From IMG/VR virus record IMGVR_UViG_2600254997_000018: a stretch of DNA of 12,534 nucleotides; one strand, written 5' to 3'. The notes beneath the pieces are model-generated. The model was not told the DNA's origin, searched no databases, and saw only the letters and a list, made by a program, of their open reading frames with translations. Source of the stretch: a virus (taxonomy: Duplodnaviria; Heunggongvirae; Uroviricota; Caudoviricetes). The translations under genes were made by a program, and so were the position numbers. Positions 1-12,534 of the stretch are shown here, in pieces (positions within the stretch are counted from its first letter, which is position 1; each line of letters begins with the position of its first letter).

Positions 1-104
1 CACAGCTCGTTGACAGCCTCTTCACGACTGATTCCAAGGCGAGCTGCCACCACATGTGAAGAGGCTTTTTTCAGTGCTTTCAGTGCGTCAGATACGGTTT
101 CCAT
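1..104 (-). CDS. Hypothetical protein, N-terminal part only (gene runs off the window start)
   Basis: ATG at 104..102 preceded by GGAGGA Shine-Dalgarno (complement of 112-117), 21 nt downstream of the DnaC-like stop. Open frame continues to position 1, N-terminus reads METVSDALKALKKASSHVVAARLGISREEAV. Not in the ORF track because truncated. Confidence 0.3.
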   Translation of the reverse strand, partial: METVSDALKALKKASSHVVAARLGISREEAVNEL

Positions 105-125
105 TAAAATTTCCTCCGGACAAAA

Positions 126-872
126 TTACTTCACAACCCTCATATTGCTGACATTTGGACGCCAGCTATCCCAGTTAAACGTCACCCATCGACCACCGTT
201 CATGGTCATGCGGTCCATAATCCTCTCACCAAGAAGTGTACTCATTGCGGCATGATTCAGGTTTGTTAACATCCCGACACTGCACAGTGATGCTGTCCGG
301 CGATCAATTATCTGGTGTAATACCACCTGCTCGTTTTTCGTCTCACGCTGAACGCCTATTTCATCCAGGACCAGCAAATCAACCCCGCAAAGCTCCTGTA
401 AAAATTTTTCCCCGGACTGGCCGTTGTCGTAGCTGTCATGCAACACACTCATGACGTCAGACACGGTGACGATAATCACGCTGCTCCCCTTCGCCATCAG
501 CCGGTTGCCCATCGCCGCTGCAAGGTGATTTTTCCCGGTGCCGGTTTTACCGCTGAACACAAAATTCGTGCACCCGGTCATCAGTTCGTCAGCGATGGAT
601 TTTGCCTGGCTCAGCGCGTGTTTTTGCCCGTCGTTCTGCACCTGATAATTCGCAAACGAGCATTTGCTGTGCAGAGGCTGGATGCCCGAACGATTCAGGA
701 TTTTTTCCACCCGCAACTGGCGATTCTGGCGGTTAATCTCCTCGCTGCGTTTTCGTCCTTCAGCAAGCTGCCATTCCCGCCACTCCTCCACCGTCCGGTA
801 CGGTGGAACCGCCCCCTGTGGTGCAAGTCTGCGAATACGTTCAAGAACCCCGGCTGCCGCAATGTTTTTCAT
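126..872 (-). CDS. DnaC-like replicative helicase loader (prophage-encoded, IstB-like AAA+ ATPase)
   Basis: 248-aa ORF with Walker A GKTGTGKNHLAAA and Walker B LLVLDEIG. Recalled close similarity along the whole length to E. coli DnaC and to Rac YdaV. GGGGG Shine-Dalgarno upstream of the ATG at 872. Confidence 0.9.
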   Translation of the reverse strand: MKNIAAAGVLERIRRLAPQGAVPPYRTVEEWREWQLAEGRKRSEEINRQNRQLRVEKILNRSGIQPLHSKCSFANYQVQNDGQKHALSQAKSIADELMTGCTNFVFSGKTGTGKNHLAAAMGNRLMAKGSSVIIVTVSDVMSVLHDSYDNGQSGEKFLQELCGVDLLVLDEIGVQRETKNEQVVLHQIIDRRTASLCSVGMLTNLNHAAMSTLLGERIMDRMTMNGGRWVTFNWDSWRPNVSNMRVVK

Positions 873-1355
873 GCCACGTCACCCCCTGAATCCAGGCGGT
901 ATTTCAGTGTCCGGTTCAGAAATGTGATTTACGCAACGCTGCGCGGGCGAACGCCCCAGGCGGATAACCAGTTCATCCCATTTTTCCCGGAGTTTTGCCG
1001 GACTCATGATGTGTTTTTACCCAGAACGAATCCCGCTGGACACGCCCAAACATTTCACAAATCTGCCGGTGACTACGTCCATCCAGCATACGCATCATGC
1101 GCACATCATTCGCCCAGGTCGTCCAGTTAGGTTCTCTGGGGCGTGACACCTCACCATCATCACTGGCGGCCTGTTCATACAACGCCACAACCCGTCCCCA
1201 AATCCACTGCGCACAGGTTCGACATCCTCACGGGTACCCCACTGTCGCTTCGGTACATTCCAGGTATGCGCATCCGGGTGTTTCTCCAGAAATCGCTCAA
1301 CTGGTGATGATTGTTTTTCGTCCGGCAGTGAAACGTCCGGACAAGAAGATCTTTT

Positions 1356-1507
1356 ATCTTGACGGATCAGGTTTTGATACTGACGGATCGGGGTCAATCA
1401 TCGCCCCCCTAATCGGCAGTTTTTTATCAACCGTTGATCCATCAAAATTTGACGGGTCAACCGTTGAGGGGTCAATATTTGACGGGTCAACTGTTAACGG
1501 GTCATTT
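1356..1507. repeat. Iteron-like direct and inverted repeats; putative prophage replication origin inside the initiator gene
   Basis: Core GACGG(G/A)TCA recurs at least 6 times. Two near-identical 30-bp tandem units at 1448-1477 and 1478-1507, two ~21-bp units at 1359-1400, and an AT-rich stretch follows at 1505-1545. Layout resembles lambda ori within gene O. Confidence 0.6.
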
Positions 1508-1768
1508 TTTGTCCGGGCTAATTTTTCTTTTCGGTTTATATGCCTCACGCGCCGCAGTTGCAGCTGCTTCGAGTTTTTCCACATTAAGCCGATAGATATT
1601 GCTTACGTTACGCCCACCGACCTTACGCTCTTCCTTCGTCAGCCAGCCCTCTTTCGCCAGTTCTGCAATAGCAGATTTAACGGTGGATTCACTTCTTGCA
1701 CCGATCTGACGCCGGATAGTTTCAATGGCAGGCCATGACACGCCCTCGTCATTGCTGTAGTCTAGCAA
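1502..1768 (-). CDS. Helix-turn-helix N-terminal segment of a phage replication initiator (O/YdaU-like), apparently truncated
   Basis: 88-aa ORF with HTH-like stretch AIETIRRQIGARSESTVKSAIAELAKEGWL. It starts on TTG with weak Shine-Dalgarno and contains no Met, and it ends at a stop just past a T6 run (1505-1510) inside the iteron array, so it looks like one piece of a longer broken gene. Confidence 0.5.
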   Translation of the reverse strand: MLDYSNDEGVSWPAIETIRRQIGARSESTVKSAIAELAKEGWLTKEERKVGGRNVSNIYRLNVEKLEAAATAAREAYKPKRKISPDKK

Positions 1769-1875
1769 GACGGGCCATAACCGCCACCCTGGATAAGATC
1801 ATGCCGGTGAAGGCGCACCCTTCCCAGACAAGACCATGAAGCTTGCTGCTCATAAAACCCCCGAACACCGTGCTT

Positions 1876-2301
1876 TTAGTGCATCACCACAGCATTCCCT
1901 GCCGGGCCGCCGCGATTCATCTGGTCATACAAAACAACCGCTGACGCAACAAAATCATCGACATCCTTCACCAGCCGATCCCTCCGTTCGACAATCTCAC
2001 GGTAATATTCAGAACTGTGGCTGCGCATACGGGCCACCAGCAGAGGCGGCATTGCCTTTTCGATCGCCGGTAACAGAGCCTGCATTTTTTCAACAGCATC
2101 AGGGGTGTCTTTATCCAGCCAACGGAAAATTTTCTGGGTATTACGAGCCAGGGCTTCCGGATGGCTGTCGTCGTACAGTTCCGGGAACGTCATCCCCAGT
2201 TCGAAATAAGTCCGGGCTATTTCAGCTGCAGGAACTTTCTCACCATCAGGATATGCCCAGGCATTCATCGCCATGCGGATGTGCTCATGTTTGATTTTCA
2301 T
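1876..2301 (-). CDS. ydaT: YdaT-like prophage protein (occupies the CII-like position)
   Basis: 141-aa ORF starting MKIKHEHI, immediately downstream of and overlapping the ydaS-like gene by 17 nt, as in Rac ydaS-ydaT. Assignment is from recalled similarity and synteny. Confidence 0.75.
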   Translation of the reverse strand: MKIKHEHIRMAMNAWAYPDGEKVPAAEIARTYFELGMTFPELYDDSHPEALARNTQKIFRWLDKDTPDAVEKMQALLPAIEKAMPPLLVARMRSHSSEYYREIVERRDRLVKDVDDFVASAVVLYDQMNRGGPAGNAVVMH

Positions 2302-2608
2302 GAATCATTTGCCTCTTGATGCTTCGGGTATGATCGTTTTCGTCATTTGGTTGCTTCATCGACATATTCTGCGAATAACATGACGAGCGTCGTAAGTATG
2401 TCCAATCAACATCAGGACGAAGTTCTTCACACAGGACACCACCTTTTGTTGCTCGTTCAATCGCAGGACATCTCTCAGCAGGCAACTGACGTACACCTTT
2501 GATCCATTGATTTACGCTTGGAGGAGATACACCTAAAAGCCTAGCCATTGCTGATTGCCCACCGACAACAGCACAAGCTCGTTTGAATGAATAGTTATCT
2601 TTTTTCAT
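2285..2608 (-). CDS. ydaS: YdaS-like Cro-type HTH DNA-binding protein
   Basis: Sequence MKKDNYSFKRACAVVGGQSAMARLLGVSPPSVNQWIKGVRQLPAERCPAIERA closely matches recalled Rac YdaS. Start placed at ATG 2608 (GGAG Shine-Dalgarno 8 nt upstream) rather than the track's GTG at 2629. Divergent from the repressor gene. Confidence 0.8.
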   Translation of the reverse strand: MKKDNYSFKRACAVVGGQSAMARLLGVSPPSVNQWIKGVRQLPAERCPAIERATKGGVLCEELRPDVDWTYLRRSSCYSQNMSMKQPNDENDHTRSIKRQMIHENQT

Positions 2609-2629
2609 CGAATGAACTCCAAAAAACAC

Positions 2630-2732
2630 ACAATAATATTAGGCTTAGCCTAATGTGATTGTCAATAGGCTATGCCTAACGATTCGAGAGTAGGGATTGC
2701 CTAACGCGATGCGCATAGGAGACTATTAAGCA
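2630..2732. promoter_or_regulatory. Divergent promoter/operator region between the ydaS-like and repressor genes
   Basis: Three operator-like sites about 26 bp apart: perfect 17-bp palindrome ATTAGGCTTAGCCTAAT (2638-2654), TAGGC-TAT-GCCTA (2666-2678), TAGGG-ATT-GCCTA (2691-2703). AGGAG Shine-Dalgarno at 2716-2720 before the repressor ATG at 2733. Confidence 0.5.
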
Positions 2733-3209
2733 ATGCTTAGTGGTAAAGACTTAGGCCGAGCGATAGAGCAGGCCATTAACAAAAAAATTGCATCAGGAGC
2801 CGTCAAATCAAAGGCGGAAATCGCACGTCATTTCAAAGTCCAACCACCATCAATCCATGACTGGATTAAGAAAGGTTCGATAAGTAAAGACAAACTTCCA
2901 GAACTATGGCGTTTCTTTTCTGATGTGGTTGGTCCAGAGCATTGGGGGCTTAACGAATACCCCATACCAACCCCATCCACTTCAGATACAAAAAGTGAAC
3001 TTTTAGACATAAACAGCCTTTATCAAGCCGCCTCTGATGAAAAAAGAGCAATTGTGGCTTTCCTCTTATCTGGAAATGCTACGGAGCCTAGTTGGGTTGA
3101 TCATGACGTTCGCGCCTACATTGCCGCAATGGAAATGAAGGTAGCTAACTATCTGAAAAATCAAGAATCAAAACGGAAAAGCCAGAACATCACCAAGACA
3201 GGAACTTAA
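2733..3209 (+). CDS. racR: RacR-like prophage repressor (HTH, no recognisable S24 peptidase/LexA-type domain)
   Basis: 158-aa ORF (same length as Rac RacR) with HTH-like stretch SKAEIARHFKVQPPSIHDWIKKGSIS. Divergent from ydaS/ydaT-like genes as in Rac. Identity from synteny, length and recalled similarity, not a search. Confidence 0.65.
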   Translation: MLSGKDLGRAIEQAINKKIASGAVKSKAEIARHFKVQPPSIHDWIKKGSISKDKLPELWRFFSDVVGPEHWGLNEYPIPTPSTSDTKSELLDINSLYQAASDEKRAIVAFLLSGNATEPSWVDHDVRAYIAAMEMKVANYLKNQESKRKSQNITKTGT

Positions 3210-3283
3210 ACTTATATGGTACGACGGGAAATTCCTAGTTCCCGTTAGTTAACTCCTACTACCTCTCCCACAAACCATCACCT

Positions 3284-3346
3284 ATTAGGTCGCACCCAAA
3301 TCATTAGGCGCAGCCTATTGACAGGCAATTAGGCATTTCCTATAGT
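3284..3346 (+). promoter_or_regulatory. Sigma70-like promoter (TTGACA-17-TATAGT) with flanking and embedded TTAGGC operator-like sites; putative promoter of the DUF1391-dicF-dicB operon
   Basis: -35 TTGACA 3318-3323, 17-bp spacer, -10 TATAGT 3341-3346. Palindrome TAGGC-GCA-GCCTA at 3305-3317 abuts the -35, ATTAGGC at 3328-3334 sits in the spacer, and ATTAGG also occurs at 3284-3289. Confidence 0.5.
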
Positions 3347-3527
3347 TTTCCCATACCAACCCATCCCGTCCCACACAATACAGGGCAATACCTAGAGTTA
3401 CCCGGCAGTGGTCAGGGATTAAGTAGCCAGCCCGAGGCGTATGAACATGACGGCGGGAACACTTTGTATAACAGCGCAGCAGGTTTTTAGTTCCGCTACC
3501 CCAGCGTTAAGGGGAAATGAGGTCAGC

Positions 3528-3680
3528 ATGGATACTATCGAGCTTGGCAACAACGAATCTCTGGTATGTGGCGTGTTTCCCAATCAGGACGGCACGTTTA
3601 CCGCGATGACGTATACCAAAAGTAAAACGTTTAAAACCGAAGCTGCCGCGCATCGCTGGTTAGCCAGAAACGCTAACTGA
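3528..3680 (+). CDS. ydfA: DUF1391 small protein (YdfA/YdaF-like)
   Basis: 50-aa product MDTIELGNNESLVCGVFPNQDGTFTAMTYTKSKTFKTE closely matches recalled Qin YdfA. GAGG Shine-Dalgarno 7-8 nt upstream of ATG 3528. The track's 79-aa ORF from 3441 is an in-frame upstream extension. Confidence 0.7.
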   Translation: MDTIELGNNESLVCGVFPNQDGTFTAMTYTKSKTFKTEAAAHRWLARNAN

Positions 3681-3942
3681 TTAGCGCCAGTAAAAACAGG
3701 TTTCCACAGGTTAATTTACCCTGAAAAGTCAGGGCATAACACGAAAGCGCACGGCGAGATCCCTTTGCATATAAGTCTTGTCGTTAAATTTCTTCGACCG
3801 TGCGCTTCTGGTTGTGGCAATCCGCGAAATGGCGCGGCGGTAAGTATGGCGGGGTTATTCCTTCCCCCATTGAGGACACCGGGTTGTCAGGTTGACCATA
3901 CGCTTAAGTGACAACTTCGCTACAACGCCCTCTGCTATCAAT

Positions 3943-3995
3943 TTTCTGGTGACGTTTGGCGGTATCAGTTTTACTCCGTGGCTGCTCTGCCGCCC
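3943..3995 (+). ncRNA. dicF: DicF small RNA homolog (Hfq-dependent ftsZ-targeting sRNA of Qin-type prophages)
   Basis: TTTCTGGTGACGTTTGGCGGTATCAGTTTTACTCCGTGGCTGCTCTGCCGCCC differs at one position (A to G) from the 53-nt K-12 DicF as I recall it. A T5 run follows at 3996-4000. It lies upstream of the dicB-like gene, as in Qin. Confidence 0.85.
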
Positions 3996-4169
3996 TTTTT
4001 AAAGTGAATTTTGTGATGCGGTGAATGCGGCTATGCGCACGCGGAACAGTTAAAACCAAAAACAGTGTTATGGGTGGATTCTCTGTATCCGGCGTTAATT
4101 GTTAACTGGTTAACGTCACCTGGAGGCACCAGGCACTGCATCACAAAATTCATTGTTGAGGACGCGATA

Positions 4170-4358
4170 ATGGAAACGTTATTACCAAACGTTAATACGT
4201 CTGAAGGTTGTTTTGATATTGGTGTTCTGCTCAGTAACCGGGAGTTTACTGAAGATGCCATTAAGATGAGAAAATATGAACCTTATCTTCTCAATGATAA
4301 TTCCATACTTTCCAGAATTGCCCTTCTTGAACTTGGTATTATCGGAGAACAGCAGTGA
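4170..4358 (+). CDS. dicB: DicB-like cell-division inhibitor (MinC-activating small protein)
   Basis: 62-aa product METLLPNVNTSEGCFDIGV... matches K-12 DicB in length and N-terminus as recalled. GAGGA Shine-Dalgarno upstream of ATG 4170. The track ORF 4065-4358 is an upstream in-frame extension. Confidence 0.8.
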   Translation: METLLPNVNTSEGCFDIGVLLSNREFTEDAIKMRKYEPYLLNDNSILSRIALLELGIIGEQQ

Positions 4359-4543
4359 CTTCAGCGTTTGCACTGGTGATGACCGTTTTTCTTATAACGG
4401 GTGAGCCACAAAATGTGATTACCGGAATTTATGCCAGTAAAGAATCCAGCCTCCAGGCAAGAGACGAGCAAAAAATTTCTGGTGAATGCCTACCGGTAAA
4501 AAAAGTATCGCTGTACCTGAATAACGAAACACCGGCTGGATAA
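4355..4543 (+). CDS. Small membrane protein, YdfD-like (Qin lysis-protein position)
   Basis: 62-aa ORF with an N-terminal hydrophobic helix (SAFALVMTVFLITG). GTG start overlaps the dicB-like stop (GTGA) with GGAG Shine-Dalgarno 7 nt upstream; alternative ATG at 4379. Assignment by synteny (gene after dicB in Qin is ydfD). Confidence 0.55.
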   Translation: MTSAFALVMTVFLITGEPQNVITGIYASKESSLQARDEQKISGECLPVKKVSLYLNNETPAG

Positions 4544-4638
4544 CCCGCCAGCTATATTAACGCCATACCAACGGATTAAAAATGCCAGCAATGGCAGGGA
4601 TTCGTTCACCCTGAAATCTGTAATGAGGTTAAAACACA

Positions 4639-7110
4639 ATGAGTAAAATCTTTATTTGCGCTGCTATTCCTGACGAACAGGCCATAAAAGAAGATAGCGC
4701 TGTTGCGGTGGCCACTGCCATTGAAGCCGGTGATGAGCGTCGCGCACGCGCAAAATTTCACTGGCAATTTCTGGAGCAATTCCCGGCAGCTCAGGACTGC
4801 GCTTATAAATTTATTGTCTGCGAGGATAAACCCGGCATACCCCGCCCTGCCCTCGATTCCTGGGATACCGAATATATGCAGGAAAACCGCTGGGATGAGG
4901 AGTCAGCTTCCTTTGTACCGGTCGAACCAGAATCCGATCCGATGAACGTCAATTTTGACAAGCTGTCCCCTGAAGTACAGAACGCAGTCCTAGTTAAATT
5001 CGACACATGCGAAAACATCACCGTTGATATGGTGATTAGCGCACAGGAATTACTACAGGAAGACATGGCAACATTCGGCGGACATATCGTTGAAGCGTTG
5101 ATGAAAATGCCAGAAGTTAACGCCATGTATCCTGAACTTAAACTGCATGCCATCGGGTGGGTTAAGCATAAATGTGAGCCTGGCGCTAAATGGCCTGAAA
5201 TTCAGGCAGAGATGCGCATCTGGAAAAAACGTCGCGAAGGTGAACGCAAGGAAACCGGAAAATACACGTCTGTTGTTGATCTCACCCGCGCCAGAGTCAA
5301 CCAACAGAACACTGAAAACGCTGCTGAAAAAACCGGGGCTGTCACTGTTGCCATTCGCCGCGAATACAAACAGACATGGAAAACACTCGACAATGAACTG
5401 GCCTGCGCCCTCTGGCCCGGTGATGTGGATGCAGGAAACATTGACGGTACCATCCATCGCTGGGCGACAAATGAGGTTATCGACAAGGATCGCGAAGACT
5501 GGAAGCGTATCTCAGCATCAATGCGCAAACAGCCCGAAGCACTTGGCTATGACCGTCAGACTATTTTTGGCCTTGTTCGCGAACGTCCGATCGATATTCA
5601 CAAAGATCCCGTTGCACTGAACAAATATATCAGTGAATACCTGACGACAAAGGGCGTGTTTGAACATGAAGAAACAGACCAGAGCTCTACTGATGCTCTC
5701 CAGCCGTCAGCAGCACAAACTGCTCCAGTGGAGACGGCAGAATCCGATACTCAAAAAAATGAAATCCTGGTGGAAGCTGAACCATCTGTAGAGCGTGAAG
5801 GACCATTTTATTTCGTCTTTACCGATAAGGGCGGGGAAAAATACGGCAGGGCAAACAAACTTTCTGGTCTGGACAAGGCGCTGGCTGCCGGCGGTACCGA
5901 AATCTCAAAAGAAGAATATTTTGCCCGAAAAAATGGCACATACACGGGCTTACCGCAAAATGTGGATACCGCTGAAGATTCCGAACAATCAGAGCCGGTA
6001 AAAGTTACCGCTGACGAAGTAAACAAAATTATGCAGGCAGCCAATATCAGCCAGCCTGACGCCGATAAATTGCTTGCTGCATCACGTGGTGAATTTGTTG
6101 AAGGGATTAGCGACCCGAATGATCCGAAATGGGTGAAAGGGATCCAGAGTCGCGACGCTGAGGACCAGAATCAGCCCAACGTGAAACAAAATGAGCCAGA
6201 AGCGGAACAAAACAGCCCGGATACGCAACAAAACGGGCCAGAAGAACAACAACCAGAACCAGCAGTGCAACAGGAACTGGAAAAAGTTTGCACCGCATGC
6301 GGTCAGACCGGTGGCGGCAACTGTCCTGACTGTGGTGCGGTGATGGGGAACGCAACCTACCTGGAAACATTCGATGAAGAGAATCAGGCTGAAGCTCAGA
6401 AAAATGATCCGGAGGAAATGGAAGGCACTGAACATCTGCACAAGGAGAACACTGGCAGCGATCAGTATCACGCCAGCGATAATAAAACTGGCGAAACAGC
6501 AAATCCCTTAATTAAAGTGAACGGTCATCATGAAATCTCATCCACCAGCAGGTTGTGGCACCATCTGATGATTGACCTTGAAACAATGGGAAAAAATCCT
6601 GATGCGCCAATAAACGCTATAGCCGGTAAGTTTTTTGATCCGGCAACCGGAGAGATGGGGCCAGAATTCAGCAAAACTATCGATCTGGAAACCGCAGGTG
6701 GGGTCATCGATCGGGACACCATTAAGTGGTGGCTGAAACAGTCACGCGAAGCACAATCCTCCATTCTGACCGATGAAATCACGTTGGATGATGCACTGCT
6801 GCAATTCCGGGAATTTATCGACGAAAACTCCGGTGAATTTTTTGTTCAGGTCTGGGGTAACGGTGCAACTTTCGACAACGTGATTTTACGCCGTTCATAT
6901 GAACGGCAGGGGATCCCCTGCCCGTGGCGTTACACCAATGATCGCGATGTAAGAACGATGGTTGCTCTGGGACTGGTGATGGATTTCGACGCAAGAACGA
7001 CTATTCCATTCGAAGGTGAACGCCATAACGCCCTGCACGATGCGCGTTACCAGGCAAAATACGTTTCAGCCATCTGGCAAAAACTGCTCCCGAGTCAGGC
7101 TGATTTTTAA
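4639..7110 (+). CDS. Prophage exonuclease, 823 aa: RecE/exodeoxyribonuclease-VIII-like N-terminal region, CxxC-x7-CxxC zinc ribbon, C-terminal DnaQ-like (DEDDh) 3'-5' exonuclease domain
   Basis: Intact 2.47-kb ORF with GAGG Shine-Dalgarno. Motif DKLLAASRGEFVEGISDPNDPKWVKGIQ recalls RecE. C-terminal ~190 aa carry DEDDh motifs (MIDLETMG, WGNGATFDNVIL, HNALHDARYQ). Zinc ribbon encoded at 6289-6333, acidic/Gln-rich linker at ~6160-6280. Confidence 0.85.
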   Translation: MSKIFICAAIPDEQAIKEDSAVAVATAIEAGDERRARAKFHWQFLEQFPAAQDCAYKFIVCEDKPGIPRPALDSWDTEYMQENRWDEESASFVPVEPESDPMNVNFDKLSPEVQNAVLVKFDTCENITVDMVISAQELLQEDMATFGGHIVEALMKMPEVNAMYPELKLHAIGWVKHKCEPGAKWPEIQAEMRIWKKRREGERKETGKYTSVVDLTRARVNQQNTENAAEKTGAVTVAIRREYKQTWKTLDNELACALWPGDVDAGNIDGTIHRWATNEVIDKDREDWKRISASMRKQPEALGYDRQTIFGLVRERPIDIHKDPVALNKYISEYLTTKGVFEHEETDQSSTDALQPSAAQTAPVETAESDTQKNEILVEAEPSVEREGPFYFVFTDKGGEKYGRANKLSGLDKALAAGGTEISKEEYFARKNGTYTGLPQNVDTAEDSEQSEPVKVTADEVNKIMQAANISQPDADKLLAASRGEFVEGISDPNDPKWVKGIQSRDAEDQNQPNVKQNEPEAEQNSPDTQQNGPEEQQPEPAVQQELEKVCTACGQTGGGNCPDCGAVMGNATYLETFDEENQAEAQKNDPEEMEGTEHLHKENTGSDQYHASDNKTGETANPLIKVNGHHEISSTSRLWHHLMIDLETMGKNPDAPINAIAGKFFDPATGEMGPEFSKTIDLETAGGVIDRDTIKWWLKQSREAQSSILTDEITLDDALLQFREFIDENSGEFFVQVWGNGATFDNVILRRSYERQGIPCPWRYTNDRDVRTMVALGLVMDFDARTTIPFEGERHNALHDARYQAKYVSAIWQKLLPSQADF

Positions 7111-7168
7111 TGTTCAACCCGGATCGCCGCTAACGGCATATAGTTAGCGGCGGTTGTGAGATATAGCT

Positions 7169-7372
7169 ATGAGCAGCATATTTTTAACCGAAAATGAATT
7201 GCAAACGTTAACGGGCTGCAAATATGCAAGCCACCAGCGCAACTGGTTAATAAAAAATGGGCTTCCGTTCTATACCAATCGTAGTGGAAAACCGATCGTC
7301 AGTCGGGAACTGTTTACCTGTATAAAAACTTTACCACCACGTGAGGCTGAACCTGATTTCGGTGCGATCTAA
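7169..7372 (+). CDS. Excisionase-like protein (Xis, DUF4224-type)
   Basis: 67-aa ORF directly upstream of the integrase. Its stop TAA overlaps the integrase ATG (TAATG at 7370-7374), the classic xis-int arrangement. Confidence 0.6.
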   Translation: MSSIFLTENELQTLTGCKYASHQRNWLIKNGLPFYTNRSGKPIVSRELFTCIKTLPPREAEPDFGAI

Positions 7373-8397
7373 TGGGAAGACGAAGGAAAAATCCCGAACA
7401 CGAAAAATTACCGCCAAAGGTATACCCCAATAAATATAGTTATGTATGGAAACCGACATCCAGAGAATCTGTAACCTTAACTGCAATCGAGGATGGTTTA
7501 GCCGCATTATGGAAAAAGTATGAAGAAACGGTTAACCATCGCGATCGCGCAATGACATTTGGGCGTTTGTGGGAAAAATTTCTCGCCAGCGCCTATTACA
7601 GCGAGCTTAGTCCTAGAACTCAAAAAGATTATCTGCAACATCAAAAAAAGCTGCTGGCCGTATTCGGTAAGGTGCTGGCCGATTCTGTAAAACCAGAGCA
7701 CATCAGACGATACATGGACAAAAGAGGCGAGCAGAGTAAAACGCAGGCAAACCATGAAAAAAGCAGTATGTCGCGCGTTTATAGTTGGGGGTATGAGCGA
7801 GGATACGTGAAGGCTAACCCATGTGCAGGTGTAAGTAAATTCAAGGCCAAAAACCGCGAACGATATGTAACCGACAAAGAATACCAGGCAGTATTAAGCG
7901 TTGCACCTCTTCCTGTTTTTATCGCAATGGAAATTGCCTATCTGTGTGCAGCGAGGGTTTCCGATGTGTTATCGCTGAAATGGGAGCAGATTGGAAACGA
8001 CGGGATCTTTATCCAGCAAGGGAAAACAGGGAAAAAACAGATAAAAGCATGGAGTCCACGATTACAGGCGGCGATCGAAAAAGCAAAACAGTTACCAACA
8101 TCCGCCTATGTAATCAGCAATCAATACGGCAACCGATATATGTACAAAGGCTTTAACGAAATGTGGGTAGAAGCAAGAAATCACGCAGGCAAAATTTCAG
8201 GTATTTTAACCGACTTCACCTTTCATGATCTGAAGGCGAAAGGAATTTCAGACTATGAAGGAAGCAGCCGGGATAAGCAACTTTTCTCTGGTCACAAAAC
8301 CGAAGGGCAAGTGCTAATCTATGACAGGAAGGTTAAAGTTTCACCAACACTTGATGTCCCGTTACCTGAAAATATTCCAAGAAAATATTCCAAGTAA
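7372..8397 (+). CDS. Phage integrase, tyrosine site-specific recombinase
   Basis: 341-aa ORF whose C-terminal region carries residues consistent with the tyrosine-recombinase catalytic set (R in ARVSD, H/K in HDLKAKG, Y in LIYDRK). It ends 52 bp from the 3' end of tRNA-Ser. Confidence 0.9.
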   Translation: MGRRRKNPEHEKLPPKVYPNKYSYVWKPTSRESVTLTAIEDGLAALWKKYEETVNHRDRAMTFGRLWEKFLASAYYSELSPRTQKDYLQHQKKLLAVFGKVLADSVKPEHIRRYMDKRGEQSKTQANHEKSSMSRVYSWGYERGYVKANPCAGVSKFKAKNRERYVTDKEYQAVLSVAPLPVFIAMEIAYLCAARVSDVLSLKWEQIGNDGIFIQQGKTGKKQIKAWSPRLQAAIEKAKQLPTSAYVISNQYGNRYMYKGFNEMWVEARNHAGKISGILTDFTFHDLKAKGISDYEGSSRDKQLFSGHKTEGQVLIYDRKVKVSPTLDVPLPENIPRKYSK

Positions 8398-8449
8398 TTC
8401 CAAGTGTGATTTTTGTCACTGACTTAATGATGTGTAAGTGATTGAATTT

Positions 8450-8539
8450 TGGCGGAGAGAGGGGGATTTGAACCCCCGGTGGAGTTGCCCCCACTCCGGT
8501 TTTCGAGACCGGTCCGTTCAGCCGCTCCGGCATCTCTCC
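8450..8539 (-). tRNA. serU: tRNA-Ser (anticodon CGA)
   Basis: Reverse complement reads GGAGAGATGCCGGAGCGGCTGAACGGACCGGTCTCGAAAACCGGAG...TCTCTCCGCCA: 7-bp acceptor stem, anticodon loop CU-CGA-AA, long variable arm, encoded CCA. Matches E. coli serU as recalled. Confidence 0.9.
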
Positions 8540-8632
8540 GTTCAGATGGTTGCCATGATGCCAGGAAATTTGGCATTTTAACAGTCCCTGTCCGTGCAAT
8601 TTTGTTCAAGTGACGAGTTTGCGAGCAAAACG

Positions 8633-9430
8633 ATGATTAAGTGGCCCTGGAAAGTACAAGAATCAGCACATCAAACTGCCCTTCCCTGGCAGGAAGCACT
8701 ATCGATCCCCCTTTTAACGTGTCTGACAGAACAGGAACAAAGCAAATTAGTCGCTCTTGCCGAACGTTTTTTACAACAAAAACGGCTTGTTCCTTTACAG
8801 GGCTTTGAGCTGAATTCATTAAGAAGCTGCCGGATAGCACTTCTATTTTGCCTGCCCGTTCTGGAGTTAGGACTGGAATGGCTGGATGGTTTTCATGAAG
8901 TCTTAATTTATCCTGCGCCATTTGTGGTCGATGATGAATGGGAAGACGATGTCGGTCTGGTGCATAACCAACGTATTGTTCAGTCAGGTCAGAGCTGGCA
9001 GCAAGGGCCTATCGTTTTGAACTGGTTGGATATACAAGATTCTTTTGATGCTTCTGGTTTTAACCTGATTATTCATGAAGTCGCTCATAAGCTGGACACC
9101 CGTAACGGCGATCGCGCCAGCGGAGTTCCCTTTATTTCGTTGCGTGAGGTTGCTGGCTGGGAACACGATCTTCATGCTGCAATGAACAACATTCAGGAAG
9201 AAATCGAATTAGTTGGTGAGAATGCGGCGAGCATTGATGCTTATGCTGCCAGTGATCCTGCTGAATGTTTTGCCGTACTTTCTGAATATTTCTTTAGCGC
9301 CCCAGAACTTTTTGCTCCTCGTTTCCCTTCATTGTGGCAACGTTTCTGTCAATTTTATCAACAAGATCCTTTGCAGAGACTGCATCACGCTAATGATACA
9401 GACTCGTTTTCGGCGACGAATGTTCATTAA
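8633..9430 (+). CDS. mtfA: MtfA, Mlc titration factor A (zinc-dependent peptidase, HEXXH motif)
   Basis: 265-aa product from ATG 8633 ([20 protein letters not shown]...) matches E. coli MtfA as recalled, including the HEVAHKLD motif. The track ORF 8594-9430 is an upstream in-frame extension. Sits between serU and asnT as in K-12. Confidence 0.9.
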
Positions 9431-9483
9431 TTAACAACTTTGCAGATTAATTAACCAATTGAAATGGCTTATGAAATTTAGTG

Positions 9484-9512
9484 TTGACAGACAAGGTACC
9501 GCTAAGTAATAT
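9484..9512 (+). promoter_or_regulatory. Sigma70 promoter for tRNA-Asn (TTGACA-17-TAATAT with GC-rich discriminator)
   Basis: TTGACA at 9484-9489, 17-bp spacer, TAATAT at 9507-9512, followed by GCGCCCC, typical of stringently controlled tRNA promoters. tRNA starts at 9531. Confidence 0.5.
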
Positions 9513-9530
9513 GCGCCCCGTTCTCACGAT

Positions 9531-9606
9531 TCCTCTGTAGTTCAGTCGGTAGAACGGCGGACTGTTAATCCGTATGTCACTGGTTCGAGTCCAGTCAGAG
9601 GAGCCA
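9531..9606 (+). tRNA. asnT: tRNA-Asn (anticodon GUU)
   Basis: TCCTCTGTAGTTCAGTCGGTAGAACGGCGGACTGTTAATCCGTATGTCACTGGTTCGAGTCCAGTCAGAGGAGCCA, 76 nt, matches E. coli tRNA-Asn as recalled. Copy assignment (asnT) is by position next to mtfA. Confidence 0.95.
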
Positions 9607-9694
9607 AATTCTAAAGATTCGCTTTTTTAGCGCAATGTCACTGCTCTTAGTTGAGCATTGCTTTTTAACGGATAGCGGGTTTTTGACATCTTAA

Positions 9695-9726
9695 GCGCCC
9701 TCAATCTTCATGGTTGAGGGCGTTTT
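9695..9726 (+). terminator. Rho-independent terminator-like hairpin downstream of tRNA-Asn
   Basis: 9-bp GC-rich stem CGCCCTCAA / TTGAGGGCG (9696-9704 / 9714-9722), 9-nt loop, then TTTT at 9723-9726. Confidence 0.5.
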
Positions 9727-9892
9727 GCTATGAACGCCATCACCATTTTCCCCTCGATTATAAAACTTGAGTAATTCAGTAGTCTCCCCTCTTGCAACTC
9801 ACACCCAAAACTGCTTAACGAAAAGTTATTAATTTTCAATCATATTGCTATCAGGATCTACTTTTTTTCGCTGTGCTAGAAAGGGCGCATTT

Positions 9893-10838
9893 ATGTTAGC
9901 TCGTTCAGGGAAGGTAACCGTGAAGGTTACTGGCAACTCAAGCACCGCCCATGTTGCTAGCTTTATCGCTGATCCATCGACTATCGCCGCCACCAACAGT
10001 GATTTAAGTACCTTAAAGGCAACGGTTGAGGATGGCAGTGGTAACCTGATCGAAGGTCTCACTGTGTACTTCGCCTTAAAAAGCGGCTCCACCACATTAA
10101 CGTCATTAACAGCAGTGACCGATCAAAACGGAATCGCGACAATAAGCGTGAAAGGAGCGATAACGGGGAGCGTCACTGTAAGCACAGTCACAAGCAAACA
10201 GTAGATATATCGCTAGTGGCAGGCCCAGCAGACGCCTCGCAGTCCATCCTTAAGAACAACCAGTCATCACTGAAAGGGGACTTTACCGATAGTGCTGAGC
10301 TACATCTTGTTCTGCACGATATATCAGGCAATCCGATCAAAGTTTCTTAAGGGATGGAATTTGTGCAATCAGGTACAAACGTGCCCTATATGAAAATTAG
10401 CGCAATTGATTACAGTCAAAATATCAACGGTGATTACAAAGCTACTGTTACAGGAGGCGGAGAGGGTATCGCAACGCTGATCCCCGTATTGAATGGTGTT
10501 CATCAGACGGGCCTGAGTACCACGATAGAATTCATTAGCGCGGAAACCAGACCAATGACCGGTACAGTGTCAGTGAATGGTGCAAACCTACCGACAGCTT
10601 CATTCCCTTCGCAGGGATTTACCGGGGCGTATTATCAGTTGAATAATGACAGCTTTGCACCAGGAAAAACGGCGGCTGATTATTTGTTTCAAGCTCGGCC
10701 TCCTGGGTAGGCGTTGATGCTACTGGTAAAGTGACATTCAAAAATGACGGTGATAGCAATACTGTAATAATCACAGCGCCCCCAAGATCCGGTGGTGCTA
10801 TTTACCAAACAGTTCCGCATGAATCGCGTTCGGTGTGA
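9893..10838 (+). pseudogene. yeeJ: 3' remnant of a yeeJ-like inverse-autotransporter adhesin gene (bacterial Ig-like domains), frameshifted
   Basis: Ig-like-domain-type sequence (VTVKVTGNSSTAHVASFIADPSTIAATN..., ...ISGNPIKVS, EFVQSGTNVPY...) continues across at least three frames (shifts near 10200, 10350, 10700). Only ~1 kb lies between asnT and the next gene, versus ~7 kb for intact yeeJ. Gene name is from K-12 synteny. Confidence 0.45.
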
Positions 10839-10965
10839 CTATGATCATTTTCGGTGAGTATTGCTTTGCTCCAAAGGCTGGTTTTCTGTGATGATTGACC
10901 AGCCTCAGAGTATTGATGACACTACCGTTCATAACAGATCGGCATTACTATGCATAAGTACTGCC

Positions 10966-11196
10966 TCAAATTCTCGCCAAAACACTTTTTAATGCCTTTG
11001 CGAATTCATCCAGACTTATATTGTCAATTTTTTGCCCAACGATGACTGACTCCGAAACATCGGCCATTGCGGGCCATCGCGTTTTGTAATCAGCATAAAT
11101 TGCAACAACAGAGGTATTATAGGCACTTGCCATATGTAATATTGAGGTGTCAGGAGTTATTGCAATATAAGCATCTTTTATGATTGCTGCTGAACG
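10966..11196 (-). pseudogene. C-terminal fragment of a glycosyltransferase family 9 (heptosyltransferase-like, yeeL-like) gene, cut by IS10
   Basis: About 76 codons (ITPDTSILHMASAYNTSVVAIYADYKTRWP...) resemble GT9 C-terminal regions. The track ORF's first 13 codons are IS10 end sequence, so the reading frame enters the IS at 11197. Confidence 0.45.
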
Positions 11197-11209
11197 CTGA
11201 GAGATCCCC

Positions 11210-12419
11210 TCATAATTTCCCCAAAGCGTAACCATGTGTGAATAAATTTTGAGCTAGTAGGGTTGCAGCCACGAGTAAGTCTTCCCTTGTTATTGTGTAG
11301 CCAGAATGCCGCAAAACTTCCATGCCTAAGCGAACTGTTGAGAGTACGTTTCGATTTCTGACTGTGTTAGCCTGGAAGTGCTTAGTCCCAACCTTGTTTC
11401 TGAGCATGAACGCCCGCAAGCCAACATGTTAGTTGAAGCATCAGGGCGATTAGCAGCATGATATCAAAACGCTACTGAGCTGCCCGTTCGGCTATGGCGT
11501 AGGCCTAGCCCGTAGGCAGGACTTTTCAAGTCTCGGAAGGTTTCTTCAATCTGCATTCGCTTCGAATAGATATTAACAAGTTGTTTGGGTGTTCGAATTT
11601 CAACAGGTAAGTTAGTTGCTAGAACCATGGCTCCTTTGCCGACGCTGAGTAGATTTTAGGTGACGGGTGGTGACAATGAGTCCGTGTCGAGCGCTGATTT
11701 TTTCGGCCTTTAGAGCGAGATTTATACAATAGAATTTGGCATGAGATTGGATTGCTTTTAGTCAGCCTCTTATAGCCTAAAGTCTTTGAGTGACTAGATG
11801 ACATATCATGTAAGTTGCTGATAGGTTTCCAGTTTTCCGCTCCTAGGTCTGCATATTGTACTTTTCCTCTTACTCGACTTAACCAGTACCAACCCAGCTT
11901 CTCAACGGATTTATACCATGGCACTTTAAAGCCAGCATCACTGACAATGAGCGGTGTGGTGTTACTCGGTAGAATGCTCGCAAGGTCGGCTAGAAATTGG
12001 TCATGAGCTTTCTTTGAACATTGCTCTGAAAGCGGGAACGCTTTCTCATAAAGAGTAACAGAACGACCGTGTAGTGCGACTGAAGCTCGCAATACCATAA
12101 GTCGTTTTTGCTCACGAATATCAGACCAGTCAACAAGTACAATGGGCATCGTATTGCCCGAACAGATAAAGCTAGCATGCCAACGGTATACAGCGAGTCG
12201 CTCTTTGTGGAGGTGACGATTACCTAACAATCGGTCGATTCGTTTGATGTTATGTTTTGTTCTCGCTTTGGTTGGCAGGTTACGGCCAAGTTCGGTAAGA
12301 GTGAGAGTTTTACAGTCAAGTAATGCGTGGCAAGCCAACGTTAAGCTGTTGAGTCGTTTTAAGTGTAATTCGGGGCAGAATTGGTAAAGAGAGTCGTGTA
12401 AAATATCGAGTTCGCACAT
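11210..12419 (-). pseudogene. IS10 transposase, frame-disrupted (N-terminal 266 aa intact, middle and C-terminal parts in other frames)
   Basis: ORF 11619-12419 matches IS10 Tnp from MCELDILHDSLYQF... but stops at ...AKEPWF*. The expected continuation VLATNLPVEIRTPKQ... is in another frame, and the C-terminal ...HFQANTVRNRNVLSTV...GYALGKL is in ORF 11210-11419. At least three indels within ~200 bp. Confidence 0.8.
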
Positions 12420-12480
12420 CTTGTTGTCTGATTATTGATTTTTCGCGAAACCATTTGATCATATGACAAGATGTGTATCT
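12412..12480 (+). ncRNA. IS10 antisense RNA-OUT (predicted from position in IS10)
   Basis: Established IS10 layout puts pOUT about 115 bp from the outside end, transcribing outward. The window shows the expected stem: CGCACATCTTGTTGTC (12413-12428) pairs with GACAAGATGTG (12465-12475). GATC at 12467-12470. Confidence 0.5.
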
Positions 12481-12534
12481 ACCTTAACTTAATGATTTTT
12501 ATCAAAATCATTAGGGGATTCATCAGGCGTAGCG

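Follow-up and report, generated by a model that had tools for sequence, protein, structure and literature searches.

Six extra bases in the lambda-O-type replication initiator gene of an Escherichia coli E851/71 draft contig are probably consensus errors in repeated DNA

The closest described counterparts of the locus analyzed here are the O gene of phage lambda and the replication genes of the Rac prophage of E. coli K-12. In lambda, ori-lambda is part of the initiator gene itself, its iterons (four 18-nt sites about 20–24 nt apart) falling between the parts that encode the N- and C-terminal domains, and the gene lies directly upstream of that for its helicase-loading partner, lambda P. In Rac, the genes run in the order racR-ydaS-ydaT-ydaU-ydaV, with YdaU belonging to the DUF1376 family and a DnaC-type loader gene immediately downstream of ydaU. 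Here we consider the initiator gene of a Rac-like prophage that is interrupted in its deposited record. The window, by which we mean the whole 12,534-bp stretch of DNA that was analyzed (IMGVR_UViG_2600254997_000018), is the entire contig ALNX01000077.1 of draft assembly GCA_000754045.1. In the strain list of PMC3897749, ALNX00000000 is entered as E. coli E851/71. Alteration of the window after deposition was ruled out, as positions 1–4768 match the public record base for base. Both ends of the contig lie within repeats. Read on the minus strand, positions 1–3300 form a lambdoid immunity and replication module; the replication genes belong to a Rac-like lambdoid prophage that E. coli E851/71 carries at tRNA-Ser. 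The features of the contig that bear on the analysis are as follows.

126–872, minus strand: DnaC-type helicase loader (YdaV-like), intact; PRK12377 at 507 bits, PHROG 50
879–1853, minus strand: lambda-O-type replication initiator gene, in six segments; 975 nt here against 969 nt in relatives
1352–1392, no strand assigned: further direct repeats, two 20-nt copies of the GATCCGTCAG type, downstream of the main array (family D2)
1427–1516, no strand assigned: iteron array in the initiator gene, five overlapping 30-nt copies in a 15-nt register (family D1)
1876–2301, minus strand: YdaT-like gene, intact; PF06254, base-identical to relatives, in the context of WP_000693916.1
2285–2608, minus strand: YdaS/Cro-like regulator, intact; PF15943 (P22_Cro), 107 aa as annotated in relatives
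2733–3209, plus strand: RacR-type repressor, intact; annotated racR (WP_000948454.1) in identical relatives
7372–8397, plus strand: tyrosine integrase, frameshifted; Pfam match
8450–8539, minus strand: tRNA-Ser(CGA), adjoining the integrase; prophage attachment site
11197–12526, minus strand: IS10/ISVsa5-like element, at the opposite end of the contig and within a glycosyltransferase-9 gene

The helicase-loader gene lies immediately downstream of the initiator, starting 6 nt past its stop, and is of the DnaC type and not of the lambda-P type. It is 80% identical to K-12 YdaV and shows zero differences from its relatives. A first-pass annotation, made from the letters of this stretch alone, had contrasted a broken initiator with intact neighbours. 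This holds for the YdaT-like and DnaC-like genes that flank the initiator, but not for all neighbours, as the integrase is frameshifted here and in close relatives. The integrase is also annotated as frameshifted in independent complete genomes, where its sequence is identical to that of the window. It is thus a reproducible pseudogene and provides a contrast case to the initiator lesions; its frameshift also means that the prophage is already defective. The copies of the prophage in relatives carry an IS481 insertion downstream. At position 3221, 12 nt past the racR stop, the window has a minus-strand T where the relatives L004 and L137 have G. A megablast search of the Phage GenBank collection with the initiator region returned no matches.

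In close E. coli relatives, the position of the interrupted gene is occupied by an intact ortholog, WP_000095676.1, which is 322 aa long and encoded by a single 969-nt CDS. When the six extra bases described below are removed, the gene in the window becomes a 969-nt ORF, and the 322 aa that it encodes match WP_000095676.1 at 100% identity. Residues 1–322 of this repaired initiator align to positions 1–298 of the 298-position PHROG 391 profile, “replication initiation O-like” (E 2.9e-106). Its N-terminal part matches Pfam HTH_36 at 27.7–28.2 bits against a cutoff of 25, with a weak match to DnaD_N, while residues 203–302 align to residues 188–277 of lambda O with 41% identity over 100 residues (E 2e-24). 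The gene had been labeled “YdaU/O-like”. The O-like half of that label is borne out by the full-length PHROG 391 match; the YdaU half applies to the last 19 residues only. No Pfam match to DUF1376, the YdaU family, was found in the initiator, and in the alignment with K-12 YdaU only those 19 residues align, with 13 of 19 identical (E 6e-6). YdaU orthology was accordingly ruled out, as the body of the protein is without homology to YdaU. The tail in question, RCVNHISEPDTEIPPGFRG, is encoded by the last ~20 codons (window 879–940) and resembles the C-terminus of K-12 YdaU; against solved structures it gave only weak matches, all to the primosomal protein DnaT (E 0.004–0.03). DnaT acts together with DnaC in the primosome. 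Since a DnaC-type loader gene lies immediately downstream both here and in Rac, the tail may be a loader-binding peptide that is shared.

The iteron array encodes DPxxV pentapeptide repeats, and it is the presumed origin by analogy with ori-lambda within gene O. By the same analogy, iteron binding would fall to the N-terminal winged-helix domain, and recruitment of the loader and host DnaB to the lambda-O-like C-terminal domain together with the tail. Many E. coli genomes have several copies of this gene family, in up to 3–5 places per genome and with most copies 88–95% identical.

No uninterrupted reading frame spans the initiator in this record. Frame 0 of the 975-nt gene contains 14 internal stops, and the coding sequence is spread over six segments that follow the path f0/f1/f2/f0/f2/f0, using three frames of one strand.

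From ATG 1853, minus strand: segment 1, 34 codons, ended by the extra base at 1764
1768–1502, minus strand: segment 2, 88 aa, with Pfam HTH_36
1584–1354, minus strand: segment 3, 76 aa, iteron-encoded
1397–1095, minus strand: segment 4, 100 aa
1188–973, minus strand: segment 5, 71 aa
1007–879, minus strand: segment 6, 42 aa, the true C-terminus

The first five of these had been listed in the first-pass annotation (as a 34-codon frame, 1768–1502, a frame running to 1354, 1397–1095, and 1188–973), and all are present on the minus strand. Its start codon was also accurate: the stop codon of the YdaT-like gene ends 23 nt before the A of ATG 1853, and GGGGG is at 1858–1862. The gene had been given as spanning 973–1853, of which the start stands, while the end has to be moved to 879 to take in the sixth segment. 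Likewise, the description of a gene broken into “at least four frames” was right about the fragmentation, but the count is six segments in three frames. Given the 14 stops in frame 0, and given that six specific deletions restore a 322-codon ORF identical to that of relatives, the fragmentation is far beyond chance.

Alignment to intact orthologs, which the earlier annotation had proposed as a means of placing each indel, placed them at 1764, 1512, 1360, 1218–1219, and 1013. When positions 850–1900 of the window are aligned to the nearest relatives, the differences consist of six inserted bases at five sites, with no substitutions.

1764, minus strand: extra base 1, T, in TTGC[T]AGAC, outside a homopolymer
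1512, minus strand: extra base 2, A, in CCGG[A]CAAAAAA, two bases upstream of the A6/T6 run
1360, minus strand: extra base 3, A, in CGTC[A]AGAT, within one short repeat copy of 1352–1392
1218–1219, minus strand: extra bases 4 and 5, AA, in GTCG[AA]CCTG, outside a homopolymer
1013, minus strand: extra base 6, C, in AAAAA[C]ACATC, splitting an A6 run

One junction had been assigned to a T6 run at 1505–1510. The run is there, but the junction is not in it: the extra A lies at 1512, and the length of the run is unchanged. Removing one T, as had been suggested, would restore the frame without restoring the native sequence. The third extra base lowers the likeness of its repeat copy to the twin copy within 1352–1392. 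As the number of inserted bases is a multiple of three, the final segment is back in the frame of the start codon.

These bases are private to this assembly, as no relative or collection that we examined has any of the six. Each of the five broken junctions had no exact match in the IMG/VR viral contigs, where the intact version of the first junction, used as a control, had at least 120 matches. The broken first junction, at 1764, was also absent from the metagenome and genome contig collections. The 88-aa and 71-aa fragment proteins are recorded on one contig only, ALNX01000077.1, and for the 100-aa fragment (1095–1397) no called gene is on record. Compared with the nearest complete genome, NZ_CP148334, the window has four substitutions, six inserted bases, and no deletions over 11,196 aligned bases. 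Every insertion falls inside the 969-bp initiator gene and no substitution does; the chance of all five events falling within that gene is about 5e-6. An independent draft, L137 (GCA_043596905.1), is closer still, with one substitution (position 3221) and the same six bases separating it from the window over 6.3 kb, and its initiator is intact at 322 aa. Nine relatives at 88–100% identity all have single ORFs, and the six bases are absent in 9/9; like all relatives compared, these are strains other than E851/71. Where an identical YdaT-like neighbour was found, one ORF of 310–322 aa lay beside it in 10/10 contexts. Among the assessable initiator copies in IMG/VR, 117 of 118 are a single ORF of 313–322 codons. 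The sole shortened ORF among the 118, of 185 codons, is L053 (IMGVR_UViG_2728369593_000010). Relative to its nearest intact relative, it has lost single bases from T6 and A6 runs; the window does not show this kind of slippage or homopolymer pattern.

The only other small indels on the contig are in the IS10/ISVsa5-like element. Its transposase gene is broken by two non-homopolymer 1-nt insertions (11384 and 11474) and one deletion (11624); when repaired, it encodes 402 aa, one residue off WP_001339197.1. The 266-aa transposase fragment is recorded only on ALNX01000077.1. Across both loci, the 2,304 nt of multi-copy DNA hold all eight small-indel events of the contig, and the 10,230 nt of unique DNA are free of them (Fisher p 1.3e-6). 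The two clusters of indels lie 0.9–1.8 kb inward from the contig ends. The outermost ~900 nt at each end (window 1–1012 and 11625–12534) contain no indels relative to reference copies, although the outermost IS end has two substitutions, and the indel-free ends may relate to how the assembly bridged the repeats. The IS is flanked by 9 nt (11188–11196) reading TGCTGAACG and 8 nt (12527–12534) reading GCGTAGCG. These flanks do not match, so no target-site duplication was found around the element, with just 8 nt available on one side. The contig may join the flanks of two different IS copies, or an IS-mediated rearrangement may have occurred.

Starting from the lesions, their privacy to this contig, and their confinement to repeats, all of which are observed, we infer a technical cause. 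As judged from the sequence, the six initiator bases are very probably errors in a draft-assembly consensus, made where the DNA is repeated. Such errors could arise, for example, if reads were error-prone or gaps were filled within repeats beyond the reach of short-read correction, and the real gene would then be an intact 322-codon ORF, as in every relative examined. The earlier annotation had allowed for assembly errors in a caveat, and this caveat is probably right, given six bases private to the contig, no substitutions alongside them, and other small indels only in the IS. Its main conclusion, that the element is probably unable to start its own replication, would hold only if the lesions were real, and it is probably wrong. 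Repetition is not a uniform predictor of error, however, since other lambdoid prophages also have the DnaC-like and YdaT-like genes, which are error-free here.

The main competing explanation is that the insertions are real. The initiator of E851/71 would then be a strain-private pseudogene with several frameshifts, in an already defective Rac-like prophage whose own origin cannot fire. In favour of this, the public record as deposited contains the bases, decay of the prophage is already under way (relatives have the integrase frameshift too, and their copies carry the downstream IS481), an initiator copy is broken in another assembly (L053), and loss of the initiator from a prophage that is cryptic would cost nothing or even be selected for. 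We nevertheless consider this reading unlikely. It needs five independent insertions, with no deletions or substitutions, in 969 bp, against four substitutions and no indels across the flanking 10.2 kb. Under neutral decay, substitutions would outnumber indels, deletions would be at least as common as insertions, and indels would lie in slippage contexts. The initiator instead has five insertion events, mostly outside homopolymers, with zero substitutions and zero deletions, which makes natural decay a poor fit. With an indel-to-substitution ratio of 0.1–0.2, the level of substitution outside the gene predicts approximately 0.04–0.08 indels within it; five or more would then be expected with a probability of about 1e-8 to 1e-9. 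Selection could explain the first frameshift but not the four further ones, and the position of most sites outside homopolymers is unlike slippage and unlike L053. In addition, the closest relative, one SNP away, is intact, and a second repeated element on the same contig, the IS, has lesions of the same style. A genuine lesion such as that of the integrase recurs in independent complete genomes; those of the initiator do not, and in this respect they are unlike a genuine pseudogene. In one further reading, all eight indels would be real and would stem from a localized process that directs +1 insertions preferentially into mobile-element genes for replication and transposition (here the prophage initiator and the IS10 transposase) and leaves 10 kb of adjacent DNA untouched. 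We regard this as very improbable; if true, it would amount to targeted inactivation of selfish-element genes in this strain.

Two further explanations concern the origin and the use of the extra bases. They could have come from a chimeric consensus, or from gene conversion, involving a diverged paralogous initiator in another lambdoid prophage of the same genome. The multi-copy nature of the family is in keeping with this, with up to 3–5 places per genome and most copies 88–95% identical, and four of the five sites are within stretches that are identical across paralogs. However, 0/9 sampled relatives (88–100% identity) have a base at any of the six positions, and paralog-type substitutions do not accompany the insertions, the gene being otherwise 100% identical to that of L004. 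A chimera with a paralog was ruled out by the nine-relative alignment as the direct source of the insertions; as the extra bases were not copied from any sampled paralog, simple mixing of paralogs in the consensus is not their source, and we consider an origin of this kind highly improbable. Alternatively, the layout could be functional, through programmed ribosomal frameshifting or as several separate small genes. The six bases are a multiple of three and the last segment regains the frame of the start codon, but this would arise by chance one time in three. Conservation of the multi-frame arrangement in related genomes had been named beforehand as one of the observations that would speak against a broken gene; it was absent, with one fused ORF in all relatives examined, including those that are otherwise identical and lack the bases, and the layout is conserved nowhere. 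To our knowledge, there is no precedent for five consecutive programmed frameshifts in one gene, and we give a functional layout almost no credence. Consensus error in repeated DNA thus remains our preferred reading of the six bases.

The value of this observation is mainly in quality control. The broken initiator is confirmed as a property of the record but is probably not a real feature, and the true initiator gene is probably an intact ORF. A literal reading of the record would have the prophage of an EPEC reference strain carry a replication gene hit by decay several times, together with a dead origin. Annotation pipelines, and surveys of pseudogenes or prophage viability that include this draft, would miscount the initiator and the IS transposase as pseudogenes. 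If the lesions were real, they would make an ordinary strain-private pseudogene in a cryptic prophage that was already without a working integrase.

Compared with known patterns of error, the lesions resemble draft-assembly indel errors in repeats: small indels occur only in multi-copy sequence near both contig ends, with none in unique sequence, none in the other assemblies searched, and no accompanying substitutions. They are unlike the classic homopolymer signature of pyrosequencing, as they are mostly non-homopolymer insertions. With regard to replication systems, the gene is like lambda O in its full-length match to PHROG 391, its homologous C-terminal domain, its iterons placed within the gene, in the stretch that separates the coding regions of the N- and C-terminal domains, and its place directly upstream of a helicase-loading gene. 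It differs in that its N-terminal DNA-binding half is without pairwise similarity to that of lambda O and matches HTH_36 and DnaD_N instead, and in that its ORF is interrupted in this record. The iterons are five copies in a 15-nt register where lambda has four 18-nt sites, and the partner is a DnaC-type AAA+ loader where lambda has lambda P. Compared with K-12 Rac, the prophage is at tRNA-Ser beside mtfA and not at the Rac site, and the initiator is no homolog of YdaU (DUF1376) outside its last 19 residues. Its order of RacR-type repressor, YdaS, YdaT, initiator, and loader is nonetheless that of Rac, with a loader 80% identical to YdaV and a repressor that is annotated racR in relatives.

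Follow-up and report, generated by a model that had tools for sequence, protein, structure and literature searches.

Are the broken genes on a short Escherichia coli contig decayed genes, or were they misassembled? The window analyzed here (12,534 bp) is the whole of contig ALNX01000077.1 of assembly GCA_000754045.1, the draft genome of EPEC strain E851/71. A first-pass annotation had described frame disruptions in three loci beside intact long genes and left two readings open, namely, genuine decay in a genome undergoing reduction or local assembly error. The disruptions are confirmed, and the indels cluster far beyond chance. Two separate causes best account for the three broken loci.

Contents of the contig

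The ALNX accession belongs to E. coli E851/71 (PMC3897749). At tRNA-Ser/mtfA the contig holds a Rac-like prophage remnant; it also carries what is left of yeeJ and a glycosyltransferase gene interrupted by IS10, as follows.

126..872, minus strand: DnaC/IstB-like ATPase (helicase-loader-like), intact, 248 aa; Pfam IstB_IS21 and Bac_DnaA
879..1853, minus strand: phage O-like/Rac YdaU-like replication initiator (HTH), in five frame segments with five insertion events
4639..7110, plus strand: exonuclease (RecE-like/YdfE), intact, 823 aa
7372..8397, plus strand: tyrosine integrase ORF, 341 aa; Pfam Phage_integrase, profile positions 25-165 of 172
8450..8539, minus strand: tRNA-Ser (CGA), the right-hand prophage edge, adjoining the integrase gene
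8633..9430, plus strand: mtfA, intact
9911..10805, plus strand: yeeJ remnant, residues 1947-2248, in three frames, with both ends deleted
10966..11196, minus strand: 3' portion of a family-9 glycosyltransferase gene that IS10 interrupts
11197..12526, minus strand: IS10/ISVsa5 copy, 1330 bp, its transposase split by three indels

Among the neighbors first described as clean, the exonuclease, DnaC-like, and mtfA genes are indeed open. The integrase is open as an ORF; however, PGAP flags the equivalent CDS as "frameshifted" in three relatives. The nearest complete genome, that of E. coli Z1323HEC0423, is 99.91% identical across window positions 1-11196, with 4 substitutions and 5 insertion events; the latter all fall inside 1013-1764, and there are zero indels at 1765-11196. 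The ATPase region (126..872) shows no difference at all from the closest relative.

The prophage appears to be defective, and in one relative its replication genes are closely followed by genes for a hydrolase and an IS481-family transposase. We infer that the tRNA-Ser (CGA) gene is its attachment site; K-12 Rac occupies a site different from this one beside mtfA.

The yeeJ remnant

YeeJ residues 1-1946 and the C-terminal ~110 residues are missing from the remnant, which is read in three segments (9911-10192, 10195-10689, and 10689-10805). The three shifts reported in the first-pass annotation are therefore better counted as two frame changes plus the loss of both ends. Matches to Big_1 and Invasin_D3 fall on a 103-aa fragment.

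Colinear copies of the remnant, 99.7-99.9% identical to it, occur in 17 complete genomes, which include four E2348/69 or O127:H6 records and, among them, the finished E2348/69 genome; the copy in the window differs from that of the closest relative by one substitution (at position 10143). The same indels are thus present in independent isolates, the outcome that had been named in advance as the mark of genuine decay. Because the lesion recurs in 17 complete genomes, the remnant is evidently a genuine, old, inherited pseudogene of an EPEC1-related lineage. It stems from a large internal deletion together with two frameshifts. The lesion is lineage-wide in ordinary E. coli of ~4.4 to 5 Mb, as judged by record lengths, and there is no sign of ongoing genome reduction.

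The replication initiator gene

The initiator differs from its relatives at five sites, listed here with the repeats in which two of them lie.

1013: extra G in a T6 run, unlike either neighbor, by alignment to relatives
1218..1219: extra TT, with GG on one side and CG on the other, untemplated by its neighbors
1352..1516: iteron-like direct repeats within the gene, with a 15-nt period and a 21-nt pair
1359..1360: extra T (T to TT), in the first iteron-like repeat
1512: extra T following T6-G, in the last iteron-like repeat
1764: extra A, with T and G on either side; the first frameshift that a ribosome reaches

These five insertion events between 1013 and 1764 bear out the original estimate of about five shifts. 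Amounting to six extra bases with no substitution, they are the sole differences in this gene from relatives that are 99.9% identical, and two further contigs also lack the six bases. As written, the gene starts at the authentic ATG and stops at codon 35, 5 codons past the first insertion. When the six bases are deleted, the gene encodes a 322-aa protein that is the same as the translation of the intact CDS in NZ_CP148334.1 (annotated as WP_000095676.1); the intact gene is 969 bp long.

A full-length gene is present in 1,503 complete genomes. In the best 40 of these 1,503 matches, the matched span is 982 or 974 bp, shorter than the 988-bp query; the extra bases are therefore missing from them, and all 40 are annotated as intact. 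The initiator is also 322 aa long in 24 of 24 contigs bearing an identical neighboring ATPase, these being the blocks with the longest contigs out of the 481 blocks of a public collection that list the exact ATPase. The insertions were likewise absent from four sequences that were compared individually. A pattern scan for the +TT allele (1218-1219) found none in metagenome contigs or species-representative genome contigs; the same kind of scan detected the uninterrupted allele in 3 metagenome contigs but in none of the representative genomes, and the representative-genome scan for +TT is consequently uninformative. Also, a mixed-in paralogue was considered as the source of the inserted bases and rejected, as evidenced by an alignment in which all five insertion sites are conserved in the orthologue and in one visibly diverged allele, the one alternative allele tested.

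The domain assignment of the initiator, HTH_36, is a weak precomputed match. The lambda ori sits within the O gene, and the iteron-like repeats probably mark a prophage origin here. The gene occupies 2 places in the closest complete genome and a median of 1 place among the genomes that carry it.

The IS10 copy and the interrupted glycosyltransferase gene

The IS10 copy runs from CTGAGAGATCCCC to GGGGATTCATCAG and differs from an intact ISVsa5/IS10 copy at 7 points, namely, 4 substitutions and the three indels below, which fall within 241 bp.

11384: extra A, untemplated by its neighbors
11474: extra A, untemplated by its neighbors, four bases past an A4 run
11624..11625: one C lost from a CCC run
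12527..12534: right flank, the eight bases GCGTAGCG, no repeat of the left flank TGCTGAACG

The three shifts in the transposase that were first noticed therefore stand (11384-11624). As written, the gene consists of 266-, 54-, and 69-aa ORFs in place of an intact 402-aa DDE transposase, and repair of the three indels restores the 402 residues with one of them changed. The antisense RNA-OUT is intact (Rfam RF00240, 98.8 bits, 12412-12481). The contig ends 8 bases past IS10, and these 8 bases show no match to the left flank that could mark a 9-bp target-site duplication.

Because this IS10 is missing from the 17 complete relatives, its insertion is recent; nevertheless, no other part of the contig is as divergent as this copy. 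A search of 5,426 complete genomes for a natural IS10 variant that might serve as a closer reference found none in which either pair of the substitutions co-occurs. The interruption of the glycosyltransferase gene is likewise a real event, because a second assembly, the independent draft NKAA01000099.1, has the same glycosyltransferase-IS10 junction.

Distribution of the private indels

The sister draft contig NKAA01000099.1 (isolate GCA_002461505.1) reproduces window positions 2069-11354 with 2 substitutions and 0 indels; it covers only these positions, and both disputed stretches fall outside it. The two places listed by the look-up through the neighboring ATPase belong to assemblies other than this one. 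This 9.3-kb core excludes all 8 indels that are private to the window (p = 2e-5). The sister contig ends at 2069 on one side and 158 bp into IS10 on the other, as would a contig broken at repeats. For the initiator module in E851/71, repeat status rests on this break point and on the 2 copies in one relative.

Moreover, all 8 indels fall within two patches that together cover 991 bp of the 12.5 kb (simulated p of 6e-5). The initiator has 5 indels and 0 substitutions, versus 0 indels and 4 substitutions in the remaining alignment (Fisher p = 0.008). Insertions make up 7 of the 8 events. Bacterial spontaneous indels are mostly slippage in runs, and pseudogene decay is biased to deletions; here, four of the seven insertions do not look like replication slippage, because each adds a base unlike both of its neighbors. 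ALNX01000077.1 is the sole contig with the fragment proteins: an exact look-up of ten of them found none of the three diagnostic fragments (266, 88, and 71 aa) on another contig. Unlike the yeeJ lesion, then, the initiator and IS10 lesions were not found in the other assemblies examined and are seen in one draft contig only.

Origin of the initiator and IS10 lesions

Since the lesions of the initiator and IS10 are private and spare the core shared with the sister assembly, the artefact branch is favored for them. Both of the alternatives originally posed, decay and artefact, thus appear to occur on this contig, at different loci, and the first-pass interpretation is partly borne out. We consider it very probable, from sequence comparison, that the initiator insertions and the IS10 indels are local consensus errors near both ends of a draft contig. 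The assembler may have gone past the uniquely assemblable core into both outer stretches, one of which is a mobile, sometimes multicopy lambdoid replication module with tandem iterons and the other a multicopy IS element. Poor read support or a poor consensus there could have caused the eight indels. In keeping with such errors, the lesions are private, clustered, and nearly all insertions, and their removal gives exact proteins back (for IS10, with the one changed residue). Counting against them, the last ~1 kb on either side of the contig is free of errors, which simple low coverage at the tips does not predict, and the initiator is single copy in most genomes. The strain designation suggests an isolation date of 1971, in which case decades of laboratory storage could have intervened. 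Also, because the prophage looks defective, it would tolerate a true loss of its replication gene.

That last point leads to the strongest alternative, an unlikely one in our judgment, in which all three loci are truly decayed and E851/71 carries the five initiator insertions and the three IS10 indels in two dispensable genes, one belonging to a defective prophage and the other to a redundant IS copy. The prophage does appear truncated in relatives, yeeJ and the glycosyltransferase gene really are inactivated at the same locus, and selection on the rest of a gene is gone after one frameshift. However, because the relatives are only 2 to 4 substitutions away in 9 to 11 kb, five neutral indels without a substitution in 975 bp represent a vast excess. 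The insertions predominate, and the 4 of 7 that match neither neighbor resemble neither slippage nor the deletions expected of decay; no lesion was found in any other assembly examined; and the divergence of the IS10 copy sits poorly with how recently it inserted.

A collapsed repeat, in which reads of a second, diverged replication module or IS10 were merged and their variant bases written as insertions, is considerably less plausible still. The two initiator copies in the closest complete genome would allow for it, as would the multicopy state of IS10 in many strains, and the mismatched flanks look as if the assembler had exited via another IS10 copy. Nevertheless, a mixed consensus should add substitutions, and the initiator has none relative to its true orthologue.

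If the insertions were real, they might instead record a localized burst of small, nontemplated insertions that target mobile elements in their replication and transposition genes. We give very little credence to this idea, which would imply a host process that disables the prophage origin/initiator and the IS transposase while sparing neighboring genes. Finally, programmed recoding or a regulated split gene is scarcely credible: the net insertion of +6 does return the overall frame (+3 after the third event and +6 after the fifth), but stop codons follow each shift, direct reading reveals no slippery-site context at the insertions, and the relatives examined, every one of which lacks the lesions and has the gene uninterrupted, in effect refute programmed frameshifting.

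Implications

With local consensus errors as the preferred explanation, two of the three "pseudogenes" found here should be left out of any tally of gene decay, and the contig should not be cited to show that E851/71 has lost the functions of prophage replication or IS10 transposition. The genuine events are ordinary ones, namely, a lineage-wide yeeJ deletion and an IS10 in a glycosyltransferase gene that is common to two assemblies. For similar cases, we propose a triage that needs no reads and asks two questions: are the lesions private to one assembly, and do they fall outside the core shared with a sister assembly?

Comparison with known systems

The prophage part of the window resembles a Rac-type lambdoid early region in gene order and families, with RacR, YdaS, YdaT, an HTH initiator with iterons, and an IstB/DnaC-like ATPase, and the likeness continues through DicF, DicB, the exonuclease, and the integrase. 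It differs in that the initiator gene is interrupted as written. Likewise, the gene shares with lambdoid O-type initiators an N-terminal HTH, internal iteron-like repeats, and an IstB/DnaA-type ATPase directly downstream, but the uninterrupted reading frame expected of such an initiator is absent.

The IS10 copy is ~99.5% identical over 1,329 bp to IS10 (IS10-Right of Tn10; ISVsa5, IS4 family), with the same ends and RNA-OUT kept. Unlike the reference, it is 1,330 bp long and carries 3 transposase-splitting indels and 4 substitutions.

The initiator and IS10 lesions resemble the indel errors of draft assemblies, which concentrate in repeats and poorly supported stretches, in being confined to one contig, clustered, and almost all single-base insertions. 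A further likeness is that they affect a mobile phage module and an IS element, both beyond a core that another assembly reproduces. Unlike the simple picture of such errors, the very ends of this contig (~1 kb each) are clean.

YeeJ itself is an inverse autotransporter adhesin of ~2,358 aa, with an N-terminal translocator region and a long Ig-like repeat array, an architecture that is lost here. In E2348/69 and its relatives, the remnant carries the annotation "invasin domain 3-containing protein," partial and frameshifted. Compared with the yeeJ pseudogene of EPEC E2348/69, the remnant in the window is colinear and 99.9% identical, and nothing material differs between the two.

Gene content and distribution of lesions

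The window is one entire contig, ALNX01000077.1, of the draft assembly GCA_000754045.1. PMC3897749 gives ALNX00000000 as the accession of enteropathogenic E. coli E851/71. Window positions 1-11196 are 99.91% identical to the complete E. coli genome NZ_CP148334.1, from which the annotation was carried over.

Features of the window, left to right
Left end: DUF1627 gene, end only (NZ_CP148334.1 annotation)
126-872, minus: DnaC/IstB-like ATPase
879-1853, minus: HTH replication-initiator gene
Between the initiator gene and DicF: ydaT, ydaS, racR
3944-3995: DicF antisense RNA (Rfam, 75 bits)
Right of DicF: dicB, then a 2.47-kb exonuclease gene
Right of the exonuclease gene: DUF4224 gene, then integrase
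8450-8539: tRNA-Ser(CGA)
Right of tRNA-Ser(CGA): mtfA, then tRNA-Asn
Right of tRNA-Asn: yeeJ remnant
Left of IS10: family-9 glycosyltransferase gene, 3' part
11197-12526: IS10/ISVsa5, ending eight bases short of the contig end

The first-pass annotation had described frame disruptions clustered in three loci with open neighbors, and this was correct, as evidenced by alignments against NZ_CP148334.1, an IS10 copy, and YeeJ. The ATPase, exonuclease, mtfA, and integrase ORFs are all open and carry the expected domains, and only four substitutions (3221, 3945, 10143, and 11112) separate the window from NZ_CP148334.1. Position 3221, intergenic and just past racR, is A in the window only; the four sequences set beside it (L001, L008, L009, and L010) all have C, and the difference could be a further consensus error or a true SNP. 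Position 3945, the second position of DicF, is T in the window and the sister draft and C in NZ_CP148334.1. The integrase ORF (window 7372-8422 region) encodes 341 aa and matches Pfam profile positions 25-165 of 172, but in the relatives L001, L002, and L006 the equivalent CDS of 1,051 bp bears the PGAP flag "frameshifted." Frame arithmetic on the ORF list places the possible shift in the last ~40 codons; because it is common to several strains, it is not an error of the window contig.

Genuine decay of yeeJ

The yeeJ remnant corresponds to residues 1947 to 2248 of the 2,358-aa YeeJ, read in three frames that change near 10193 and 10689, and the gene is deleted at both ends. Window 9620-11196 matches 17 complete genomes base for base, with 1,577 bases in window and genome alike and 99.7 to 99.9% identity. 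Four of the genomes are E2348/69 or O127:H6 records, among them the finished reference; the remnant's annotation there is "invasin domain 3-containing protein," partial and frameshifted. The same indels in independent isolates, proposed earlier as the mark of real decay, are thus present at yeeJ in 17 complete genomes, including finished E2348/69. The decay is genuine, and it is an old lineage marker rather than a sign of ongoing genome reduction.

Private lesions in the initiator gene and IS10 transposase

Relative to NZ_CP148334.1, the initiator gene carries +G at 1013, +TT at 1218-1219, +T at 1359, +T at 1512, and +A at 1764, which are all five insertion events of the 1-11196 alignment; the identical six extra bases also appear against two further contigs. 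As written, the gene consists of five frame segments, and translation from the true initiator ATG ends at codon 35. Deletion of the six bases yields a 322-aa protein identical to the translated intact CDS of the relative (annotated WP_000095676.1).

A full-length initiator gene occurs in 1,503 complete E. coli genomes. Among the 40 best of these matches, the extra bases are absent (spans of 982 or 974 bp for the 988-bp query), and the gene is annotated as intact in every one. Among contigs encoding the identical neighboring ATPase, the 24 examined all have a 322-aa initiator. In an exact look-up of about 15 billion proteins, the 88-aa, 71-aa, and 266-aa fragments were found in the window contig only; the +TT allele was not found in a metagenome collection in which the uninterrupted allele was.

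Compared with an intact copy, IS10 has +A at 11384, +A at 11474, -C after 11624, and four substitutions, that is, seven differences in 1.33 kb despite its recent insertion. The indels leave the transposase as separate ORFs of 266, 54, and 69 aa, and mending all three indels restores a 402-aa transposase with one residue changed. Neither IS10 substitution pair occurs together among 5,426 complete genomes; the substitutions at 12480 and 12502, at the outside end, are together in no complete E. coli genome searched. RNA-OUT is intact (12412-12481, 98.8 bits).

The insertion of IS10 into the glycosyltransferase gene is itself genuine, since two assemblies agree on the junction: an 89-aa fusion ORF across it is found in one other contig, NKAA01000099.1 (GCA_002461505.1). 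This predicted chimeric ORF (10966-11235, minus) begins in the IS10 end, runs into the glycosyltransferase 3' part, and was used as a strain marker. The insertion is absent from all 17 complete relatives, which are colinear across the site, and is therefore recent. No 9-bp target duplication is visible around the element when 11188-11196 is compared with the eight bases at 12527-12534, reflecting either an IS10-mediated deletion or rearrangement or an assembly path out of the element into the sequence flanking a different IS10 copy. The left flank reads TGCTGAACG, which relatives continue as TTTAATCG; the eight bases on the right are GCGTAGCG.

Consensus error versus strain-private decay

The first-pass annotation had posed decay and artefact as alternatives; both hold, with decay at yeeJ and artefact most probable at the other two loci. 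We propose that the initiator and transposase frameshifts are most probably local consensus errors, because they are private, because their removal restores the proteins, and because of their rate, spectrum, and position, the iterons, and the divergence of the IS10 copy.

The indels cluster beyond chance. All eight fall in two patches that together cover 991 bp (simulated p = 6e-5), and the initiator gene has five indels and no substitutions versus no indels and four substitutions in the remaining alignment (Fisher p = 0.008). Most spontaneous indels in bacteria come from slippage in runs, and decaying pseudogenes show a deletion bias. Here, insertions make up seven of the eight events, and in four of those seven the base is unlike both neighbors, a spectrum at odds with natural mutation. 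Three insertions follow a homopolymer of the inserted base at a distance of 1 to 4 bases (T6-G-[T], T4-ATC-[T], and A4-CGCT-[A]), which may recall the base-calling errors of flow-based or low-quality sequencing.

Position points the same way. The sister contig NKAA01000099.1 (L008; 9,286 bp), from an independent draft, is identical to window 2069-11354 apart from two substitutions, shows no indel, and covers neither disputed stretch; all eight indels lie in the outer parts (1-2068 and 11355-12534), outside this core (p = 2e-5). It ends inside ydaT (window 2069) and 158 bp into IS10 (11354). Short-read assemblers usually break contigs at repeats, and these break points suggest a repeated ydaT-initiator-ATPase module in the lineage. 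The initiator gene occurs twice in the closest complete genome, public contigs with the identical ATPase gene are often 2 to 5 kb long, and IS10 is multicopy in many strains. Phage matches start at 1880-1887, where the initiator gene adjoins ydaT, and this boundary marks a mosaic module. Inside the initiator gene, iteron-like repeats in tandem (1352-1516, with a period of 15 nt and an additional 21-nt pair) are probably the prophage replication origin; one insertion falls in the first repeat unit and another in the last. The repeats encode the repetitive peptide DPSNIDPSTVDPSNFDGSTVD.

Real, strain-private decay of both genes is unlikely. Loss would be tolerated in a prophage that appears defective in relatives, and two observations fit poorly with a simple artefact: the initiator gene is single copy in most genomes, and the outermost ~1 kb at either contig end is free of lesions. 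Nevertheless, the strain differs from relatives by 2 to 4 substitutions over 9 to 11 kb yet would have gained five indels and no substitutions in 975 bp, an implausible rate for mutation, and selection does not explain four of them, as one frameshift already inactivates the initiator. A collapsed-repeat consensus, itself a form of artefact, is considerably less probable still, given an initiator gene without any substitution and a diverged allele that agrees with the reference at each of the five sites. Programmed frameshifting, or anything programmed, is excluded in practice by a stop after each shift and by lesions that occur in no relative.

Relation to known systems

Every element here is already known, and there is no new biology. 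The window has a Rac-type lambdoid early region, a known system, at tRNA-Ser/mtfA; its IS10/ISVsa5 copy matches the known element with RNA-OUT; and it carries the yeeJ pseudogene already known from the E2348/69 lineage. The clustered frameshifts, too, fit a known class, that of draft-assembly indel errors in repeats.

Follow-up and report, generated by a model that had tools for sequence, protein, structure and literature searches.

A probable lambda-type replication origin inside the O-like initiator gene of a Rac-like lambdoid prophage

In the window (the whole 12,534-nt stretch of viral DNA analyzed here), positions 1342-1540, with a core at 1359-1505, are likely to be the origin from which a Rac-like lambdoid prophage replicates, located inside the gene for its own O-like initiator. 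The repeats found there, their lambda-like position, selection at the level of the DNA, and their linkage to the N-terminal domain of the initiator together support the reading as a lambda-type origin. The origin very probably follows the lambda plan with a repeat sequence of its own, and it would be an ordinary feature that has gone undescribed for this initiator family. A preliminary description of the window had already proposed a candidate prophage origin here and had named two findings that would count against it, namely intact homologs without periodicity and repeats no denser than in flanking sequence; in both cases, sequence comparison gave the opposite result and supports the proposal.

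A dyad-symmetric site with the core TGA-N4-TCA and the best form TTGACSSGTCAA occurs in seven copies at 1356-1507, five of them at exact 15-bp phasing (1434-1505) and two at 1359-1391 (Table 1). When up to two mismatches were allowed, TTGACSSGTCAA matched eight times in the 12.5-kb window (1.76 expected), with six of the eight inside the 147 bp of 1359-1505; none of 200 shuffles reached eight, and the two matches outside the array are at chance level. The preliminary description was therefore right about the position of the dense repeats and about a density far beyond chance. Its count of at least six copies of GACGG(G/A)TCA stands only if one mismatch is permitted, as three exact copies (1361, 1451, and 1481) are joined by four with one mismatch (1382, 1466, and 1496, and 1435 on the minus strand); seven of the 11 matches in the window fall inside the array, against 4.0 expected. 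The statement that copies occur in both orientations is uninformative for a palindromic site.

Tandem Repeats Finder (TRF) assigned its two highest scores in the window, 96 and 98, to 1427-1511, with periods of 15 and 30, and its best score elsewhere was 65; comparable repeats are absent from the rest of the 12.5-kb window, so that by both TRF and motif counts the array is unique relative to its flanks. The basic period is 15 bp, with five in-register copies over 1427-1516. The two 30-bp units that had been called near-identical share only 83-85% identity and instead reflect two alternating types of 15-bp unit. The two distal sites, TGACGGATCA at 1360-1369 and TGACGGATCG at 1381-1390, lie 21 bp apart and read GATCCGTCAG in the orientation of the gene; they are conserved codon for codon in an alignment of five lineages (GAT CCG TCA GTA). 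As had been noted from the reading frames, the array encodes DPSTVDPS-type peptide repeats (NDPLTVDPSNIDPSTVDPSNFDGSTVD), which we found both in the frame fragment of the window and in the intact homolog. The explanation of the repeats as chance clustering or misassembly, for which nothing speaks except the odd insertions in the surrounding gene, is refuted by the 200 shuffles and by the presence of the array in hundreds of independent genomes and phages, and its probability is negligible.

Table 1. Features of the putative origin and its surroundings in the window.
Feature	Coordinates	Strand	Basis
DnaC/IstB-like AAA+ ATPase gene, presumed helicase loader, directly downstream of initiator	126..872	-	Pfam IstB_IS21 3e-19, Bac_DnaA 1.7e-7
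O-like replication initiator gene, broken	879..1853	-	Alignment to E. coli 14EC017 and strain 155; annotation of intact copy; PHROG 391, 3e-106
Last 21 residues AQRCVNHISEPDTEIPPGFRG, like the C-terminal tail of E. coli DnaT	882..944	-	PDB sequence search
Lambda-O-like C-terminal domain coding region (intact residues 203-302)	942..1244	-	BLASTP vs lambda O
Candidate unwinding element, least stable 40-mer of the gene, gene-downstream of array	1342..1381		Nearest-neighbor stability z=1.75
Four GATC (Dam) sites, densest cluster of the window	1348..1439		4 in 92 bp
Distal GATC-containing site pair	1359..1391		Repeat family D2; codon listing, five-lineage alignment
15-bp unit array; 30-bp super-period, two alternating unit types; encodes xDxSx pentapeptides	1427..1516		Five copies 15 bp apart; top TRF scores
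Site S3 TTGATCCATCAA, dyad TGAT..ATCA	1434..1445		Motif scan
Site S4 TTGACGGGTCAA, perfect 5-2-5 palindrome	1449..1460		Motif scan
Site S5 TTGAGGGGTCAA	1464..1475		Motif scan
Site S6 TTGACGGGTCAA, perfect palindrome	1479..1490		Motif scan
Site S7 TTAACGGGTCAT, degenerate end unit	1494..1505		Motif scan
Second AT-rich, strand-asymmetric stretch, 35% GC, encodes YKPKRKISPAKN, lineage-specific	1501..1540		GC, helix-stability z 1.6
N-terminal HTH domain coding region (Pfam HTH_36)	1640..1781	-	Residues 25-71, 27.7 bits vs cut-off 25
YdaT-like gene, upstream of initiator, same transcription unit	1876..2301	-	Pfam YdaT_toxin; annotation
YdaS/Cro-like gene, upstream of initiator, same transcription unit	2285..2629	-	Pfam YdaS_toxin, P22_Cro; annotation
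Sigma-70-like promoter TTGACA-18-TAATAT, racR/ydaS intergenic	2636..2665	-	Promoter scan, 10/12 matches; consensus match alone

The gene that contains the array was correctly described as a replication initiator: its product matches PHROG 391 (“replication initiation O-like”). The homolog with an unbroken frame, WP_000095676.1, has 322 amino acids, and the array occupies nt 346-495 of the intact gene, in the part that encodes a linker. In the window, the gene is disrupted by five insertion events comprising six bases (+ strand 1013, 1218-1219, 1359, 1512, and 1764), and none of these insertions is present in the best-matching complete E. coli genome, which shows 99.4% identity across the gene. 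Scans of genome_contigs and IMG/VR with exact 28-mers across the 1359 insertion gave no match.

The N-terminal domain of the initiator, which also gives a weak match to DnaD_N, is presumed to bind the iterons. BLASTP aligned the C-terminal domain to residues 188-277 of lambda O with 41% identity over 100 residues (E=2e-24), and TBLASTN matched this domain to the O genes of lambda, 434, phi80, and Stx phages (933W-type); the N-terminus gave no alignment to lambda O in the BLASTP comparison. By these alignments, the initiator is a mosaic, partial member of the lambda O family, with a homologous C-domain and a nonhomologous N-domain. A PDB sequence search with the initiator matched the DnaT-like tail alone (2ru8_A, 6aep_A, and 9zbt_D, E about 0.01-0.03), with no structure for the N- or C-domain, and no Pfam domain of the Rep_3/RepA type was detected in the protein. 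An AlphaFold2 prediction of the N-domain encoded in the window, made from the single sequence without an alignment, had a pLDDT of 65 and was unusable.

The promoter upstream of the YdaS/Cro-like gene would direct transcription across the origin, like lambda pR. Promoter and terminator scans of 800-2800 gave counts no higher than those in shuffles; the sole terminator-like match, at 1498-1515, belongs to the repeats and a T-run.

Intact homologs in E. coli prophages and in isolated phages with only ~50% protein identity share the 15-bp period at the same position in the gene. Among viable phages, those with the same N-domain (SfII, PhiR49, Kati, 733R5, Kp4871, YeP1, Flotzy, phiP27, and Kp4866-6) carry arrays of 4-7 units with a period of exactly 15 bp at about nt 310-480 of the gene. 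Across 10 genes, TGAN4TCA occurs 56 times, whereas a uniform-base model predicts 2.4 occurrences; the linker holds 51 of the 56. Symmetry at the inner positions of the sites is in mild excess (24/56 vs 18.3 expected), and phiP27 carries the symmetric variant TGAA-CC-TTCA. Dyad symmetry of the sites is a property that a purely peptide-level constraint does not predict.

The array differs between relatives by whole 15-bp units; the S7 unit, for example, is missing through an exact 15-bp deletion from strain 155 and from the 954-nt allele class. In some prophage alleles, substitutions at core positions (D to N, A, or G) leave three or four exact sites. YeP1 and Flotzy retain the N-domain and the repeats with an unrelated C-domain, whereas HannyBb retains the C-domain with a different N-domain and different (23-bp) repeats; more distant N-domains, in Morganella IME1369_02 and Salmonella SI5, are likewise accompanied by other repeats. 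A boundary in alleles and diversity falls directly after the last site. Judging from these alignments, the repeats are inherited with the N-domain in mosaic genes, and never with the C-domain.

The module is present in 1817 of 5426 complete E. coli genomes, some of which have two or three copies, and the cassette also occurs in the serotype-converting Shigella phages SfII and SfIV, in phiP27, and in Stx2_KH16-043. The one hint of autonomous replication is the 16-kb circular record NZ_CP148542.1, which consists of this early region alone and has no typed plasmid replicon; we did not accept it as evidence for a natural plasmid, as it contains homopolymer frameshifts within the gene and could have been produced by the assembly.

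Synonymous sites are otherwise saturated among five lineages; in these, invariant residues are encoded by identical codons at 11 of 20 positions in the repeat linker and at 2 of 45 in the N-domain (Fisher p=1e-5). A matrix of 34 in-frame units is most informative at T3, G4, A5, T10, C11, and A12, two of which are third codon positions; no constraint is seen at positions 1-2 of the first codon or anywhere in the middle codon (P/T/A/G). The T preceding GA carries 1.57 bits, compared to 0.5-0.66 bits at positions 1-2 of that codon, and Ser is encoded by TCA in 31 of the 34 units, despite the choice of six Ser codons. In close E. coli relatives, diversity at third positions greatly exceeds that at first and second positions within the N-domain; in the array it does not. 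These patterns indicate that the N-domain is under purifying selection and that the constraint on the repeats acts on the DNA, not only on the peptide.

The same data bear on the idea that the repeats are a mere xDxSx pentapeptide linker produced by replication slippage, with the DNA periodicity a by-product that has no function in the DNA. The units are in frame and exactly five codons long, D and S are kept in the peptide, and many amino-acid changes and unit indels are tolerated, all of which would suit a linker; moreover, tandem units share codons by descent, so that codon identity within a gene is by itself no proof of selection, and the argument for selection on DNA therefore rests on the comparison between lineages. 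It is in that comparison that synonymous codons are fixed in the linker and not in the folded N-domain, and a simple linker would also leave unexplained the conserved third codon positions, a palindromic motif in which the amino acid of the middle codon is free, and the different repeats that accompany a different N-domain at the same place. We regard this explanation as improbable.

If the sites serve the DNA, they might bind the initiator or another phage regulator purely for control (autoregulation, attenuation, titration, incompatibility, or exclusion), with the true origin elsewhere in the phage. The repeats of iteron plasmids serve initiation and copy control alike, and ectopic lambda origins are reported to inhibit cognate phages (PMC3349717, PMC4488673). 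The weak AT-rich flank in this lineage also allows some doubt about unwinding at this place; however, in phage relatives the DNA immediately after the array is the least stable, and the position of the array equals that of ori-lambda. The window holds only the two further TTGACSSGTCAA matches given above, and in a 16-kb early-region element TGAN4TCA recurs just twice more. Between racR and ydaS, the sequences of the immunity operators bear no relation to the array repeats. Roles in control and in initiation are, in addition, mutually compatible, and we consider a purely regulatory array unlikely.

The preliminary description had an AT-rich stretch following the repeats. This holds only in part: the stretch at 1501-1540 is moderately AT-rich, a slightly weaker duplex is on the opposite side of the array, and the candidate unwinding element that is more lambda-like in position is 1342-1381, which ranks no higher than the top 4% of the window for instability. 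At the homologous position in 733R5 and Flotzy lies the least stable 40-mer of the whole locus (z 3.0), and the AT-rich region of lambda scores z 3.4 by the same measure; compared to the latter value, the AT-rich element is weak in this lineage (z 1.6-1.75).

Only 0.1% of 100-bp windows contain four GATC sites, and every one of these is at 1348-1439. A GATC cluster beside the array recalls oriC and P1 oriR, which are Dam-dependent origins. The sequence GATCTTTTATCTT at 1348-1360 resembles the 13-mer consensus of oriC; we attribute this resemblance to chance, as there is a single copy, it is partly created by an inserted T specific to the window, and phage relatives do not conserve it.

The conserved element might alternatively be a structure of RNA or single-stranded nucleic acid in the initiator mRNA, affecting translation pausing or stability, rather than a protein site in duplex DNA. 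Minus-strand RNA of 1340-1545 folds at -57.9 kcal/mol, against -42.6 kcal/mol for shuffles (z -3.8), and the corresponding z for single-stranded DNA is -2.45, but z-scores of this kind arise automatically from any palindromic repeat array. What the lineages conserve is the phased pattern of half-sites and not specific long-range pairs; changes in unit number (4 to 7) would re-register any nested fold, and the 4-2-4 palindromes are individually too short for hairpin formation. With no Rfam match in the region, we give an RNA element very little credence.

Under the origin reading, derepression would lead to transcription from the cro-side promoter (about 2636-2665) through the YdaS/Cro, YdaT, initiator, and DnaC-like loader genes, passing through the origin on the way. 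Dimers of the initiator's HTH domain would bind the dyad sites (TGA-N4-TCA, optimum TTGACSSGTCAA), and the five sites spaced at 15 bp, together with the two distal GATC-containing sites, would organize an O-some-like nucleoprotein complex. Because the centers are 15 bp apart (about 1.4 helical turns), which is less than the 20-24 bp of lambda, the geometry of this complex must differ. The complex would then melt adjoining unstable DNA, most likely 1342-1381, gene-downstream of the array, and the lambda-O-like C-domain with the DnaT-like tail would recruit DnaB via the phage's DnaC-like loader. Initiator binding, unwinding, helicase recruitment, and origin firing are all steps that we infer from sequence.

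The five frameshifting insertions break the initiator, and the origin would therefore be inactive unless an initiator of the same specificity were supplied in trans; in this window, it is predicted to be dormant at best and dependent on such a supply. A more speculative idea, which we hold with little confidence, is that the array is a dual-coding device that may outlive the initiator as a functional element in defective prophages. If this were true, a 15-bp unit would be at once one site and five linker residues, and gain or loss of a unit would tune origin strength and protein geometry together. The high-affinity array kept by an initiator-dead prophage could then be a decoy for initiator made by phages of matching specificity, whether incoming or resident in the same cell; many E. 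coli prophages carry the module, and the effect among them would be exclusion based on the origin, or cross-talk.

For a cassette found in about one-third of complete E. coli genomes, the analysis supplies a concrete, testable candidate origin whose proposed recognition motif is TGA-N4-TCA, with TTGACSSGTCAA as the optimum and phasing at 15 bp. Such knowledge aids in predicting which prophages remain capable of replication or of trans-activation by neighbors, helps account for mosaicism of replication modules (the recombination joint falls directly after the last site), and permits the design of mini-replicons or origin-based inhibitors. Literature searches on the motif strings and on iterons in HTH_36 or DnaC-type modules returned no description of this origin, and the open-access papers covered name these HTH_36 proteins merely “HTH proteins,” without an origin; an earlier mention is possible (Weigel & Seitz 2006, “Bacteriophage replication modules”).

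Like plasmid iteron origins and P1 oriR, the predicted origin would combine a phased array of initiator-binding repeats with an adjacent melt-prone segment. However, plasmid iterons are usually direct, asymmetric, and 17-22 bp long, and Rep monomers bind them outside the rep gene, whereas the sites here are palindromes at 15-bp intervals within the gene of an initiator in which no Rep_3/RepA-type domain was detected.

Among prophages, the Rac prophage of K-12 is of the same type, with the gene order racR, ydaS, ydaT, initiator, DnaC-like ydaV, and an active origin, oriJ, has been reported for it (PMC3945230). The initiator here shares its final ~19 residues (…IPPGFRG) with K-12 YdaU, but YdaU is otherwise a dissimilar DUF1376 protein, and its own internal repeats (AGATGTTCAA, 33-bp spacing) are unrelated in sequence to the array. 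We therefore rejected Rac oriJ/YdaU as a known equivalent: with proteins nonhomologous except for the tail and unrelated repeats, the window carries a different replication cassette in a Rac-like backbone, to which oriJ data are not transferable. The same consideration applies to Sp10 of O157 Sakai, which is replication- and transfer-proficient with a DnaC-type loader (PMC2669165); its initiator ECs_1944 belongs to another family and matches in the tail only, and we did not accept it as experimental support. In Stx prophages, a YdaT-like gene and an HTH_36 protein occur beside cI/cro (PMC8951638), and the HTH_36 “Eru” units of Stx phages (Eru8/Eru11-type) have the same gene content as the window, a likeness in gene content alone; that study classifies gene content only, and the terms “iteron” and “origin of replication” are absent from its text.

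The closest comparison is with ori-lambda and gene O, a likeness that the preliminary description had drawn and that is upheld by the position in the gene and by the O-like C-domain. In lambda, and in the six-iteron Stx origins (933W and P27), multiple dyad-symmetric repeats likewise lie within the initiator ORF; the annotated iterons of lambda are at O nt 349-433, compared to nt 346-495 here, in each case between the N-terminal DNA-binding part and the C-terminal part. The C-domains are homologous (41% identity), the candidate melt-prone segment here is gene-downstream of the repeats, as the AT-rich region is in lambda, and both initiator genes are downstream of a cro-side promoter. Repeat number varies among relatives in both, altering protein length, with four iterons in lambda and six in Stx phages (PMC7466680). 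The details differ: the N-domain of lambda O is unlike the HTH_36 domain here, lambda iterons (ATCCCTCAAAACGAGGGAT) are unrelated to TGA-N4-TCA, and lambda sites are 18-19 bp long at 20-24 bp spacing, whereas those here are 10-12 bp long at 15-bp spacing. Lambda also has a much stronger AT-rich element than this lineage, its partner gene is P rather than a DnaC/IstB-like ATPase, and its O protein lacks the DnaT-like tail in which the initiator here ends. The biology is an expected variation on the lambda theme and holds no surprise.

The cluster of palindromic repeats at 1359-1505 of the window (core TGA-N4-TCA) is embedded in an initiator gene, and based on its anatomy, conservation, DNA-level selection, linkage and homologies, it is very probably a lambda-type origin. 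The 12-bp palindromic consensus TTGACSSGTCAA (≤2 mismatches) has 8 matches in 12.5 kb, 6 of them within 1359-1505, against 1.76 expected window-wide; no shuffle reaches 8, and the TRF scores of the array (96-98) are the highest in the window, so the repeats of the preliminary description are real and exceptionally dense. A chance cluster is excluded. A repeat finder and TRF agree that 1427-1516 repeats every 15 bp, with a super-period of 30 bp. The at least six copies of GACGGRTCA counted previously become 3 exact copies and 4 with one mismatch, the 30-bp units called near-identical share 83-85% identity, and "both orientations" has no meaning for a palindromic site. The array does encode in-frame peptide repeats, as proposed (NDPLTVDPSNIDPSTVDPSNFDGSTVD), and the AT-rich stretch said to follow it is present at 1501-1540, but it is only moderate (35% GC, stability z 1.6).

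A nearest-neighbour stability scan placed the least stable 40-mer of the gene at 1342-1381 (z 1.75), and four GATC in 92 bp at 1348-1439 form the densest GATC cluster of the window. The two distal sites, gene-downstream of the 15-bp array, always read GAT-CC, which creates GATC. The oriC 13-mer consensus is GATCTnTTnTTTT, and GATCTTTTATCTT at 1348-1360 (+) agrees with it at 10/11 specified positions; this likeness is probably due to chance, because the sequence occurs only once, owes part of the match to a T inserted only in the window, and is unconserved among phage relatives.

Coordinates of features in the window
Feature	Position	Strand	Remark
YdaS/Cro-like gene	2285-2629	-	first after racR/cro divergent promoter region
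YdaT-like gene	1876-2301	-	second in order
"helix-turn-helix domain-containing protein" gene (initiator)	879-1853	-	third in order; houses repeats
DnaC/IstB-like ATPase gene	126-872	-	fourth in order
Further site pair	1360-1369 and 1381-1390		21 bp apart
Inserted bases	1013, 1218-1219, 1359, 1512, 1764	+ (coordinates)	comparison with 14EC017
DnaT-like tail	882-944	-	…VNHISEPDTEIPPGFRG
DicF antisense sRNA	3944-3995	+	Rfam, 75 bits
Integrase	7372-8422	+	adjoins tRNA-Ser
tRNA-Ser	8450-8539	-	
IS element	about 11200-12534		
IS4-family (ISVsa5-like) transposase ORF	11619-12419	-	
IS10-type RNA-OUT	12412-12481	+	Rfam, 98.8 bits

The array occurs in all phages with the same N-domain, the HTH_36-bearing N-terminal part of the initiator (53-71% identity): Shigella SfII; E. 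coli PhiR49_1, Kati, 733R5 and Flotzy; Klebsiella Kp4871 and Kp4866-6; Yersinia YeP1; and phiP27. These homologs keep the periodicity at the same gene position, with 4-7 units, each exactly 15 bp long, around gene nt 310-480, followed by a short A-run, one more site, and a GATCCRTCA pair 24 bp apart. Ten such genes contain 56 occurrences of TGA-N4-TCA versus 2.4 expected under a uniform-base model, and 51 of the 56 are in the linker, the repeat-coding part between the N-domain and the lambda-O-like C-domain. In 733R5 and Flotzy, the locus-wide least stable 40-mer (z 3.0) covers the distal pair, immediately past the array in gene direction, and the homologous spot in the window is 1342-1381. 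A DNA adenine methylase gene lies 1-3 genes downstream of the initiator in 733R5, PhiR49, SfII, YeP1 and Morganella IME1369_02; together with GATC at the distal sites, this hints at an origin under Dam/SeqA control.

Comparison of mosaic relatives indicates that the repeats are inherited with the N-domain. YeP1 and Flotzy share the N-domain and repeats with the initiator family and have unrelated C-domains. HannyBb shares the C-domain, with relatedness visible in translations at the extreme C-terminus, and has a different N-domain; in place of the 15-bp array and distal pair, it carries five 23-bp repeats (CATCRGKTCAAAATG…) and a 24-bp-spaced pair (TACAGAGAATAMAA) (L007 1690-1870), the same architecture in another sequence. 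More distant N-domains (Morganella IME1369_02, Salmonella SI5) come with yet other repeats, and the E. coli allele boundary falls directly after the last site. Copy number varies by whole units: precisely one 15-bp unit is missing from strain 155 and from the 954-nt allele class. The variation parallels the iteron counts of four in lambda and six in Stx phages (PMC7466680).

We aligned five lineages in which synonymous sites outside the repeats are near saturation (pairwise codon identity 0.33-0.54 at conserved residues). Among residues invariant in all five, codons are identical at 2/45 in the N-domain versus 11/20 in the repeat linker (Fisher p=1e-5). In a position matrix built from 34 in-frame units (seven lineages), information is concentrated at T3, G4, A5, T10, C11, A12 and A13-15; within the first codon it is 1.57 bits at the third base versus 0.66 and 0.50 at the first two, and the middle codon is nearly free (P, T, A or G). 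Constraint on the protein would leave the opposite pattern; the informative bases make up the dyad TGA-N4-TCA. The 80 IMG/VR prophage loci comprise 38 distinct alleles; across these, diversity at third positions in the N-domain is 10-40x that at first and second positions, whereas third positions in the array are no more diverse than first and second positions, or less so. These three tests point to constraint acting on DNA and all disfavor a purely peptide repeat, which we consider improbable. Conservation of an RNA structure is less probable still, since any palindromic array would fold this favourably (z -3.8).

The intact homolog of the initiator is 322 aa long, aligns along its entire length with PHROG 391 "replication initiation O-like" (3e-106), and contains Pfam HTH_36 at residues 25-71. 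Residues 203-302 align to lambda O residues 188-277 with 41% identity (E=2e-24), TBLASTN found the same C-domain in O genes of lambda, 434, phi80 and Stx phages, and the final 21 residues match the tail at the C-terminus of E. coli DnaT. With an N-domain that is not lambda-like, these matches identify the predicted protein as a mosaic, O-like initiator. The ~20-residue tail matches the extreme C-terminus of DnaT in PDB 2ru8, 6aep and 9zbt; it also ends the otherwise unrelated initiators K-12 Rac YdaU (L096 2120-2977) and Sakai Sp10 ECs_1944 (L099 12602-13390) and those of Flotzy and PhiR49 (L004, L009), whose C-domains differ, and is absent from lambda O, which works with P. The tail may serve as a transferable peptide through which initiators dock on the DnaB/DnaC loading pathway; according to PMC13377028, the way in which DnaT recruits DnaB/DnaC is not known.

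If this is a lambda-type origin, HTH_36 domain dimers would occupy the phased palindromes, the GATC-rich and easily melted DNA alongside (1342-1391) would open, and the O-like C-domain and tail would recruit DnaB via the DnaC-like loader. That the sites are control sites and not the origin proper is unlikely, and the two roles are not mutually exclusive.

The window comprises the early region of an E. coli Rac-like lambdoid prophage integrated at tRNA-Ser beside mtfA, and 1-9607 is 99.8% identical to E. coli 14EC017. Over these 9.6 kb, all six indel bases are insertions in the initiator gene (five events, +6), which has 0 substitutions and is broken into four ORF fragments; the rest of the prophage part has only two substitutions. 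Four of the five events are non-homopolymer, and the insertion at 1359, which extends a single T, is absent from complete E. coli genomes, species-representative genomes and IMG/VR contigs. The pattern looks like sequence error or editing, because selection cannot account for more than one frameshift. The initiator encoded here is non-functional, so the origin could fire only with initiator in trans. The gene is intact in 80/80 IMG/VR relatives, and 1817/5426 complete E. coli genomes have a relative; the family as a whole is thus maintained. The prophage is probably excision-defective too, since the nearly identical prophage of 14EC017 has an integrase annotated as frameshifted, from which the window does not differ. 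DicF lies upstream of the dicB-like cell-division inhibitor gene of the prophage, and past tRNA-Asn, the IS element is inserted in a chromosomal yeeJ-like (Ig-like/invasin-domain) region.

An origin within the initiator gene is textbook for lambdoid phages. We found no description in the literature of a TGA-N4-TCA repeat or origin for the HTH_36/O-C initiator family, and searches with repeat motif strings returned nothing relevant; an earlier in-silico mention is possible. The paper on the SfIV genome speaks only of a "replication module", and the Stx "Eru" classification gives YdaT-like and HTH_36 proteins, with "iteron" and "origin of replication" absent from its text (PMC8951638).

The oriJ module of K-12 Rac (YdaU) was rejected as the known equivalent, and Sakai Sp10 as experimental support, as their initiators belong to different families. 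In K-12 Rac ydaU (L096 2472-2563), four repeats of the AGATGTTCAA type, most of them spaced by 33 bp, together with an 11-nt perfect inverted repeat, are candidate oriJ iterons inside an unrelated DUF1376 initiator gene. NZ_CP148542.1 (15,977 bp, circular, deposited as a plasmid) consists of just the cI-cro-initiator-DnaC-like-Q-lysis segment of such a prophage; no typed plasmid replicon was found in it, its initiator gene has a -1/+1 homopolymer frameshift pair, and the record represents a natural replicon of the lambda-dv type or else an assembly product. The parallel with lambda ori drawn in the preliminary description is borne out by the shared C-domain and by position: the four lambda iterons are annotated at gene O nt 349-433, and the sites here lie at nt 346-495 of the intact gene. 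As a positive control, the stability scan recovered the lambda AT-rich region, directly past the iterons, as the 40-mer of lowest stability in its locus (z 3.4). Whereas lambda O has P as its partner, the downstream partner of this initiator is a DnaC-type ATPase.

What the first reader, a model, noticed from the sequence alone, without database searches (positions are those of the whole stretch)
1876..3209. Immunity module with a repressor lacking an autocleavage domain next to YdaS/YdaT-like genes
The 158-aa repressor shows an HTH but no recognisable S24 peptidase/LexA-type domain, so induction is unlikely to be RecA-mediated. In K-12 Rac, loss of RacR is lethal because ydaS/ydaT become derepressed (established knowledge). 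If the same holds here, the host cannot easily lose or inactivate the repressor, which would explain retention of this otherwise defective prophage.
Basis: partly seen in the sequence, partly recalled or inferred. Interest (0 to 1): 0.45.

Follow-up and report, generated by a model that had tools for sequence, protein, structure and literature searches.

The report
Rac-type prophage immunity switch (RacR/YdaS/YdaT)
This is the already well-studied on/off control region of a Rac-like E. coli prophage: a repressor without a self-cleaving domain (RacR) facing Cro-like and CII-like regulators, so it is ordinary, and the idea that it "addicts" the host to the prophage is only partly supported here.

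Summary
Window 1876-3209 encodes a 158-aa RacR (92% identical to K-12 RacR; NCBIfam equivalog), divergent from a YdaS-like Cro and a YdaT-like gene. RacR has no S24 peptidase: no Pfam hit, no Ala-Gly site, and an all-helical AF2 model. Structure searches match only lambda-CI-type HTH domains.

The module is the CI/Cro/CII-type immunity switch of a lambdoid prophage at tRNA-Ser. RacR operators (TAGGC-N3-GCCTA) lie over the ydaS promoter. A second pair lies over a PL-like promoter feeding a ydfA-dicF-dicB operon. The footprinted YdaT-box spans the ydaT start.

All of this is published: K-12 Rac (2017-2025), CP-933P, and O157 Sakai Sp6, which carries the same module at 98.8% DNA identity. The Sp6 repressor was noted to lack a peptidase domain, and Sp6 excision did not rise with mitomycin C.

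The "addiction explains retention" reading is weaker:
- YdaT here is the CP-933P allele (134/140 identical to PDB 8bt1), reported non-toxic.
- Whole-prophage excision is a known escape route.
- dicB/dicF could equally make the repressor essential.
- "Defective" rests on indels that may be assembly errors.

Small additions: the OL-type operators, and relatives with the same N-terminal domain and operators fused to an S24 peptidase.

The parts
2733..3209 (+). racR: CI-analogue immunity repressor, 158 aa. N-terminal lambda-CI-like HTH domain (res 1-73), low-confidence linker (74-92), helical C-terminal domain (93-152). No S24 peptidase.
2285..2608 (-). ydaS-like gene: Cro analogue, 107 aa. Overlaps the ydaT start by 17 nt.
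   Evidence: Pfam YdaS_toxin 103.7 bits and P22_Cro 35.1 bits; PDB 3bd1 Cro E 2.8e-10; 84.7% identical to K-12 YdaS; GGAG Shine-Dalgarno plus ATG
1876..2301 (-). ydaT-like gene: CII functional analogue, CP-933P allele, 141 aa
   Evidence: Pfam YdaT_toxin 40.9 bits; PHROG 163 CII-like activator 2e-47; 134/140 identical to PDB 8bt1; only 30.6% identical to K-12 YdaT
2291..2308 (-). YdaT-box ATGATTCATGAAAATCAA spanning the ydaT start codon. It marks the boundary between Rac-like DNA and the CP-933P-like ydaT body.
   Evidence: Exact match to the 18-mer footprinted in K-12 Rac (PMC11879457); similarity to K-12 Rac DNA starts at window 2278
2636..2665 (-). PydaS (PR analogue): -35 TTGACA, 18-nt spacer, -10 TAATAT
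   Evidence: Promoter scan 10/12; same hexamers as the mapped K-12 PydaS (PMC9638921)
2640..2652 (.). RacR operator OR site 1, TAGGCTTAGCCTA, over the PydaS -10/spacer
   Evidence: 5 sites at <=1 mismatch in the window against 0.2 expected; published consensus T/A-TAGGC-n3-GCCTA-T/A (PMC9638921); half-sites conserved in K-12 while the spacers differ
2666..2678 (.). RacR operator OR site 2, TAGGCTATGCCTA, next to the PydaS -35
2691..2703 (.). RacR operator OR site 3, TAGGGATTGCCTA (1 mismatch)
2727..2739 (.). Weaker fourth site, TAAGCAATGCTTA (2 mismatches), spanning the racR ATG
   Evidence: the K-12 literature describes an operator over the racR start codon and four inverted repeats
3305..3317 (.). 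RacR operator OL-type site 1, TAGGCGCAGCCTA (perfect), abutting the -35 of the PL-like promoter
   Evidence: an equivalent pair 25 bp apart lies downstream of the repressor gene in K-12 Rac, Sp6, 14EC017 and the S24-type relatives
3330..3342 (.). RacR operator OL-type site 2, TAGGCATTTCCTA (1 mismatch), over the spacer/-10 of the PL-like promoter
3318..3346 (+). PL-like promoter: TTGACA, 17-nt spacer, TATAGT (11/12)
   Evidence: Function is inferred, not shown.
3528..3680 (+). ydfA-like DUF1391 gene, first gene of the left operon
   Evidence: Pfam DUF1391 97.5 bits; RefSeq coordinates transferred from L001
3944..3995 (+). DicF small RNA (ftsZ antisense regulator) with its own terminator at 3978-3993
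   Evidence: Rfam RF00039 75 bits, gathering score 48; terminator scan
4170..4358 (+). dicB cell-division inhibitor, 62 aa
   Evidence: Pfam DicB 127.4 bits; NCBIfam CellDivInhibDicB 109.5 bits, cutoff 100
4355..4543 (+). ydfD-like DUF1482 gene
   Evidence: PHROG 1092 2.3e-32; Pfam DUF1482 in relatives
4639..7110 (+). YdfE-like exonuclease, 823 aa (Rv2179c-like 3'-5' exonuclease domain)
7169..8397 (+). Excisionase (7169-7372) and tyrosine integrase (7372-8397), next to the tRNA-Ser att site (8450-8539, minus strand)
   Evidence: RefSeq flags the identical integrase sequence in 14EC017 as frameshifted; other gene callers give 341 aa.
879..1853 (-). O-like replication initiator gene downstream of ydaT, broken here by 6 extra bases at 5 sites
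126..872 (-). DnaC-like helicase loader, intact, 80% identical to K-12 YdaV

Best explanation
Window 1876-3209 is the immunity (lysis/lysogeny) switch of a lambdoid, Rac-immunity-type prophage integrated at tRNA-Ser(cga) beside mtfA.

RacR is the CI analogue. It has a lambda-CI-like HTH N-terminal domain and a small helical C-terminal domain. K-12 work reports that this C-terminal domain mediates oligomerisation. RacR would bind TAGGC-N3-GCCTA operators at two places:
- An OR-like cluster: three good sites plus a weaker one over its own ATG. This cluster covers the strong leftward ydaS promoter and the racR promoters.
- An OL-like pair over a near-consensus promoter just downstream of racR.

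Binding would silence the ydaS-ydaT-O-dnaC operon on one side. On the other side it would silence the ydfA-dicF-dicB-ydfD-exonuclease-xis-int operon.

YdaS is the Cro analogue. YdaT is the CII analogue: a tetrameric POU-like HTH protein that binds the YdaT-box over its own start codon and, in K-12, activates a reverse promoter inside ydaS that boosts racR.

RacR has no S24 domain or Ala-Gly site, so the switch is not flipped by RecA-stimulated autocleavage. Derepression would be spontaneous or bistable, or triggered by an unknown factor.

The module is a mosaic. racR, ydaS, the operators and the YdaT-box are Rac-like. The ydaT body is the CP-933P allele, with the joint at the YdaT-box.

Shown here: gene identities, domain content, operator and promoter sequences and their conservation. 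Taken from the literature on near-identical or homologous modules: DNA binding, repression, octamer formation, no increase with mitomycin C. Inferred: control of the dicBF-type operon by the OL pair.
For: Identities and domains.

No S24 domain.

Operators:
- Five sites at <=1 mismatch in the window against 0.2 expected, with 0 of 200 shuffles reaching 5.
- The same layout occurs in K-12 Rac, 14EC017, Sakai Sp6 and relatives in other genera.
- Half-sites are conserved while the central triplets and spacers differ from K-12.
- The consensus and DNase footprints are published (PMC9638921).

Promoters: PydaS hexamers are identical to the mapped K-12 promoter. The PL-like promoter scores 11/12 and is flanked and overlapped by the OL pair.

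YdaT-box: identical to the footprinted K-12 18-mer. CP-933P YdaT binds and activates through this box (PMC11879457; PMC9986795).

Left operon content. K-12 transcriptomics under RacR depletion show 40-70-fold induction of genes on both sides of racR.

Sp6 carries the same module. Its repressor lacks a peptidase domain and its circular form did not increase with MMC.

racR is full-length in all 1086 complete E. coli genomes that have it, and Rac-type ydaS occurs in 1085-1090 genomes.
Against: - No experiment was done on this exact sequence.
- RacR binding to the OL-type pair, and transcription of dicF/dicB from the PL-like promoter, are inferred from sequence only. I did not find them described in the papers I read.
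- The -10 of the main leaderless racR promoter differs from K-12 (GAGACT against GAGAAT), so racR expression strength here is unknown.
- K-12 work found that YdaS does not repress racR, unlike lambda Cro, so the Cro analogy is imperfect.
- The DicF terminator (3978-3993) lies between the promoter and dicB, so read-through to dicB is assumed by analogy with Qin.
Confidence: 0.85

Rival explanations
1. One reading: a toxin-repressor addiction module. RacR exists to silence the toxins YdaS and YdaT, the host cannot lose racR, and this explains why a defective prophage is retained.
For: - In K-12, racR can only be deleted together with ydaS-ydaT, and knock-down is lethal (PMC5700373, PMC5700377).
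- YdaS here is 84.7% identical to K-12 YdaS, which one laboratory found lethal on induction.
- racR is never partial in 1086 genomes and its count matches that of ydaS.
Against: - YdaT here is the CP-933P allele, with no detectable toxicity (PMC8630535).
- Another laboratory found YdaS non-toxic and attributed all toxicity to Rac-type YdaT.
- Co-occurrence is equally expected for a CI/Cro cassette that shares operators.
- The whole Rac can be deleted, and RacR depletion selects for excision. xis and int are present here. So the module protects racR relative to its targets, not the prophage.
- The genes are divergent and regulated transcriptionally, not a protein-protein toxin-antitoxin pair (PMC5917428).
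- Evidence that this prophage is defective is doubtful.
Confidence: 0.25
2. The repressor is essential in this lysogen mainly because it silences the PL-type operon carrying DicF and DicB (and the YdfD-like lysis protein). This would mirror DicA in Qin, rather than depend on ydaS/ydaT.
For: - An OL-type operator pair overlaps an 11/12 promoter directly upstream of ydfA-dicF-dicB-ydfD.
- DicF and DicB are toxic division inhibitors repressed by the immunity repressor DicA from a PL-like promoter in Qin (PMC10448788).
- ydaT here is the non-toxic allele.
Against: - Nothing is experimentally tested for this arrangement.
- In K-12 Rac the equivalent left operon carries kilR, yet racR deletion was not rescued by removing kilR and was rescued by removing ydaST.
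- The DicF terminator may limit dicB expression.
Confidence: 0.35
3. The switch is still coupled to the SOS response indirectly, through a LexA-controlled antirepressor encoded elsewhere in the prophage or in another prophage (Gifsy or Qin-Rem style).
For: - Precedents exist for short, non-cleavable repressors inactivated by antirepressors: Rem/DicA, and the Rep-Ant structure 5d50, which appears among weak fold hits.
- A LexA-box-like site exists in the late region of a near-identical prophage (L001 11104-11123).
Against: - No LexA box lies in the window's early region.
- No antirepressor gene is annotated in the closest complete prophage.
- Sp6, with the same module, was not enhanced by mitomycin C.
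- The L001 site lies at the start of a methyltransferase gene, not an antirepressor.
Confidence: 0.1
4. The module is an inert remnant: the genes are decaying and no longer regulate anything.
For: The neighbouring O-like gene is interrupted in this window. Many Rac-like prophages are cryptic.
Against: - All three ORFs, the promoter hexamers, six operator sites and the YdaT-box are intact.
- RacR is 100% identical in other strains and full-length in 1086/1086 genomes.
- The same module in Sp6 supports excision and lysogenisation of K-12.
Confidence: 0.05

Closest known systems
racR-ydaS-ydaT immunity region of the Rac prophage, E. coli K-12
   Same: - RacR has the same length and is 91.8% identical; YdaS is 84.7% identical.
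- The operator consensus, number and spacing are the same, including the pair downstream of racR.
- PydaS hexamers and the YdaT-box are identical.
- A DnaC-like gene lies downstream (80% identical).
   Different: - YdaT is only 30.6% identical to the K-12 protein, i.e. a different allele.
- YdaS has a longer C-terminal tail that overlaps ydaT.
- The replication initiator is unrelated to YdaU.
- The left operon is Qin-type (ydfA-dicF-dicB-ydfD-ydfE-like) instead of ydaFG-sieB-kilR-racC-recET.
- The integration site is tRNA-Ser/mtfA rather than ttcA.
- The -10 of PracR3 differs (GAGACT against GAGAAT).
Immunity region of O157:H7 Sakai prophage Sp6 (ECs_1506-1508)
   Same: 98.8% DNA identity over window 1938-3300, with the same RacR/YdaS/CP-933P-type YdaT combination and the same operators. 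Its repressor was already described as lacking the peptidase domain, and Sp6 excision did not increase with MMC.
   Different: Sp6 is integrated at potC, has different replication genes and a degraded left arm (short exonuclease fragment, no dicB annotated).
paaR2 / ydaS / ydaT immunity region of CP-933P (= Sakai Sp12)
   Same: YdaT is 134/140 identical (PDB 8bt1). The architecture is the same: a repressor lacking a peptidase motif, divergent from Cro-like and CII-like genes. It behaves as a bistable switch and its YdaT is not toxic.
   Different: The repressor is PaaR2, not RacR, with different operators. It is followed by the paaA2-parE2 toxin-antitoxin pair, which is absent here.
dicA-dicC / dicBF region of Qin, E. 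coli K-12
   Same: A short immunity repressor without an Ala-Gly site controls a PL-like promoter that drives ydfA..dicF-dicB-ydfD-ydfE. DicF, DicB and the DUF1391, DUF1482 and YdfE-like genes are all present here.
   Different: The repressor/Cro pair and the operators are RacR/YdaS type, not DicA/DicC. No Rem-like antirepressor was seen in the window.
Lambda cI-cro-cII with OR/OL
   Same: - Divergent repressor and Cro genes with multiple operators over PR and PRM.
- A second operator set over PL.
- CII acts on a promoter reading back towards the repressor gene.
- The leaderless repressor transcript and repressor octamers are reported for K-12 RacR.
   Different: - No S24 C-terminal domain, so no RecA-stimulated cleavage.
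- YdaT is a POU-like tetramer that binds an inverted repeat, not a CII fold binding a direct repeat.
- YdaS reportedly does not repress racR.
- OR and OL are only about 0.6 kb apart.
S24-peptidase repressors sharing the RacR N-terminal domain (P0101, P0102, P0114; e.g. Pectobacterium)
   Same: - Residues 1-73 are 70-86% identical up to the ...EHWGL boundary.
- They have the same TAGGC-N3-GCCTA operator layout: an OR cluster including one site over the ATG, plus a downstream pair 25 bp apart.
- They face a divergent YdaS-like Cro gene.
   Different: - The C-terminal domain is a Pfam Peptidase_S24 domain (68-76 bits) with GDSM and an Ala-Gly.
- The CII position holds a Phage_CP76 protein rather than YdaT.
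- The replication genes are a helicase and a primase.

Membership tests
RacR repressor family (NCBIfam NF049929, equivalog) | Whole-protein score above the curated cutoff | tested here: met
   246.8 bits against a cutoff of 200, covering residues 1-145; 91.8% identical to K-12 RacR
RacR repressor family (NCBIfam NF049929, equivalog) | Two-domain, all-helical architecture: five-helix HTH N-terminal domain, linker, helical C-terminal domain | tested here: met
   AF2 model helices 4-21, 27-33, 38-47, 52-61, 68-71 | linker 74-92 | 93-99, 102-112, 124-152. This matches the published description.
RacR repressor family (NCBIfam NF049929, equivalog) | Cognate operators T/A-TAGGC-n3-GCCTA-T/A in the racR-ydaS intergenic region | tested here: met
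   Sites at 2640, 2666, 2691 and (2 mismatches) 2727. Actual binding is not testable here.
RacR repressor family (NCBIfam NF049929, equivalog) | Represses ydaS-ydaT and is essential in the lysogen | not testable with these tools
   Known only for K-12
LexA/lambda-CI type autocleaving repressors (Peptidase S24) | C-terminal Peptidase_S24 domain with a Ser/Lys dyad | tested here: not met
LexA/lambda-CI type autocleaving repressors (Peptidase S24) | Ala-Gly (or Cys-Gly) cleavage site in the linker | tested here: not met
   Neither dipeptide occurs anywhere in the protein
LexA/lambda-CI type autocleaving repressors (Peptidase S24) | Lambda-repressor-like HTH DNA-binding domain | tested here: met
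Cro / YdaS family | Pfam YdaS_toxin or P22_Cro domain above the gathering score | tested here: met
   103.7 bits (cutoff 30) and 35.1 bits (cutoff 30.2); PDB Cro 3bd1 E 2.8e-10
Cro / YdaS family | First gene of the operon divergent from the repressor, with its promoter under the repressor's operators | tested here: met
YdaT family (CII functional analogue) | Pfam YdaT_toxin domain; POU-like HTH plus a C-terminal tetramerisation helix | tested here: met
   40.9 bits (cutoff 21); 134/140 identical to crystal structure 8bt1
YdaT family (CII functional analogue) | Cognate inverted repeat (A/T)TGATT-N6-AATCAA at the ydaS/ydaT junction | tested here: met
   ATGATTCATGAAAATCAA at 2308-2291, identical to the footprinted K-12 box
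   The literature reports the Rac allele as toxic and the CP-933P allele, the one present here, as not toxic
Type II toxin-antitoxin system | Toxin and antitoxin co-transcribed in one operon, with neutralisation by protein-protein contact | tested here: not met
   racR is divergent from ydaS-ydaT and acts through operators. The protein contact itself is not testable here. The literature argues against a toxin-antitoxin reading.
Qin-type dicBF operon | DicF RNA and DicB protein in one unit with ydfA-, ydfD- and ydfE-like genes | tested here: met
   Rfam DicF 75 bits (gathering score 48); DicB Pfam 127.4 bits and NCBIfam 109.5 bits (cutoff 100); DUF1391, DUF1482 and YdfE_N/C
Qin-type dicBF operon | Transcription from a PL-like promoter repressed by the immunity repressor | tested here: inconclusive
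   A promoter-like site (11/12) overlaps two RacR-type operators. No expression data exist.

The most novel reading that the evidence does not exclude
The RacR N-terminal domain and its TAGGC-N3-GCCTA operator set (OR cluster plus OL pair) form a swappable immunity cassette. In nature it is paired either with an S24 autocleavage domain, which would be SOS-inducible, or with the small helical RacR domain.

The helical domain would then be an alternative induction sensor, the target of an unknown antirepressor or signal. RacR from a resident cryptic prophage could give immunity to S24-type relatives or block their induction.

In this particular prophage, repressor essentiality would come from the RacR-controlled dicF-dicB operon rather than from ydaS/ydaT, because ydaT is the non-toxic CP-933P allele.
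Probability: 0.25. Interest if true: 0.4.

Novelty: already known. Interest (0 to 1): 0.15.

Why it matters
The finding adds little. The module, its lack of a peptidase domain, its failure to respond to mitomycin C and the essentiality of its repressor are all published for K-12 Rac and for the near-identical Sakai Sp6 region.

Three points have some value:
- This is a natural hybrid: Rac-type racR and ydaS with the CP-933P-type ydaT. About 529 of 5426 complete E. coli genomes carry it. It could settle the published disagreement over whether YdaS or YdaT is the lethal product.
- The OL-type operator pair over a PL-like promoter predicts that the RacR regulon includes dicF and dicB here, and the ydaFG-kilR side in K-12. 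[quoted passage not shown]
- S24-bearing relatives with the same DNA-binding domain and operators show that the non-cleavable form arose by exchange of the C-terminal domain. This gives a clean pair for studying SOS-independent prophage control.

Tried and rejected
1. Natural racR knock-outs as a test of essentiality. Truncated RacR proteins occur in public assemblies (P0091, 90 aa; P0021, 134 aa) next to intact ydaS/ydaT. The lesions are single-base homopolymer changes (C4->C3 at window-equivalent 2960; A6->A5 at 3040). The same contigs carry other homopolymer indels or fragmented neighbouring genes. I treat them as probable sequencing errors, so this test is inconclusive.

3. LexA boxes. None lie in the early region of the window. 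One LexA-like site sits in the late region of a relative, at a methyltransferase gene. I did not pursue it.

4. Source assembly. An exact-protein look-up with the DnaC-like protein returned many relatives, all with an intact O-like gene. None reproduced the window's indels, so the left part of this particular prophage remains unseen.

5. Is the prophage defective? I compared the window with 14EC017 and with an intact IS10 copy. The 9 indels fall only in the O-like gene and IS10, both repeated DNA. Eight are insertions, mostly outside homopolymers, with no substitutions nearby. This looks more like unpolished long-read error than decay, but I could not settle it.

6. The 2026 bioRxiv preprint on racR CRISPRi and Rac excision could not be opened. 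Only its abstract line was used.

7. I rejected the antisense ORFs in the region (for example 1836-2294 +, 2828-3010 -) as shadows of the annotated genes, with no family support. I did not search them separately.
Full report
**What is there**

The gene order on the minus strand, reading leftward from the switch, is:
- ydaS-like, 2285-2608
- ydaT-like, 1876-2301
- O-like replication initiator, 879-1853
- dnaC-like, 126-872

On the plus strand, reading rightward, it is:
- racR, 2733-3209
- DUF1391 (ydfA-like)
- DicF RNA, 3944-3995
- dicB, 4170-4358
- DUF1482 (ydfD-like)
- an 823-aa YdfE-like exonuclease
- xis and int

**Checking the observation**

The 158-aa protein is RacR. It scores 246.8 bits on the NCBIfam RacR equivalog model, against a cutoff of 200. 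It is 91.8% identical to K-12 RacR over the full length.

It has no S24 domain by four independent tests:
- No Pfam family matches the whole protein at E<=0.01. None matches residues 74-158 even at E<=10.
- It has no Ala-Gly, Cys-Gly or GDSM.
- An AlphaFold2 model built on 32 homologues (pLDDT 80.7) is purely helical. It has a five-helix N-terminal domain, a disordered linker (74-92) and three C-terminal helices.

The neighbours are YdaS-like and YdaT-like:
- YdaS-like matches Pfam YdaS_toxin at 103.7 bits and P22_Cro at 35.1 bits.
- YdaT-like matches Pfam YdaT_toxin at 40.9 bits and PHROG 'CII-like activator' at 2e-47.

YdaS is 84.7% identical to K-12 YdaS, but YdaT is only 30.6% identical to K-12 YdaT. 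It is 134/140 identical to YdaT of the O157:H7 prophage CP-933P, crystal structure 8bt1.

DNA similarity to K-12 Rac begins at window 2278, at the first codons of ydaT and the YdaT-box. The module is therefore a mosaic. racR, ydaS and the operators are Rac-type, and the ydaT body is CP-933P-type.

The same mosaic occurs in Sakai prophage Sp6 at 98.8% DNA identity. About 529 of 5426 complete E. coli genomes carry it.

**Regulatory anatomy**

The racR-ydaS intergenic region holds TAGGCTTAGCCTA (2640), TAGGCTATGCCTA (2666) and TAGGGATTGCCTA (2691), spaced 26 and 25 bp apart. A weaker TAAGCAATGCTTA (2727) spans the racR ATG.

In K-12 the half-sites are the same, while the central triplets and the spacers differ. 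This is the pattern expected of functional operators. It matches the published, footprinted consensus T/A-TAGGC-n3-GCCTA-T/A (PMC9638921).

The ydaS promoter (TTGACA, 18-nt spacer, TAATAT; 2665-2636, minus strand) lies under sites 1 and 2. Its hexamers are those mapped in K-12.

Two more sites lie 96 bp downstream of racR: TAGGCGCAGCCTA (3305) and TAGGCATTTCCTA (3330), again 25 bp apart. They flank and overlap a near-consensus plus-strand promoter (TTGACA, 17-nt spacer, TATAGT; 3318-3346).

The window holds five sites at <=1 mismatch, against 0.2 expected by chance. The same OR-cluster-plus-OL-pair layout recurs in K-12 Rac, 14EC017, Sp6 and more distant relatives.

I did not find the OL-type pair described in the papers I read. 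[quoted passage not shown] The pair does fit that paper's report of 40-70-fold induction of genes on both sides of racR when RacR is depleted.

The 18-mer ATGATTCATGAAAATCAA on the minus strand at 2308-2291, across the ydaT start codon, is identical to the footprinted K-12 YdaT-box. It differs by one base from the CP-933P site. Both YdaT alleles bind and activate through it (PMC11879457, PMC9986795).

**How it most likely works**

This is the CI/Cro/CII-type switch of a Rac-immunity lambdoid phage.
- RacR is reported to be octameric in K-12. It would occupy OR and OL and shut off both early operons.
- YdaS plays the role of Cro.
- YdaT plays the role of CII, feeding back on racR through a reverse promoter inside ydaS.

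Without an S24 domain, the switch cannot be thrown by RecA-stimulated autocleavage.

Asadulghani et al. [quoted passage not shown] They found circular Sp6 DNA in untreated cells at levels that did not rise with mitomycin C (PMC2669165).

An indirect SOS route through an antirepressor is not excluded but has little support:
- No LexA box lies in the early region.
- No antirepressor is annotated in the closest prophage.
- Sp6 did not respond to MMC.

**The addiction hypothesis**

The K-12 premise is correct. racR can only be deleted with ydaS-ydaT removed. Carrying this over to the window is weaker, for six reasons.

1. The laboratories disagree on which product kills. Krishnamurthi et al. say YdaS. 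The later NAR papers say 'solely' Rac-type YdaT, acting through the host rcsA promoter. The allele present here is the CP-933P one, for which no toxicity was detected.

2. Jobling's letter and later work treat YdaS and YdaT as Cro and CII analogues. Their over-expression is harmful as that of lambda CII is, and they note that any prophage repressor is 'essential' only within its lysogen.

3. Essentiality of racR protects racR, not the prophage. The whole Rac can be deleted, and RacR depletion selects for precise excision. xis and int ORFs are present here.

4. In this prophage the OL/PL-type element sits directly upstream of dicF and dicB, two well-known division inhibitors. In Qin they are held off by the short, non-cleavable repressor DicA (PMC10448788). 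They are at least as plausible a cause of repressor essentiality as ydaS/ydaT. Against this, the analogous kilR in K-12 was not the cause.

5. Comparative counts are compatible with selection on racR. It is full-length in 1086 of 1086 complete genomes that have it, and Rac-type ydaS is in 1085-1090 genomes. A shared-operator cassette inherited as a unit predicts the same counts.

6. 'Otherwise defective' is not established. The only lesion visible in the prophage part of the window is six extra bases at five sites in the O-like gene. These are absent from every relative examined.

On the sixth point, the only other indels in the window are in IS10. All nine indels lie in repeated DNA, eight are insertions, most are not in homopolymers, and there are no accompanying substitutions. 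That looks like residual long-read error in regions that short-read polishing cannot fix. I could not prove this.

**An addition from the homologue search**

The RacR family (45-98% identity) is spread through Enterobacterales. Several relatives keep residues 1-73 at 70-86% identity, up to the ...EHWGL boundary, and continue into a genuine Peptidase_S24 domain (68-76 bits) with GDSM and an Ala-Gly. These are P0101, P0102 and P0114.

Their loci have a divergent YdaS-like Cro and the same TAGGC-N3-GCCTA layout, including the downstream pair. Other relatives carry yet other C-terminal domains (P0108, P0111).

So RacR is a C-terminal-domain-swapped member of a repressor lineage that also has SOS-cleavable forms. 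Its lack of S24 is a clean domain replacement, not divergence beyond recognition.

RacR-type repressors also occur in deposited phage records: Escherichia phage vB_EcoS-683R6 at 90.5% identity and Klebsiella phage KpF5 at 57%.

**Comparison and verdict**

The closest known systems are:
- K-12 Rac racR-ydaST, which has the same repressor, Cro and operators but a different ydaT allele and left operon.
- Sakai Sp6, which has essentially the same module.
- CP-933P, which has the same YdaT but a different repressor.
- Qin dicA/dicBF, which has the same left operon but a different repressor.

Membership in the RacR, YdaS/Cro and YdaT families is met on every feature I could test. Membership in the S24 autocleaving repressor family fails on its defining features. 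A type II toxin-antitoxin reading fails on gene organisation.

The finding is real but already known, so interest is low. The residual novelty is modest:
- the predicted OL/PL control of dicBF;
- the S24 and non-S24 domain-swap pairs;
- the use of this natural hybrid to resolve the dispute over YdaS and YdaT toxicity.

Noticed in passing
window 879-1853 (minus strand); inserted bases at 1013, 1218-1219, 1359, 1512, 1764: The O-like replication initiator gene carries six extra bases at five sites compared with all close relatives, which have an intact 322-aa gene. There are no substitutions in the same 2.7 kb and most insertions are not in homopolymers. This is either a freshly broken gene or unpolished assembly error in repeated DNA.
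   Followed up: partly
window 3944-3995 (+), with dicB at 4170-4358 and a ydfD-like gene at 4355-4543: A DicF small RNA (Rfam 75 bits) and dicB form a Qin-type dicBF operon. Here it sits behind RacR-type operators and a PL-like promoter (3305-3346) instead of the DicA-controlled promoter.
   Followed up: partly
window 3305-3317 and 3330-3342; K-12 Rac L002 5041-5053 and 5066-5078: A conserved pair of RacR-consensus operators lies 25 bp apart downstream of racR, an OL analogue. It is also present in Sp6 and in S24-type relatives. I did not find it described in the RacR papers I read.
   Followed up: partly
P0101, P0102, P0114; loci L003-L006 (repressor gene at 4001-4708): Relatives share the RacR N-terminal domain (70-86% identical) and the same operator layout, but carry a true S24 peptidase C-terminal domain. 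P0108 and P0111 have other C-terminal domains. This is evidence of C-terminal domain swapping on one immunity specificity.
   Followed up: partly
window ~11200-12481 (minus strand); RNA-OUT at 12412-12481 (+): An IS10 (ISVsa5-family) copy is inserted next to a yeeL-like glycosyltransferase fragment (10966-11235). Its transposase is split into three ORFs by two 1-base insertions (11384, 11474) and one deletion (11624) relative to an intact copy. The closest complete genomes lack this insertion.
   Followed up: partly
window 9845-10710: Only short Ig-like/invasin-domain ORF fragments of yeeJ remain between tRNA-Asn and the IS10. Relatives differ here: full-length yeeJ, a short 'invasin domain 3' protein, or the yersiniabactin island.
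   Followed up: no
window 7372-8397: The integrase ORF is 341 aa with a complete catalytic domain by Pfam. RefSeq nevertheless annotates the identical sequence in 14EC017 as a frameshifted pseudogene. Its functional status is unclear.
   Followed up: no
window 2720-2725: The -10 of the main leaderless racR promoter mapped in K-12 (GAGAAT) reads GAGACT here. The PracR2 region also differs, so racR expression strength may differ from K-12.
   Followed up: no
L013-L020 (racR-equivalent of window 2960 and 3040): Public assemblies contain racR frameshift alleles (90 aa and 134 aa products) beside intact ydaS/ydaT. Both lesions are homopolymer length changes in contigs that carry other such errors, so they are probably artefacts.
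   Followed up: yes
L001 11104-11123 (outside the window, late region of the near-identical prophage in 14EC017): A LexA-box-like sequence, TACTGTAAAAATATCCAGTT, lies at the start of a DNA methyltransferase gene. Any relevance to induction is unknown.
   Followed up: no

Follow-up and report, generated by a model that had tools for sequence, protein, structure and literature searches.

TAGGC-type operator dyads of a RacR-type immunity switch in a Rac-like Escherichia coli prophage, with a second site cluster at a predicted promoter beyond racR

The best-described relative of the locus studied here is the immunity region of the Rac prophage in Escherichia coli K-12. Krishnamurthi et al. (PMC5700373) described three repeats in the racR-ydaS region of this strain and observed three RacR complexes in EMSA with the intergenic region and one with a single-repeat fragment, ChIP enrichment of RacR at the intergenic region, and RacR-dependent repression of ydaS in a reporter assay. 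Wisniewska et al. (PMC9638921) mapped DNase I footprints of RacR over the repeats, with the ydaS promoter protected at the lowest RacR concentration, and derived the operator consensus (T/A)TAGGC-n3-GCCTA(T/A), conserved in several Enterobacteriaceae, with one operator spanning the racR ATG. The same study reported three racR promoters, one of them leaderless, discussed an AlphaFold model of RacR, and found that YdaS represses its own gene and does not repress racR. Four operators were counted by Wons et al. (PMC11879457). Cooperativity of RacR binding is an assumption in this literature, the RacR regulon has been stated to be as yet uncharacterized (PMC11014345), and RacR has been grouped with antirepressor-controlled repressors (PMC3121763, PMC10448788).

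Judging from its sequence, the DNA analyzed here, a stretch of 12,534 bp (hereafter, the window), is a Rac-like E. coli prophage. Identity of the region amounts to 99.9% with a prophage of E. coli 14EC047, 99% with O157:H7 prophages, and about 87% with K-12 Rac, and 1,085 of 5,426 complete E. coli genomes (about a fifth) possess a region matching at least 80% of the window's. In 14EC047, the element is ordered racR, DUF1391 gene, dicB, exonuclease, integrase, tRNA-Ser, and mtfA, in agreement with the window's matches to DicF, DicB, an integrase-like gene, tRNA, and MtfA. The prophage differs from K-12 Rac in its location at tRNA-Ser/mtfA and in its dicF-dicB-type early-left operon, which takes the place of ydaG-ydaF-sieB-kilR. 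Toward the prophage end, with features at 7372-8397, 8453-8539, 8594-9430, 9531-9603, and 11619-12481, the order is integrase-like gene, tRNA (tRNA-Ser in the 14EC047 annotation), host mtfA, and second tRNA; beyond the second tRNA, an IS4-family transposase and an RNA-OUT antisense RNA (98.8 bits) indicate an IS10-like element. The early region, including the operator dyads and the two Dic determinants, comprises the following features.

1876-2301, minus strand: ydaT, CII-like regulator, 141 aa (Pfam YdaT_toxin, 2.8e-10)
2285-2608, minus strand: ydaS, Cro-like helix-turn-helix gene, 107 aa (Pfam YdaS_toxin, 3.8e-30; P22_Cro, 1e-08; annotated homolog)
2291-2308, minus strand: YdaT-box ATGATT-CATGAA-AATCAA at the ydaS/ydaT junction
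2636-2665, minus strand: ydaS-ydaT promoter (PR-like), -35 TTGACA at 2665-2660, 18-nt spacer, -10 TAATAT at 2641-2636
2640-2652: site A, TAGGC-TTA-GCCTA, no mismatch, core of a perfect 17-bp dyad
2666-2678: site B, TAGGC-TAT-GCCTA, no mismatch, abutting the -35 of the ydaS promoter
2691-2703: site C, TAGGG-ATT-GCCTA, 1 mismatch, upstream of the racR start
2727-2739: site D, TAAGC-AAT-GCTTA, 2 mismatches, straddling the racR ATG
2733-3209, plus strand: racR, repressor, 158 aa (NCBIfam NF049929 RacR equivalog, 246.8 bits)
2751-2756, plus strand: isolated half-site TTAGGC inside the racR coding sequence
3944-3995: DicF sRNA (Rfam, 75 bits)
4065-4358: DicB (NCBIfam)

The repressor gene next to the dyads encodes a RacR ortholog, which scores above the equivalog cut-off of 200 bits and is 92% identical to K-12 RacR. 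One difference between the two proteins, H42 in the window and Y42 in K-12, falls inside the putative recognition helix. RacR of the window has no Pfam domain (neither HTH_3 nor S24), and a PDB sequence search with it returned no relative. The only clues to its family came from the NCBIfam equivalog and from a local resemblance to the helix-turn-helix of YdaS. The Pfam YdaS_toxin model weakly matches RacR homologs, below threshold.

An earlier note on this DNA had described three operator-like palindromes, with centers about 26 bp apart and including a perfect palindrome of 17 bp, between divergently transcribed repressor and Cro-like genes. These palindromes are genuine TAGGC-N3-GCCTA dyads (sites A to C), centered at 2646, 2672, and 2697 and therefore spaced by 26 and 25 bp, and ATTAGGCTTAGCCTAAT at 2638-2654 forms a perfect 8+1+8 palindrome. 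The gap of 124 bp in which the dyads are found is bounded by the ydaS ATG (2608, minus strand) and the racR ATG (2733, plus strand), the flanking genes being divergent as described, namely, the RacR equivalog and a gene of the YdaS/P22-Cro type. The count of three proved too low: with site D, which corresponds to "O3" of PMC9638921 and falls on the border of the stretch covered by the note (2630-2732), and two sites beyond this stretch, downstream of racR, the full set is four intergenic sites plus two. Copies of the inverted repeat (T/A)TAGGC-n3-GCCTA(T/A) thus start at 2640, 2666, 2691, and 2727. Site A occupies the stretch between the two hexamers of the ydaS promoter and extends into the -10, and site C takes the position at which the K-12 racR promoters were mapped. 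Dyads thus overlap the ydaS promoter and, with site D, the racR start. A search for TAGGC-N3-GCCTA with at most one mismatch found 5 matches in the 12.5-kb window, all in the two clusters, where chance predicts 0.20; in 200 shuffles, a count of 5 was never reached. Related prophage DNA (1.2 Mb) contained 586 such sites, 566 of them clustered; the 20 isolated ones, against a chance expectation of about 36, place the background density of isolated dyads at the chance level. A similar density in unrelated sequence, named by the earlier note as a refutation of its reading, was not seen.

When the intergenic region was aligned with that of K-12, 94% of the columns were identical, including every half-site base, and the differences were confined to the 3-bp spacers and the linkers; the window region is 1 bp longer. 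The counterpart of site A in K-12, for example, reads TAGGC-GAC-GCCTA, with the same half-sites and a different spacer. All four intergenic dyads, and likewise the two downstream ones, have half-sites identical to those of K-12, and the intergenic sites are positional orthologs of the footprinted ones. The ydaS-ydaT promoter matches at 10 of 12 hexamer positions, and identical hexamers with identical spacing were defined in K-12 by primer extension and mutagenesis (PMC9638921, PMC11879457). The extra half-site inside racR has been noted for K-12 too (PMC5700373, PMC9638921). The -10 boxes of K-12 PracR2 and PracR3 (AGTAAG and GAGAAT) are not conserved, the aligned bases of the window being TCGAGA and GAGACT; therefore, the racR promoter positions in the window are putative. 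From the EMSA, ChIP, and DNase I data on K-12, we infer that the window allele of RacR binds these sites.

With the consensus, the four positions, the half-sites, the ydaS hexamers, the additional racR half-site, and an orthologous repressor in common, the window is an allelic variant of K-12 Rac at about 87% DNA identity. We hold with high confidence that its dyads are operators of a RacR-type immunity switch in a Rac-like lambdoid prophage. The interpretation of the palindromes as lambda OR-like operators of a RacR-like repressor is essentially correct, in that their half-sites are identical to RacR-bound sites of K-12 Rac, and it was already known. In view of the K-12 alignment, the identical half-sites, and the unchanged ydaS hexamers, what had been noticed is an allelic copy of a characterized operator set and adds nothing to the published K-12 work. 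A modest extension of the known system is provided by the layout of four plus two sites and by a predicted, family-conserved OL/PL-like target of RacR, composed as follows.

3285-3297: possible degenerate third downstream site, TAGGT-CGC-ACCCA, 3 mismatches, weak
3305-3317: distal site, TAGGC-GCA-GCCTA, no mismatch, abutting the -35 of the downstream promoter, 96 bp after the racR stop
3318-3346, plus strand: predicted early-left (PL-like) promoter, TTGACA at 3318-3323, 17 nt, TATAGT at 3341-3346, 11 of 12 matches
3330-3342: proximal site, TAGGC-ATT-TCCTA, 1 mismatch, filling the promoter spacer and overlapping the -10, 121 bp after the racR stop

Judged by sequence, a second group of operator sites lies past the repressor gene, at a predicted early promoter that faces outward. 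The promoter is directed into the DUF1391 gene, DicF, dicB, and a recE-like gene. This cassette and the ydaS promoter are built alike, with a distal site, TTGACA directly after it, 6 nt, and a proximal site whose end starts the -10; in general form, the cassette reads ATTAGGC-N3-GCCTA, TTGACA, N6, and TAGGC-N3-NCCTA overlapping the -10. In K-12, it is located in the racR-ydaG intergenic region (7034-7071 of locus L001). Among the homologous RacR-type loci compared, every one with enough flank contains exactly one such pair, 25 bp apart and 88 to about 1,630 bp after the repressor gene, and among 83 distinct cassette versions or modules, the half-sites and the -35 are conserved and the spacers are not. 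The possible third site lies about 20 bp upstream of the distal site and has 2 mismatches in E. ruysiae; its left half, CTATTAGGT (window 3283-3297), is its sole conserved part and is present in K-12 and other E. coli-type loci.

We consider it probable that the downstream cassette is a functional RacR-repressed promoter. If so, RacR would directly gate the early-left operon, that is, DicF, DicB, and the RecE-like exonuclease in the window prophage and ydaG, ydaF, kilR, racC, and recE in K-12. A decrease in RacR in K-12 raises ydaF, ydaG, kilR, ydaE, and racC 40- to 70-fold (PMC6765115, PMC11014345), a derepression that a second RacR target would explain. In O157-like prophages of the window type, such a target would put DicF and DicB under RacR. 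It is tempting to speculate that the cassette might pair by DNA looping with the intergenic sites about 600 bp away. In the RacR literature covered, we found no description of the cassette, the genes behind it being mentioned in transcriptome studies only; a 2026 bioRxiv CRISPRi-racR preprint lay outside this coverage and may contain one. The leader at 3353-3445 folded no better than its shuffles (z = 0.63) and gave no evidence of a nut-like structure. The location of DicF and DicB downstream of the predicted early-left promoter is an example of mosaicism, in which a RacR-type immunity region would take over the control of a Qin-like dicBF operon from DicA.

Conservation of the sites extends well beyond E. 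coli. In a set of 39 distinct intergenic regions of the E. coli type, variation affects 2 of 40 half-site columns versus 34 of 65 other non-coding columns (Fisher p ~2e-7). Since the sequences are related, this result is to be read as a footprint and not as an independent sample; moreover, the sites in the conservation tests were partly chosen by motif match. RacR homologs of 58 to 78% identity were found in Mixta, Proteus, Klebsiella, Achromobacter, a Nitrosomonas MAG, and viral contigs, and in these lineages, the sites are fixed at -66, -41, and -6 from the start codon, with free spacers. Where the flank allows its detection in distant hosts, the downstream pair is again exactly 25 bp apart. 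The position of site D is occupied in other genera by a 1-mismatch site, TAGGC-AAT-GCTTA, and site C is the counterpart of their -41 site, AATAGGAATTGCCTAA. Three intergenic sites in other genera stand against four in the E. coli type, whose layout suggests a duplication of one 25-26-bp operator unit. The one -41 site found in other lineages (loci L006-L012) has its left flank in common with site B and its right half in common with site C.

The conserved part of RacR is formed by the N-terminal 75 to 80 residues. According to Pfam, this domain is fused to Peptidase_S24 in an Achromobacter locus (L010, 1501-2601), an Aeromonas locus (L013, 1501-2178), and a viral contig (L174, 1209-1919), and L012 (1501-2589) appears to be a further S24 fusion, solely by its sequence similarity to L010. 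TAGGC-N3-GCCTA operators are retained in L010, L012, and L174, and only 2-mismatch versions remain in L013. Retention of the motif in the S24 fusions suggests that TAGGC is read by the N-terminal domain, and RacR of E. coli, itself not cleavable, probably has SOS-cleavable relatives in these fused repressors. When IMG/VR was scanned with the cassette DNA only, 120 viral loci were obtained. In 110 of them, the strand of the cassette also encodes, upstream of it, a RacR N-terminal domain; the other 10 have no match to this domain, and most of these have little upstream sequence. Two of the 10, the viral contigs L339 and L346, possess the downstream cassette and a different XRE-type repressor (243 and 226 aa, respectively, with the sequence GIAAPSVAQWE), and their upstream TAGGC-type sites are 46 bp apart versus the usual 25 to 26 bp.

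In many E. coli prophages, similarity to the window begins only at about 3352. The leader of about 100 bp that follows (window ~3352-3450; 2501-2599 in L353) is 88 to 93% identical in many E. coli prophages with different repressors (H15-H25). One of these loci, L353, encodes a different repressor followed by a different palindrome at the equivalent downstream place, with related repeats in its intergenic region. These repeats, of the TACCC-N-AGGTA type, are located at 1900-1990 and 2440-2495, that is, in the repressor/cro intergenic region and just upstream of the common leader, and include the palindrome TACCCATAGGTATTTAC...AAATACCTATGGGTA; hence, the layout is the same and the operator is different. 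Homology that begins only past the downstream -10, together with the repeats proper to L353, places the end of the exchangeable immunity module just after this -10, as in lambdoid phages.

The sites could also belong to another protein of the same region. It is conceivable, albeit on balance rather doubtful, that the Cro-like YdaS is a further, or even the main, protein to bind the dyads, competing with RacR as lambda Cro competes with CI. A YdaS-family gene was found divergent from the racR homolog in 9 of the 11 compared loci with a callable upstream ORF, three of them confirmed by Pfam. The helix-turn-helix segments of RacR (2733-2975) and YdaS (2285-2608) share 41% identity over 29 aa, including PPS(I/V)xxWIK (E = 3e-6 in a single comparison), which raises the possibility that the two proteins may be distant paralogs reading the same half-site. 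Moreover, the footprints of PaaR2 and YdaS overlap in CP-933P (PMC8630535), and YdaS represses its own gene in K-12 (PMC9638921). However, RacR alone footprints the K-12 repeats, with one complex per repeat (PMC5700373, PMC9638921), racR was not repressed by YdaS in K-12 (PMC9638921), and we found no YdaS footprint on TAGGC dyads reported in the RacR/YdaS literature. A YdaS target is in any case compatible with binding by RacR rather than opposed to it.

YdaT, the CII-like regulator, is a far weaker candidate. In K-12, it protects about 100 bp of the racR-ydaS intergenic region and affects racR expression (PMC11879457). Its motif, however, is a different one, an 18-bp repeat of the form ATGATT-n6-AATCAA (PMC11879457, PMC9986795), and the TAGGC dyads travel with the N-terminal domain of RacR, which together make it highly improbable that they are binding sites of YdaT. 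The sole good match to the YdaT motif in the window is at 2291-2308, away from the dyads, and the motif was rejected as an explanation of the TAGGC sites on this ground. This match agrees exactly with the K-12 reference repeat (PMC11879457), and thus the CII-like arm of the switch seems intact in the prophage. That the palindromes are chance repeats, structural hairpins, or a terminator-like stem with no protein partner has next to no likelihood: although a simple scan called 2654-2638 (minus strand) terminator-like, this stem lies upstream of the ydaS transcription start, five sites occur in the window where 0.2 are expected, site positions relative to -35 and -10 are fixed across genera, no Rfam family was found in 2600-3440, and the half-sites are invariant and not co-varying, with loop and spacer bases varying freely.

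As operators of RacR, the dyads would work in the following way. RacR would read 17-bp dyads of the form A(T/A)TAGGC-N3-GCCTA(A/T)T through its N-terminal helix-turn-helix domain, presumably as a dimer, given the dyad symmetry. Occupancy of sites A and B would exclude RNA polymerase and silence ydaS and ydaT, as was shown for K-12, and presumably also the replication genes that follow. At higher RacR levels, sites C and D, which cover the promoter region and start codon of racR, would mediate negative autoregulation, for which K-12 provides evidence in outline, and the downstream pair would occlude the early-left promoter. Since RacR of the window has no S24 domain, induction by RecA-stimulated cleavage is unlikely. 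In Rac-type prophages, this switch silences the toxic ydaS-ydaT genes and decides between chromosomal retention and excision.

The comparison with the OR layout of lambda, drawn by the earlier note, holds for the operators of RacR and can be extended to OL, CI, and Cro. In both systems, at least three dyads separate the divergent repressor and cro-like genes and overlap the promoters of both, and past the repressor gene, a second operator cluster is placed at a promoter that faces outward. The dyads of 17 bp overlap promoters and follow each other at about 2.4 helical turns in both cases; the spacing of 25 to 26 bp, similar to the 23 to 24 bp of lambda, would be compatible with pairwise cooperativity. 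A leaderless repressor mRNA is a further likeness, based for RacR on K-12 data (PMC9638921). In contrast to CI, RacR shows no sequence relationship to this repressor (no Pfam or PDB match) and has no S24 autocleavage domain, S24 fusions being found only in the distant L010, L013, and L174. The number of sites (4 + 2 versus 3 + 3) and the site covering the repressor start codon also set the RacR system apart. The analogy is incomplete in one respect: since YdaS is reported not to repress racR (PMC9638921), a lambda-style two-way switch is not fully established.

CP-933P of O157:H7 (PMC8630535, PMC9986795) shares the YdaS/YdaT partners and the lambda-like logic, with promoters PR933P/PRM933P and PL933P; past its repressor operon, it has a PL/OL counterpart that is backed by experiment. 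Its repressor is PaaR2, not RacR, its operators are 18-bp palindromes with the consensus GTTTAGTAA, and its repressor operon includes a toxin-antitoxin pair. The Qin DicA/DicC system with dicBp and the Gifsy repressors GfoR and GtgR (PMC10448788, PMC3121763) differ from RacR in repressor sequence and operator motif, and antirepressor induction was shown for them and not for RacR. They are, like RacR, which has been placed among them, short repressors that are not cleaved by RecA. In Qin, DicA represses the dicBF operon via operators at PR-like and PL-like promoters, which is the very role predicted here for RacR at 3305-3346.

Follow-up and report, generated by a model that had tools for sequence, protein, structure and literature searches.

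Which repressor governs the operon that carries DicF and dicB in this prophage, and why is the first gene of that operon preceded by so long a leader? The questions are raised by a stretch of viral DNA of 12,534 nucleotides (IMG/VR record IMGVR_UViG_2600254997_000018; hereafter the window), in which a repressor gene is followed by a promoter-like region at 3284-3346 and then by genes for a DUF1391 protein, the small RNA DicF and the cell-division inhibitor DicB. An earlier note on this DNA had proposed that a single repressor controls both the lysogeny switch and the dicF-dicB operon, by analogy with DicA and dicB. All positions refer to the window, and the features discussed are collected in Table 1.

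The prophage segment is that of E. coli. The region 2600-3700 is 99.9% identical to E. coli strain 14EC047, whose prophage is inserted at tRNA-Ser, adjoining mtfA. Leftward from the immunity region, the - strand carries, after the YdaS and YdaT genes, a split O-like replication gene with iteron-like repeats of 15-bp period and a DnaC-like gene; judged by the split gene, the prophage is partly decayed. The genes between 3528 and 8397 all lie on the + strand. A gathering-threshold Rfam scan of the window returned DicF, RNA-OUT and two tRNAs only.

Promoter and operators upstream of the DUF1391 gene

Table 1. Position and strand of the features of the control region, its leader and the neighbouring genes
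Feature	Position	Strand	Details
YdaT gene, CII-like	1876-2301	-	leftward from the immunity region
YdaS gene, Cro-like	2285-2608	-	leftward from the immunity region
PR-type promoter, TTGACA-18-TAATAT	2636-2665	-	10/12 to consensus; ydaS(cro)-ydaT(cII)-replication genes
OR-type operator cluster	2639-2653, 2665-2679, 2690-2704		three 15-bp sites between the divergent ydaS/cro-like gene and racR
racR, prophage repressor gene	2733-3209	+	158 aa; without S24 cleavage domain
OL3, TTAGGTCGCACCCAA	3285-3299		weak or half operator; 3 mismatches
OL2, TTAGGCGCAGCCTAT	3304-3318		1 mismatch; abuts the -35, one base common to both
PL-type sigma-70 promoter, TTGACA-17-TATAGT	3318-3346	+	11/12 to consensus
OL1, TTAGGCATTTCCTAT	3329-3343		2 mismatches; reaches from the spacer 3 bases into the -10
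Predicted transcription start	3353 +/-1	+	7 nt past the -10; inferred
Conserved structured leader RNA element	3357-3462	+	covariance-model hit, 97.5 bits
3' leader part	3463-3527	+	hairpin CCCC-AGCGTTAA-GGGG 3499-3514; Shine-Dalgarno GAGG 3519-3522
DUF1391 (YdfA/YdaF-like) gene	3528-3680	+	first in operon; Pfam PF07151, 99.3 bits
DicF sRNA	3944-3995	+	Rfam RF00039, 75 bits
DicF intrinsic terminator-like hairpin	3978-3993	+	followed by a T-run
dicB, cell-division inhibitor	4170-4358	+	Pfam PF05358, 129.5 bits
Rest of the early-left operon	4355-8397	+	DUF1482, 823-aa exonuclease-domain protein, xis-like DUF4224, integrase

The near-consensus sigma-70 promoter that the earlier note had described was placed correctly, with its -35 hexamer at 3318-3323 and its -10 hexamer at 3341-3346, and a scan ranked it as the best promoter-like site of the window. 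A promoter matching 11 of the 12 consensus positions was also present in 16% of 2000 Markov-resampled windows and is not significant alone. The operator is a 15-bp palindrome, TTAGGC-N3-GCCTAA. When up to two mismatches were allowed, five matches were found in the window against 0.31 expected, a number reached by none of 200 shuffles, and all five were confined to two clusters, one in the immunity region (2639-2704) and one at the promoter (3304-3343). The operator motif of the immunity region is thus reused in front of the operon, as had been claimed. At three mismatches, the class to which OL3 belongs, the palindrome was barely enriched (9 sites, 4.2 expected).

The inverted repeat TAGGC-GCA-GCCTA (3305-3317), noticed earlier for its position next to the -35, proved to be the inner part of the OL2 15-mer, and the ATTAGGC seen in the spacer (3328-3334) corresponds to the left half of OL1. 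The description of the promoter as bracketed by these motifs was right as to the presence of the operator sites; they overlap the promoter, however, and do not flank it. For the RacR repressor of K-12, DNase I footprinting in the racR-ydaS intergenic region has yielded the operator consensus (T/A)TAGGC-n3-GCCTA(T/A) (PMC9638921). OL2 (TTAGGC-GCA-GCCTAT) fits this consensus exactly, OL1 (TTAGGC-ATT-TCCTAT) with one mismatch, and OL3 with its left half alone.

The arrangement of these sites repeats that at the PR-type promoter, whose hexamers lie at 2665-2660 (TTGACA) and 2641-2636 (TAATAT). The three OR sites differ from TTAGGCNNNGCCTAA at 0, 1 and 2 positions, and their K-12 equivalents have been footprinted with RacR (PMC9638921). 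OR2 (2665-2679) has a single base in common with the PR -35, and OR1 (2639-2653) extends from the PR spacer three bases into the PR -10, which is the placement of OL2 and OL1 on the PL hexamers. The PL and PR blocks of the window and of K-12 can be aligned as ATTAGGC-N3-GCCTA-TTGACA-...-TTAGGC-N3-nCCTA. The centre-to-centre spacing of the operators is 25 and 19 bp in OL and 26 and 25 bp in OR, and the two clusters are separated by about 650 bp.

Conservation was examined in 83 RacR-type loci, representing 25 distinct sequences. The -10 hexamer never varied, and the -35 changed in one locus and only at 3318. Save for that same position in that one locus, the half-sites of OL2 were constant, while two of its three central bases varied; those of OL1 were constant save position 3338. 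In OL3, the left half TTAGGT was constant and the right half variable. Otherwise, the substitutions seen in these loci affect the central operator triplets, the spacer of the promoter, the flanking sequence and the right half of OL3.

It might be argued that promoter-like hexamers and operator-like words came together here by chance and have no regulatory role, and the frequency of equally good promoters in resampled windows, like the weak enrichment of three-mismatch operators, agrees with that view. The clustering of the five better sites, the geometry copied from PR, the identical layout in K-12 Rac and the selective conservation all speak against it, and we find it hardly credible. Another possibility is that OL serves mainly as a distal looping partner for OR, tightening PR repression and racR autoregulation, with the promoter being of minor importance in a decayed prophage. 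Lambda CI and PaaR2 octamerise and loop OL to OR (PMC8630535), and both the short OL-OR distance and the partial decay of the prophage would suit such a role. On the other hand, the -35 and -10 are near consensus and conserved, the downstream operon is intact, and silencing of racR in K-12 raises early-left gene expression 40-70 fold (PMC6765115). We regard looping as the main function as improbable, but looping and promoter repression are not exclusive of each other.

Probable RacR control and comparison with known prophages

The repressor encoded upstream of the promoter is 92% identical to K-12 RacR and belongs to the NCBIfam RacR equivalog NF049929 (246.8 bits, cut-off 200); a Pfam search with its 158 residues gave no match. 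A wider search for RacR diversity in viral contigs yielded relatives of at least 92% identity only. Control by a repressor of the DicA type, as in Qin, might be expected from the cargo, which is Qin-like (DUF1391, DicF, dicB, DUF1482). Yet no DicA homologue is encoded in the window, the repressor present is RacR and is unrelated to DicA, and the promoter and operators of K-12 Qin are unrelated in sequence to those found here, so that we consider this alternative scarcely tenable. The analogy with DicA drawn in the earlier note therefore needs to be divided: the canonical lambdoid PL/OL logic, as at Qin dicBp, is there, but it is operated by RacR and not by a relative of DicA. From the identity of the repressor, it follows that the prophage is a mosaic of Rac immunity and Qin cargo.

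The proposal of one repressor for both the switch and the dicF-dicB operon is supported by the RacR equivalog assignment and by the fit of OL2 and OL1 to the RacR consensus, from which RacR would be predicted to bind at OL. It also agrees with K-12 Rac, which has the same five sites and in which the early-left rise mentioned above was observed; ydaG, ydaF, kilR, ydaE, racC and others were up 40-70 fold on lowered racR expression (PMC6765115, PMC11014345). The RacR regulon has been called 'not yet characterized in detail' (PMC11014345), and in the RacR literature that we found, binding was mapped at OR only and no OL sites were described. The Cro-like YdaS may use the OL sites as well.

Taken together, 3284-3346 is very probably the RacR-controlled PL/OL region of a Rac-like lambdoid prophage located at tRNA-Ser next to mtfA, a reading based on sequence comparison; a PL/OL of this kind is an ordinary, well-supported type of element. 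In the lysogen, RacR dimers would occupy OL1 and OL2, probably cooperatively and with weak help from OL3. We propose that bound RacR, by covering the -35 and the -10, excludes sigma-70 RNA polymerase. The same RacR would also hold the mirror-image PR promoter 650 bp upstream. Upon loss of RacR, transcription would begin near 3353 and proceed rightward through DUF1391, DicF, dicB, the exonuclease gene, xis and int. The DicF hairpin is the sole terminator-like site on the + strand from the promoter to int, and the promoter scan did not find a second promoter-like site of at least 10/12 on the + strand of the operon. Since the DicF terminator lies in the path, expression of dicB, the exonuclease gene, xis and int from the promoter at 3318-3346 requires read-through, and the operon would continue beyond it.

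Several known systems resemble this region. As in lambda PL/OL, the promoter follows the repressor gene in the same orientation and leads out of the immunity region; three graded operator copies repeat the OR sites and lie over the -35 and -10; and the promoter drives kil-type, recombination, xis and int genes. Unlike in lambda, the repressor and the operator sequence are unrelated, RacR has no LexA-like cleavage domain, and OL and OR are 650 bp apart instead of 2.4 kb. The leader also lacks an N gene and boxA/boxB, which places it outside the N-dependent subclass, and the first ORF is DUF1391. The racR-ydaG region of K-12 Rac is the direct orthologue, with the same promoter, five operators and leader element at 85.7% DNA identity; there, however, the operon continues with ydaG, ydaF, kilR and recET and not with DUF1391, DicF and dicB. 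In its gene content, the operon is like Qin dicBF, with a ydfA-type gene, DicF, dicB and a ydfD-type gene, although ydfB and ydfC are absent from this prophage. At dicBp of Qin, which is repressed by DicA, three operators likewise accompany a PL-like promoter located beyond the repressor gene (PMC10448788), but the repressor family and the operators are different ones, and no operators of the DicA type are present here. Finally, CP-933P has a Rac-like immunity region with ydaS/ydaT, and its PL with OL1-3 was recognised from its likeness to PR/OR; repression was demonstrated, the proteins concerned being PaaR2 and YdaS (PMC8630535). Its operators differ from those described here in being GTTTAGTAA repeats, and its PL is separated from the repressor gene by a toxin-antitoxin pair.

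A structured RNA at the start of the leader

Between the predicted start at about 3353 and the DUF1391 ATG at 3528, the leader measures 175 nt. The remark in the earlier note that a leader of such length is unusual was perceptive, because it contains a conserved structured RNA. When the DNA was compared by megablast with many E. coli genomes and phages, matches started abruptly at 3352-3370, i.e. at the predicted transcription start, in loci that sit downstream of unrelated repressor genes. In the intergenic regions compared, the promoters and operators were specific to the immunity type, and the leader attached to them was a common one that begins ATACCAACCC. The homology to leaders behind unrelated promoters sets in at 3352-3357, consistent with the predicted start, and the structured element itself begins 4-5 nt past the predicted +1.

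In the window, the element is formed by a closing helix near 3360-3362/3455-3457 and a long hairpin (3363-3374/3408-3419 plus 3379-3385/3401-3407) with an apical loop of 15 nt, CAAUACCUAGAGUUA, at 3386-3400; two stretches, AAGUAGCCAGCCCGAGGC (3421-3438) and GAACAUGAC (3443-3451), are invariant. Constrained folds of 52 distinct copies had one architecture in common, which consists of i) the closing helix, ii) the long hairpin in three segments, capped by the conserved 15-nt loop CAAKACnnCGAGUUA, iii) a short invariant hairpin within AAGUAGCCAGCCYGAGGC, and iv) the invariant single strand GAACAUGAM. The register of the closing helix differs among lineages.

Covariation was assessed in a gapless alignment of the 25 copies with equal geometry. 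Such an alignment was needed, as plain MAFFT with RNAalifold on mixed lineages recovered the invariant 3-bp hairpin only. The proposed pairs were paired in 72.3% of cases, compared with 24-43% when the partner was slid by 1-3 columns; two-sided changes were found in 110 cells, compared with 7-35 in the slid registers; and the covariation score was 0.449, compared with at most 0.127. None of 500 shuffles reached the observed values. A 44-sequence alignment fitted to the model and including Arsenophonus gave 84.1% paired against at most 39.4% slid, a figure that leans to the model by construction. Compensatory changes span seven or more genera. The single-sequence fold of the leader, taken over all 179 nt, was no stabler than shuffles (z = +1.65). 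The covariance model built from the gapless alignment found a single copy in the window, with no second copy near PR, and gave no hits on HK022 and K-12 Qin. The wobble-pair strand test (8 G.U against 4 A.C) provides weak evidence for the + strand, and transcription of the element from this strand is inferred chiefly from the promoter and the surrounding genes. The 3' part of the leader is conserved in other prophages, the Rac and Qin prophages of K-12 among them; in K-12 Qin, no more than the last ~45 nt of the leader remain, the structured 5' module having been lost.

A search with the core pattern detected 46 loci in species-representative genomes, belonging to Escherichia, Shigella, E. ruysiae, Serratia, Pectobacterium, Symbiopectobacterium, Arsenophonus and Phlomobacter (these two with many copies), Superficieibacter and Winslowiella; the pattern also occurs in at least 120 viral contigs. 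Among complete E. coli genomes, 1816 of 5426 contain the element, with up to six copies per genome. The 76 nt upstream of 250 instances form about 59 sequence clusters, nearly all with a TTGAC-type -35 and palindromes of their own, lambda-like and HK022-like operators among them, and the element starts at the junction with these promoter/operator clusters, at +1. The gene downstream differs among lineages. A canonical boxA, CGCTCTTTAACA, follows the element at a fixed distance in Arsenophonus, in Phlomobacter and in part of the copies from Symbiopectobacterium; in Arsenophonus, this is followed by a boxB-type hairpin and then by an arginine-rich N-like gene. In the leader of the window, no boxA was found within 2 mismatches, and prophages of the E. 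coli type that carry the element have neither boxA nor an N gene.

Several more familiar explanations of the leader were considered and rejected. As for coding capacity, two of the + frames are interrupted by stops in nearly every sequence (24 or 25 of 25), and the third is open in 15 of 25 copies but almost never has a start codon. One reverse frame is mostly open; it lacks a start, and its conservation mirrors the invariant nucleotides. The 79-aa ORF at 3441-3680 is an in-frame artefact, the same stretch being out of frame in K-12. As for known RNAs, cmscan of 3200-4200 against Rfam 15 at E<=10 gave no match to the + strand of 3353-3527. Among the known prophage sRNAs, AgvB/AsxR are found downstream of PR' (PMC4104026), and the Pas sRNAs (PMC13192938) and lambda PreS (10.1101/2024.10.31.621285) belong to different loci. 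Antitermination of the lambda N/nut type does not apply to this leader, which has no boxA, and the leading ORFs of related phages do not resemble N. Two 12-mers of the invariant core had no match in the literature searched, and among the matches listed, none of 12 E. coli records had an annotated feature under the leader match. The leader segment 3357-3462 is a strongly covarying RNA domain, apparently undescribed.

Possible roles of the leader RNA

A known RNA in an equivalent position is putL of phage HK022. The put RNAs of HK022 are about 70 nt long, consist of two stems and act by factor-independent antitermination through the zinc-binding domain of the RNA polymerase beta' subunit. Like putL, the present element is a folded RNA at the first nucleotides of a PL transcript, and in Tritos, 666R9 and a Shigella prophage, HK022-like PL and operators are followed by the present element where HK022 has putL. 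It differs from put in its length (about 106 nt) and its architecture of a three-segment long hairpin, a short hairpin and a closing helix, in having no second copy after PR in the window, and in co-occurring with a nut site and an N-like gene in other genera. Homology to putL was rejected: MAFFT aligned a 19-nt stretch with 13 matches, which we took as chance, and the covariance model found nothing.

Our leading guess, offered tentatively and by analogy, is that the leader RNA may act in cis on elongation or antitermination, as a functional analogue of putL. Such a role is favoured by the combination of absent boxA and N in the E. coli-type carriers with a DicF terminator that has to be passed. 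Against an antiterminator sufficient in itself speaks the boxA found behind the copies of Arsenophonus and behind some of those of Symbiopectobacterium. A conserved host partner is suggested by the large number of unpaired nucleotides that never vary and by the independence from neighbouring genes; candidates are RNA polymerase, a termination factor, a nuclease and a small molecule. In a broader form, we give about an even chance to the view that 3357-3462 represents an undescribed, widespread family of structured phage RNAs, fused at +1 to the PL promoters of dozens of immunity types and acting through a host partner, be it in polymerase function and termination or as a sensor of a small molecule or host factor.

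Other roles can be imagined for the same structure. The leader could be a 5' UTR domain, riboswitch-like or bound by a protein, through which a host signal adjusts the translation or stability of the early-left message. Its multi-helix junction, in which many unpaired nucleotides are invariant, would suit this role, as would the second conserved hairpin that, in the E. coli type, directly precedes the ribosome-binding site. We hold this to be possible but somewhat unlikely, as the next gene varies by lineage, Arsenophonus has a nut site in place of a gene, and neither a terminator nor a partner sequestering the Shine-Dalgarno sequence is evident. Alternatively, the RNA could be processed from the 5' end of the transcript and work in trans, titrating a conserved host factor or a defence system in the manner of a decoy or sponge. 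It is a self-contained domain with its own closing helix, independent of neighbouring genes, and other early-left RNAs of lambdoid phages act in this way, e.g. PreS (bioRxiv 10.1101/2024.10.31.621285). Such an RNA would not need the conserved position at +1, however, and the element is without a terminator, an obvious processing site or a single-stranded variable region resembling a seed; action in trans is unlikely in our estimation. In the trans reading, it would be the first RNA made upon induction.

A further explanation of the long leader would be that it is what remains of genes since lost, or a C-rich stretch without structure at which Rho loads (rut), and has no function as a folded RNA. 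The 5' end of the leader is indeed C-rich and G-poor, its fold as a whole is not unusually stable, and Rho is at work as a terminator in the immunity region of Rac (PMC4150792). Nevertheless, the C-rich strand pairs with a G-rich partner, with compensatory changes in seven or more genera, and it was because of this covariation that Rho loading was dropped. Long invariant unpaired stretches and a junction placed exactly at +1 behind about 59 promoter types also argue against a remnant or a rut site, and we think this reading very unlikely. Some other role, or none at all, takes the remainder left by the cis-acting, 5' UTR and trans-acting readings.

While the promoter and its operators are textbook in kind, they would extend the RacR regulon from the lysogeny switch to the DicF/DicB cell-division-inhibitor operon, and Rac-type immunity and Qin-type cargo recombine freely. 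In a very common class of enterobacterial prophages, the leader RNA opens the first transcript produced on induction. It is present in K-12 Rac upstream of ydaG and has been lost from K-12 Qin, where the dicBF operon was studied. Its presence in K-12 Rac makes a role in read-through of the DicF terminator, in kil/dicB expression and in excision directly testable.

Replication gene and prophage end

The O-like replication gene is broken across several reading frames in the window, whereas in the near-identical E. coli strain 14EC047 it is annotated as an intact gene of 969 nt. Inside it lie five iteron-like repeats whose period is 15 bp. At the other side of the prophage, the end of the integrase gene and a tRNA-Ser gene are about 55 nt apart, and this tRNA gene is the likely attachment site. 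Together with a tRNA-Asn gene it lies on either side of mtfA; both tRNA assignments follow the annotation of 14EC047. Further on, an IS10-like element was observed, which contains RNA-OUT (98.8 bits, Rfam) and whose transposase reading frame is broken in two (266 aa and 54 aa).

Features of the window and the Arsenophonus hairpin compared with it
Feature	Window position	Strand	Sequence or location
O-like replication gene	879-1768	-	
Iteron-like repeats	1427-1516		inside O-like gene
Weak RacR-like site	2726-2740		over racR start codon
Weak RacR-like site	2751-2765		just within racR
racR 3' hairpin	3224-3245		ACGGGAA...TTCCCGT, then TAGTTAA; directly 3' of racR stop codon
3' leader hairpin	3499-3514		CCCC-AGCGUUAA-GGGG
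DUF1391-DicF gap	3681-3943		
STnc100 match	4007-4147		between DicF and dicB
tRNA-Ser gene	8453-8539	-	
tRNA-Asn gene	9531-9603	+	
IS10-like element	11464-12481		
RNA-OUT	12412-12481		in IS10-like element
boxB-like hairpin			GCUCU-GAAUAAGCGUU-AGAGC; in Arsenophonus (locus L012 and other loci), 3' of boxA in copies of one class

The racR gene and the DUF1391-dicB stretch

Two more weak RacR-like sites, each with three mismatches to the 15-bp palindrome, were found at the start of the repressor gene racR, and the upstream one is the counterpart of K-12 'O3' as published (PMC9638921). The hairpin at the other end of the gene is kept in K-12 Rac with one compensatory change of G-C to A-T, and it may form the end of the racR transcript. 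It can be compared with the Rho-dependent terminator 'trac', which has been located in or after racR (PMC4150792).

Qin, phage Tritos and strain R13 carry ydfB and ydfC between the DUF1391 gene and DicF, whereas the window lacks both, and the 264-nt gap contains no convincing ORF. Downstream of DicF, Rfam gives a sub-threshold match to STnc100, which scores 35.1 bits (E = 9e-6) where the gathering score is 47.

The early-left leader in Arsenophonus and in Qin

In the Arsenophonus nilaparvatae locus L012 (4700-7800), two immunity modules stand in tandem on the same strand. Both follow the same order, i.e. a repressor gene (DicA-like or LexA-like), the leader element, boxA with a boxB-type hairpin, and an arginine-rich N-like protein; a C-terminal FDNCCLP motif is common to both N-like proteins. 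The loop motif AGCGUUA is shared by the boxB-like hairpin of one Arsenophonus class and the 3' leader hairpin of E. coli. The latter could be the relic of a nut site.

In the dicBp leader of K-12 Qin (2374-2550 of that locus), the common leader is reduced to its final ~45 nt, and the structured 5' module is missing. The published work on K-12 dicBF was therefore done in the absence of this module.

Follow-up and report, generated by a model that had tools for sequence, protein, structure and literature searches.

The window (the whole stretch of DNA that was analysed, 12,534 nucleotides in length) is 100% identical to a Rac-like prophage of E. coli 14EC007. With its racR immunity and its integration beside tRNA-Ser/mtfA the prophage is of the Rac-like type and is not Qin, and the region considered here is the early-left operon of this lambdoid prophage, which carries the following features.

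2733–3209, + strand: racR (RefSeq annotation of the identical record)
3318–3346, + strand: promoter-like site TTGACA-17-TATAGT in the racR-ydfA spacer (11/12 positions of the sigma-70 consensus)
3529–3680, + strand: ydfA-like ORF (DUF1391), the final CDS ahead of the leader (RefSeq annotation of the identical record)
3681–3715, + strand: mosaic junction segment, non-homologous to Qin (K-12 homology begins at query position 36, which is 3716)
3719–3734, + strand: small hairpin CCCUGA-AAAG-UCAGGG, at the conserved block's 5' margin (sequence and centroid fold)
3744–3807, + strand: hairpin of the original prediction, arms 3745–3757 / 3794–3807 with a variable interior
3808–3931, + strand: four-helix RNA domain of 124 nt (covariance model R1, 139 bits)
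3811–3818/3919–3926, + strand: helix P0, the closing helix of the domain (consensus fold)
3822–3826/3833–3837, + strand: helix P1, a hairpin (consensus fold)
3839–3841/3878–3880 with apical stem 3851–3854/3864–3868, + strand: helix P2 (consensus fold)
3881–3889/3909–3917 and 3890–3892/3902–3904, + strand: helix P3 (consensus fold)
3927–3943, + strand: U-rich single-stranded linker (placed by the K-12 dicF annotation and the Rfam match)
3944–3995, + strand: DicF sRNA (Rfam RF00039; 75 bits, gathering score 48)
3978–3993 plus U run, + strand: stem of the DicF intrinsic terminator (terminator scan)
4004–4153, + strand: long hairpin between dicF and dicB, closed by the 16-bp duplex GUGAAUUUUGUGAUGC / GCAUCACAAAAUUCAU at 4004–4019 / 4138–4153
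4171–4358, + strand: dicB (RefSeq annotation of the identical record)

Going by its sequence, the strong promoter-like site at 3318–3346 is likely the early-left promoter (the equivalent of dicBp or PL) that transcribes the leader; a promoter scan found no promoter-like site inside 3681–3942, and a promoter internal to the leader was rejected on that ground. K-12 YdfA matches the window at 3528–3674 in tblastn with 85.7% identity; the ydfA-like frame is open from an in-frame upstream ATG (3441–3680, 79 aa), and the 50-aa product from 3529 is backed by RefSeq and by the K-12 homologue. After dicB follow, in order, a DUF1482 gene, a recE-like exonuclease gene, a DUF4224 gene, the integrase gene (annotated as frameshifted in the identical RefSeq record) and tRNA-Ser, and no N-type antiterminator gene is annotated in this early-left operon in the RefSeq record. 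The tRNA-Ser lies at 8453–8539 (- strand) beside the integrase, on the attachment-site side, and tRNA-Asn at 9531–9603 (+ strand) downstream of mtfA. At the end of the window a full-length match to IS10 RNA-OUT (98.8 bits, 12412–12481) is adjoined by a 266-aa ORF at 11619–12419 (- strand), which indicates an IS10-type element.

Between ydfA and DicF, the stretch 3681–3942 holds no credible ORF, as the original prediction had stated: the ORF listing contains no ATG ORF of at least 20 aa in it, and the longest frames with alternative starts are TTG ORFs of 48 aa (3765–3911, + strand) and 34 aa (3716–3820, - strand). The prediction had also pointed out that ydfB and ydfC lie between ydfA and dicF in Qin, which is so in the K-12 annotation, and had suggested that the stretch might be a remnant of deleted genes. 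This last suggestion is refuted by an alignment with the Qin ydfABC-dicF region. In blastn of 3681–3943 the K-12 match is confined to the spacer downstream of ydfC, where 3716–3943 is collinear with K-12 1649154–1649382 at 88.7% identity over ~230 nt, including 1-nt indels; the K-12 segment is the last 229 nt of the 340-nt non-coding ydfC-dicF spacer of Qin, and the alignment runs on collinearly through DicF into dicB. Neither YdfB nor YdfC gave a tblastn match in the window at E <= 10, only YdfA did, and together with the spacer alignment this rules out decayed ydfB/ydfC coding sequence.

The ydfBC module is absent here, upstream of the mosaic junction at ~3681–3715. At the position of this junction other prophages carry ydfB/ydfC, Rha-type regulators or hypothetical-protein genes, and in thousands of E. 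coli prophage copies the megablast blocks break at it, with a common block starting from ~3714. Only 3681–3715 is therefore peculiar to this prophage, and the block 3' of the junction is conserved and non-coding. The ydfC-dicF spacer of Qin is directly homologous to it and has the same order of leader, DicF and dicB, whereas in the window the leader follows directly after ydfA, without ydfB/ydfC, and in Qin it follows ydfC. The C/G ratio of the leader is unremarkable (0.7–1.1), and avoidance of Rho through base composition was rejected because this ratio is ordinary. We are confident that 3681–3942 is an untranslated leader of the DicF precursor, made up of a 5' hairpin and the 124-nt four-helix domain; the stretch as such is already known as an untranslated region of that precursor.

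Within the leader, the original prediction had singled out a long-range inverted repeat as a possible processing or stability element. The repeat is real (3745–3754 with 3798–3807, 10/10 complementary, 43 nt between the arms) and lengthens to 13 bp by CGA/TCG (3755–3757 / 3794–3796) across a bulged A3797. Among 5000 mononucleotide shuffles of 3681–3942, just 41 (0.8%) contained a perfect inverted repeat with at least 10 bp and a loop no longer than 60 nt, so the observed repeat is unlikely to be due to chance, and the MFE and centroid folds of the 228-nt context both keep the hairpin alongside the four-helix domain. Among 26 distinct homologues 97.6% of cells are paired over the 13 pairs, compared with 19–38% when the partners are slid. 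Compensatory changes are absent among the same 26 homologues, and the values are those expected from shuffles. Six pairs vary on one side only and in a wobble-compatible manner (a C-to-U change in K-12 is an example), some natural variants break pairs (A-C, C-A, C-U, U-U), and the interior of the hairpin is highly variable. The arms are thus conserved sequence that is able to pair, and covariation gives no sign of selection on the pairing. The hairpin is also missing from the cdtI, F1055 and phage P1 contexts, in which the four-helix domain and the terminator remain. What stood of the original prediction is the lack of a credible ORF and a real and conserved hairpin; the compensatory support that would mark a selected structure was found instead in the adjacent domain at 3808–3931, which that prediction had not noticed. 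The small hairpin at 3719–3734 is replaced in other copies of the alignment by an alternative hairpin, GCCUG...CAGGC.

The four-helix domain was defined from 120 viral contigs that contained a conserved 16-mer and yielded 75 distinct core sequences, and covariance model R1 was built on the consensus fold of P0 and helices P1–P3. The copy in the window scores 139 bits, that of phage cdtI 138 bits and that of phage P1 93 bits, and an R1 search of 912 kb (95 loci) returned exactly one copy per true locus. Over 58 distinct sequences 95.4% of cells are standard pairs, against 36–57% in controls with slid partners, and nine pairs show changes on both sides, where shuffles give 4.7 +/- 1.4 and none of 500 reaches nine; these pair counts come from an alignment fitted to model R1, and an independent MAFFT alignment agrees, with 95.4% paired and six pairs with double changes. 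The apical P2 stem occurs in at least seven different sequences, all of which fold and carry a pyrimidine-rich loop (CGGGG/CCCCG, CUGGG/CCCAG, CUGGGG/CUCCAG, CAGGUG/CACCUG, CAGGGG/CUCCUG, GGGU/ACCC and GGGGU/ACCCC among them). In helix P3 a U-A pair becomes C-G in copies of the phage P1 type, in P0 a C-G pair becomes U-A in copies of the cdtI type, and in phage P1-type copies the domain is closed by a helix of other sequence (AGCU/AGCU...).

Four pairs are mostly G-U on the + strand and would be A-C mismatches on the - strand, so that the RNA is co-oriented with DicF. The P2 lengths (24, 25, 26, 27, 28, 29 and 30 nt) change in steps that are not multiples of three, and together with the 1-nt indels relative to K-12 they indicate that the region is non-coding; a small coding ORF on either strand was ruled out by the indels, the P2 lengths and the + strand G-U pairs. 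For the domain sequence of the window on its own the MFE, the centroid and the consensus fold coincide at -42.4 kcal/mol, a stability that is not exceptional (z = -0.9). The family is narrow, comprising phages of Enterobacteriaceae that are mostly above 78% identity, so its conservation may partly reflect recent common descent. The 5' strand of P0 is lacking in two copies (L021, ~1632–1754, and L069, ~5221–5343), and likewise in a third (L134), which means that P0 is dispensable or that the copies in L021 and L069 are defective. The P0 losses in L021 and L069 resemble deletions between the repeated strings CAUAACGCGAAAgcgc and CCGCGAAAuggcgc. The third copy, at 4098–4290 of Actinobacillus phage vB_Apl-pPE4, has the domain within an E. 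coli-like Rac-type early region and shows a tandem duplication of the P0 3' strand, the linker and the terminator RNA of a DicF variant; its near-identity to E. coli sequence makes the assignment to an Actinobacillus host look odd.

Among the aligned copies the junction and loop sequences GGUAAGUAUGG and CAGGUUGACCAUNCGC show little or no variation, although the invariance of CAGGUUGACCAUNCGC is biased, this being the search pattern that gathered most of them. A second viral sequence scan, which largely returned loci already known, gave three CAGGCUGACC variants. The P2 loop is rich in UCCU/CUCC. The junction GGUAAGUAUGG at 3839–3849 varies in the family alignments only as GGUAAGCAUGG, GGCAAGUAUGG and GGUCAGUAUGG, and a -10-like NANNAT hexamer (3842–3847) is kept in every one of these variants, which with three variants is anecdotal; HK022 putL also has a -10-like NANNAT, for which a sigma-dependent pause that aids folding has been proposed (PMC9378689). 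The 3' internal loop of P2, UUGAGGACA (3870–3878), repeats the Shine-Dalgarno region of dicB, UUGAGGACG (4157–4165). This loop is not conserved in the phage P1, L109 and L098 types, so the repeat is probably due to chance.

Rfam 15 gave nothing but noise over 3681–3942 (E 2–8, searched at the gathering threshold and at E up to 10), and no match at E <= 0.1 at the domain copies of phages P1 and cdtI. Among the E. coli genome hits shown, none has a feature annotated over the domain; in several phage records a hypothetical protein is annotated across it. No description of the structure or function of the leader was found in the accessible literature. Nor did that literature describe the four-helix domain or its covariation, or report that it is independent of DicF, invariably coupled to a terminator and present in phage P1.

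Of 5426 complete E. coli genomes 4417 carry the domain, at 9462 places (median 2 and maximum 8 per genome), of which 506 are on plasmids, and it also occurs in P1-like plasmids of Escherichia, Salmonella, Klebsiella and Shigella. Of the leader, only the segment ~3811–3936 is common to such different phages as cdtI and Stx2c-converting phages, Salmonella phage F1055, P1, P7 and SJ46. Comparison of the window with phage P1 gives 78% identity over ~95 nt of the domain (E = 3e-14), with no similarity elsewhere in 5 kb. Its upstream neighbours are ydfC, Rha-type genes, ydfA or a promoter directly, and by this comparison the domain moves as a separate module. The DicF, cdtI and phage P1 types all have a hairpin of unrelated sequence directly 5' of the domain. 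In every annotated lambdoid context the domain belongs to the operon running leftward from the repressor gene and precedes dicB/kil, exonuclease, xis and int; none of the lambdoid contexts examined has an annotated N gene. There is one place per phage, with no second copy on the PR side (compare putR) in the 95 loci (912 kb). A scan of genome contigs with the DicF pattern gave six loci. On the - strand of phage cdtI (L010), Rfam matches to the C4 antisense RNA (68 bits, 40–127) and to isrK (60 bits, 152–228) lie on the far side of cro and are unrelated to the leader.

DicF is among the oldest known bacterial sRNAs. The match to its 52-position model RF00039 starts only after 3681–3942, and the leader is outside the model. 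RNase E generates the 5' end of DicF, and the 3' end arises either by termination or through RNase III, which gives a 72-nt DicF (PMC5069750, PMC9438474). In every type the linker between P0 and the following sRNA is single-stranded and U-rich, and its end in the window, AAU|UUU at the 5' end of DicF, would be the expected region of RNase E cleavage. Farther 3', the end of the 72-nt DicF (~4015) falls inside the hairpin at 4004–4153, which makes it likely that RNase III has its site there and not in the upstream leader; the 4004–4019/4138–4153 duplex is probably that site. A sub-threshold Rfam match to STnc100 covers 4007–4147 of this spacer (35 bits against a gathering score of 47).

A hairpin with a U run is found ~30–90 nt 3' of the domain in all 118 copies examined; an automatic rule placed the terminator within 32–69 nt in 117 of the 118, and the last was recognised by eye at ~+85. 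The terminator-bearing RNA that follows varies widely, being DicF or one of at least seven other bodies; its cdtI/Stx2c and phage P1 versions have no Rfam DicF match. The domain is better conserved than the sRNAs 3' of it, which argues for a generic role at the terminator or in the release of the sRNA and against a role tied to the target of the sRNA. In the window, the terminator scan found one + strand intrinsic-terminator-like site in 3900–8500, the DicF terminator, with no other ahead of the integrase; dicB is the first gene whose transcription requires the DicF terminator to be read through.

The arrangement in phage P1 is the most informative one. There the domain starts ~35 nt past the C1-controlled P1ban/P2ban promoters and is followed after 13 nt by a strong + strand terminator with an 8-bp G+C-rich stem and six U, so that the order is promoter, 35 nt, domain, 13 nt, terminator, and then tRNAs, tciABC and ban. 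No further + strand intrinsic terminator was detected in the ban leader. As this terminator lies upstream of every gene of the operon, expression of ban from the C1-controlled promoters needs read-through. The P1 annotators evidently noticed a similarity to the dicF region of Qin, and their "dicF-like region" (misc_feature 68791–68892, NC_005856) overlaps the 3' half of the P1 domain and the terminator; its likeness to Qin resides in the domain (helices P1–P3) and not in DicF.

The nearest functional parallel is found in the put RNAs. Those of HK022 and HK639 are cis antiterminators that bind RNA polymerase and suppress termination without protein factors, and their action is blocked by mutations in the zinc-binding domain of the beta' subunit. 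To our knowledge they are the one proven class of RNA antiterminators. Like the domain, they are folded RNAs in the early-operon leader of lambdoid phages without N, upstream of terminators, and the HK639 putL-like feature is annotated at 126 nt, a size similar to that of the domain. In HK022 the folded put leader RNA governs the passage of early-operon terminators (PMC9378689). HK022 putL and putR were located in the genome, with the numbering checked against the same source (PMC9378689), and the HK639 putL-like feature was taken from the annotation. Model R1 has no match at HK022 putL/putR even at E up to 10 with filters off, nor at the HK639 putL-like feature (34187–34312), and blastn at word size 7 gives no alignment between the domain and the put RNAs, for which reason membership of the put family was rejected. 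The shared strings, a 9-mer, GCGCGGCGG (roughly 0.03), and a GUYCAGGWUGAMC-like string in the apical part, are both within chance. The domain also differs in having four helices where put has two stem-loops, and in occurring once per phage, immediately before a terminator that itself is an sRNA.

Lambda nut/N occupies the same early-left leader position. In the cdtI and F1055 types a boxA-like string, GUGCUCUCUUCG / GUGCUCUCAGCG, is found ahead of the domain; the DicF type has a degenerate form of it (GUGCGCUUC) and phage P1 has none. Unlike lambda nut, the domain has no boxB-type 15-nt hairpin, and, as in every context examined, no N gene is annotated. In its layout of a conserved multi-helix domain with variable peripheral stems and then a terminator before the genes, which is clearest in phage P1, it resembles riboswitches and attenuators, but it matches no Rfam family, nothing indicates a ligand, and no conserved alternative pairing of the terminator was found. 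Inspection by eye revealed no antiterminator pairing with the terminator 5' strand that is conserved across the DicF, cdtI and P1 types: CUGYUAUC/GGUAUCAG could pair in the DicF type and has no counterpart in the cdtI/P1 types. Competition from a repeated GGCGGUA string was rejected, as the string is not conserved in P1 or F1055.

From its position and conservation we infer that the domain is a cis-acting structured leader of a phage early operon. Our preferred reading, which we hold tentatively and by analogy, is that it controls read-through of the terminator that follows, being put-like in logic. Transcription from the promoter at ~3318–3346 would run through ydfA, the leader, DicF and its terminator, dicB, the exonuclease gene and the integrase gene. 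The domain would fold co-transcriptionally just ahead of the first intrinsic terminator of the operon and would act in cis, either on RNA polymerase during elongation or on the terminator as it emerges. It would set the fraction of transcripts that stop at the terminator and give the 53-nt DicF after the RNase E cut; the remaining transcripts would read through into dicB and the recombination and integration genes. In this way the domain would determine how much RNA ends as terminated DicF precursor and how much becomes full-length dicB mRNA. The reading is suggested by the placement of a folded leader before the first terminator in phages that lack N, which matches the put logic of HK022, and it is favoured by the P1 arrangement, in which ban expression needs read-through, and because every copy examined is tied to a terminator, whereas the sRNA bodies differ widely. 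It is weakened by the absence of an R1 match to putL, putR and HK639, which leaves no detectable kinship with put, and by the single intrinsic terminator downstream, for which processive antitermination is not clearly needed. The lack of a conserved antiterminator pairing, the copies without the P0 5' strand, the narrowness of the family and the ordinary stability of the fold also count against it. More doubtfully, the domain may represent an unrecognised class of cis RNA, either a put-like antiterminator of separate origin that modifies E. coli RNA polymerase or a riboswitch-like attenuator, which would govern read-through of the first early-operon terminator in lambdoid phages without N and of that in the ban operon of phage P1.

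The main rival, which we consider rather unlikely, is that the domain is a scaffold for sRNA maturation, a portable cassette that presents the U-rich linker to RNase E and leaves RNA polymerase unaffected. The 5' hairpin would insulate the domain, the sRNA would be freed with a defined 5' end from any upstream mRNA, and the domain may also protect the precursor. Recombination of the module into many upstream contexts, a single-stranded U-rich linker in every type, a terminator-type sRNA always 3' of the domain and an unrelated-sequence hairpin just 5' of it in the DicF, cdtI and P1 types all fit such a cassette, as does the making of the DicF 5' end from the operon transcript by RNase E (PMC5069750, PMC9438474). 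The domain is, however, better conserved than the sRNAs that it would serve, and in phage P1 the transcript begins only ~35 nt upstream, which leaves little to remove. The processing of 3'UTR-derived sRNAs is not known to need more than local stem-loops and an A/U-rich site, and a 124-nt four-helix domain with invariant junctions and loops exceeds these needs.

Less probable still, at odds that we regard as poor, is a domain of ~120–150 nt with a role of its own that would be stable after the RNase E cut at the DicF 5' end and would act in trans as a decoy or sponge by binding a protein or RNA of the host. A closed fold of several helices that ends in a terminal helix would be expected to resist 3' exonucleases, GGUAAGUAUGG and CAGGUUGACCAUNCGC are near-invariant, the P2 loop is UCCU/CUCC-rich, and a genome may hold up to eight copies. 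Many enterobacterial prophage sRNAs are contained in Rfam 15, but the domain has no match there, we found no mention of such an RNA in the accessible literature, and the strict coupling to a downstream terminator would be left unexplained.

We think it very unlikely that the domain is a conditional attenuator that would respond to temperature, a ligand or a protein by using alternative pairings to turn the terminator on or off. A folded domain followed by an intrinsic terminator is the architecture of a riboswitch, the dicBF operon has no known inducing signal (PMC5069750), and RNAalifold proposes a helix of CAUAAC(A)CG (3735–3743) with CUGGUUGUG (3809–3817) that competes for the 5' strand of P0. 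This helix is confined to the DicF-type leader and missing in the cdtI and P1 types, however, no conserved antiterminator pairing was found, and the MFE and centroid folds retain both the hairpin and P0. Least probable of all is the original view that the 3745/3798 hairpin is itself a functional processing or stability element, or that the stretch is decayed ydfB/ydfC: although real, conserved and improbable by chance, the hairpin shows zero compensatory changes, has pairs broken in some natural variants and is absent from the cdtI, F1055 and P1 contexts that keep domain and terminator, the block is homologous to the Qin spacer with no YdfB/YdfC similarity, and the RNase III duplex that fits the 72-nt DicF end is downstream, at 4004–4019/4138–4153.

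We know of no published explanation for the passage of transcription beyond the DicF terminator into dicB. An RNA domain that is backed by covariation and absent from Rfam 15 sits at this terminator and offers a concrete object to test. Were the domain to control termination, phages without N would possess a second, independent family of RNA antiterminators or attenuators, which would explain the expression of early-left genes in these phages, the Stx2c-converting phages included. Control in cis would further make the domain the control point for the ratio of DicF to DicB in ~80% of E. coli genomes. A maturation cassette, in contrast, would offer a portable tool of natural origin for the release of sRNAs from mRNAs.

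Follow-up and report, generated by a model that had tools for sequence, protein, structure and literature searches.

The window analyzed here, a stretch of 12,534 nucleotides from the Caudoviricetes record IMGVR_UViG_2600254997_000018, contains at positions 3943 to 4543 what its sequence indicates is an ordinary prophage module, in which the small RNA DicF, the protein DicB, and a YdfD-like protein are encoded under a Rac-type repressor. The prophage lies next to serU and mtfA and is found in clinical isolates. The features that bear on the module are as follows, with the evidence for each in parentheses.

1876-2301, minus strand: YdaT-family gene (CII-like), a distant variant (Pfam YdaT_toxin, 40.9 bits; cut-off, 21)
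2285-2608, minus strand: ydaS (Cro-like), Rac-type (Pfam YdaS_toxin, 103.7 bits; limits from the PGAP annotation)
2638-2706, no strand: three RacR-type operators (OR-like) between ydaS and racR (repeats ATTAGGCTTAGCCTAAT, AATAGGCTATGCCTAA, and AGTAGGGATTGCCTAA)
2733-3209, plus strand: racR repressor gene (NCBIfam RacR equivalog, 246.8 bits; cut-off, 200)
3303-3346, plus strand: pL-like promoter, TTGACA-17 nt-TATAGT (3318-3346), and two RacR-type operators (3303-3320 and 3328-3345) (promoter scan, repeats)
3528-3680, plus strand: DUF1391 gene (ydaF/ydfA-like), the last Rac-like segment (Pfam DUF1391, 99.3 bits)
3719-3942, plus strand: Qin-like untranslated leader with the expected RNase III and RNase E processing region (88 to 91% identity to K-12 Qin)
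3943-3995, plus strand: dicF small RNA gene, G39 allele (window position 3981) (Rfam DicF, K-12 comparison, fold, terminator scan)
4003-4154, plus strand: structured spacer RNA of the STnc100/PasD kind (covariance model, base-by-base helix check)
4170-4358, plus strand: dicB, a diverged allele (Pfam DicB, NCBIfam, BLASTP against K-12)
4355-4543, plus strand: YdfD-like DUF1482 gene (Pfam DUF1482, K-12 YdfD comparison)
4639-7110, plus strand: 823-aa exonuclease gene, the next in the same operon (Pfam Rv2179c-like 3'-5' exoribonuclease domain, 208.8 bits, residues 641 to 813)
7169-8397, plus strand: excisionase-like gene (7169-7372) and tyrosine integrase gene (7372-8397), the end of the prophage (Pfam DUF4224 and Phage_integrase; PGAP)
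8450-8539, minus strand: tRNA-Ser(CGA), the prophage attachment site beside mtfA (ARAGORN, Rfam tRNA, PGAP context)

The original prediction had described a near-exact DicF copy carrying one substitution (GUGGCUG in place of GUGACUG), and the description was borne out. Alignment of positions 3943 to 3995 to the DicF covariance model was good: Rfam RF00039 matched 3944 to 3995 on the plus strand over its full length (model positions 1 to 52) with 75 bits (gathering score, 48; E, 2e-15). The 53-nt gene differs from K-12 dicF only at nucleotide 39, where A is replaced by G, an identity of 98.1%. Its predicted fold is that of the K-12 RNA: the 5' seed is single stranded, and the nested hairpin after it forms an intrinsic terminator with a U-run; the terminator hairpin (3958-3964/3988-3994) and the T-run after it were also a terminator-like site in the scan. 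A DicF core pattern run against genome contigs found eight loci, which came from Escherichia, Shigella, Salmonella, and three metagenome bins that are likely mis-binned, a number too small for an independent covariation analysis of DicF.

The part of DicF that pairs with ftsZ and manX is its 3' half (PMC5069750, PMC5861419), and because nucleotide 39 belongs to this half, A39G could mark a functionally different DicF with an altered target range, for instance one with weaker manX control or with new targets. We consider this improbable. In crude duplex predictions, made on target sites that were reconstructed from a reading of the published site and not from published figures, nucleotide 39 is unpaired in the ftsZ duplex, whose predicted energy is -38.5 for both alleles, and it faces a U of manX, where the A-U pair becomes a G·U wobble and the predicted energy changes from -52.3 to -51.8, a cost of about 0.5 kcal/mol. 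The intramolecular partner is likewise kept: U27-A39 in the inner stem of DicF becomes a U27·G39 wobble, and the predicted fold energy moves from -15.9 to -15.4 kcal/mol. Moreover, G39 is a common natural allele, present exactly in 493 E. coli records and also in Salmonella, and the Rfam DicF consensus is variable at this nucleotide. The substitution is thus predicted to be structurally neutral, with ftsZ and manX pairing essentially unchanged.

Both short reading frames downstream of dicF, predicted as a DicB-like and an overlapping membrane-protein gene of 62 aa each, proved to be real, with the start of the first placed at 4170 and not at 4171 by the PGAP annotation. The DicB product matched Pfam PF05358 (129.5 bits; cut-off, 27) and NCBIfam NF049927 (111 bits; cut-off, 100) over its full length, and a Shine-Dalgarno sequence, GAGGA, precedes its gene at 4158 to 4162. 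By BLASTP the protein is 61% identical to K-12 DicB, and the N-terminal 18 codons are conserved. The N-terminal segment of K-12 DicB is essential, including L5, and K2A, K2G, and K2R variants are still active (PMC4967827). That segment (the first ~14 residues, with L5) is intact here (METLLPNVNTSEGC versus MKTLLPNVNTSEGC), with K2E as the only difference; the glutamate at position 2 falls outside the set of tested K2 replacements, and the C-terminal two thirds of the protein differ strongly from the K-12 protein that was tested. By analogy with K-12, this DicB allele would bind MinC, need ZipA to block the Z ring, and exclude phage via ManYZ.

The overlapping frame matched Pfam DUF1482 (PF07358) with 53.9 bits against a cut-off of 25, and no NCBIfam model matched it. 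The DicF, DicB, and DUF1482 matches all lie well outside the range of chance. Its GTG start overlaps the stop codon of dicB (GTGA, as opposed to ATGA in K-12), an arrangement for translational coupling to dicB, and the product has a hydrophobic N terminus, with a hydropathy maximum of 2.29 at residues 4 to 16. The protein is 47% identical to K-12 YdfD, and most of it diverges strongly from the K-12 protein that was tested. Of the two conserved cysteines of K-12 YdfD, C32 and C45, the second is present and position 32 is Ser; in K-12, these two residues have been described as conserved and are reportedly dispensable for IspG binding (PMC8835842). Judged from its K-12 counterpart, the product of 4355 to 4543 would function as a lysis protein.

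The repressor, ydaS, and ydaT genes had been assigned to the Rac type, in agreement with the family matches found: NCBIfam RacR at 246.8 bits and Pfam YdaS_toxin and YdaT_toxin above their cut-offs, together with a divergent ydaS-ydaT pair. RacR is 92% and YdaS 85% identical to the K-12 protein; YdaT is only 31% identical to K-12 YdaT and is named "toxin YdaT family protein" by PGAP in a near-identical strain. The published RacR operator consensus is (T/A)TAGGC-n3-GCCTA(T/A) (PMC9638921). Five RacR-type operators fit it by sequence match, three at 2638 to 2706 (with a ydaS promoter-like site at 2665-2636) and two at 3303 to 3345. The latter two are repeats of family D1, and their arm I1 shows 88% complementarity to an OR operator. 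They lie over the pL-like promoter at 3318 to 3346, a near-consensus site with 11 of 12 matches in the promoter scan; the site is conserved in K-12 Rac. With two operators of the RacR type over it, this promoter, and with it the module, is probably under the control of the RacR-type repressor. Our literature search found no report of RacR binding to operators downstream of racR.

The prophage had further been called a mosaic, and it is one: the dicF, dicB, and ydfD-like genes lie downstream of a RacR/YdaS-type region and not of the DicA/DicC region of Qin. The sequence is Rac-like up to about 3660, the DUF1391 gene showing 82% nucleotide identity to Rac ydaF as far as that point, and Qin-like (88 to 98% identical) from about 3719 to about 4225, which places the Rac-to-Qin junction at about 3660 to 3719. 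From codon 19 of dicB onward a third lineage begins, 94% identical to PPompW/Stx2a prophages. The exonuclease gene gave a partial RecE-like match, and the 5' part of this gene has an 89% match in the K-12 ydfE pseudogene.

The arrangement can be compared with those of two K-12 prophages. The dicBF operon of Qin (ydfABC-dicF-dicB-ydfD-ydfE, with DicA/DicC) has the same order of leader, dicF, spacer, dicB, overlapping ydfD, and exonuclease gene, with a DUF1391 gene upstream and a pL-like position downstream of the repressor gene; it differs in that RacR/YdaS takes the place of DicA/DicC here, ydfB and ydfC are absent here, and the exonuclease gene, which is intact here, is cut by IS2 in K-12. 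K-12 Rac (ydaT-ydaS/racR-ydaG-ydaF-...-kilS-kilR) shares the operators, the pL-like promoter, and the DUF1391 gene, and it also shares the succession of a DicF-like small RNA, a spacer-type structured RNA, and a division-inhibitor gene; however, it has kilS-kilR (and sieB) where the present prophage has dicF-dicB-ydfD, and it is integrated at ttcA instead of tRNA-Ser.

We propose, with a probability of roughly 0.85, that a lambdoid prophage inserted at tRNA-Ser beside mtfA carries the module as the host-targeting part of its early-left (pL-type) operon, and that RacR controls the expression of its dicF, dicB, and ydfD-like genes. The RacR-type repressor (2733-3209) would silence the promoter at 3318 to 3346 through its two overlapping operators. 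Upon loss of repression, a single transcript would run through the DUF1391 gene, the leader, dicF, the spacer, dicB, the ydfD-like gene, and the exonuclease gene to xis and int. In K-12, a 190-nt species arises from an RNase III cut located 137 nt upstream of DicF, and RNase E generates the 5' end of DicF (PMC10448788); the same two enzymes would, on the model of K-12 Qin, excise DicF from the present transcript as well. The stem for the upstream RNase III cut was sought by folding 3715 to 3998, and the stability of this segment relative to shuffles was not significant (z, -1.67). As in K-12 Qin, some transcription would end at the DicF terminator and the remainder would read on into dicB. DicF (G39) would then repress ftsZ, manX, xylR, and pykA through base pairing, DicB would bind MinC, block Z-ring formation, and also block ManYZ-dependent entry of phage DNA, and the YdfD-like protein would be a lysis protein. 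The logic of the operon and its RNA processing follow K-12 precedent (PMC5069750, PMC10448788, PMC6832061). From the K-12 work we infer that the derepressed module would change host physiology (PMC5069750, PMC6832061, PMC8835842), which is made more plausible by the RacR-type operators that overlie the promoter upstream of it.

Instead, the module could be what remains, silent and decaying, of a cryptic prophage, without a present function and conserved by recent common descent only. The prophage may be defective, since PGAP marks the integrase as frameshifted in a near-identical strain; it lacks the ydaG segment of Rac, and K-12 Qin and Rac are themselves cryptic. Yet all open reading frames of the module are intact, as are the promoter and the operators, and the block of leader, dicF, and spacer is 88 to 98% identical across prophage backbones, whereas flanking coding sequence falls to 55 to 59%. 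The base pairs of the spacer are, furthermore, maintained by compensatory changes, and DicF-bearing prophages are widespread, being present in about 3,800 to 3,950 of 5,426 complete E. coli genomes. We consider such a remnant very improbable and retain the RacR-controlled operon as the likeliest explanation of the locus.

The 175-nt gap between dicF and dicB, which the original prediction overlooked, is a conserved structured RNA. Its helices, verified base by base, are P1 (4003-4023/4134-4154, 21 bp), P2 (4027-4031/4037-4042), P3 (4043-4045/4088-4090), P4 (4091-4098/4110-4117), and P5 (4119-4123/4129-4133), and positions 4047 to 4053 with 4102 to 4108 form a candidate pseudoknot. The element stops 3 nt short of the dicB Shine-Dalgarno sequence; it lacks a terminator and leads straight into the dicB ribosome-binding site. 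The same element joins the DicF-like small RNA KilS to kilR in K-12 Rac. Two further open reading frames in this region, an in-frame extension of dicB (4065-4358, 97 aa) and an antisense frame (3904-4059), fall within the structured RNA; neither matched any family, and both were taken as not real. The antiterminator RNA put of phage HK022, whose 70 nt form a V-shaped element of two stems located upstream of terminators (PMC9378689), was considered as a model for the spacer and was rejected, as neither architecture nor position matches.

With STnc100 (RF02076)/PasD the spacer shares its core architecture, in which a stem closes the element, AAU stands at the junction, the loop of one hairpin is of the U(G/A)UGCG type, three pairs enclose a variable insert, another hairpin reads CCNGG-AGGCA-CCNGG, and an 8-bp hairpin has a loop able to pair with the strand about 20 nt after the AAU. 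A covariance model that we built from 23 canonical STnc100 cores, and from these only, matched the spacer over its full length at 4013 to 4146 with 60.4 bits (E, ~2e-15) and without a nonstandard pair. The Rfam STnc100 model also aligned over its full length (E, 3e-6 in 401 nt), at 35.3 bits, which is under the gathering score of 47. Pair counts gave 97.1% of cells paired, compared with 40 to 44% when the partners were slid, and changes on both sides in 15 of 25 pairs, in an alignment that was fitted to the covariance model and is to that extent biased in favor of structure. For the pseudoknot, the window alone makes only a modest case, 7 bp being attained in 218 of 20,000 loop shuffles; the case rests on covariation across copies. 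Apart from its score under the Rfam threshold, the spacer differs from STnc100 in its lack of a terminator and in a closing stem lengthened to 21 bp. It also lies in an early-left operon, whereas canonical STnc100/PasD copies lie in the late regions of lambdoid and Stx prophages, near Q, esterase, holin, and lysozyme genes (bioRxiv 10.64898/2026.05.13.724894). Those canonical copies carry GC-rich terminators and sit near lysis genes; the spacer does neither.

It can be proposed, tentatively and at less than even odds, that the spacer is a pseudoknotted domain of the STnc100/PasD class and the fixed middle of a cassette, in which a small RNA (DicF or the DicF-like KilS) is followed by the structured RNA and then by a division-inhibitor gene (dicB, kilR, or others). 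RNase III cleavage in the extended closing stem would part DicF from the downstream message, and it might free the domain to act as another regulatory RNA, or else determine how stable the message of the toxic gene is and how well it is translated. The spacer may, on the other hand, merely be a long RNase III hairpin, with a likeness to STnc100 that reflects shared phage ancestry and no function of its own. Such a hairpin would be consistent with the 21-bp outer stem, since the published RNase III-made, 72-nt 3' end of DicF (PMC5069750) would map to 4014, inside P1, and consistent also with the score under the Rfam threshold and the missing terminator. However, the outer stem alone would suffice as an RNase III site, yet four inner helices and the loop-to-strand complementarity persist with compensatory changes that run between canonical copies, Qin-type spacers, and the Rac-type spacer. 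In addition, the spacer is at least as conserved as any coding part after it: identity to K-12 is 98.3% in the spacer, 96.4% in dicB codons 1 to 18, and 58.6% in the remainder of dicB. We regard the simple hairpin as rather unlikely. In the literature searched, no paper was found that links STnc100/PasD with DicF, dicB, or kilR, or that calls KilS a relative of DicF.

The module itself, comprising the DicF small RNA, the division inhibitor DicB, and a YdfD-like lysis protein, is already known: its arrangement, which the original prediction did not recognize as common, has been described previously and is annotated in public genomes. RefSeq E. coli genomes contain the segment with 100% identity, and racR, dicF, and dicB occur together in 250 of 5,426 complete genomes. 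Published work has already placed dicF in several prophage contexts, and multiple copies exist in prophages of enterohemorrhagic E. coli (EHEC) O157:H7 and other pathogenic E. coli; the present window is one further such context, although, in comparison with those copies, a virulence link is not readable from it. Melson and Kendall reportedly described four dicF copies in EHEC in 2019. PGAP calls the module genes alike in the identical RefSeq genomes but leaves dicF unannotated there, and the practical value of the present analysis lies in correct annotation. The sole new lead is the spacer between dicF and dicB with its STnc100-like fold, which may be novel.

In conclusion, the locus is one more instance of a well-documented pattern, in which dicF and dicB move among lambdoid prophages and are kept silent by the prophage repressor, and in which their expression can halt host division, alter sugar uptake, and exclude phages. 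The side result on the spacer could matter more to RNA biologists than the module itself. If a functional STnc100-type RNA is indeed common to dicF-dicB and kilS-kilR, this would explain why the spacer has outlasted most of the downstream coding sequence in conservation, and it would give STnc100/PasD-type RNAs a defined genetic context for tests of function; it would also suggest that prophages exchange small RNA and toxin modules via recombination within a common linker.

The dicF-dicB-ydfD-like module described in the original prediction is already known and widespread, because there are RefSeq genomes in which it is identical, complete genomes that carry the racR-to-dicB stretch, and phage records in which it is annotated. 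Three RefSeq E. coli strains (14EC007, 14EC047, and 14EC017) carry the 1,241-nt segment 3400-4640 at 100% identity; in them, PGAP annotated racR, DUF1391, dicB, DUF1482, and the exonuclease and left dicF unannotated. Among 5,426 complete genomes, at least 80% of the racR-to-dicB stretch was covered in 250, and dicF was found in approximately 3,800 to 3,950, at up to seven places per genome. The module is also present in functional temperate phages, with DicF and dicB annotated in at least one record. Window positions 1-9917 are 99.6% identical to E. coli 14EC007; the divergence beyond 9917 lies within the yeeJ adhesin region, so that the strain of origin is a relative rather than 14EC007 itself.

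Genes and control sites of the immunity region and module (window positions)
1876-2301, minus strand: ydaT, a family member only 31% identical to K-12 YdaT
2638-2706: three RacR-type operators fitting the consensus, between racR and ydaS
2733-3209: racR repressor gene; NCBIfam RacR equivalog, 246.8 bits (cutoff, 200); 92% identical to K-12 RacR
3303-3320 and 3328-3345: two RacR-type operators fitting the consensus, downstream of racR
3318-3346, plus strand: TTGACA-17 nt-TATAGT, the best promoter match of the region (11 of 12 positions)
4170-4358: dicB, 62 residues, ATG at 4170; Pfam DicB over its full length, 129.5 bits (cutoff, 27); NCBIfam DicB, 111 bits (cutoff, 100)
4355-4543: YdfD-like gene, 62 residues; Pfam DUF1482 (YdfD family), 53.9 bits (cutoff, 25)

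Alignment of the 53-nt dicF gene (3943-3995) with that of the K-12 cryptic prophage Qin showed a single difference, at nt 39 (window 3981), where the A of K-12 is G, and the whole Rfam DicF model (RF00039; gathering score, 48) matched 3944-3995 on the plus strand with 75 bits (E, 2e-15). Both results agree with the near-exact DicF carrying one substitution, GUGGCUG versus GUGACUG, that had been proposed. The partner of nt 39 in the DicF fold is U27 of the inner stem; the change makes this U-A pair a U·G pair, leaves the structure the same, and moves the predicted energy from -15.9 (A39) to -15.4 kcal/mol (G39). The 3' part of DicF pairs with ftsZ and manX, and its 5' part pairs with xylR and pykA (PMC5069750; PMC5861419). 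In simple, crude duplex predictions, nt 37 to 40 were unpaired with the ftsZ leader (-38.5 kcal/mol for either allele). In the manX duplex, a U faces nt 39, and the predicted energy moves from -52.3 kcal/mol with an A-U pair to -51.8 kcal/mol with a G·U pair. Nothing in these predictions points to an altered function of G39 DicF. The G39 allele is not rare: the top match was an exact copy of it in 493 complete-genome records of E. coli, compared with 3,761 for the K-12 allele, and it made up 3 of 69 DicF copies in a sample of prophage contigs. A Salmonella enterica DicF (L008, approximately 3050-3700, minus strand; 60.6 bits) likewise carries G at nt 39. A small ORF and a kilR-like gene come after it, and the STnc100-like spacer considered below is absent.

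The two overlapping 62-residue ORFs that had been assigned to DicB- and YdfD-like proteins were borne out by the family models, and the dicB stop codon overlaps the GTG start of the YdfD-like gene as GTGA (ATGA in K-12). The DicB protein is 61% identical to K-12 DicB; at the DNA level, codons 1 to 18 are 96% identical, after which identity drops to 59%. K-12 DicB is inactivated by N-terminal truncations and by L5A, while its last eight residues are dispensable (PMC4967827). The conserved stretch is the part shown to matter in K-12, and residues 1 to 15 differ only by K2E. The identity of the YdfD-like protein to K-12 YdfD is 47%; the hydrophobic N terminus is retained, as is one of two cysteines that have been described as conserved (PMC8835842). 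Division inhibition, phage exclusion, and lysis would therefore be reasonable expectations for the module.

The proposed mosaic of a Qin-type dicF-dicB-ydfD module in a Rac-type repressor region was also confirmed. Collinearity with K-12 Rac runs from ydaS through racR to the DUF1391 gene and ends at approximately 3660, with the ydaG segment missing here; the Qin alignment begins at approximately 3719, takes in the leader, dicF, the spacer, and the start of dicB at 88 to 98% identity, and ends at approximately 4225. Beyond that point, the nearest sequences are the PPompW and Stx2a prophages of STEC (94%). As judged from these adjoining segments, at least three lineages meet in the region. The divergence of ydaT beside YdaS (85% identical to its K-12 counterpart) and RacR marks one more mosaic junction, within the immunity region itself. 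The 13-nt sequence CCCATACCAACCC occurs as an exact direct repeat at 2961-2973, inside racR, and at 3350-3362, just past the -10 element of the pL-like promoter; K-12 Rac conserves this repeat in part, and it may be due to chance.

The RacR operator, (T/A)TAGGC-n3-GCCTA(T/A), has been described in three copies between racR and ydaS (PMC9638921). The name ydaG does not occur in that paper, nor was any discussion of the stretch downstream of racR apparent in it. Here, the two downstream operators overlap the 3318-3346 promoter, as they do in K-12 Rac, and together with this near-consensus promoter they resemble lambda OL/pL. We infer that a RacR-type repressor would silence a single transcript that spans the DUF1391 gene, dicF, dicB, the ydfD-like and exonuclease genes, xis, and int. 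The last gene of this operon is that of the integrase, adjoining tRNA-Ser(CGA) and mtfA. In K-12, the dicF transcript arises from a single DicA-repressed promoter and terminates after dicF or else reads on through ydfD, and the 190-nt and 53-nt DicF species are products of RNase III and RNase E (PMC10448788).

Several flanking features were also observed. The 823-residue ORF at 4639-7110 carries an Rv2179c-like 3'-5' exoribonuclease domain at its C terminus, and its middle part is partially RecE-like; the K-12 ydfE pseudogene is the counterpart of its 5' end (89% identity as far as the IS2 insertion). Within 7372-8539, the integrase gene abuts tRNA-Ser(CGA), with mtfA and tRNA-Asn further out; PGAP treats the integrase of the near-identical strain as frameshifted, and the window ORF retains the catalytic Tyr region. 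An IS10 end occupies 11210-12481, with RNA-OUT at 12412-12481 (98.8 bits); its transposase frame appears to be split into minus-strand ORFs of 266, 54, and 69 residues, which could reflect real decay or assembly indels.

Between the DicF terminator and the dicB ribosome-binding site lies a 174-nt spacer (3996-4169) that is 98.3% identical to that of K-12, a conservation at least equal to that of any part of dicB and far above that of most of it. Its predicted outer stem is 21 bp long (4003-4023 with 4134-4154; z, -4.07 for 3943-4180), and the end of a published RNase III-dependent 72-nt DicF would fall within this stem, at 4014 (PMC5069750). At permissive thresholds, the whole Rfam model of STnc100 (RF02076), a lambdoid prophage small RNA, aligned with 3993-4202 (35.3 bits; E, 3e-6 in a 401-nt search), which is below its gathering score of 47 bits; K-12 Qin and other dicF loci gave the same score. 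As an independent test, canonical STnc100 copies from prophage contigs were reduced to 23 cores of less than 90% identity, and a covariance model was built from their RNAalifold consensus with no other sequences. This model matched window 4013-4146 over its full length with 60.4 bits (E, ~2e-15) and no nonstandard pairs, and it matched the homologous spacers of K-12 Qin, E. ruysiae, S. flexneri, and two metagenome bins with 53 to 60 bits. In a 34-copy alignment, standard pairs filled 97.1% of pair cells, compared with 40 to 44% when partners were slid by 1 to 3 columns, and 15 of 25 pairs had changes on both sides; these counts are somewhat generous, because an alignment fitted to the model favors structure. 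Compensatory changes separate the spacer from canonical copies in every helix: for example, CCCCC/GGGG became GCGGC/GC-CGC in P2, GGGUUCAG/CUGAACUC became GGCGUUAA/UUAACGUC in P4, and CCGGG/CCCGG became CCUGG/CCAGG in P5. The spacer (4003-4154; core, 4013-4146) is a five-helix RNA whose structural relationship to STnc100 and PasD is well supported.

The P4 loop is complementary to a strand approximately 20 nt past the AAU junction (CAGUUAA, 4047-4053, with UUAACUG, 4102-4108). In the window alone, chance would make such a match only moderately rare (218 of 20,000 loop shuffles). Canonical copies have other complementary pairs at the same place, such as CUGGUG/CACCGG, AUCAGCA/UGCUGAU, GCCAGGUCG/UGACCUGGC, and CAUGACCA/UGGUUAUG, which suggests a candidate pseudoknot.

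The canonical-core model also matched K-12 Rac exactly between the small RNA KilS and kilR, a division-inhibitor gene (L005, 7259-7393; 59.7 bits). P4 of this copy has two additional compensatory changes, while its pseudoknot arms are unchanged. In the alignment (L005 7259-7503, minus strand), the 3' end of KilS is a DicF-like hairpin and terminator followed by the same spacer; against the Rfam DicF model, KilS scored 39.1 bits (E, 7e-7), under threshold. Given the DicF-like end, the shared spacer, and kilR, the kilS-kilR cassette parallels that of dicF-dicB. Toward its 5' end, KilS (L005, approximately 7440-7470, minus strand) has 16 nt identical to a conserved RprA stretch, AUUGCUGUGUGUAGUC, a weak Rfam match (28 bits; E, 0.55). 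In the literature searched, STnc100 and PasD were placed only in late regions, close to Q and to esterase and lysis genes, and DicF is unmentioned both in the STnc100/PasD survey and in the paper introducing KilS. The single mention of DicF in an OMV study is as one more small RNA that modulates Stx, and STnc100 is not connected with it there.

Among 111 IMG/VR prophage contigs with the spacer (L134-L250), the upstream element was DicF in approximately 70 and, in approximately 25, a DicF-like hairpin whose 5' end is different; approximately 14 had nothing recognizable there. Downstream was dicB, kilR (approximately 20), or, in 8 contigs, an unknown ORF that begins with MLNVAIENQNGW. The dicB genes fell into two allele classes, with the window type in 18 of 69 DicF-linked loci, and a few loci were rare recombinants that joined DicF to kilR or a KilS-like element to dicB. 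On a further contig, a spacer-type element with the pseudoknot arms of the window (L131, 2995-3138, minus strand) directly follows a cI-like repressor gene, with no DicF upstream.

The spacer may act only as an RNase III processing site, as a cis element setting dicB or kilR expression, or as a released trans-acting RNA. The overall picture is of a cassette in three parts, whose structured middle piece stays constant.

Follow-up and report, generated by a model that had tools for sequence, protein, structure and literature searches.

Closest described systems

Exonuclease VIII, the RecE protein of the Rac prophage, carries a PF06630 (Exonuc_VIII) domain at residues 2-178 and a 5'-3' nuclease head of the PD-(D/E)XK type, which matches PF12684 at residues 615-850 (4.1e-28). 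The recE gene lies in the operon slot between kil/dicB-type genes and xis-int, and RecE has RecT as its partner. A second described relative, ydfE, belongs to the dicBF operon of the Qin prophage of E. coli K-12, which is repressed by DicA (PMC10448788). K-12 ydfE is truncated by IS2 and has lost the codons past 255. In strains with the truncated ydfE, RNase III and RNase E are credited with maturing the small RNA DicF (PMC10448788).

The Rec modules of lambdoid phages have been described by Zheng, Casjens, Davidson, Amundsen & Smith (Zheng et al., Genome Res 2025, PMC12315714). Their article reports that DnaQ-like 3'-5' nucleases occur in such modules, and it includes a Tritos type of module that is nuclease-only, has no anti-RecBCD function and is Chi-rich in four of four phages. 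[quoted passage not shown] In the same article, an int-adjacent DnaQ-type nuclease gene counts towards a Rec module only where other Rec genes are contiguous with it.

DEDDh 3'-5' exonucleases are also found as stand-alone proteins, such as DexA of phage T4 and EcD of E. coli (189-227 aa). Rv2179c of M. tuberculosis is a stand-alone cellular exoribonuclease and the founder of the family PF16473. DexA is the product of a lytic-phage gene. When carried on a plasmid, EcD is reported to break down the T4 genome while sparing unmodified dsDNA, and to shield E. coli against T4 (PMC12153337).

The exonuclease locus

The window, the whole stretch of 12,534 nucleotides analysed here, carries the following features around the exonuclease gene.

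2733..3209, plus strand: RacR-type immunity repressor in a Rac-like immunity region, 86% DNA identity to Rac
3318..3346, plus strand: sigma-70-like promoter TTGACA-17-TATAGT (11/12) beside the repressor gene
3944..3995, plus strand: DicF small RNA (Rfam, 75 bits) with its own terminator at 3978-3993
4170..4358, plus strand: dicB, cell-division inhibitor
4355..4543, plus strand: DUF1482/YdfD-like small protein, directly upstream of the exonuclease
4639..7110, plus strand: modular scaffold with DEDDh exonuclease; RefSeq WP_000034469.1 ("exonuclease"), PHROG 2082
7169..7372, plus strand: DUF4224 protein in the excisionase position
7372..8397, plus strand: tyrosine integrase, 341-aa ORF; the identical locus is flagged as frameshifted by PGAP
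8450..8539, minus strand: tRNA-Ser(CGA), prophage end and attachment site, followed by mtfA

The reading frame at 4639..7110 starts with ATG and gives 823 amino acids without internal stops (mechanical ORF list and translation), and the ORF claimed in a preliminary description of this DNA is real and intact. That description had placed the gene in the slot that recE-recT occupy in Rac, followed directly by xis-int and lacking a RecT/Bet-like neighbour. The slot was confirmed by comparison of the loci, and the exonuclease gene is followed directly by the DUF4224 gene and then int. All ORFs from the repressor to int were identified (DUF1391, DicF, DicB, DUF1482, the exonuclease and DUF4224); none is a SAP, Gam or SSB gene, and a tblastn search with RecT found no match in the window or in the whole Tritos genome. 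The gene had, however, been treated as an unusual object, and it is instead among the commonest prophage genes of E. coli, with existing PHROG, NCBI and Pfam labels.

RefSeq genomes of E. coli include identical copies of the protein. Of 5426 complete E. coli genomes, 4797 contain matches; full-length matches were counted in 3527 genomes, and thousands of genomes carry several intact copies of the gene each. The family includes copies in O157:H7 prophages, and the gene is present in the plaque-forming phages Tritos (87% identical), HannyBb and mEp460. The gene is already catalogued, its sequence and layout are ordinary for a lambdoid prophage, and its module type is one described by Zheng et al. 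(Genome Res 2025, PMC12315714). Literature searches combining ydfE, or dicB/ydfD, with exonuclease found no report on function.

The site at 3318-3346 is a candidate early-left promoter for DUF1391-dicF-dicB-ydfD-exo-xis-int; the analogous dicBF operon of Qin is under repression by DicA (PMC10448788). On the plus strand between this site and the ORF, no promoter-like site belonging to the exonuclease gene was found, and the sole terminator-like site before the gene is that of DicF. Because the gene lies in a repressor-controlled early-left operon without its own promoter-like site, it should be silent in the lysogen. The order repressor...dicB/kil-exo-xis-int, without SAP or Gam, is shared by seven loci, namely those of the window, Tritos, mEp460, PPompW, Evi, 689R5 and Chris1.

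Domain organization of the 823-aa protein

Structure prediction suggested that the protein consists of folded domains strung on disordered linkers, as listed here from the N-terminus to the C-terminus. Residues 1-625 form a non-catalytic scaffold that bears the DnaQ/DexA-type head.

4639..5253, plus strand: alpha/beta N-domain, residues 1-205, YdfE_N (PF27430), AF2 pLDDT about 90
5371..5667, plus strand: helical domain, residues 245-343, YdfE_C (PF27432), AF2 pLDDT about 90
5794..5949, plus strand: small beta-hairpin/helix (GPFY) domain, residues 386-437, pLDDT 80-90
6055..6513, plus strand: RecE-middle segment, residues 473-625, corresponding to RecE 449-591 at about 80% amino acid and 76% DNA identity
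about 6160..6280, plus strand: Gln/Glu/Pro/Asn-rich linker, predicted to be disordered (composition; pLDDT about 30)
6289..6333, plus strand: CxxC-x7-CxxC zinc ribbon, C551, C554, C562 and C565, pLDDT about 64
6559..7077, plus strand: DEDDh 3'-5' exonuclease domain, residues 641-813, PF16473 (Rv2179c/DexA family)
6574-6576, 6580-6582, 6874-6876, 7024-7026 and 7039-7041, plus strand: codons of the catalytic residues D646, E648, D746, H796 and D801

Residues 1-255 are of the YdfE type and share 89% identity with the pseudogene ydfE of K-12 Qin, with DNA homology to Qin over 4582-5404; the upstream dicF-dicB-ydfD genes match those of Qin as well. The two genes belong to one family, and they differ in that the gene in the window is intact. 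Both YdfE domains occur in 120 of 120 homologues of residues 1-380 among the matches listed (precomputed Pfam), and the protein was assigned to YdfE_N and YdfE_C through these Pfam labels of its homologues rather than through a profile score of its own. The N-domain (residues 1-205) is not common to RecE, where PF06630 stands instead, and the helical domain has a counterpart in RecE at about residues 278-350 (BLASTP). Conservation within the scaffold is strongest in the motif R-GPFY...GRANK...EIS-EEY-ARKNG (invariant alignment columns), which falls in the GPFY mini-domain; this domain is confined to YdfE-type scaffolds.

The C-terminal head (residues 641-813) matches PF16473, the Rv2179c-like 3'-5' exoribonuclease domain, over the entire profile (1-177/177) with E 6.5e-62 and a score of 208.8 bits against a cut-off of 27. 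PF12684 gave no match in the protein at E<=1. The motifs Exo I (DxE), Exo II (D) and Exo III (Hx4D) were all found, with D646 and E648 in MIDLET, D746 in WGNGATFDN, and H796 and D801 in HNALHD. Four of these five residues are invariant in an alignment of 24 homologues, and E648 is nearly so. The closest solved relative is the T4 DNA exonuclease DexA, with E 1.7e-6 for the single sequence and 8.3e-16 for the family profile; the sole other PDB match is weak (7t2s, "3'-5' exonuclease", E 0.047).

These results bear on several earlier statements about the architecture. The C-terminus had been read as DEDDh rather than the PD-(D/E)xK nuclease of RecE, and this reading stands: the Pfam profile assigns it to a nuclease fold, and the DEDDh residues are neither absent nor substituted. 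The description of the N-terminus as RecE-like needs to be revised, as residues 1-255 are YdfE-type and the match to the non-catalytic middle of RecE lies in residues 262-625. The ribbon CTACGQTGGGNCPDC (residues 551-565) is located exactly where it had been placed, and the acidic Gln/Pro/Glu-rich linker is borne out by composition (residues 506-549 are 23% Q, 20% E, 14% P and 11% N). Both do lie between the two halves of the protein as proposed, but the ribbon belongs to the segment shared with RecE, where it is found at C517-C531, and is not a new insertion; across the wider family it is optional.

Homologues also occur as stand-alone proteins. In ST64B and phiSTEC1575-Stx2k their genes likewise adjoin xis-int, and in Pseudomonas MP1412, Vibrio VP58.5 and Yersinia P840 no consistent association with an annealase was found. 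Production of a free head from an internal start at M644 of the 823-aa ORF was considered and dropped, as a Shine-Dalgarno sequence is absent upstream.

Relation to RecE and exchange of heads

Similarity to RecE is restricted to residues 262-625, equivalent to RecE 278-591 (BLASTP). It includes the zinc ribbon, and in its final 150 residues the identity is about 80%. At both the BLASTP and the DNA level, the homology to recE ends at codon 625 (RecE 591), which marks the head-swap joint, and no BLASTP similarity to RecE 592-866 was found. PF06630 is absent from the 823-aa protein. The NCBIfam exoVIII equivalog NF007259 gave 260 bits against a cut-off of 1269, with residues 453-625 alone matching profile positions 446-602. 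Judged from its sequence, the protein is related to RecE but has exchanged the head: it carries one of the 3'-5' DEDDh fold and has no annealase, where RecE has a head of opposite polarity and RecT as its partner.

The exchange of heads recurs in nature. The natural chimera P0243 joins RecE 1-592 (88%) to residues 474-823 of the present protein (head 80%), and phage 689R5 carries a RecE-like N-module with a DEDDh head at the same serU-mtfA locus. All four combinations of N-module and head occur. The architecture recurs in Citrobacter and other genera, with 38-60% identity, and it is also seen with either N-module. The swap joints fall in the disordered linkers and leave the domains intact. Elsewhere, the place of the DEDDh head on the scaffold is taken by a DNA exonuclease and probably by an annealase, and in Enterobacter, Klebsiella and Salmonella the ~780-aa proteins named "exodeoxyribonuclease VIII" have no nuclease domain. 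Homologue listings for single-domain queries contained no match longer than about 1.75 times the query, and full-length architectures were taken from a representative search.

Chi sites and the Tritos-type module

Three Chi sites were found in the window.

6542..6549, minus strand: Chi GCTGGTGG, inside the exonuclease gene
2034-2041 and 7231-7238, minus strand: further Chi sites in the same orientation

These three co-oriented sites compare with 0.13 expected per strand in a window of 12.5 kb, of which the prophage part is about 8.4 kb. In Tritos the count is 9/2 against 0.86 expected. The locus resembles the Tritos-type module in its layout, in the nuclease gene adjoining int and, as far as about 8.4 kb of prophage can show, apparently in the enrichment of Chi, and it has an early-left nuclease gene without a SAP, SSB or anti-RecBCD gene. 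It differs in that the main text of PMC12315714 makes no mention of a chimera of the RecE/YdfE scaffold with a DEDDh head and assigns no mechanism to the module.

Possible roles of the enzyme

The explanation that we favour, to which we give about an even chance, is that the gene encodes a repressor-controlled, lytic-phase 3'-5' DNA exonuclease that would process DNA ends, probably alongside host RecBCD and RecA. What the analysis showed directly is which domains are present, that all five catalytic residues are intact, where the swap joint lies, where in the operon the gene sits, and that SAP, Gam and SSB genes are lacking. After prophage induction, a Mg2+-dependent 3'-5' exonuclease activity of the protein would be directed at DNA ends, not at RNA. 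It would trim the 3' tails of linear phage DNA or of competing DNA, and the trimmed ends would become substrates for recombination by the host RecBCD-Chi-RecA pathway. The scaffold would serve targeting or partner binding, and the locus would be a Tritos-type, nuclease-only Rec module in the sense of Zheng et al. (2025). End-trimming for host RecBCD is suggested because an annealase and an anti-RecBCD protein are absent and the phage appears Chi-rich. The link is correlative, drawn from Chi enrichment (three sites in 12.5 kb) and from the missing Gam and SAP. Against this explanation stand the statements of PMC12315714, given above, on 3'-5' DNA exonucleases, on small Rec modules and on int-adjacent DnaQ-type genes, as well as the anti-T4 defence reported for a stand-alone homologue from E. 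coli (PMC12153337).

The substrate is the point on which an RNA-directed role has to be weighed. The head could be a 3'-5' exoribonuclease like Rv2179c that trims phage or host RNAs, such as the 3' ends of the dicF-dicB transcript or small RNAs. It shares with Rv2179c the PF16473 family, which is named for that enzyme, and the DEDDh fold; several databases label homologues "3'-5' exoribonuclease", and the gene shares its operon with a processed small RNA, DicF. However, Rv2179c is a stand-alone enzyme, and the likeness holds no pointer to an RNA substrate for the 823-aa protein. The PDB sequence searches, by single sequence or profile, gave no RNase chain at E<=1, with DexA as the only significant match; no chain named Rv2179c appeared at this threshold in the copy searched. 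DicF maturation, moreover, is attributed to other RNases where ydfE is truncated (PMC10448788). The head is exchanged on a DNA-enzyme scaffold with a DNA exonuclease and probably an annealase, and therefore a DNA substrate is favoured and the exoribonuclease role appears quite unlikely. Another candidate role is the scavenging of nucleotides, in which host or broken DNA would be degraded to dNMPs during lytic growth with no role in recombination. DexA has such a documented role in host-DNA scavenging according to PMC12153337, and the stand-alone homologue of ST64B and phiSTEC1575-Stx2k shares an operon with a 5'-deoxynucleotidase (YfdR-type). Lambdoid phages, in contrast, generally leave the host chromosome undegraded, the operon has no endonuclease to make entry sites, and scavenging would leave unexplained the fusion to a RecE scaffold and the exchange of heads with the RecE nuclease and a probable annealase. 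We consider it improbable.

A role in prophage defence or superinfection exclusion of the "HREX" type, in which the head would degrade the 5hmC DNA of incoming T-even phages as EcD does, is suggested by the reported anti-T4 activity of this homologue (PMC12153337), by EcD-like 189-aa proteins of the same family (38-40% identity to the head, E ~1e-35) and by the retention of the intact gene, in several copies each, in thousands of E. coli genomes. The head is a DexA homologue with intact catalytic residues, as described for HREX. The 189-aa proteins, which have Ala78 as described for EcD, were recovered with the 17-nt tail of the EcD forward primer; EcD itself was not among the retrieved homologues, and an exact scan with the 23-nt tail of the reverse primer gave no match. 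The EcD reverse primer as printed has one extra A relative to the recovered EcD-like loci. The residues that PMC12153337 ties to modified DNA set the head apart from EcD, which speaks against defence. Thr766 takes the place of the 5hmC-stacking Trp (DexA W152), and no more than 8 of 24 close homologues have Trp there, and the tetramer-forming DexA D90, which is Ala78 in EcD and whose loss gives the "dimer-only, modified-DNA-only" state, is kept as D718. T715 stands at the position of DexA S87, and the position of DexA D169 aligns to D782 in an uncertain alignment. In addition, EcD lacks the 625-aa scaffold, and the present gene should be silent in the lysogen. A defence role is unlikely. It is very improbable that the gene is a functionless mosaic of a recE-like gene and an int-adjacent stand-alone exonuclease gene, joined by illegitimate recombination and retained as a mere passenger of defective prophages. 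The PGAP frameshift flag at the identical integrase locus suggests that the window's own prophage could be defective, some copies are pseudogenes (K-12 ydfE and PPompW_132418), and stand-alone exonuclease genes do hold the same place next to xis-int. Nevertheless, full-length copies in 3527 genomes and in plaque-forming phages, conserved catalytic residues, recurrence of the architecture in other genera with either N-module, and joints that spare whole domains all speak against this reading.

A broader reading, which we regard as tentative and somewhat doubtful, would make the RecE/YdfE body a general recombination adaptor with interchangeable heads, namely the PD-(D/E)XK 5'-3' head of RecE, the DEDDh 3'-5' head of the present gene, or a Rad52-like annealase, which the ~780-aa proteins without a nuclease domain would carry. 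The DEDDh form would then represent a distinct phage strategy of 3'-tail trimming for RecBCD and Chi, in which phage ends would be fed to host RecBCD at Chi in place of the phage's own exonuclease-annealase pathway.

Significance

The gene family is present in most sequenced E. coli, often in multiple copies, including the prophages of O157:H7. For annotation, many entries named "exodeoxyribonuclease VIII" lack the nuclease of RecE, and some lack any nuclease domain. The natural head swaps provide ready material for studying the role of the long-unexplained N-terminal region of RecE. In this set, RecE 1-592 bears one or the other head, and the YdfE scaffold bears a DEDDh, PD-(D/E)XK or probable annealase head. 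If the proposed cooperation with RecBCD is true, it would explain why a normally anti-recombinogenic 3'-5' exonuclease is found in a recombination slot, and it would supply a concrete enzyme for the "nuclease-only, Chi-rich" strategy of lambdoid phages, which has so far been defined by genomics only.

Genomic setting of the exonuclease gene

The window covers the left arm of a lambdoid prophage, integrated into an E. coli chromosome at tRNA-Ser(CGA) and beside mtfA. The map below is based on the annotation of an identical locus and on our own scans of the window.

Features of the window (coordinates, strand, identity)
126-872, minus, IstB/DnaC-like ATPase
1876-2301, minus, YdaT
2285-2629, minus, YdaS/Cro-like
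2733-3209, plus, RacR repressor
3528-3680, plus, DUF1391
3944-3995, plus, DicF sRNA, complete, with its own terminator (Rfam 75 bits)
4170-4358, plus, DicB
4355-4543, plus, DUF1482/YdfD-like
4639-7110, plus, 823-aa ORF (exonuclease)
7169-7372, plus, DUF4224, in the excisionase position
7372-8397, plus, integrase, 341 aa
8450-8539, minus, tRNA-Ser

Past the tRNA-Ser gene lie host mtfA and tRNA-Asn, yeeJ fragments and an IS10 end. In DNA sequence, the immunity region resembles Rac (86% identity), and the dicF-dicB region together with the 5' end of the 823-aa ORF resembles Qin (89-92%). The prophage is thus a Rac/Qin mosaic, in which a Qin-type dicBF cassette comes under Rac-type immunity (RacR/YdaS/YdaT). 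The YdaS/YdaT pair (1876-2629, minus strand) faces RacR and occupies the place of cro and cII; toxicity of the pair on derepression has been reported in Rac.

An identical copy of the integrase locus is flagged as frameshifted by PGAP (1051 nt), and the record of phage 689R5 annotates the same 341-aa ORF as intact; the prophage may be excision-competent or defective in excision. Short ORFs at 9845-10710 (plus strand), which encode Big_1 and invasin D3 domains, are pieces of the inverse autotransporter gene yeeJ, which at this locus is a pseudogene with an internal stop in RefSeq. The IS10-type end (11619-12481) contains, on the minus strand, an ORF for a DDE transposase and, at 12412-12481 on the plus strand, the antisense RNA-OUT (Rfam 98.8 bits). 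At 10966-11235 (minus strand), an 89-aa ORF that weakly resembles the C-terminal region of a heptosyltransferase (Glyco_transf_9, E 4e-5) is probably a gene fragment.

Domain structure and relationship to RecE

The 823-aa ORF is genuine, with a reading frame uninterrupted across 4639-7110. The preliminary description had proposed a DEDDh nuclease at its C-terminus, and the last 180 residues indeed match the whole of PF16473 (Rv2179c-like 3'-5' exoribonuclease domain; E 6.5e-62). All residues of the DEDDh pentad are there (D646, E648, D746, H796 and D801); when 23 homologues of 55-82% identity are aligned with the protein, E648 is nearly invariant and the other four do not vary at all. The zinc ribbon CTACGQTGGGNCPDC lies exactly at the proposed position, nt 6289-6333, and is preceded by the expected linker, rich in Q, E, P and N. 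The proposed absence of an annealase partner also holds: all ORFs from the repressor to int were identified and none is an annealase, and RecT gave no tblastn match to the window, nor to any part of the complete genome of Tritos, a related phage.

The N-terminus, which had been called RecE-like, is the exception to a largely correct reading. The RecE N-domain PF06630 (RecE residues 2-178) is missing, and residues 1-255 are instead of the YdfE type, with 89% identity to the K-12 Qin pseudogene ydfE, a stump of the same gene family truncated by IS2. The recent Pfam families YdfE_N (PF27430) and YdfE_C (PF27432) are assigned to homologues of residues 1-380. Similarity to RecE spans residues 262-625 (RecE 278-591), at 38% overall and about 80% across the final 150 residues, a stretch that includes the zinc ribbon common to both proteins (CNACGQTGGDNCPDC at 517-531 in RecE). 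At the DNA level, homology to recE ends at window position 6512, corresponding to codon 625 of the ORF and codon 591 of RecE. A 2023 review assigns residues 564-866 of RecE to the nuclease domain and describes the remainder as "of unknown function"; the joint therefore falls approximately at the start of the RecE catalytic region.

AlphaFold2 modelling of the first 640 residues, from a 56-sequence alignment, predicts folded domains linked by disordered stretches.

Predicted organization of residues 1-640
1-205, alpha/beta domain, pLDDT about 90
245-343, helical domain, pLDDT about 90
386-437, small beta-hairpin/helix domain, pLDDT 80-90; its motif R-GPFY...GRANK...EIS-EEY-ARKNG is the best conserved of the scaffold
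458-498, helices, low confidence
548-572, zinc ribbon, pLDDT about 64
344-384, 438-456, 499-547 and 573-640, disordered linkers, pLDDT below 50

Interchangeable modules across the family

An exhaustive phmmer search against 1.84 billion representatives returned 10,571 relatives, the long ones of which were then scanned with Pfam. All combinations of N-module and head occur.

Combinations of N-module and head
PF06630 with PF12684 PD-(D/E)XK head: Rac RecE
PF06630 with PF16473 DEDDh head: P0243, P0245, P0252-P0254, P0262, P0264, P0273, P0279
YdfE type with PF16473 DEDDh head: 823-aa ORF, P0241
YdfE type with PF12684 PD-(D/E)XK head: P0255

The relative P0243 joins RecE 1-592 (88% identity) to residues 474-823 of the 823-aa ORF (80% identity). 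Phage vB_EcoS-689R5 carries a RecE-like N-module with a DEDDh head at the same serU-mtfA locus, followed by DUF4224 and int. The zinc ribbon is restricted to RecE-middle segments of the E. coli type, many other DEDDh-headed forms being without it, and only YdfE-type scaffolds have the GPFY mini-domain. On another YdfE scaffold, P0247 (702 aa), a different C-terminal domain at 442-702 (PHROG 26058) may be a fifth head type.

Another group of YdfE-scaffold proteins, of about 740-790 aa and from Enterobacter, Klebsiella, Salmonella and Citrobacter, has no recognizable nuclease domain and is named "exodeoxyribonuclease VIII" at NCBI (P0256, P0260, P0261, P0286, P0310 and at least 120 listed matches). 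Their C-terminal 240 residues contain ...INAEYMIMRATE-FGP-G--WG... and ...DGEAQKKSLTDA-KKALS-LGFSADVWLGLYD, which resemble both signature motifs of Rad52. Pfam Rad52_Rad22 (PF04098) gave a slightly sub-threshold match in four of five members, and hhalign placed both motifs in register with human RAD52, without statistical weight. The genes (for example, at 6001-8340 of Salmonella locus L009 and 6001-8370 of Enterobacter locus L011) are flanked by Gam-like and Sipho_Gp157 genes, and no other annealase or nuclease was found in their operons. On balance, we favor the view that these relatives carry an annealase head; they are probably misannotated scaffold-annealase fusions. The "RecE-2" proteins without a nuclease domain, mentioned with no function assigned by Zheng et al. 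(PMC12315714), may be the same group.

Distribution and gene neighborhood

RefSeq genes from strain 14EC007 and others match the 823-aa ORF at 100% identity, and one from O157:H7 EDL933 matches it at 99.9%. Of 5426 complete E. coli genomes, 4797 have matches to the gene, near full length in 3527; the matching places number 10,703, with a median of two per genome. Its family is PHROG 2082 ("exonuclease"). Copies 84-87% identical are carried by the plaque-forming phages Tritos, HannyBb, PhiR42_1 and mEp460 and by PPompW prophages. Tritos, mEp460, PPompW, Evi, 689R5 and Citrobacter phage Chris1 share the layout repressor ... dicB or kil - (ydfD) - exonuclease - xis - int, from which annealase and Gam are absent in all six.

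The DEDDh head domain is present in 581 phage records. As a stand-alone protein of about 190 aa, it takes the same last-before-xis slot in ST64B (L006, 4998-5567) and phiSTEC1575-Stx2k (L008, 5019-5591). These stand-alone homologues share an operon with YfdQ (DUF2303) and a YfdR-type 5'-deoxynucleotidase, an arrangement that hints at a connection to dNMP metabolism. Zheng et al. (PMC12315714) note sporadic DnaQ-type nuclease genes "very near int" and describe a "Tritos" module, a nuclease without SAP, SSB or anti-RecBCD, in four phages, all Chi-rich. The chimeric architecture of scaffold and DEDDh head is not discussed in the main text of that paper.

Proposed role and alternatives

The encoded protein combines an intact DEDDh active site with a RecE/YdfE scaffold. 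Its gene fills the recombination slot of an operon under repressor control, and a phage annealase and a RecBCD inhibitor are absent. Judged from sequence, the head would act on DNA. The T4 DNA exonuclease DexA is the only solved relative found for it by sequence (E 1.7e-6 with a single sequence, 8.3e-16 with a profile), and no RNase chain appeared at E<=1 among the solved-structure sequence matches. Natural variants of the scaffold also carry a DNA exonuclease, and probably an annealase, in place of this head, which likewise points to a DNA substrate. Expression would follow prophage induction, as suggested by the sole strong promoter-like site on the plus strand, which adjoins the repressor gene, by DicF's own terminator being the only plus-strand terminator-like site upstream of the exonuclease gene, and by repression of the homologous dicBF operon, ydfE included, by the CI-like DicA (PMC10448788).

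Finally, the enzyme would cooperate with the host RecBCD pathway, the weakest of the three steps. RecBCD requires ends that are blunt or nearly so; 3'-5' ssDNA exonucleases of the host can make these, and a phage 3'-5' exonuclease could likewise prepare them. Chi (GCTGGTGG) occurs three times, co-oriented on the minus strand (2034-2041, 6542-6549 and 7231-7238; 0.13 expected per strand), and is absent from the other strand of the prophage part. The second site lies inside the exonuclease gene, and the Tritos copy also holds one (27079); Tritos has nine top-strand and two bottom-strand sites against 0.86 expected per strand. These counts agree with a correlation between Chi abundance and missing anti-RecBCD reported in PMC12315714. 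The same paper holds that 3'-5' exonucleases mostly inhibit recombination and that one-gene modules are uncertain in function.

A defense role of the HREX type is improbable. The E. coli DexA homologue EcD is reported to degrade T4 DNA and to protect cells against T4 (PMC12153337), and EcD-like 189-aa proteins found through the primers of that paper are 38-40% identical to the head. By the paper's own determinants, however, the head is unlike EcD: it has Thr766 at the position of the 5hmC-stacking Trp, and it keeps D718 where EcD has Ala. A gene silent in the lysogen would, moreover, make a poor defense. Nucleotide scavenging, the other role of DexA, suits the 5'-deoxynucleotidase beside the stand-alone homologues and leaves the scaffold unexplained; we consider it no more probable than defense. 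An exoribonuclease, which we rate marginally lower, would suit the family name and the DicF neighbor, and nothing beyond these two fits it. That the protein is a passive by-product of mosaicism is very unlikely, given the conserved active site, the presence of the gene in viable phages and the recurrence of the same architecture in other genera at 38-60% identity.

The EcD-like 189-aa proteins (IMG/VR contigs L018, L023, L033, L036 and L039) start MIDTETLGNGPDAA... and have Ala78, as described for EcD in PMC12153337; the reverse primer in its supplement has one extra A relative to these loci.

Collectively, the gene is a catalogued and very common prophage gene, and its module type is already described. 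That an annealase may be among the scaffold's heads is an added suggestion. The added value is modest: this suggestion, a precise domain map with its swap joint, and a demonstration that the RecE/YdfE scaffold bears interchangeable heads.

Follow-up and report, generated by a model that had tools for sequence, protein, structure and literature searches.

What is left of the adhesin gene yeeJ beside asnT in this DNA, and what kind of event removed the rest of it? YeeJ of Escherichia coli K-12 MG1655 promotes biofilm and belongs to the type Ve, or inverse autotransporter, adhesins (PMC5595812); an intact yeeJ is carried by ~35-40% of genomes, rarely by those of B2, and its truncation beside asnT is frequent (literature including PMC5595812). 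In the 12,534-nucleotide stretch analysed here (the window), an initial annotation had placed a frameshifted ~1-kb 3′ remnant of yeeJ between 9607 and 10838, and had suggested that it may mark a past excision or an IS-mediated deletion. Based on the alignments and the genome census reported here, we propose that window 9918-10812 very probably represents what remains, in non-functional form and at the usual chromosomal site, of the inverse-autotransporter adhesin gene yeeJ, which decayed through two large deletions of the illegitimate kind, a nonsense codon and two small deletions. The remnant as such is already known, as a RefSeq pseudogene in E2348/69 and its relatives, and frequent yeeJ truncation beside asnT has been published; our literature search found no paper on the E2348/69 remnant specifically, only general reports of truncated yeeJ. 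What is added here are the exact junctions, a second (3′) deletion, the order of events, and negative evidence on the involvement of islands or IS elements.

Setting and extent of the yeeJ-derived segment

The segment lies between the following neighbours, of which the two tRNA genes were located by ARAGORN and Rfam:

8450-8539, minus strand: tRNA-Ser(CGA)
9531-9606, plus strand: asnT, tRNA-Asn(GUU), intact
9607-9917, plus strand: native asnT-yeeJ spacer and yeeJ 5′ leader, colinear with K-12 L004 2626-2936
10815-10965, plus strand: remaining yeeJ-yeeL spacer, colinear with K-12 L004 10126-10276
10966-11196, minus strand: 3′ end of a family-9 glycosyltransferase (GT9) gene, the yeeL homologue and usual downstream neighbour of yeeJ, interrupted by IS10 at 11197

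An intact mtfA ORF, ending at 9430, lies between both tRNAs, and E. coli K-12 has the same order serU - mtfA - asnT, continuing with yeeJ, the yeeL pseudogene and shiA. The remnant occupies this same conserved slot, after mtfA-asnT and before yeeL/GT9-shiA, and shares the arrangement asnT - yeeJ - yeeL - shiA with K-12 MG1655; both flanks are colinear with K-12 at 96.6-96.7% identity (blastn). When window 9401-11300 was compared by blastn with the K-12 reference locus (L004, in which the long yeeJ CDS spans 2939-10015, 7077 nt and 2358 codons), exactly three blocks were obtained, all colinear:

Block 1, window 9401-9917: K-12 L004 2420-2936, 96.7%
Block 2, window 9916-10795: K-12 L004 8782-9672, 89.2%
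Block 3, window 10815-11196: K-12 L004 10126-10507, 96.6%

The 311-bp asnT-yeeJ spacer is intact within the first block, which ends 2 nt short of where the yeeJ ATG would stand. A hairpin at 9693-9725 in this spacer, with a T-run after it, is read here as the putative asnT terminator. A consensus scan for promoters and terminators gave counts no higher than those in shuffles, the Rfam gathering scan of the window returned only the two tRNAs, DicF and the IS10 RNA-OUT, with no match within 9607-10965, and the ORF list held no convincing minus-strand gene in the remnant region.

At the protein level, tblastn with K-12 YeeJ as query recovered three ordered pieces in three frames, covering residues 1947-2248 with a joint E of 5e-134, and no further match to the YeeJ N-terminus anywhere in the window:

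9911-10192, frame 2: YeeJ residues 1947-2040, 92.6%
10195-10689, frame 1: YeeJ residues 2046-2210, 85.5%
10689-10805, frame 3: YeeJ residues 2211-2248, 74%

The gene-derived DNA runs from 9918 to ~10812 (895 bp), is colinear with codons 1949 to ~2250 of K-12 MG1655 yeeJ (b1978) at ~89-90% nucleotide identity, and keeps only ~13% of that gene. It is made up of three segments:

Segment A, 9918-10193, plus strand: frame 2, YeeJ codons 1949-2040, one Big_1/Invasin_D3 Ig-like domain
Segment B, 10194-10686, plus strand: frame 1, YeeJ codons ~2046-2210, broken by TAA at 10348-10350
Segment C, 10690-10812, plus strand: frame 3, YeeJ codons 2211 to ~2250, part of an Invasin_D4-like region

The alignment to K-12 yeeJ that the initial annotation had called for located both the deletion junctions and the indels and found the pieces colinear. 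Its description of Ig-like sequence running through at least three frames was borne out, the frames being 2, 1 and 3 in order, and so was its view that most of the gene is deleted and the rest frameshifted, which agrees with the RefSeq annotation of E2348/69. Its boundaries have to be moved. The Ig-like sequence, said to start about 290 bp past tRNA-Asn, is indeed present but begins at 9918, 311 bp after the tRNA; the interval from 9607, which had been counted with the gene, is as far as 9917 the native K-12-colinear spacer. The proposed end at ~10838 is no more than the stop of the frame-3 ORF of segment C, which continues into the downstream spacer to a TGA at 10836-10838, while the homology itself ends at ~10808-10815. 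Of the "3′ remnant of yeeJ", the identity of the gene stands, by colinearity and synteny, whereas its being the 3′ end does not, since the last ~110 codons and the stop codon are deleted and both termini are missing.

In domain content, the remnant shares the Big_1/Invasin_D3 Ig-like domains with K-12 YeeJ: Pfam identified Big_1 (E = 4e-16) and Invasin_D3 in the first piece; a weak second Invasin_D3 match (E = 1.3e-3) fell under the Pfam cut-off. Compared with the K-12 gene, it is without signal peptide, LysM domain, beta-barrel and C-type lectin, and carries two frameshifts and one nonsense codon. Measured against the inverse autotransporters (type Ve: intimin, invasin, YeeJ), the N-terminal signal peptide, LysM domain and beta-barrel are gone with codons 1-1948, the tandem Big_1 passenger persists only as a vestige of one complete Big_1/Invasin_D3 domain, the pieces give no Intimin_C match (Pfam) that would represent the C-type lectin cap, and the reading frame is interrupted by a 13-bp deletion, a TAA codon and a 1-bp deletion. 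The remnant thus lacks every trait of a working inverse autotransporter save a vestigial Ig domain.

Lesions, their distribution and the order of events

Five lesions separate the remnant from the K-12 gene, the small ones being placed by MAFFT alignment with K-12, S88 and SC477:

9916-9919, plus strand: 5′ deletion junction, K-12 L004 2936 joined to 8782/8784
10193/10194, plus strand: 13-bp deletion, missing GCGCAGGTGGAAT (present in S88 and SC477), frame 2 to frame 1
10348-10350, plus strand: nonsense codon GAA>TAA (GAA in K-12 and S88, TAA also in SC477)
10687-10689, plus strand: 1-bp deletion, TTTT>TTT, frame 1 to frame 3
10808-10815, plus strand: 3′ deletion junction, K-12 L004 ~9673-9690 joined to 10126

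The 5′ deletion removed 5847 bp (3 x 1949), from 2 nt before the start codon through codon 1948. The published domain map (PMC5595812) assigns to these codons the signal peptide, the LysM domain, the beta-barrel and the majority of the Big_1 repeats. With a slash at the breakpoint, the window reads GGGAAGGTAA/CCGTGAAGG; the corresponding K-12 sequences are GGGAAGGTAA/GCATGGCT (start codon) and CAGACAA/CCGTGAAAG (codon 1948/1949), and AA is common to both sides. The junction sequence is wholly accounted for by K-12 spacer and yeeJ, so no residual island DNA is present there.

At the other end, yeeJ homology stops at ~10808-10815 and the sequence resumes at K-12 L004 10126, 110 bp past the K-12 stop codon, possibly across a GAA microhomology. 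The ~440-450 bp lost span the final ~110 codons with the stop codon, plus 110 bp of spacer. In K-12, Pfam matches to Invasin_D4 and the Intimin_C lectin domain lie at the C-terminus beyond the end of the remnant, that of Intimin_C at residues ~2265-2339, and the remnant stops at ~2250; the last ~110 YeeJ codons correspond to the C-type lectin cap that is standard in this adhesin class (literature including PMC5595812). This second deletion took the lectin domain and the stop codon, and the remnant is therefore a sub-terminal fragment. Allelic divergence, instead of a deletion, was also weighed as the source of the 3′ difference from K-12 and was rejected because the spacer resumes exactly at L004 10126 and the lectin cap is standard in the class.

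The comparison with related strains, likewise proposed in the initial annotation, was made with S88, SC477 and a census of 5426 complete E. coli genomes, and shows which lesions are shared. By megablast, 9607-10900 is 100% identical to EPEC O127:H6 strain E2348/69, over a span that includes its pseudogene E2348C_RS28910 (NC_011601.1 2140466-2141360, "invasin domain 3-containing protein"), and 99.7-99.9% identical to 13 further genomes. RefSeq describes E2348C_RS28910, which equals window 9911-10805, as frameshifted, with an internal stop, incomplete, and missing both N-terminus and C-terminus. With the remnant identical, the window strain differs from E2348/69 in the added prophage at serU and the IS10 in the downstream glycosyltransferase gene. 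For the window as a whole the best match is Z1323HEC0423 (99.9% over 1-11196), which likewise has a prophage beside serU.

The two large junctions differ widely in frequency. The 5′ junction occurs in 20 of the 5426 genomes: the 17 close relatives match it at 100%, with an exact 895-bp span in every one of these alleles, and three soil/water isolates, the SC477 group, match it at 95.9%. The 3′ junction, scored with a probe of 100 bp across the junction that was counted when covered to at least 80%, occurs in 2067 of the 5426 (38%), among them B2 ExPEC strains such as S88 and B2 strains with HPI. SC477 has both junctions and the TAA codon, is without the 13-bp and 1-bp deletions, each of which is confined to the E2348/69-type allele in the alignment with K-12, S88 and SC477, and carries a 10-bp insertion of its own. 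The allele of S88, to which the remnant is closest (97.4% by blastn over 895 bp including indels, 98.9% over aligned columns), has the identical 3′ junction and hence the same loss of the lectin domain.

From this sharing of lesions among genomes, the most parsimonious order would be as follows. The ~440-450-bp deletion that takes the C-terminal lectin domain and the stop codon would have come first; the 5847-bp deletion and the GAA>TAA change, common to the three environmental isolates of the SC477 group, would have followed; and the 13-bp and 1-bp deletions would have arisen last, in the E2348/69-type lineage. The remnant now probably drifts neutrally with no functional product. Compared with SC477, the window shows 1.7-3.3% divergence in spacer and remnant and 0.4% in the flanking mtfA and GT9 coding sequences, and the greater divergence of spacer and remnant fits unconstrained drift. 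In practice, the two junctions may serve as lineage markers, one rare and one common.

Origin of the deletions and coding potential of the remnant

Both large deletions would be products of ordinary illegitimate recombination at 2-3 nt of microhomology, which is all that the junctions contain; simple illegitimate deletion is the best reading of both, a mechanism that we infer from the sequence. The initial annotation had instead pointed to island activity at the asnT hotspot, in which case the 5′ truncation would have been left behind by a genomic island, through HPI or ICE excision, or by an IS element that deleted adjacent DNA. Several points favour such an origin: HPI inserts at asnT, its usual integration site, E. 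coli HPIs have a unique right-border deletion reaching the adjacent backbone (PMC2606025), and the asnT/HPI neighbourhood may account for many truncated yeeJ genes (PMC5595812). In the HPI-bearing strains S88 and ATCC 11775 a truncated yeeJ does lie beside fyuA (PMC2606025, PMC5595812), and both share the 3′ junction of the window allele; in NCTC9087 an IS3 element lies beside a different yeeJ truncation; and in the window itself IS10 is found 385 bp downstream. However, the HPI-linked deletion destroys the asnT-yeeJ spacer. In S88 and ATCC 11775 the yeeJ that comes after fyuA begins at K-12 L004 3214 and has lost more DNA internally; in S88 the right end of HPI stands in place of the spacer and of the first ~275 nt of yeeJ, ~2.4 kb of the internally deleted gene is left, and no match to window 9633-9915 exists. 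The window, in contrast, has no HPI, a whole and K-12-colinear spacer, and only 0.9 kb of yeeJ. Since it keeps the spacer that the HPI event removes, the 5′ deletion was a separate event, on a chromosome where the spacer was still joined to yeeJ.

The junctions themselves point the same way. The 3′ end of asnT is intact, the 17-bp att core CCAGTCAGAGGAGCCAA at 9591-9607 within it occurs in single copy, and no second att copy in the window and no duplicated att at the junctions was found. Neither 9917/9918 nor ~10812 has an IS end or repeat, the repeat search detected no IS terminal repeats and no direct or long repeats flanking either junction, and no foreign block is apparent by composition; both junctions are also free of island DNA. 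None of the 17 close relatives with these two junctions has the IS10 copy, which is therefore a later, unrelated arrival elsewhere. Had an island with intact borders been excised precisely, no scar would be expected, and such an event stays formally conceivable; yet an island or IS origin of the 5′ truncation appears improbable, and the suggestion of a past excision or IS-mediated deletion was not upheld.

That the short gene might stem from misassembly, its repetitive Ig-domain array having collapsed as is reported for other repetitive adhesin genes, is barely credible. A published caution holds that some apparent yeeJ truncations may be assembly errors (PMC5595812), and suspicious single-base indels do occur elsewhere in the window. 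Against this, the 5′ breakpoint lies in the unique leader outside the repeats, the same 895-bp sequence recurs in 17 complete assemblies that are independent of each other, four of them separate O127:H6 records of the E2348/69 type, and a repeat collapse would have left the non-repetitive beta-barrel and LysM regions in place.

A third alternative is that the remnant is alive, the yeeJ leader having been fused in frame to codon 1949 so that a short protein with a retained or new role is expressed. The length of the deletion, 5847 bp, is divisible by 3, ATG 9893 and GTG 9920 sit behind the native GGAAGG leader, and the ORF at 9893-10204 (103 aa), composed of leader and segment A, holds one complete Big_1 domain. 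With the native leader kept and the deletion in frame, this ORF could in principle be translated. Its product, however, would be without signal peptide, beta-barrel or LysM domain and would have no route to the cell surface; the ORF ends where it does only through the lineage-specific 13-bp frameshift, and SC477 reads differently; the remnant diverges at the rate of the non-coding spacer; PGAP calls a pseudogene in all relatives; and one deletion in three would be in frame by chance. Retained activity is therefore highly improbable, and still more so is its most specific version, a small cytoplasmic stand-alone Ig-like (Big_1) protein made from the native yeeJ promoter and leader and kept for a new role in the E2348/69 lineage. 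Any function of the remnant is, on these grounds, very unlikely.

The analysis confirms that the EPEC E2348/69-type lineage is without the YeeJ adhesin, so that YeeJ can make no contribution to biofilm or adhesion in these strains. Beside asnT, yeeJ has been inactivated several times independently, whether by plain deletion or in events linked to HPI or IS3, which agrees with what has been published; the result has little import beyond correct annotation. For comparison, the HPI right end (fyuA) in S88 (L007 7095-9902) and in ATCC 11775 abuts a ~2.8-kb multiply deleted yeeJ, and in NCTC9087 (L003 7570-10889) an IS3-family element lies upstream of a 1.5-kb yeeJ remnant without its N-terminus, with no asnT annotated there.

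Prophage and IS10 in the same window

Window 1-8397 is a Rac-like lambdoid prophage segment abutting serU, with the following features:

126-872: DnaC-like ATPase
2733-3209: racR-like repressor
3944-3995: DicF sRNA (Rfam)
4639-7110: 823-aa exonuclease
7372-8397: tyrosine integrase, an open 341-aa ORF in the window

In two prophage-carrying relatives for which the annotation was fetched, the integrase CDS is longer (1051 bp) and marked as frameshifted. E2348/69 has no prophage at serU, and zinT adjoins serU there.

The IS10 (ISVsa5) copy at 11197-12534 is ~99% identical to canonical IS10 and lies inside the GT9 gene, which is intact in E2348/69 and Z1323HEC0423; more widely, this gene is an intact 350-codon CDS in E2348/69, SC477, S88 and others (L001 11360-12412), and its K-12 counterpart, yeeL, carries a pseudogene annotation. 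RNA-OUT was located at 12412-12481 (Rfam). Past the end of IS10, the 8 bases GCGTAGCG (12527-12534) fail to match both TGCTGAACG, the 9-bp target duplication that would be expected, and the next bases of the glycosyltransferase gene; a deletion or rearrangement may thus have placed other DNA on the far side of IS10.

The IS10 transposase reads as three ORFs owing to three single-base indels (11384 +A, 11474 +A, 11624 -C). Within the 750 bp of window 1013-1764 there are six single-base insertions relative to Z1323HEC0423, and the prophage helix-turn-helix/replication gene is split into short ORFs. Taken together, these changes suggest that the source assembly contains indel errors or else that the DNA has truly decayed locally; no such indels touch the yeeJ remnant, whose sequence is 100% identical to that of E2348/69.
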